In this document: positions 1 to 3,655 of the stretch, piece after piece
How the letters are laid out: each line of letters opens with the position of its first letter
How positions within the stretch are numbered: position 1 is the stretch's first letter
Origin: a virus
Lineage: Duplodnaviria > Heunggongvirae > Uroviricota > Caudoviricetes
Reading direction: 5' to 3' (one strand)
Virus record (IMG/VR): IMGVR_UViG_2690316115_000028
Coordinates: 1 to 3,655 of that record
Length of the DNA stretch: 3,655 nt
Made by a program: the position numbers and the translations under genes
The notes under the pieces: generated by a model
Told to the model about the DNA's origin: nothing
Databases searched by the model: none
The model's input: only the letters and a program-made list of their open reading frames with translations

Positions 1-1074
1 TCATTTGTCGATTTCAATTTTGTCCCATTCCCGTCCACGGCTGTCTCTATACCGCGCCGCCATTGAATCTGATTTATGCCCGAGAAGACGTTGAGCAAAT
101 TTATCGCCAATCTGGTTCCGGTATAGCCTCGCTGACAGGCTACGCAGTTCATGGAATGTTGGCGGGTTTCCATCAAATGAGAGTCCAGATGCATTTCTCG
201 CCTTTGTAAAATACTTTGATACTGTTTTCGGGGAAAGAGGATCGTAATGCTTTGATGCGATTATAGTTTCACTGCTGCTGGCCTCCCTGCATTTCTGTAG
301 TGTATCAGCCAATGAGATATTGAGCGCGTCAATCGTTAGCGTTAGCGGAATGGCGAGTTTAGCCCCTGTTTTACTCTGTTCAATGTGAAGATGGTTGTCG
401 TTTATGTCTGACCATTTCATTCTGCACAAATCGCCGACTCTCTGCCCTGTAACGACGGCCAAATCCATCGCCAGCCTTAGCCAGATAGGGAGAGGTTCGG
501 CTGCATGGTAAATCTCGACATACTCATTAGCTGTCAGCCTTGAGCGCCTTACTTCTGACTTTGCTGTACGGGTTGCTGTTACCGGATTCGTTGCCACATG
601 CCCCTCGGCTATTGCTTCACGAAAAACGTCAACAAGGGTTGACCTGATTAATTTTGCGGAAGCTGCTTTACCTTCTGCTACGTAGGTGTTTAGCATTGCT
701 GCCACTTCTTTCGTTGATATGTCAGTGAGCGGTTTGTCCGGCAATTTTCTTCGGATTGCCCTGATTTTGCTGGCGTAGTCGAGTAGAGTTTTCGGCCTGA
801 TCCCCCTTTCGGTGAGGATTGTTTCATATCGGTCAAGCCACACATGAAGAGTGATTGCGTCACCGCCTTTAATTCTGTCTATTAGTGATTTGCGTCCGCT
901 GTCTGAGAGTAACTCAATATTGGCCTGTATTGCTTCAGTGATTGCTATCCTCCTGTCTCGGCCTAAACCAAACTCTTTACCCGTCCTTGGGTCCCTGTAG
1001 CAGTAATATCCATTGTTTCTTATATAAAGGTTAGGGGGTAAATCCCGGCGCTCATGACTTCGCCTTCTTCCCAT
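1..1074 (-). CDS. int: Tyrosine site-specific integrase, lambda Int family (357 aa)
   Basis: Full-length ORF. The N-terminal ~55 aa (MGRRRSHERRDLPPNLYIRNNGYYCYRDPRTGKEFGLGRDRRIAITEAIQANIEL) and the C-terminal catalytic region (HELRSLSARLY...LLGHKSD...YRD.RGREWDKIEI) match lambda Int as I recall it; the central region is diverged. ATG at 1074..1072 preceded by GAGGA about 6 nt upstream. Start overlaps the 3' end of xis by 23 nt, as in lambda. Confidence 0.95.
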   Translation of the reverse strand: MGRRRSHERRDLPPNLYIRNNGYYCYRDPRTGKEFGLGRDRRIAITEAIQANIELLSDSGRKSLIDRIKGGDAITLHVWLDRYETILTERGIRPKTLLDYASKIRAIRRKLPDKPLTDISTKEVAAMLNTYVAEGKAASAKLIRSTLVDVFREAIAEGHVATNPVTATRTAKSEVRRSRLTANEYVEIYHAAEPLPIWLRLAMDLAVVTGQRVGDLCRMKWSDINDNHLHIEQSKTGAKLAIPLTLTIDALNISLADTLQKCREASSSETIIASKHYDPLSPKTVSKYFTKARNASGLSFDGNPPTFHELRSLSARLYRNQIGDKFAQRLLGHKSDSMAARYRDSRGREWDKIEIDK

Positions 1075-1270
1075 TTCTGATCCTCTTCAAAAGGCTACCT
1101 GTTACTGGTCGATTTAAGTCAACCTTTACCGCTGATTCGTGGAACAGATACTCTCTTCCATCCTTAACCGGAGGAGGGAATATCCTGCATTCGCGCACCC
1201 ATCGACGAACTGTTTCAAGGCTTCTTGGGCGTCGCTGGCGTGCGTTCCACTCCTGAAGTGTCAAGTACAT
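1052..1270 (-). CDS. xis: Excisionase Xis (72 aa)
   Basis: The internal Met of the 85-aa track ORF gives MYLTLQEWNARQRRPRSLETVRRWVRECRIFPPPVKDGREYLFHESAVKVDLNRPVTG.LLKRIRNGKKAKS, near-identical to lambda Xis as recalled. ATG at 1270..1268; TGA stop at 1054..1052 inside int. Confidence 0.9.
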   Translation of the reverse strand: MYLTLQEWNARQRRPRSLETVRRWVRECRIFPPPVKDGREYLFHESAVKVDLNRPVTGSLLKRIRNGKKAKS

Positions 1271-1282
1271 CGCAAAGTCTCC

Positions 1283-1296
1283 GCAATTACACGCAA
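1283..1296 (-). promoter_or_regulatory. cII-type activator box TTGC-N6-TTGC at the expected position of the pI (int) promoter
   Basis: Minus strand reads TTGCGTGTAATTGC, 13-27 nt upstream of the xis ATG. In lambda, pI is cII-activated through TTGC-N6-TTGC flanking the -35 and initiates inside xis. Function not verified. Confidence 0.5.
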
Positions 1297-1318
1297 GAAA
1301 AAGCCGCATTGATGCGGC
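1295..1318 (-). terminator. Intrinsic terminator T1 (minus strand)
   Basis: Perfect 6-bp GC-rich stem GCCGCA/UGCGGC (1303..1308 pairs 1313..1318) with 4-nt loop, followed on the minus-strand RNA by UUUUUCUU. No U-tract on the plus strand. Lies between the 114-aa gene and xis. Confidence 0.55.
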
Positions 1319-1374
1319 GATGGTAGGTCTGGATATCTTGAGAAATGAACAGGCCTCATCGAGTGTGAGGCGGG

Positions 1375-1719
1375 TTAGTCCTTGCGTAGCTCGCTGATTC
1401 TTCTGTAAGTCTCTGGTGCTTTGTTCCCGTACGTCTTCATTTCAGACTTCAACAGAGCAACGAGTGAATCCCATTCGTTGAGGATTCCTTTGAATGCCGG
1501 AACGCGCTTTGCAACCTTGTCGAATGAATCTCTGATTTCTGGAATCTGCTCAACAAGTGCAACGCATCGTCGGAAATCGGCTGCGTCATGTGGAGCACCG
1601 AAGCTATGACCATAGATATTCTTTTTCAGTCCACATGCGATTGAGGCAAGAGTTGCGCTACTGATGCCTACATCGCCAGTCGATTGCCATTTCAAAACCT
1701 TCATAGCCAAATCTGACAT
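1375..1719 (-). CDS. Hypothetical protein, 114 aa, function unknown (candidate accessory/moron gene)
   Basis: Clean ORF co-oriented with the operon. ATG at 1719..1717 with GGAG (1730..1727) 7 nt upstream; TAA stop at 1377..1375. Protein-like composition (MSDLAMKVLKWQSTGDVGISSATLASIACGLKKNIYGHSFGAPHDAADFRRC...). The antisense ORF 1421..1609 is low-complexity. I recognise no family. Confidence 0.75.
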   Translation of the reverse strand: MSDLAMKVLKWQSTGDVGISSATLASIACGLKKNIYGHSFGAPHDAADFRRCVALVEQIPEIRDSFDKVAKRVPAFKGILNEWDSLVALLKSEMKTYGNKAPETYRRISELRKD

Positions 1720-1730
1720 TTCTTGTCTCC

Positions 1731-1757
1731 AATAAAAAAACCGCCATCAGGCGGCTT
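1731..1757 (-). terminator. Intrinsic terminator T2 (minus strand)
   Basis: Stem CCGCC/GGCGG (1741..1745 pairs 1750..1754), extendable by A-U and G-U pairs, loop UGAU, followed on the minus-strand RNA by a U7 run (complement of 1734..1740). Sits between the 55-codon gene and the 114-aa gene. Confidence 0.7.
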
Positions 1758-1914
1758 GGTGTTCTTTCAGTTCTTCAATTCGAATATTGGTTACGTCTGC
1801 ATGTGCTATCTGCGCCCACAGCACCCAGTGGTCATAGCAGTCGCTGATGTTCTCGGCTTCGATAACTCTGTTGAATGGTTCTCCATTCCATTCACCTGTG
1901 ACTCGGAAGTGCAT
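1747..1914 (-). CDS. Small hypothetical protein, 55 aa (resembles the unnamed 55-codon ORF next to xis in lambda)
   Basis: Not in the ORF track (below its length cutoff). My own translation of the minus strand: MHFRVTGEWNGEPFNRVIEAENISDCYDHWVLWAQIAHADVTNIRIEELKEHQAA. ATG at 1914..1912 with GGAG (1925..1922) upstream; TGA stop at 1749..1747 inside the T2 loop. Length matches the lambda 55-codon ORF; identity recalled, not verified. Confidence 0.6.
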   Translation of the reverse strand: MHFRVTGEWNGEPFNRVIEAENISDCYDHWVLWAQIAHADVTNIRIEELKEHQAA

Positions 1915-1922
1915 TTATCATC

Positions 1923-1950
1923 TCCATAAAACAAAACCCGCCGTAGCGAG
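1923..1950 (-). terminator. Candidate weak intrinsic terminator T3 (minus strand)
   Basis: Minus-strand RNA CUCGC-UACG-GCGGG (5-bp stem with one G-U; plus 1937..1950) followed by UUUUGUUUUAU, which runs into the RBS of the 55-codon gene. Short stem, so tentative. Confidence 0.35.
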
Positions 1951-1952
1951 TT

Positions 1953-1982
1953 CAGATAAAAGAAATCCCCGCGAGTGCGAGG
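1953..1982 (-). terminator. Candidate intrinsic terminator T4 (minus strand)
   Basis: Minus-strand RNA CCUCGC-ACUC-GCGGGG (6-bp stem with one G-U; plus 1967..1982) followed by AUUUCUUUUAU. About 50 nt downstream of the stop of the 80-aa gene. Confidence 0.4.
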
Positions 1983-2032
1983 ATTGTTATTCATTGCCGA
2001 TATTCACCTTTATCGCGAACACCTTTACCGGT

Positions 2033-2275
2033 TTATCTCCTTTGCATGGCGCGTAATTTTTTCAGATGGTTCTCCTGCTCTGTTTCAGCCAGAATTTGTC
2101 GGTATTCCTGGTGATCGATCCGTTCAAACAGTTCATTAAAATTGTTTATTTTTACCGACTGTGTTCGCCCATCCATTCTTCTGTACAACACAGTGTTGTT
2201 TATGCAGCGAAGAATTTTTATCGGGTAGCCGGCGCTATCGGTGTATATCTGACCACGTTGAATCAGAGCGAACAT
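2033..2275 (-). CDS. Small hypothetical protein, about 80 aa (98 aa if the TTG at 2329 is used)
   Basis: Track ORF 2033..2329 begins with TTG, and its flanking GGAG abuts that codon with no spacer. The first ATG (2275..2273) has GGGGA 7 nt upstream, giving MFALIQRGQIYTDSAGYPIKILRCINNTVLYRRMDGRTQSVKINNFNELFERIDHQEYRQILAETEQENHLKKLRAMQRR. TAA stop at 2035..2033. Start choice unresolved. Not recognised as lambda Ea8.5 (no Cys/His cluster). Confidence 0.55.
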   Translation of the reverse strand: MFALIQRGQIYTDSAGYPIKILRCINNTVLYRRMDGRTQSVKINNFNELFERIDHQEYRQILAETEQENHLKKLRAMQRR

Positions 2276-2349
2276 TCCTTTATCCCCAGCGGAAAAGCGA
2301 ATACAGAATAAATGCCACCGCGATTGCAACTCCTACAGCGGTGAATGCT

Positions 2350-3087
2350 TCAGGCCAATTCATCATTCACTCCCTGCGGCGGTTCTGGTAGCAGCATCCA
2401 GTACAAGGCGTTCCCTAACCACGATAAAGTGCCGTCGCTCAACTCCACGTATTCCTCTTGTACCTGTCCTGCCATATACTCACCGTGCTTTGAATAAATT
2501 AAAATCCAATCATCTTGAGCGGGCATTCGCTCACTACAGCTTATCCAACCATCCGGCAACTTGTAAGCCGTCGTTACAGGTTCGGCACCATGAAGCATGG
2601 CGGCGATGTTGTTTCTCTTGAGAAAGTTAATACTTTTCAAGGTATCTTCCTCAAGCGTCGAACCGGTGTAGCCATTGGAGCAAGTTTCAGCACGTTTATG
2701 ATGGTACCTTAATGCAGCAATGCATTTTCTTATCCCGTCACGGTATATTTCCTCTTCCTCCTCAAGCTCAGCACTGATTTCGACATCCATATCGTGAAGC
2801 ATTGCTCGCTGCACCTCAGTCAGGGGTACCGGCGCTGGCGGGACGGCGTAGACTTCAATAATCCCATTATCAATAGGCCATTCTCCATCCTTGAGGTAGT
2901 CACTTGTGCCGTCAACTTTCTGTTCTGCAATGTGGAATGCACCTATTGGTTTTGCTTCCAGCGATGCCAGAGCAATTCGTGCCAGTTCTTCCGCTTCTTC
3001 TGCTGGCAGTACAACGTTGCTACCAGGTCCGTATGTTTCGCGCCACTGCTTGATTGTCAGTAGTCGCTCTTTGGTAATAGTGGTCAT
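2350..3087 (-). CDS. Hypothetical phage protein, 245 aa, with a C-terminal region resembling DUF551
   Basis: Track ORF 2350..3249 is 299 aa, but the likely start is the internal ATG at 3087..3085 (MTTITKERLL...), preceded by the strong SD AAAGGAGAG (about 3100..3092) and lying 1 nt after the upstream TGA. The C-terminal segment (DGWISCSERMPAQDDWILIY...WMLLPEPP) resembles the DUF551 family found in enterobacterial prophages, from memory only. Acidic linker ELEEEEE mid-protein. Confidence 0.8.
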   Translation of the reverse strand: MTTITKERLLTIKQWRETYGPGSNVVLPAEEAEELARIALASLEAKPIGAFHIAEQKVDGTSDYLKDGEWPIDNGIIEVYAVPPAPVPLTEVQRAMLHDMDVEISAELEEEEEIYRDGIRKCIAALRYHHKRAETCSNGYTGSTLEEDTLKSINFLKRNNIAAMLHGAEPVTTAYKLPDGWISCSERMPAQDDWILIYSKHGEYMAGQVQEEYVELSDGTLSWLGNALYWMLLPEPPQGVNDELA

Positions 3088-3088
3088 A

Positions 3089-3655
3089 TCACTCTCCTTT
3101 GATGCAAATGCCAGCGGCGCGCTCGGCTTCACTTTGTTCCCAAAACCACTTGTGAAGCGCCATAAGCTTTTCGTCAATCGGTGCATATTTGCGATTAAAG
3201 TAGGCCTGAGCATCTTTCTCAGATTCGTCCGGTAATTCGCCAGGGCCAAACAGTGTGTTATAAATCCATGCTAGTCCGCTCTTAGCGTCGCCAGTTGCCT
3301 GCCATTCGATAATGGCAGCCTGCATGACCAGAATGTTTTTCCCCATTAATAGGTCCAGTTCTTTGAACCGGTTGCGGATGTATGCATTCTCGCTTTGTAA
3401 TTTTGCGTTGCGCTTTTCTGAGGCTTCAAGTAACGCCTGCTTATCGCGTAGCGCTTCTTCCAGTTCAGCAACATGGCATTCACTATCAATAAGGTTGTTC
3501 TCTGCTGCTTCAAGCTCAACACGCAGCTTCCCAACCGTAAGCGCAATCTCCTCGTTCTCCTGGTCGCGGCGTTTGATGTATTGCTGGTTTCTTTCCTGTT
3601 CATCCAGCAGTGCCAGCACGGTAGCCGGGTTAGCCTCTGCTATGAATTCAGCGTT
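3089..3655 (-). CDS. Ead/Ea22-like family protein, 5'-partial (continues beyond the window)
   Basis: Reading frame is open from the window edge (...NAEFIAEANPATV LALLDEQERNQQY...). The track's start at 3619 is a GTG inside the frame. Central heptad-like coiled-coil segment (LRVELEAAENNLIDSECHVAELEEALRDKQALLEASEKRNAKLQSENAYIRNRF) then a C-terminal globular region. Architecture and position (upstream of ea8.5/xis/int) match Ea22-like proteins. TGA stop at 3091..3089. Confidence 0.75.
   Translation of the reverse strand, partial: NAEFIAEANPATVLALLDEQERNQQYIKRRDQENEEIALTVGKLRVELEAAENNLIDSECHVAELEEALRDKQALLEASEKRNAKLQSENAYIRNRFKELDLLMGKNILVMQAAIIEWQATGDAKSGLAWIYNTLFGPGELPDESEKDAQAYFNRKYAPIDEKLMALHKWFWEQSEAERAAGICIKGE

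Follow-up and report, generated by a model that had tools for sequence, protein, structure and literature searches.

The window, by which we mean the whole stretch of 3,655 nucleotides analysed here (positions 1 to 3,655 of IMG/VR virus record IMGVR_UViG_2690316115_000028), carries between xis and a 55-codon ORF a small gene, ORF114. With high confidence we interpret its locus as a promoterless, terminator-delimited cassette of the early operon, joined to its neighbours by exchange at microhomologies and followed by the fossil of a P22-type xis. The function of its product, which we propose with low confidence to be a small helical binding protein accompanying the recombination module, is the less secure part of the interpretation. 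Taken as a whole, a promoterless early-operon cassette encoding a recombination-module accessory protein is the best explanation that we can offer, and we give it an even chance of being correct. ORF114 would then be a dispensable delayed-early gene in the distal pL operon of an HK022/434-like lambdoid prophage.

Organization of the ORF114 locus

All genes of the window lie on the minus strand, and their content identifies it as the far end of a lambdoid prophage's early-left operon, with int and xis of the HK022 type (Table 1). A sequence-only reading of the window had described a 114-codon gene with an RBS, bracketed by two terminators (its T2 upstream and T1 downstream) and situated between xis and a 55-codon ORF, and our ORF and terminator scans confirmed this arrangement. 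ORF114 is 345 bp long and starts with ATG. Its base composition is ordinary (GC 46.7% and GC3 47.0%, against 47.6% GC for the window), and comparison with six relatives revealed purifying selection (dN/dS 0.08–0.21). On the basis of this selection, a confident structural model (pLDDT 93.6) and a family of 2,845 members, ORF114 is a genuine gene. The order of genes in the window, in 434, in HK022 and in the prophage Gally, together with promoter and terminator scans, also places it as an early-left (pL) accessory gene, between the recombination genes and xis, on the same strand, promoterless and behind terminators.

Table 1. Features of the window, in order of position
Feature	Position	Strand	Basis
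int	1–1074	minus	
xis, lambda/HK022 type, 72 aa, ATG at 1270	1052–1270	minus	ORF list, HK022 record, lambda alignment
Putative CII-binding box of pI, TTGC-N6-TTGC	1283–1296	minus	Homology to 434 annotation
Predicted downstream terminator t'I, GCCGCA-TCAA-TGCGGC followed by TTTTT	1298–1318	minus	Scan; dG -10.5
Non-coding fossil, 5' end of P22-type xis	1322–1369	minus	Translation LTLDEACSFLKISRPT
ORF114, predicted seven-helix protein of 114 aa, PHROG 1229	1375–1719	minus	ORF, profile, model, dN/dS
RBS of ORF114, GGAG	1727–1730	minus	7 nt ahead of the ATG (1719)
Predicted upstream terminator, stem AAGCCGCC/GGCGGTTT, loop TGAT, T7	1734–1757	minus	Scan; dG -13.2
ORF55, 55 codons, homolog of lambda lambdap35, PHROG 676	1747–1914	minus	ORF list, profile match, lambda comparison
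Predicted terminator, tL4 hairpin 2	1934–1953	minus	Scan; dG -11.0; junction sequences
Predicted terminator, tL4 hairpin 1, AATCCTCGC/GCGGGGATT with T-rich tail	1964–1985	minus	Scan; dG -13.1; conserved in lambda
DUF4222 gene, DUF551 gene and Ea22-like gene (further genes past ORF55)		minus	

Both hairpins that flank ORF114 have the GC-rich stem and directly following T-run of predicted intrinsic terminators, and their stems (1757–1738 and 1318–1303) are similar, as the earlier reading had noticed. In the upstream terminator the stem pairs 1757–1750 with 1745–1738, the T-run occupies 1740–1734 and the stop codon of ORF55 (TGA, 1749–1747) falls within the loop. The stem is identical to that of the single hairpin in lambda; the equivalent hairpin of phage 434 differs in having a stem mismatch (GGAGG), and no terminator is annotated there. 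The downstream terminator, t'I, comprises a stem at 1318–1303 and five T's at 1302–1298, a run that adjoins the CII box of pI; its homolog is named t'-I in the 434 record (M60848) and carries a terminator annotation in OL657226. The CII box is invariant in a four-phage alignment and marks the right edge of the lambda indel described below. For the hairpin doublet ahead of ORF55 we use the name tL4, as the records of 434 and HK022 do at the homologous position.

Terminator-like sites are frequent in this region, with seven between positions 1000 and 2400 as compared with 1.2 ± 1.1 in shuffled sequences. A further hairpin at 1371–1353 was considered as a third terminator and rejected, having no T-run and lying inside the fossil xis coding sequence. 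A match to the Rfam families isrK/STnc420 was likewise discarded, being sub-threshold (18 bits, against gathering thresholds of 50 and 70) and explained by the terminator hairpin.

Within the same interval the scan found no sigma-70 promoter-like site, where 1.7 were expected, and only 7–8 nt separate the upstream terminator from the RBS of ORF114. The scan thus agrees with the earlier observation that no promoter lies between these two elements, and its outcome supports the accompanying suggestion that ORF114 is expressed through antiterminated early transcription. Three predicted terminators, the tL4 doublet and that at 1757–1738, precede the gene and would be read through by antiterminated polymerase from pL; since ORF114 has no promoter of its own and three terminators upstream, transcription would be by such polymerase only. 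A fourth predicted terminator, t'I, would set ORF114 apart from pI-xis-int.

Known occurrences and prior annotation

Any novelty implied by the sequence-only reading is not borne out. The gene is already known as an annotated ORF, and GenBank has contained it and its terminators from about 1990 onwards. In phage 434 it is listed as "ORF114" (record M60848, AAA67902), together with ORF55 and the named terminators t'-I and t-L4, and the HK022 counterpart is gp32 (HK022_32/HK022p30), annotated "N15 early protein homolog". Both phages have the order xis, t'I, ORF114, ORF55, tL4, as in the window, and their proteins are 95–97% identical to that of the window; the range becomes 95–99% when the proteins of Gally and EC.P3 are included with those of 434 and HK022, the Gally copy (GALLYPH_20) being 98% identical. 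At the nucleotide level HK022 is ~96% identical to the window over positions 1–2040. Beyond 2040 the window is a mosaic that differs from 434 and HK022, with its DUF4222, DUF551 and Ea22-like genes, and no single phage record spans the whole of it.

ORF114 is also found in mEp213, in Stx phages and in the P22-like phage g341c. The exact protein of the window is present on at least 1,000 contigs, and junction-spanning matches place the gene in ~1,100 of 5,426 complete E. coli genomes, about a fifth. Our literature searches retrieved no paper characterising ORF114 and no source that names the protein.

Comparison with lambda

Alignment of the window with lambda, in which ORF114 is missing, revealed an exact extra segment of 437 bp that spans the gene. 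Identity with lambda continues past the upstream hairpin, takes in six T's as far as position 1735 and resumes at TTTTTCTTGCG (1302 downwards), so that the boundaries lie inside the terminators. The spacing from xis to orf55 in lambda is 40 bp, in agreement with the figure of about 40 bp in the earlier reading. Because identity breaks at 1735 and resumes at 1302, the lone terminator of lambda is a hybrid, to which the upstream hairpin contributes the stem and t'I the tail. Two histories fit this alignment equally well, namely insertion of an RBS-ORF114-terminator unit into the T-run, or, in lambda, a deletion from one of the similar terminators to the other.

Mosaicism of ORF55 and ORF114

Three combinations of the two small genes were observed. 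ORF55 is present without ORF114 in lambda, HK106 and mEp332; ORF114 is present without ORF55, directly after the tL4 doublet, in g341c, Stx phage 2851 and SPN9CC; and both occur together in HK022, 434, mEp213 and Gally. When junction-spanning queries of 161 bp were run against the 5,426 complete E. coli genomes, the lambda-type junction of ORF55 to xis was recovered in 1,804 genomes, the junction of ORF55 to ORF114 in 471, and that of tL4 to ORF114, with ORF55 absent, in 697.

The leaders of the two genes reveal the points of exchange. At the second tL4 hairpin (tL4b) the leader of ORF55 reads GGCGGGTTTTGTTTTATGGAGA, and at the upstream terminator that of ORF114 reads GGCGGTTTTTTTATTGGAGA; common to both is the microhomology TTTT(A)T(T)GGAGA, consisting of T-run and RBS, which is the crossover site. 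A second exchange microhomology is GCGG(C)TTTTT. The T-run of tL4 hairpin 2 with GGAGA forms the linker ahead of ORF55 in the window, and ahead of ORF114 in g341c, 2851 and SPN9CC. Because these three phages lack ORF55 yet keep tL4-ORF114, ORF55 is itself a cassette. The junctions therefore show ORF55 and ORF114 as two apparently independent gene-plus-terminator cassettes, exchanged at the T-tract/GGAGA and GCGG-T-run microhomologies.

Comparative work on HK620 and HK97 is reported to describe short conserved sequences at gene boundaries as recombination points at the mosaic junctions of lambdoid phages. The window likewise has short conserved intergenic exchange points; unlike general mosaic junctions, its linkers are predicted intrinsic terminators, one per small gene. 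With a terminator of its own for each small gene, all three combinations of presence and absence can arise at one site.

A fossil of a P22-type xis

The 48 bp fossil that follows ORF114 (1369–1322) matches residues 6–21 of the SPN9CC Xis in 15 of 16 residues. It has no ATG, GTG or TTG start and only 16 codons left, and does not amount to an intact Xis ORF (HTH_17). In SPN9CC, the stop codon of the ORF114 homolog and the start of xis are 2 nt apart (TAA-CC-ATG). HK022, 434 and mEp213 share the fossil; in g341c and 2851 the points of truncation are different. The homology of the window with mEp213, SPN9CC, g341c and 2851 stops at 1322–1341. The presence of the fossil therefore shows a past adjacency of ORF114 to a P22-type xis: the ORF114 segment formerly stood immediately before a P22-type xis-int, and replacement of the integration module came afterwards.

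Protein family and predicted fold

ORF114 matches PHROG 1229 over its full length (E = 4.8e-51, residues 1–114 against profile positions 1–113 of 116), with partial matches to PHROGs 8038 and 15291. PHROG 1229 carries no functional annotation. Scans of the protein against Pfam, NCBIfam and PADLOC gave no match, and neither did a Pfam scan of 72 diverse family members (29–75% identity to the window protein). The sequence-only reading did not recognise the family, and this is borne out by profile search, the only hit being to a PHROG without a function. An exhaustive profile search returned 2,845 cluster representatives, of which 646 reached E <= 1e-10. The hosts of the phages that carry the family are Proteobacteria and Actinobacteria, and the phages are both virulent and temperate.

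Most members are stand-alone proteins; some have unannotated N- or C-terminal extensions and some are tandem duplications. Among long family members a search for domain fusions yielded no Pfam partner except in one singleton fusion to Cca. Apparent fusions in E. coli to Ea22, ERF, Kil and a dATP/dGTP pyrophosphohydrolase were rejected as mosaic or gene-calling chimeras with neighbouring genes.

The AlphaFold model of ORF114 predicts seven helices (pTM 0.87, with the pLDDT given above). Searches of PDB sequences, for which both the protein alone and the profile served as queries, returned only noise (E >= 0.15), a Foldseek search of the PDB with the model gave a best E no better than 4.7, and a structure search of BFVD recovered uncharacterised homologs only. 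Structure prediction, which had been proposed as a check on the gene, has produced a confident seven-helix fold that has no solved relative in Foldseek and PDB searches.

Residues S20, P43, D45, D48, R51, C52 and W83 are invariant in the 72 members, and W11, G18, S21, L55, P60 and E93 are nearly so. In the model these positions are grouped where helices 2 and 3 begin. We propose that the seven-helix product would be compact and have a single invariant polar site, made up of S20/S21, D45, D48, R51 and C52. Being located mostly at helix N-termini, the invariant residues may instead have a structural role as helix caps and not form a functional site. The possibility of a DNA mimic or nucleic-acid binder was rejected in view of the range of pI in the family (4.5–10.1).

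Genomic context and possible functions

In four phages (PY54, Solent, Providencia PSTCR8lys and Morganella IME1369_02) an RdgC gene is found one to four genes upstream of the ORF114 homolog, and one marine contig has a DUF3799 exonuclease, RecT, RdgC and a small gene followed by the homolog. A DUF3799 exonuclease gene overlaps the homolog in two further lineages and lies at a distance of four genes in another. The ORF114 of lambdoid and P22-like phages belongs to the same operon as exo/bet or erf/abc, and in Mannheimia phage 1152AP2 the homolog is again terminator-bracketed, with a DUF4224 gene and int downstream. Six of ten metagenomic contexts are without a recognisable recombination gene. 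These gene orders are suggestive of an early recombination/DNA-metabolism module as the recurring context of the family, and they point more to such a module than to anti-defence, with the reservation that neighbourhood is weak evidence, since the early regions of phages commonly contain recombination modules. Recombination proceeds well in lambda, which has no ORF114, and 434 carries Gam as well as ORF114; the gene is thus neither required by, nor the exclusive partner of, any one recombination system. We postulate that the product would bind a protein or small ligand in early DNA transactions, as an accessory to recombination or DNA-end processing, and, with low confidence, that it would not be a lysogenic-conversion factor.

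A broader and more tentative view, to which we assign distinctly less than even likelihood, is that the ORF114 family represents an unrecognised and widespread phage effector with a new fold, being either a modulator of DNA-end processing and recombination, of the host or the phage, or an inhibitor of a conserved defence system or nuclease of the host. As a modulator, its role might be analogous to that of Gam, Abc or RdgC partners.

We ranked the alternatives by likelihood as an anti-defence role, a role as accessory to Xis or Int, a classical moron and, listed last, a tRNA-related function. The leading one, in which a small early protein neutralises host immunity or a host enzyme and is unrelated to recombination, would account for the sporadic presence of ORF114 between otherwise near-identical phages, its early-operon position without lysogen expression (in Gally) and its occurrence in phages of Proteobacteria and Actinobacteria, virulent and temperate alike. 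A small, single-domain protein with a predicted novel fold would also suit this role, and in Vibrio phage D60 a Lar-like restriction alleviation protein is the only functional annotation in the small-gene cluster. However, ORF114 resembles no known anti-defence protein and no solved structure, and no similarity of sequence or fold to Ral, Gam, Kil, Abc2 or Lar was found. Its net charge is not conserved, which argues against a consistent DNA mimic, and seven residues that are invariant over very diverse hosts would be expected of a conserved target more than of an immune target that evolves fast. We therefore consider an anti-defence or host-takeover factor possible but doubtful.

Position alone would favour a cofactor or regulator of Xis or Int. 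The gene stands immediately upstream of xis, or of a small gene that precedes int, in lambda-like, P22-like and Mannheimia phages, the gap from its stop codon to the xis start is a mere 2 nt in SPN9CC, and the fossil indicates that this adjacency is old. Such a partnership is nonetheless unlikely, and clearly more so than an anti-defence role: homologs occur where no integrase is nearby (in the virulent-type Solent and Vibrio phages and in the linear-plasmid prophage PY54), lambda, HK106 and mEp332 have nearly identical xis and int without ORF114, and the gene accompanies int/xis of at least four unrelated types, its position being simply the end of the pL operon. A tRNA-related function, for example as a partner in tRNA repair, was raised by a single family member (P0170, 558 aa) joined to the C-terminal end of a CCA-adding enzyme, the domains of which are PolyA_pol head, RNA-binding and HD. 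This fusion is one sequence on one 1.9-kb contig, with no second case among 585 indexed matches or the top 150 representatives, and the sampled contexts contain no recurring tRNA genes or tRNA enzymes; we regard this function as highly improbable.

ORF114 and the definition of a moron

The sequence-only reading had presented ORF114 as a classic moron. Following the work of Juhala and colleagues on HK97 and HK022 from 2000, a moron is said to be an added gene that has a promoter and a terminator of its own and is expressed from the prophage. Like the morons of HK97 and HK022, ORF114 is an extra gene, separating two genes that adjoin each other in relatives (the 437 bp described above are missing from lambda, and HK106 and mEp332 also have the 40-bp spacing), possesses its own downstream terminator (t'I) and has sharp boundaries. 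Unlike them it has no promoter and no compositional difference, GC and GC3 being ordinary, and no expression was seen in the Gally lysogen. This last point is judged on the published RNA-seq of a relative: the LF82 study, which concerns a relative's prophage and not that of the window, describes Gally as "devoid of any moron", with no gene 5-fold above the prophage background, and reports that the leftward operon of Gally is co-induced. The gene order in Gally is EaA, a hypothetical gene, ORF55, ORF114, xis and int, with ORF114 last before xis; the transcriptome-based search of that study found no moron in this prophage, which carries the gene. An autonomously expressed lysogenic-conversion gene of benefit to the host is hence largely refuted, and we hold it to be extremely unlikely. 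ORF114 is better described as a promoterless operon cassette, predicted to be delayed-early and dependent on antiterminated transcription from pL.

This description brings ORF114 close to the exo-xis genes of lambda (orf55, ea8.5, ea22, orf61, orf63 and orf60a), with which the window shares its operon and regulatory logic. The lambda genes are small, non-essential, pL-driven and antitermination-dependent, and lie between the recombination genes and xis (PMC8614690). ORF114 is not treated in that paper. Of the elements compared, ORF55, tL4, pI and xis are homologous between lambda and the window, whereas ORF114 is found only in the window, and its sequence is unrelated to any lambda exo-xis protein.

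Implications

The site offers a clean example of how lambdoid early operons are assembled from promoterless RBS-gene-terminator cassettes, with all three combinations of ORF55 and ORF114 common across E. coli genomes and with a datable xis fossil as marker of a swap of the integration module. The ORF114 family is large, strongly conserved and confidently predicted to adopt an unmatched fold, and is without a function in every library searched. Were its members indeed phage effectors, this would explain their spread across phages of Proteobacteria and Actinobacteria. As ORF114 is present in 434 and HK022, where genetics is easy, it constitutes a cheap and tractable target for a widespread family of phage 'dark matter'.

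ORF55 and the hairpin preceding ORF114

The upstream neighbours of ORF55, the lambda orf55 homolog, are genes of the exo-xis region without assigned function (window 2033-3619), a stretch that differs from HK022. ORF55 is itself a cassette in its own right, gained or lost independently. In g341c, Stx phage 2851 and SPN9CC (loci L015, L016 and L006), the terminator doublet tL4, which precedes ORF55 in the window, is followed directly by ORF114, and the leaders of the two genes have TTTTAT(T)GGAGA in common (window 1740/1912 junction).

Coordinates of the features discussed
Feature	Window position	Strand	Remarks
ORF55 TGA stop	1749-1747	minus	in loop of terminator hairpin preceding ORF114 (5' arm and loop, 1746-1757)
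P22-type xis 5'-end fossil	1322-1369	minus	16 codons, start-less, LTLDEACSFLKISRPT; between ORF114 and t'I
DUF4222 protein	2033 to about 2275	minus	upstream neighbour
DUF551 protein	2350-3087	minus	upstream neighbour; 245 aa, P22 EaA-like
Ead/Ea22-like protein	3089-3619	minus	upstream neighbour, running towards window end

Given the position of the ORF55 stop in the hairpin loop, the last ORF55 codons also make up the terminator stem's 5' arm. The phage 434 homolog of this hairpin (window 1738-1757) carries a stem mismatch, GGAGG versus GGCGG, and has no terminator annotation in M60848 or OL657226; the strength of the ORF55-ORF114 hairpin may therefore differ from phage to phage. Rfam returned a sub-threshold match to isrK on the minus strand at window 1734-1794 (18.3 bits against a gathering score of 50), with STnc420 also matched below threshold, and these alignments rest nearly wholly on the terminator hairpin and its U-run. 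Both isrK and STnc420 are Salmonella prophage sRNAs.

Architectures and distant contexts of the ORF114 family

In one family member, P0170, from a 1,891 bp Logan contig, the ORF114 domain is fused C-terminally to a CCA-adding enzyme with PolyA_pol head, RNA-binding and HD domains. Because this single case comes from a short contig, the fusion may be genuine or a gene-calling artefact. Some members seem to contain the domain twice in a single chain: the duplication is evident in the sequence of P0067, and in P0225 it is only suspected, from the length of 244 aa. Distant homologs repeatedly adjoin genes for RdgC, a DUF3799 (YqaJ-like) exonuclease and RecT (loci L021, L026, L028 and L033; PY54, Solent, Providencia PSTCR8lys and Morganella IME1369_02), with the exonuclease gene overlapping the homolog's reading frame in two lineages. 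The homolog of Mannheimia phage 1152AP2 (33% identity; L014 3444-3909) is flanked on both sides by annotated rho-independent terminators, with a DUF4224 gene and int immediately downstream of it, the same layout as in the window.

The xis fossil and the start of xis

The frame of the xis fossil continues stop-free into xis (window 1268-1309, minus strand), and our ORF listing consequently includes an 85-aa, N-terminally extended xis starting from ATG 1309, within the hairpin of t'I, the intrinsic terminator 3' of ORF114. This extension is probably not used, since the 72-aa start at 1270 agrees with HK022 and lambda. The fossil is common to HK022, 434 and mEp213; it is also present in g341c and 2851, truncated there at other points. 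It is the record of an earlier integration-module swap.

Follow-up and report, generated by a model that had tools for sequence, protein, structure and literature searches.

A DUF551-domain gene downstream of ea22 in a lambdoid Escherichia coli prophage and its probable link to Ea22

Introduction

In lambdoid and Shiga-toxin phages, the exo-xis/ea region affects the decision between lysis and lysogeny, and hence toxin release, and most of its genes are without a known mechanism. Ea22 has been described as a tetramer with a pro-lysogenic phenotype, based on experiments with the lambda, P27 and Phi24B proteins (PMC7093339, PMC10834534). When ea22 of Phi24B, which encodes a fusion bearing a DUF551 domain, was deleted, latency fell from 135 to 85 min, burst size rose from 25 to 110, and lysogeny depended less steeply on the multiplicity of infection (PMC7093339). 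In the 3,655-nucleotide stretch of prophage DNA analyzed here (hereafter, the window), a DUF551 domain is instead carried by a separate 245-aa protein, encoded directly downstream of an Ea22-like gene. We asked what this protein (the target) is, whether its position reflects a partnership with Ea22, and how such a partnership might operate.

Results

Position of the target gene in the early operon

All of the genes in the window lie on the minus strand:

3089-3655 (3655-3089), minus strand: 3' part of the Ea22-like gene, aa 69-256 plus the TGA stop; the gene runs beyond the window
2350-3087, minus strand: target gene, 245-aa acidic DUF551-domain protein by translation, stop codon at 2352-2350
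2033-2275, minus strand: next gene of the operon, 74 nt downstream of the target, 80-aa DUF4222 protein (Pfam DUF4222, E 1.3e-15)
1914-1747, minus strand: homologue of phage 434 ORF55
1719-1375, minus strand: homologue of phage 434 ORF114
1309-1052, minus strand: xis
1074-1, minus strand: int, HK022-type

Six loci encoding the identical target protein supplied the full gene context, namely N, cIII, kil, gam, bet, exo, DUF1317, DUF1382, in some of them a TraR-like gene, Ea22 (256 aa), the DUF551 protein (245 aa) and DUF4222, followed on the 3' side by two small ORFs (orf55 and orf114), xis, int and the attachment site. Because of this context we place the window in a lambdoid E. coli prophage, where it forms the distal end of the pL early operon. 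No promoter-like or terminator-like sites were found between the Ea22-like gene and the target, and the first terminator-like hairpins are located 3' of DUF4222, at 1985-1934. The DUF4222 gene, which is also called in locus L004, is context only and lies outside of the Ea22/DUF551 pair.

Identity of the target protein

Translation from ATG 3087 to the stop at 2352-2350 yields 245 aa, in agreement with the preliminary description of this locus. We take ATG 3087 as the real start because homologues begin with MTTITKERL and because it is the sole candidate start preceded by a Shine-Dalgarno sequence. A longer, TTG-initiated ORF of 299 aa (2350-3249) was rejected, since the homologues start with MTTITKERL behind many differing upstream genes.

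The C-terminal segment had been said to resemble DUF551, and a profile search bore this out: the match to Pfam DUF551 (PF04448) covers aa 180-238 and profile positions 1-68 of 68, and at 37.6 bits (E 4.1e-9) it exceeds the gathering cutoff of 22, while the predicted fold likewise matches DUF551 models. The whole protein maps to phrog_60 (PHROGs, E 3.6e-62), and separate PHROG families, all of unknown function, match at aa 1-96, 117-158 and 177-244. No match to the target was returned by NCBIfam, and sequence as well as profile searches of the PDB were likewise negative. The target has the same sequence (100% identity) as P0001, annotated as 'DUF551 domain-containing protein [Escherichia coli]'; at least 28 contigs encode this protein, in prophages that sit at two different integration sites. 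In a full-library search, 1328 representatives (50% clustering) matched at E<=0.001. Given the recurrence of the identical protein on at least 28 contigs together with these 1328 matching cluster representatives, the target is, on sequence grounds, not a chance ORF. It is instead an ordinary, already catalogued member of the DUF551/"EaA"-type family, and a literature search found no functional study of 'EaA protein' or of P22 eaA/ead. What the present analysis adds is evidence for a link to Ea22, a junction that proves to be generic, and a variable core that resembles a cassette.

Three modules and a predicted small beta-barrel

A block map of 120 relatives divides the target into three modules that recombine independently of one another: N (aa 1-88), M (approximately aa 89-170) and a linker plus DUF551 (aa 171-245). 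The DUF551 block itself spans ~176-241, and in longer relatives unrelated inserts of up to ~180 aa lie between modules.

2824-3087, minus strand: module N (aa 1-88), two predicted helices and a beta-hairpin, with a IIEVYAVPPAPVP end; pLDDT mostly <50
2578-2823, minus strand: module M (aa 89-170), predicted helical, holds ELEEEEE; low model confidence
2374-2550, minus strand: DUF551 domain (aa 180-238), predicted five-stranded small beta-barrel

Module N recurs in many relatives as an independent BLAST block (q1-87) and is matched by phrog_3323 and phrog_660, while phrog_9599 covers aa 117-158 within module M, for which unrelated inserts substitute in relatives. The protein had been portrayed as two domains joined by an acidic linker. 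Both the ELEEEEE run and the C-terminal DUF551 domain are indeed present, but the modules number three, and the run (aa 107-113) falls inside module M, away from any module boundary. The possibility that module N is a diverged Ea22 domain was also considered and rejected, as profile-profile comparison of the DUF551 family with Ea22 gave a probability of 0.1.

When the protein was modeled alone with AlphaFold2, only the DUF551 part folded with confidence (pLDDT >90 for the domain model), while modules N and M did not. The top Foldseek matches of the domain in BFVD are named DUF551 (E 9.4e-5 to 1e-3, probability 1.0), and its structural matches include SH3-like, Tudor and Sm-like small beta-barrels. 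As modeled, DUF551 is thus an acidic SH3/Tudor-like small beta-barrel. The conserved flanking motifs of the family, W-I-S-x-x-E/D-R-L/M-P and W-M-P-L-P-x-P, are present: across 50 relatives, residues W181, I182, S183, C184, S185 and P189 do not vary, and conservation is 90% or more over the W230-P237 block.

Fused, split and syntenic arrangements of Ea22 and DUF551

The ORF upstream of the target matches Pfam Ead_Ea22 (PF13935) with E 1.1e-12 on the fragment in the window and E 1.4e-35 for the full 256-aa gene (L004), where the match covers aa 2-143, corresponding to the N-terminal domain plus the coiled coil. The window contains its coiled-coil core, followed by a C-terminal domain that is variable and by the conserved tail AAGICIKGE.

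Three types of arrangement connect this scaffold to DUF551. In the first, both reside in one polypeptide: the 301-aa Phi24B protein vb_24B_6c, to which residues 1-157 of the prophage Ea22 are 96% identical, contains Ead_Ea22 (aa 2-155) as well as DUF551 (aa 231-296), and VT2-Sakai H0156 is a shorter fusion of the same kind. Such proteins correspond to Ea22 variant V2, described as Ea22 carrying DUF551 (PMC10834534). V2 (Phi24B vb_24B_6c, 933W, VT2-Sakai) has the same kind of DUF551 domain in the same position after the TraR-like gene; however, DUF551 in V2 is the C-terminal domain of Ea22, whereas here it belongs to a separate 245-aa protein with its own modules N and M and a different core, and the prophage Ea22 has a C-terminal domain that differs from that of V2. 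Both domains occur together in 12 of the best 150 family representatives, each from a separate 50%-identity cluster, and fusions make up 13/76 related IMG/VR loci. The second type is the single DUF551 gene, as in the window. The third is seen in HK022 and PhiR12_5, in which Ea22 is followed by an ORF for module N and then by a separate DUF551 ORF, with a 1-nt gap at the first junction and an ATGA overlap at the second. The order, the 1-nt junction after AGIRIKGE, the N-module and the DUF551 flanks all correspond to those of the window, but these phages divide between two overlapping ORFs what the target unites in one polypeptide.

Ea22 is fused or lies <=2.5 kb upstream on the same strand in 68/72 informative DUF551 loci, a sample of close relatives retrieved with family-specific patterns, in which order inherited in mosaic phages overstates independence. 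Viewed from the other gene, DUF551 is among the next three genes for 50/74 Ea22 genes and immediately downstream in 14, while the remaining 24/74, that of lambda included, have no DUF551 gene nearby. The linkage is also kept in the P1-like phage RCS47. DUF551 proteins may therefore be viewed as a detachable counterpart of the Ea22 C-terminal domain, which is found fused, single or split, in constant order. Since the DUF551 gene travels with Ea22 and is sometimes fused to it, we consider that the two probably work together, a reading that rests on comparative sequence data.

Other observations point away from a partnership. DUF551 occurs without Ea22, as in YfdS, which follows YfdR in cryptic prophage CPS-53, and as fusions to a dATP/dGTP pyrophosphohydrolase domain or, in phiRSL1, to a protein labeled Lar (restriction alleviation). 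The pairing is likewise disfavored by published two-hybrid surveys, in which lambda Ea22 is reported to have had no partner (PMC10834534). The possible functional pairing raised by the preliminary description is therefore favored by fusions, splits and synteny, but weakened by the existence of DUF551 proteins without Ea22 and by the generic nature of the junction, discussed below.

The junction between the two genes

On the minus strand the junction reads ...ATC AAA GGA GAG TGA T ATG ACC ACT..., with the Ea22-like stop codon TGA at 3091-3089, a single spacer base at 3088, and the start codon ATG at 3087-3085:

3094-3099 (3099-3094), minus strand: Shine-Dalgarno sequence AAGGAG, 6 nt before ATG 3087 and wholly inside the Ea22-like K-G-E codons
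3085-3115, minus strand: conserved 31-nt Ea22 3' junction, here GCTGGCATTTGCATCAAAGGAGAGTGATATG, comprising tail codons, Shine-Dalgarno sequence, stop, 1 nt and start

The 1-nt spacing and the placement of the Shine-Dalgarno sequence in the K-G-E codons were read directly from the sequence and had been described correctly. The same arrangement is widespread. The consensus of the 31-nt junction, from GCTGGC through ATG, is GCTGGCATTCGCATCAAAGGAGAGTGA[T/G]ATG, and the AAGGAG motif is also present at the junctions of related loci. Among 52 non-identical Ea22 3' ends, median pairwise identity is 88% over the last 27 nt, the stop codon and the next 4 nt (34 nt), while the 150 nt preceding this region are unrelated (28%) in the same 52 contexts. 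The 1-nt gap occurs in 60/77 Ea22 genes, irrespective of the gene that follows, and a KGE-TGA-T-ATG join is also seen between split modules of DUF551 proteins. Lambda ea22 retains the AGIRIKGE tail and TGA (...GGCATTCGCATCAAAGGAGAGTGA) without an ATG after it. Across these contexts, then, the junction is a property of Ea22 genes rather than of the Ea22/DUF551 pair. Thus, the geometry behind the earlier claim of tight coupling is confirmed, but it is not particular to this pair.

Sequestration of the ribosome-binding site by an RNA hairpin was rejected, as the 121-nt junction RNA had an MFE z of -0.78 and 39/200 shuffles folded at least as well. Since no RNA structure hides the ribosome-binding site, it is from the stop/start spacing and the embedded Shine-Dalgarno sequence that we infer translational coupling of the Ea22-like gene and the target. 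Of the "tight co-expression" proposed for the two genes, co-transcription is supported by the lack of promoter- or terminator-like sites between them. Elsewhere in the window, Rfam returned just a sub-threshold isrK-like match.

The junction also bears on the C terminus of Ea22. All Ea22 proteins are reported to finish in a '+GE' tripeptide, the significance of which was given as unknown (PMC7093339); a tripeptide of this type ends 47/52 of the distinct Ea22 3' ends examined here. The simplest reading places the constraint on the tail at the level of nucleotides: the tail would provide the following gene with its ribosome-binding site and would also mark a mosaic recombination boundary, which offers a nucleotide-level explanation for a feature that PMC7093339 had left unexplained.

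These features bear directly on the main alternative, in which the target has no partnership with Ea22 but is a moron-type accessory protein acting on its own, such as a counter-defense factor or one that inhibits a DNA-binding protein of the host. Adjacency and coupling would then reflect no more than tight packing of genes and a conserved recombination boundary where Ea22 ends. That the junction is identical whatever gene follows Ea22 fits this alternative, as do the unrelated cassettes of 63, 171 and 251 aa often inserted between Ea22 and DUF551, and the fact that Ea22 is the immediate upstream neighbor in only 17/76 DUF551 loci, six of which represent the window's own prophage. The DUF551 proteins of CPS-53 and phiRSL1 point the same way, and the target is acidic, early-expressed and hypervariable, like many phage inhibitors. 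Nevertheless, independence does not readily account for the repeated appearance of Ea22 fusions, in 12 separate 50%-identity clusters, for an order that stays constant across fused, single-gene and split forms, or for the linkage retained in P1-like phages. Moreover, no family among the PADLOC anti-phage defense profiles matches the 245-aa protein. On balance, we judge an independent role to be somewhat unlikely.

A hypervariable core within the acidic barrel

Within the DUF551 domain, a hypervariable segment is enclosed by conserved flanks:

2401-2520, minus strand: hypervariable DUF551 core (aa 190-229), between conserved flanks PDGWISCSERMP and WMLLPEPP

Among relatives the flanks are PDGWISCSERMP and (T)HWMPLPEPP, and ~200 relatives contain at least 16 core types, none of which is more than ~60% similar to another. 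At the DNA level, the 8 core types of the fetched loci share a 36-nt 5' flank that is 97% identical, synonymous sites included, and a 24-nt 3' flank that is 92% identical, while the cores themselves are 28% identical, which is chance level. A megablast breakpoint at window position 2522 coincides exactly with the start of the core. The window holds no direct or inverted repeats relevant to in situ diversification, and a DGR or shufflon origin was rejected, since such repeats are missing and variation is between genomes with conserved flanks. Therefore, from the conserved flanks, the chance-level cores and the absence of repeats, cores appear to be exchanged between genomes via homologous recombination at the flanks.

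We likewise considered whether DUF551 might be a nucleic-acid-binding or nucleotide-pool-linked targeting domain that binds DNA or RNA, or recruits nucleotide-metabolizing enzymes. Sm, KOW and Tudor barrels can bind DNA or RNA. However, the strong acidity of the protein (pI 4.59, net charge -21; pI 4.05 for the DUF551 domain) and of its relatives, 99% of which have a pI <6 among those examined, argues against nucleic-acid binding, and we judge such a role to be decidedly improbable. This acidity agrees with a report that variants of Ea22 have acidic C-terminal domains (PMC10834534).

Finally, the target could be a functionless, decaying mosaic remnant formed by a chance in-frame joining of modules in a cryptic prophage, as might be suggested by the lack of a full-length, high-identity gene in any complete E. 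coli genome of the collection searched and by a closest match over window positions 2522-3100 (CP043542) that is annotated as pseudogene fragments, but this is highly improbable given that the ORF is intact and its ribosome-binding site good, that the same protein is present on at least 28 contigs and in prophages at two integration sites, and that each of the three modules is conserved in hundreds of relatives.

A candidate mechanism

We give an even chance to the reading in which the target is a stand-alone, exchangeable protein-binding head that works with the Ea22 scaffold and is encoded by an early accessory gene. In this scheme, the target gene would be accessory and non-essential; it belongs to the leftward (pL) early operon of a lambdoid E. 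coli prophage whose integrase is of the HK022 type, and it shares a transcript with the Ea22-like gene. Because the ribosome-binding site lies in the last Ea22 codons and the ATG 1 nt past the stop, both proteins would be made together. The target would represent the separate version of a module that in other phages is fused C-terminally to the same Ea22 scaffold. Together with the Ea22 coiled-coil protein it would serve as an exchangeable head for protein binding, and the variable barrel core would determine the host or competing-phage protein to which this head binds. The target would thereby contribute to the role ascribed to Ea22 in lambda and Phi24B, where lytic growth is slower and lysogeny is favored. 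The one experimental result that bears on this scheme is the Phi24B ea22 deletion cited in the Introduction, since it removes a fusion that contains DUF551. Gene structure, DUF551 membership, fold class, acidity, mosaicism, fusions and splits, and synteny are shown by the present data, whereas physical association with Ea22, protein binding and an effect on lysogeny are inferences.

A more far-reaching hypothesis, which we consider unlikely, is that Ea22 and DUF551 constitute a modular recognition system, comprising a tetrameric scaffold and interchangeable small-barrel heads that are either fused or co-translated. Cores would be swapped between co-resident prophages by homologous recombination, using the 36-nt flank and the 31-nt junction as handles, which would retarget the system to another host or rival-phage protein, with the '+GE' tail arising as a by-product. 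If true, this would amount to arms-race retargeting, for example to neutralize a defense sensor or to control superinfection. The Ea22/DUF551 pair would in any case provide a defined experimental unit in place of isolated hypothetical genes.

Comparison with other DUF551 proteins

A distant relative is YfdS of E. coli K-12, a DUF551-domain protein of CPS-53 whose gene precedes that of the excisionase, torI, by a few genes. Its DUF551 domain is 22% identical to that of the target and barely exceeds the Pfam cutoff (22.2 vs 22 bits); the protein is 120 aa in length, lacks modules N and M, and follows YfdR, while the target follows Ea22. Sensitivity of a yfdS mutant to H2O2 has been reported (PMC4776307, citing earlier work). 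We rejected transfer of this oxidative-stress phenotype to the target, YfdS being a marginal and distant DUF551 member. Closer similarities are found with the DUF551/'EaA protein' group of P22-like phages, with which the target shares the flanks W-I-S-C-S-E-R-M-P and W-M-x-L-P-E-P-P as well as the predicted fold. Nothing sets the target apart from the DUF551 family, its combination of N, M and core being one of many, and EaA of Salmonella phage 64795_sal4 combines an N terminus starting with MTTITKERI... with nearly the same DUF551 core as the target.

DUF551 cores are flanked by conserved DNA

In the 245-aa target protein, the variable barrel core of the DUF551 domain lies between two short stretches of DNA that are shared by genes encoding eight unrelated core types:

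2521-2556, 36-nt 5' flank of the core, 97% DNA identity
2377-2400, 24-nt 3' flank of the core, 92% DNA identity

For both flanks, conservation extends to synonymous sites. The near identity of flanks around unrelated cores suggests that DUF551 cores are exchanged as cassettes through homologous recombination. YfdS of the E. coli K-12 CPS-53 prophage (L174 9512-9874), the usual K-12 example of DUF551, is a distant relative, displaying 22% identity to the DUF551 domain of the target and a marginal Pfam DUF551 score (22.2 bits vs a cutoff of 22). The last 10 nt of yfdR in CPS-53 also form the start of the YfdS gene.

A conserved boundary at the 3' end of Ea22 genes

We compared the end of the Ea22-like gene with Ea22 3' ends in loci L095-L173 and with the lambda locus (L094 2348-2375). 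A conserved 31-nt boundary links Ea22 C-terminal domains that are unrelated to one another with following genes that are likewise unrelated:

3085-3115, minus strand, Ea22 boundary: the AGIRIKGE tail (AAGICIKGE in the window), a Shine-Dalgarno sequence, the TGA stop, and an ATG 1 nt further on

Lambda retains the boundary, with the ATG absent. [quoted passage not shown]

In related loci, three recurrent cassettes separate the DUF551 gene from Ea22 (examples at L100 3773-4288, L096 3773-3964 and L112 3545-4300):

Cassette 1, 63-aa ORF
Cassette 2, 171-aa ORF with the motif VHGWPKGNCCWGNP
Cassette 3, 251-aa ORF with the N-terminus MIHYHGGPITP

None of these ORFs had a Pfam or PADLOC match. The RefSeq record of HK106 lists a 'queuine tRNA-ribosyltransferase' in the equivalent region, a gene that may be the counterpart of the 251-aa ORF.

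The variable C-terminal domain of the Ea22-like protein matched a short PADLOC model, 'DpdH' (PDLC02890; 127 positions), with an E-value of about 1e-37:

3128-3427, minus strand, 'DpdH'-model match, aa 145-243 of the full protein

'DpdH' is a name from the Dpd defence system. The model found no match in the Ea22 proteins of lambda or Phi24B, and Pfam found nothing in aa 145-243.

Chromosomal copies and prophage sites

The closest chromosomal match to 2522-3100 was 100% identical and was found in E. coli F2_81 (NZ_CP043542.1, L001 2826-3566), where it is annotated as two pseudogene fragments, indicating that this copy of the target gene is disrupted. The exact module combination of the target was present at full length in no complete E. 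coli genome of the searched collection. An identical Ea22-DUF551-int segment occurs in prophages at two chromosomal sites, beside torS or beside a pectinesterase gene, and these prophages differ in their immunity regions (L004 and L009 vs L005-L008). Thus, the left-arm segment is common to otherwise different prophages.

Terminator-like hairpins downstream of the target

Terminator-like hairpins were clustered on the minus strand (9 found vs 3.7 expected), including:

1934-1985, minus strand, after DUF4222
1738-1757, minus strand, after the orf55-like gene
1303-1318, minus strand, after the orf114-like gene

N antitermination presumably lets transcription pass these hairpins. The terminator-like hairpin at 1734-1794 coincides in part with an isrK-like Rfam match that scored below threshold (18 bits vs a gathering score of 50, E 0.85).
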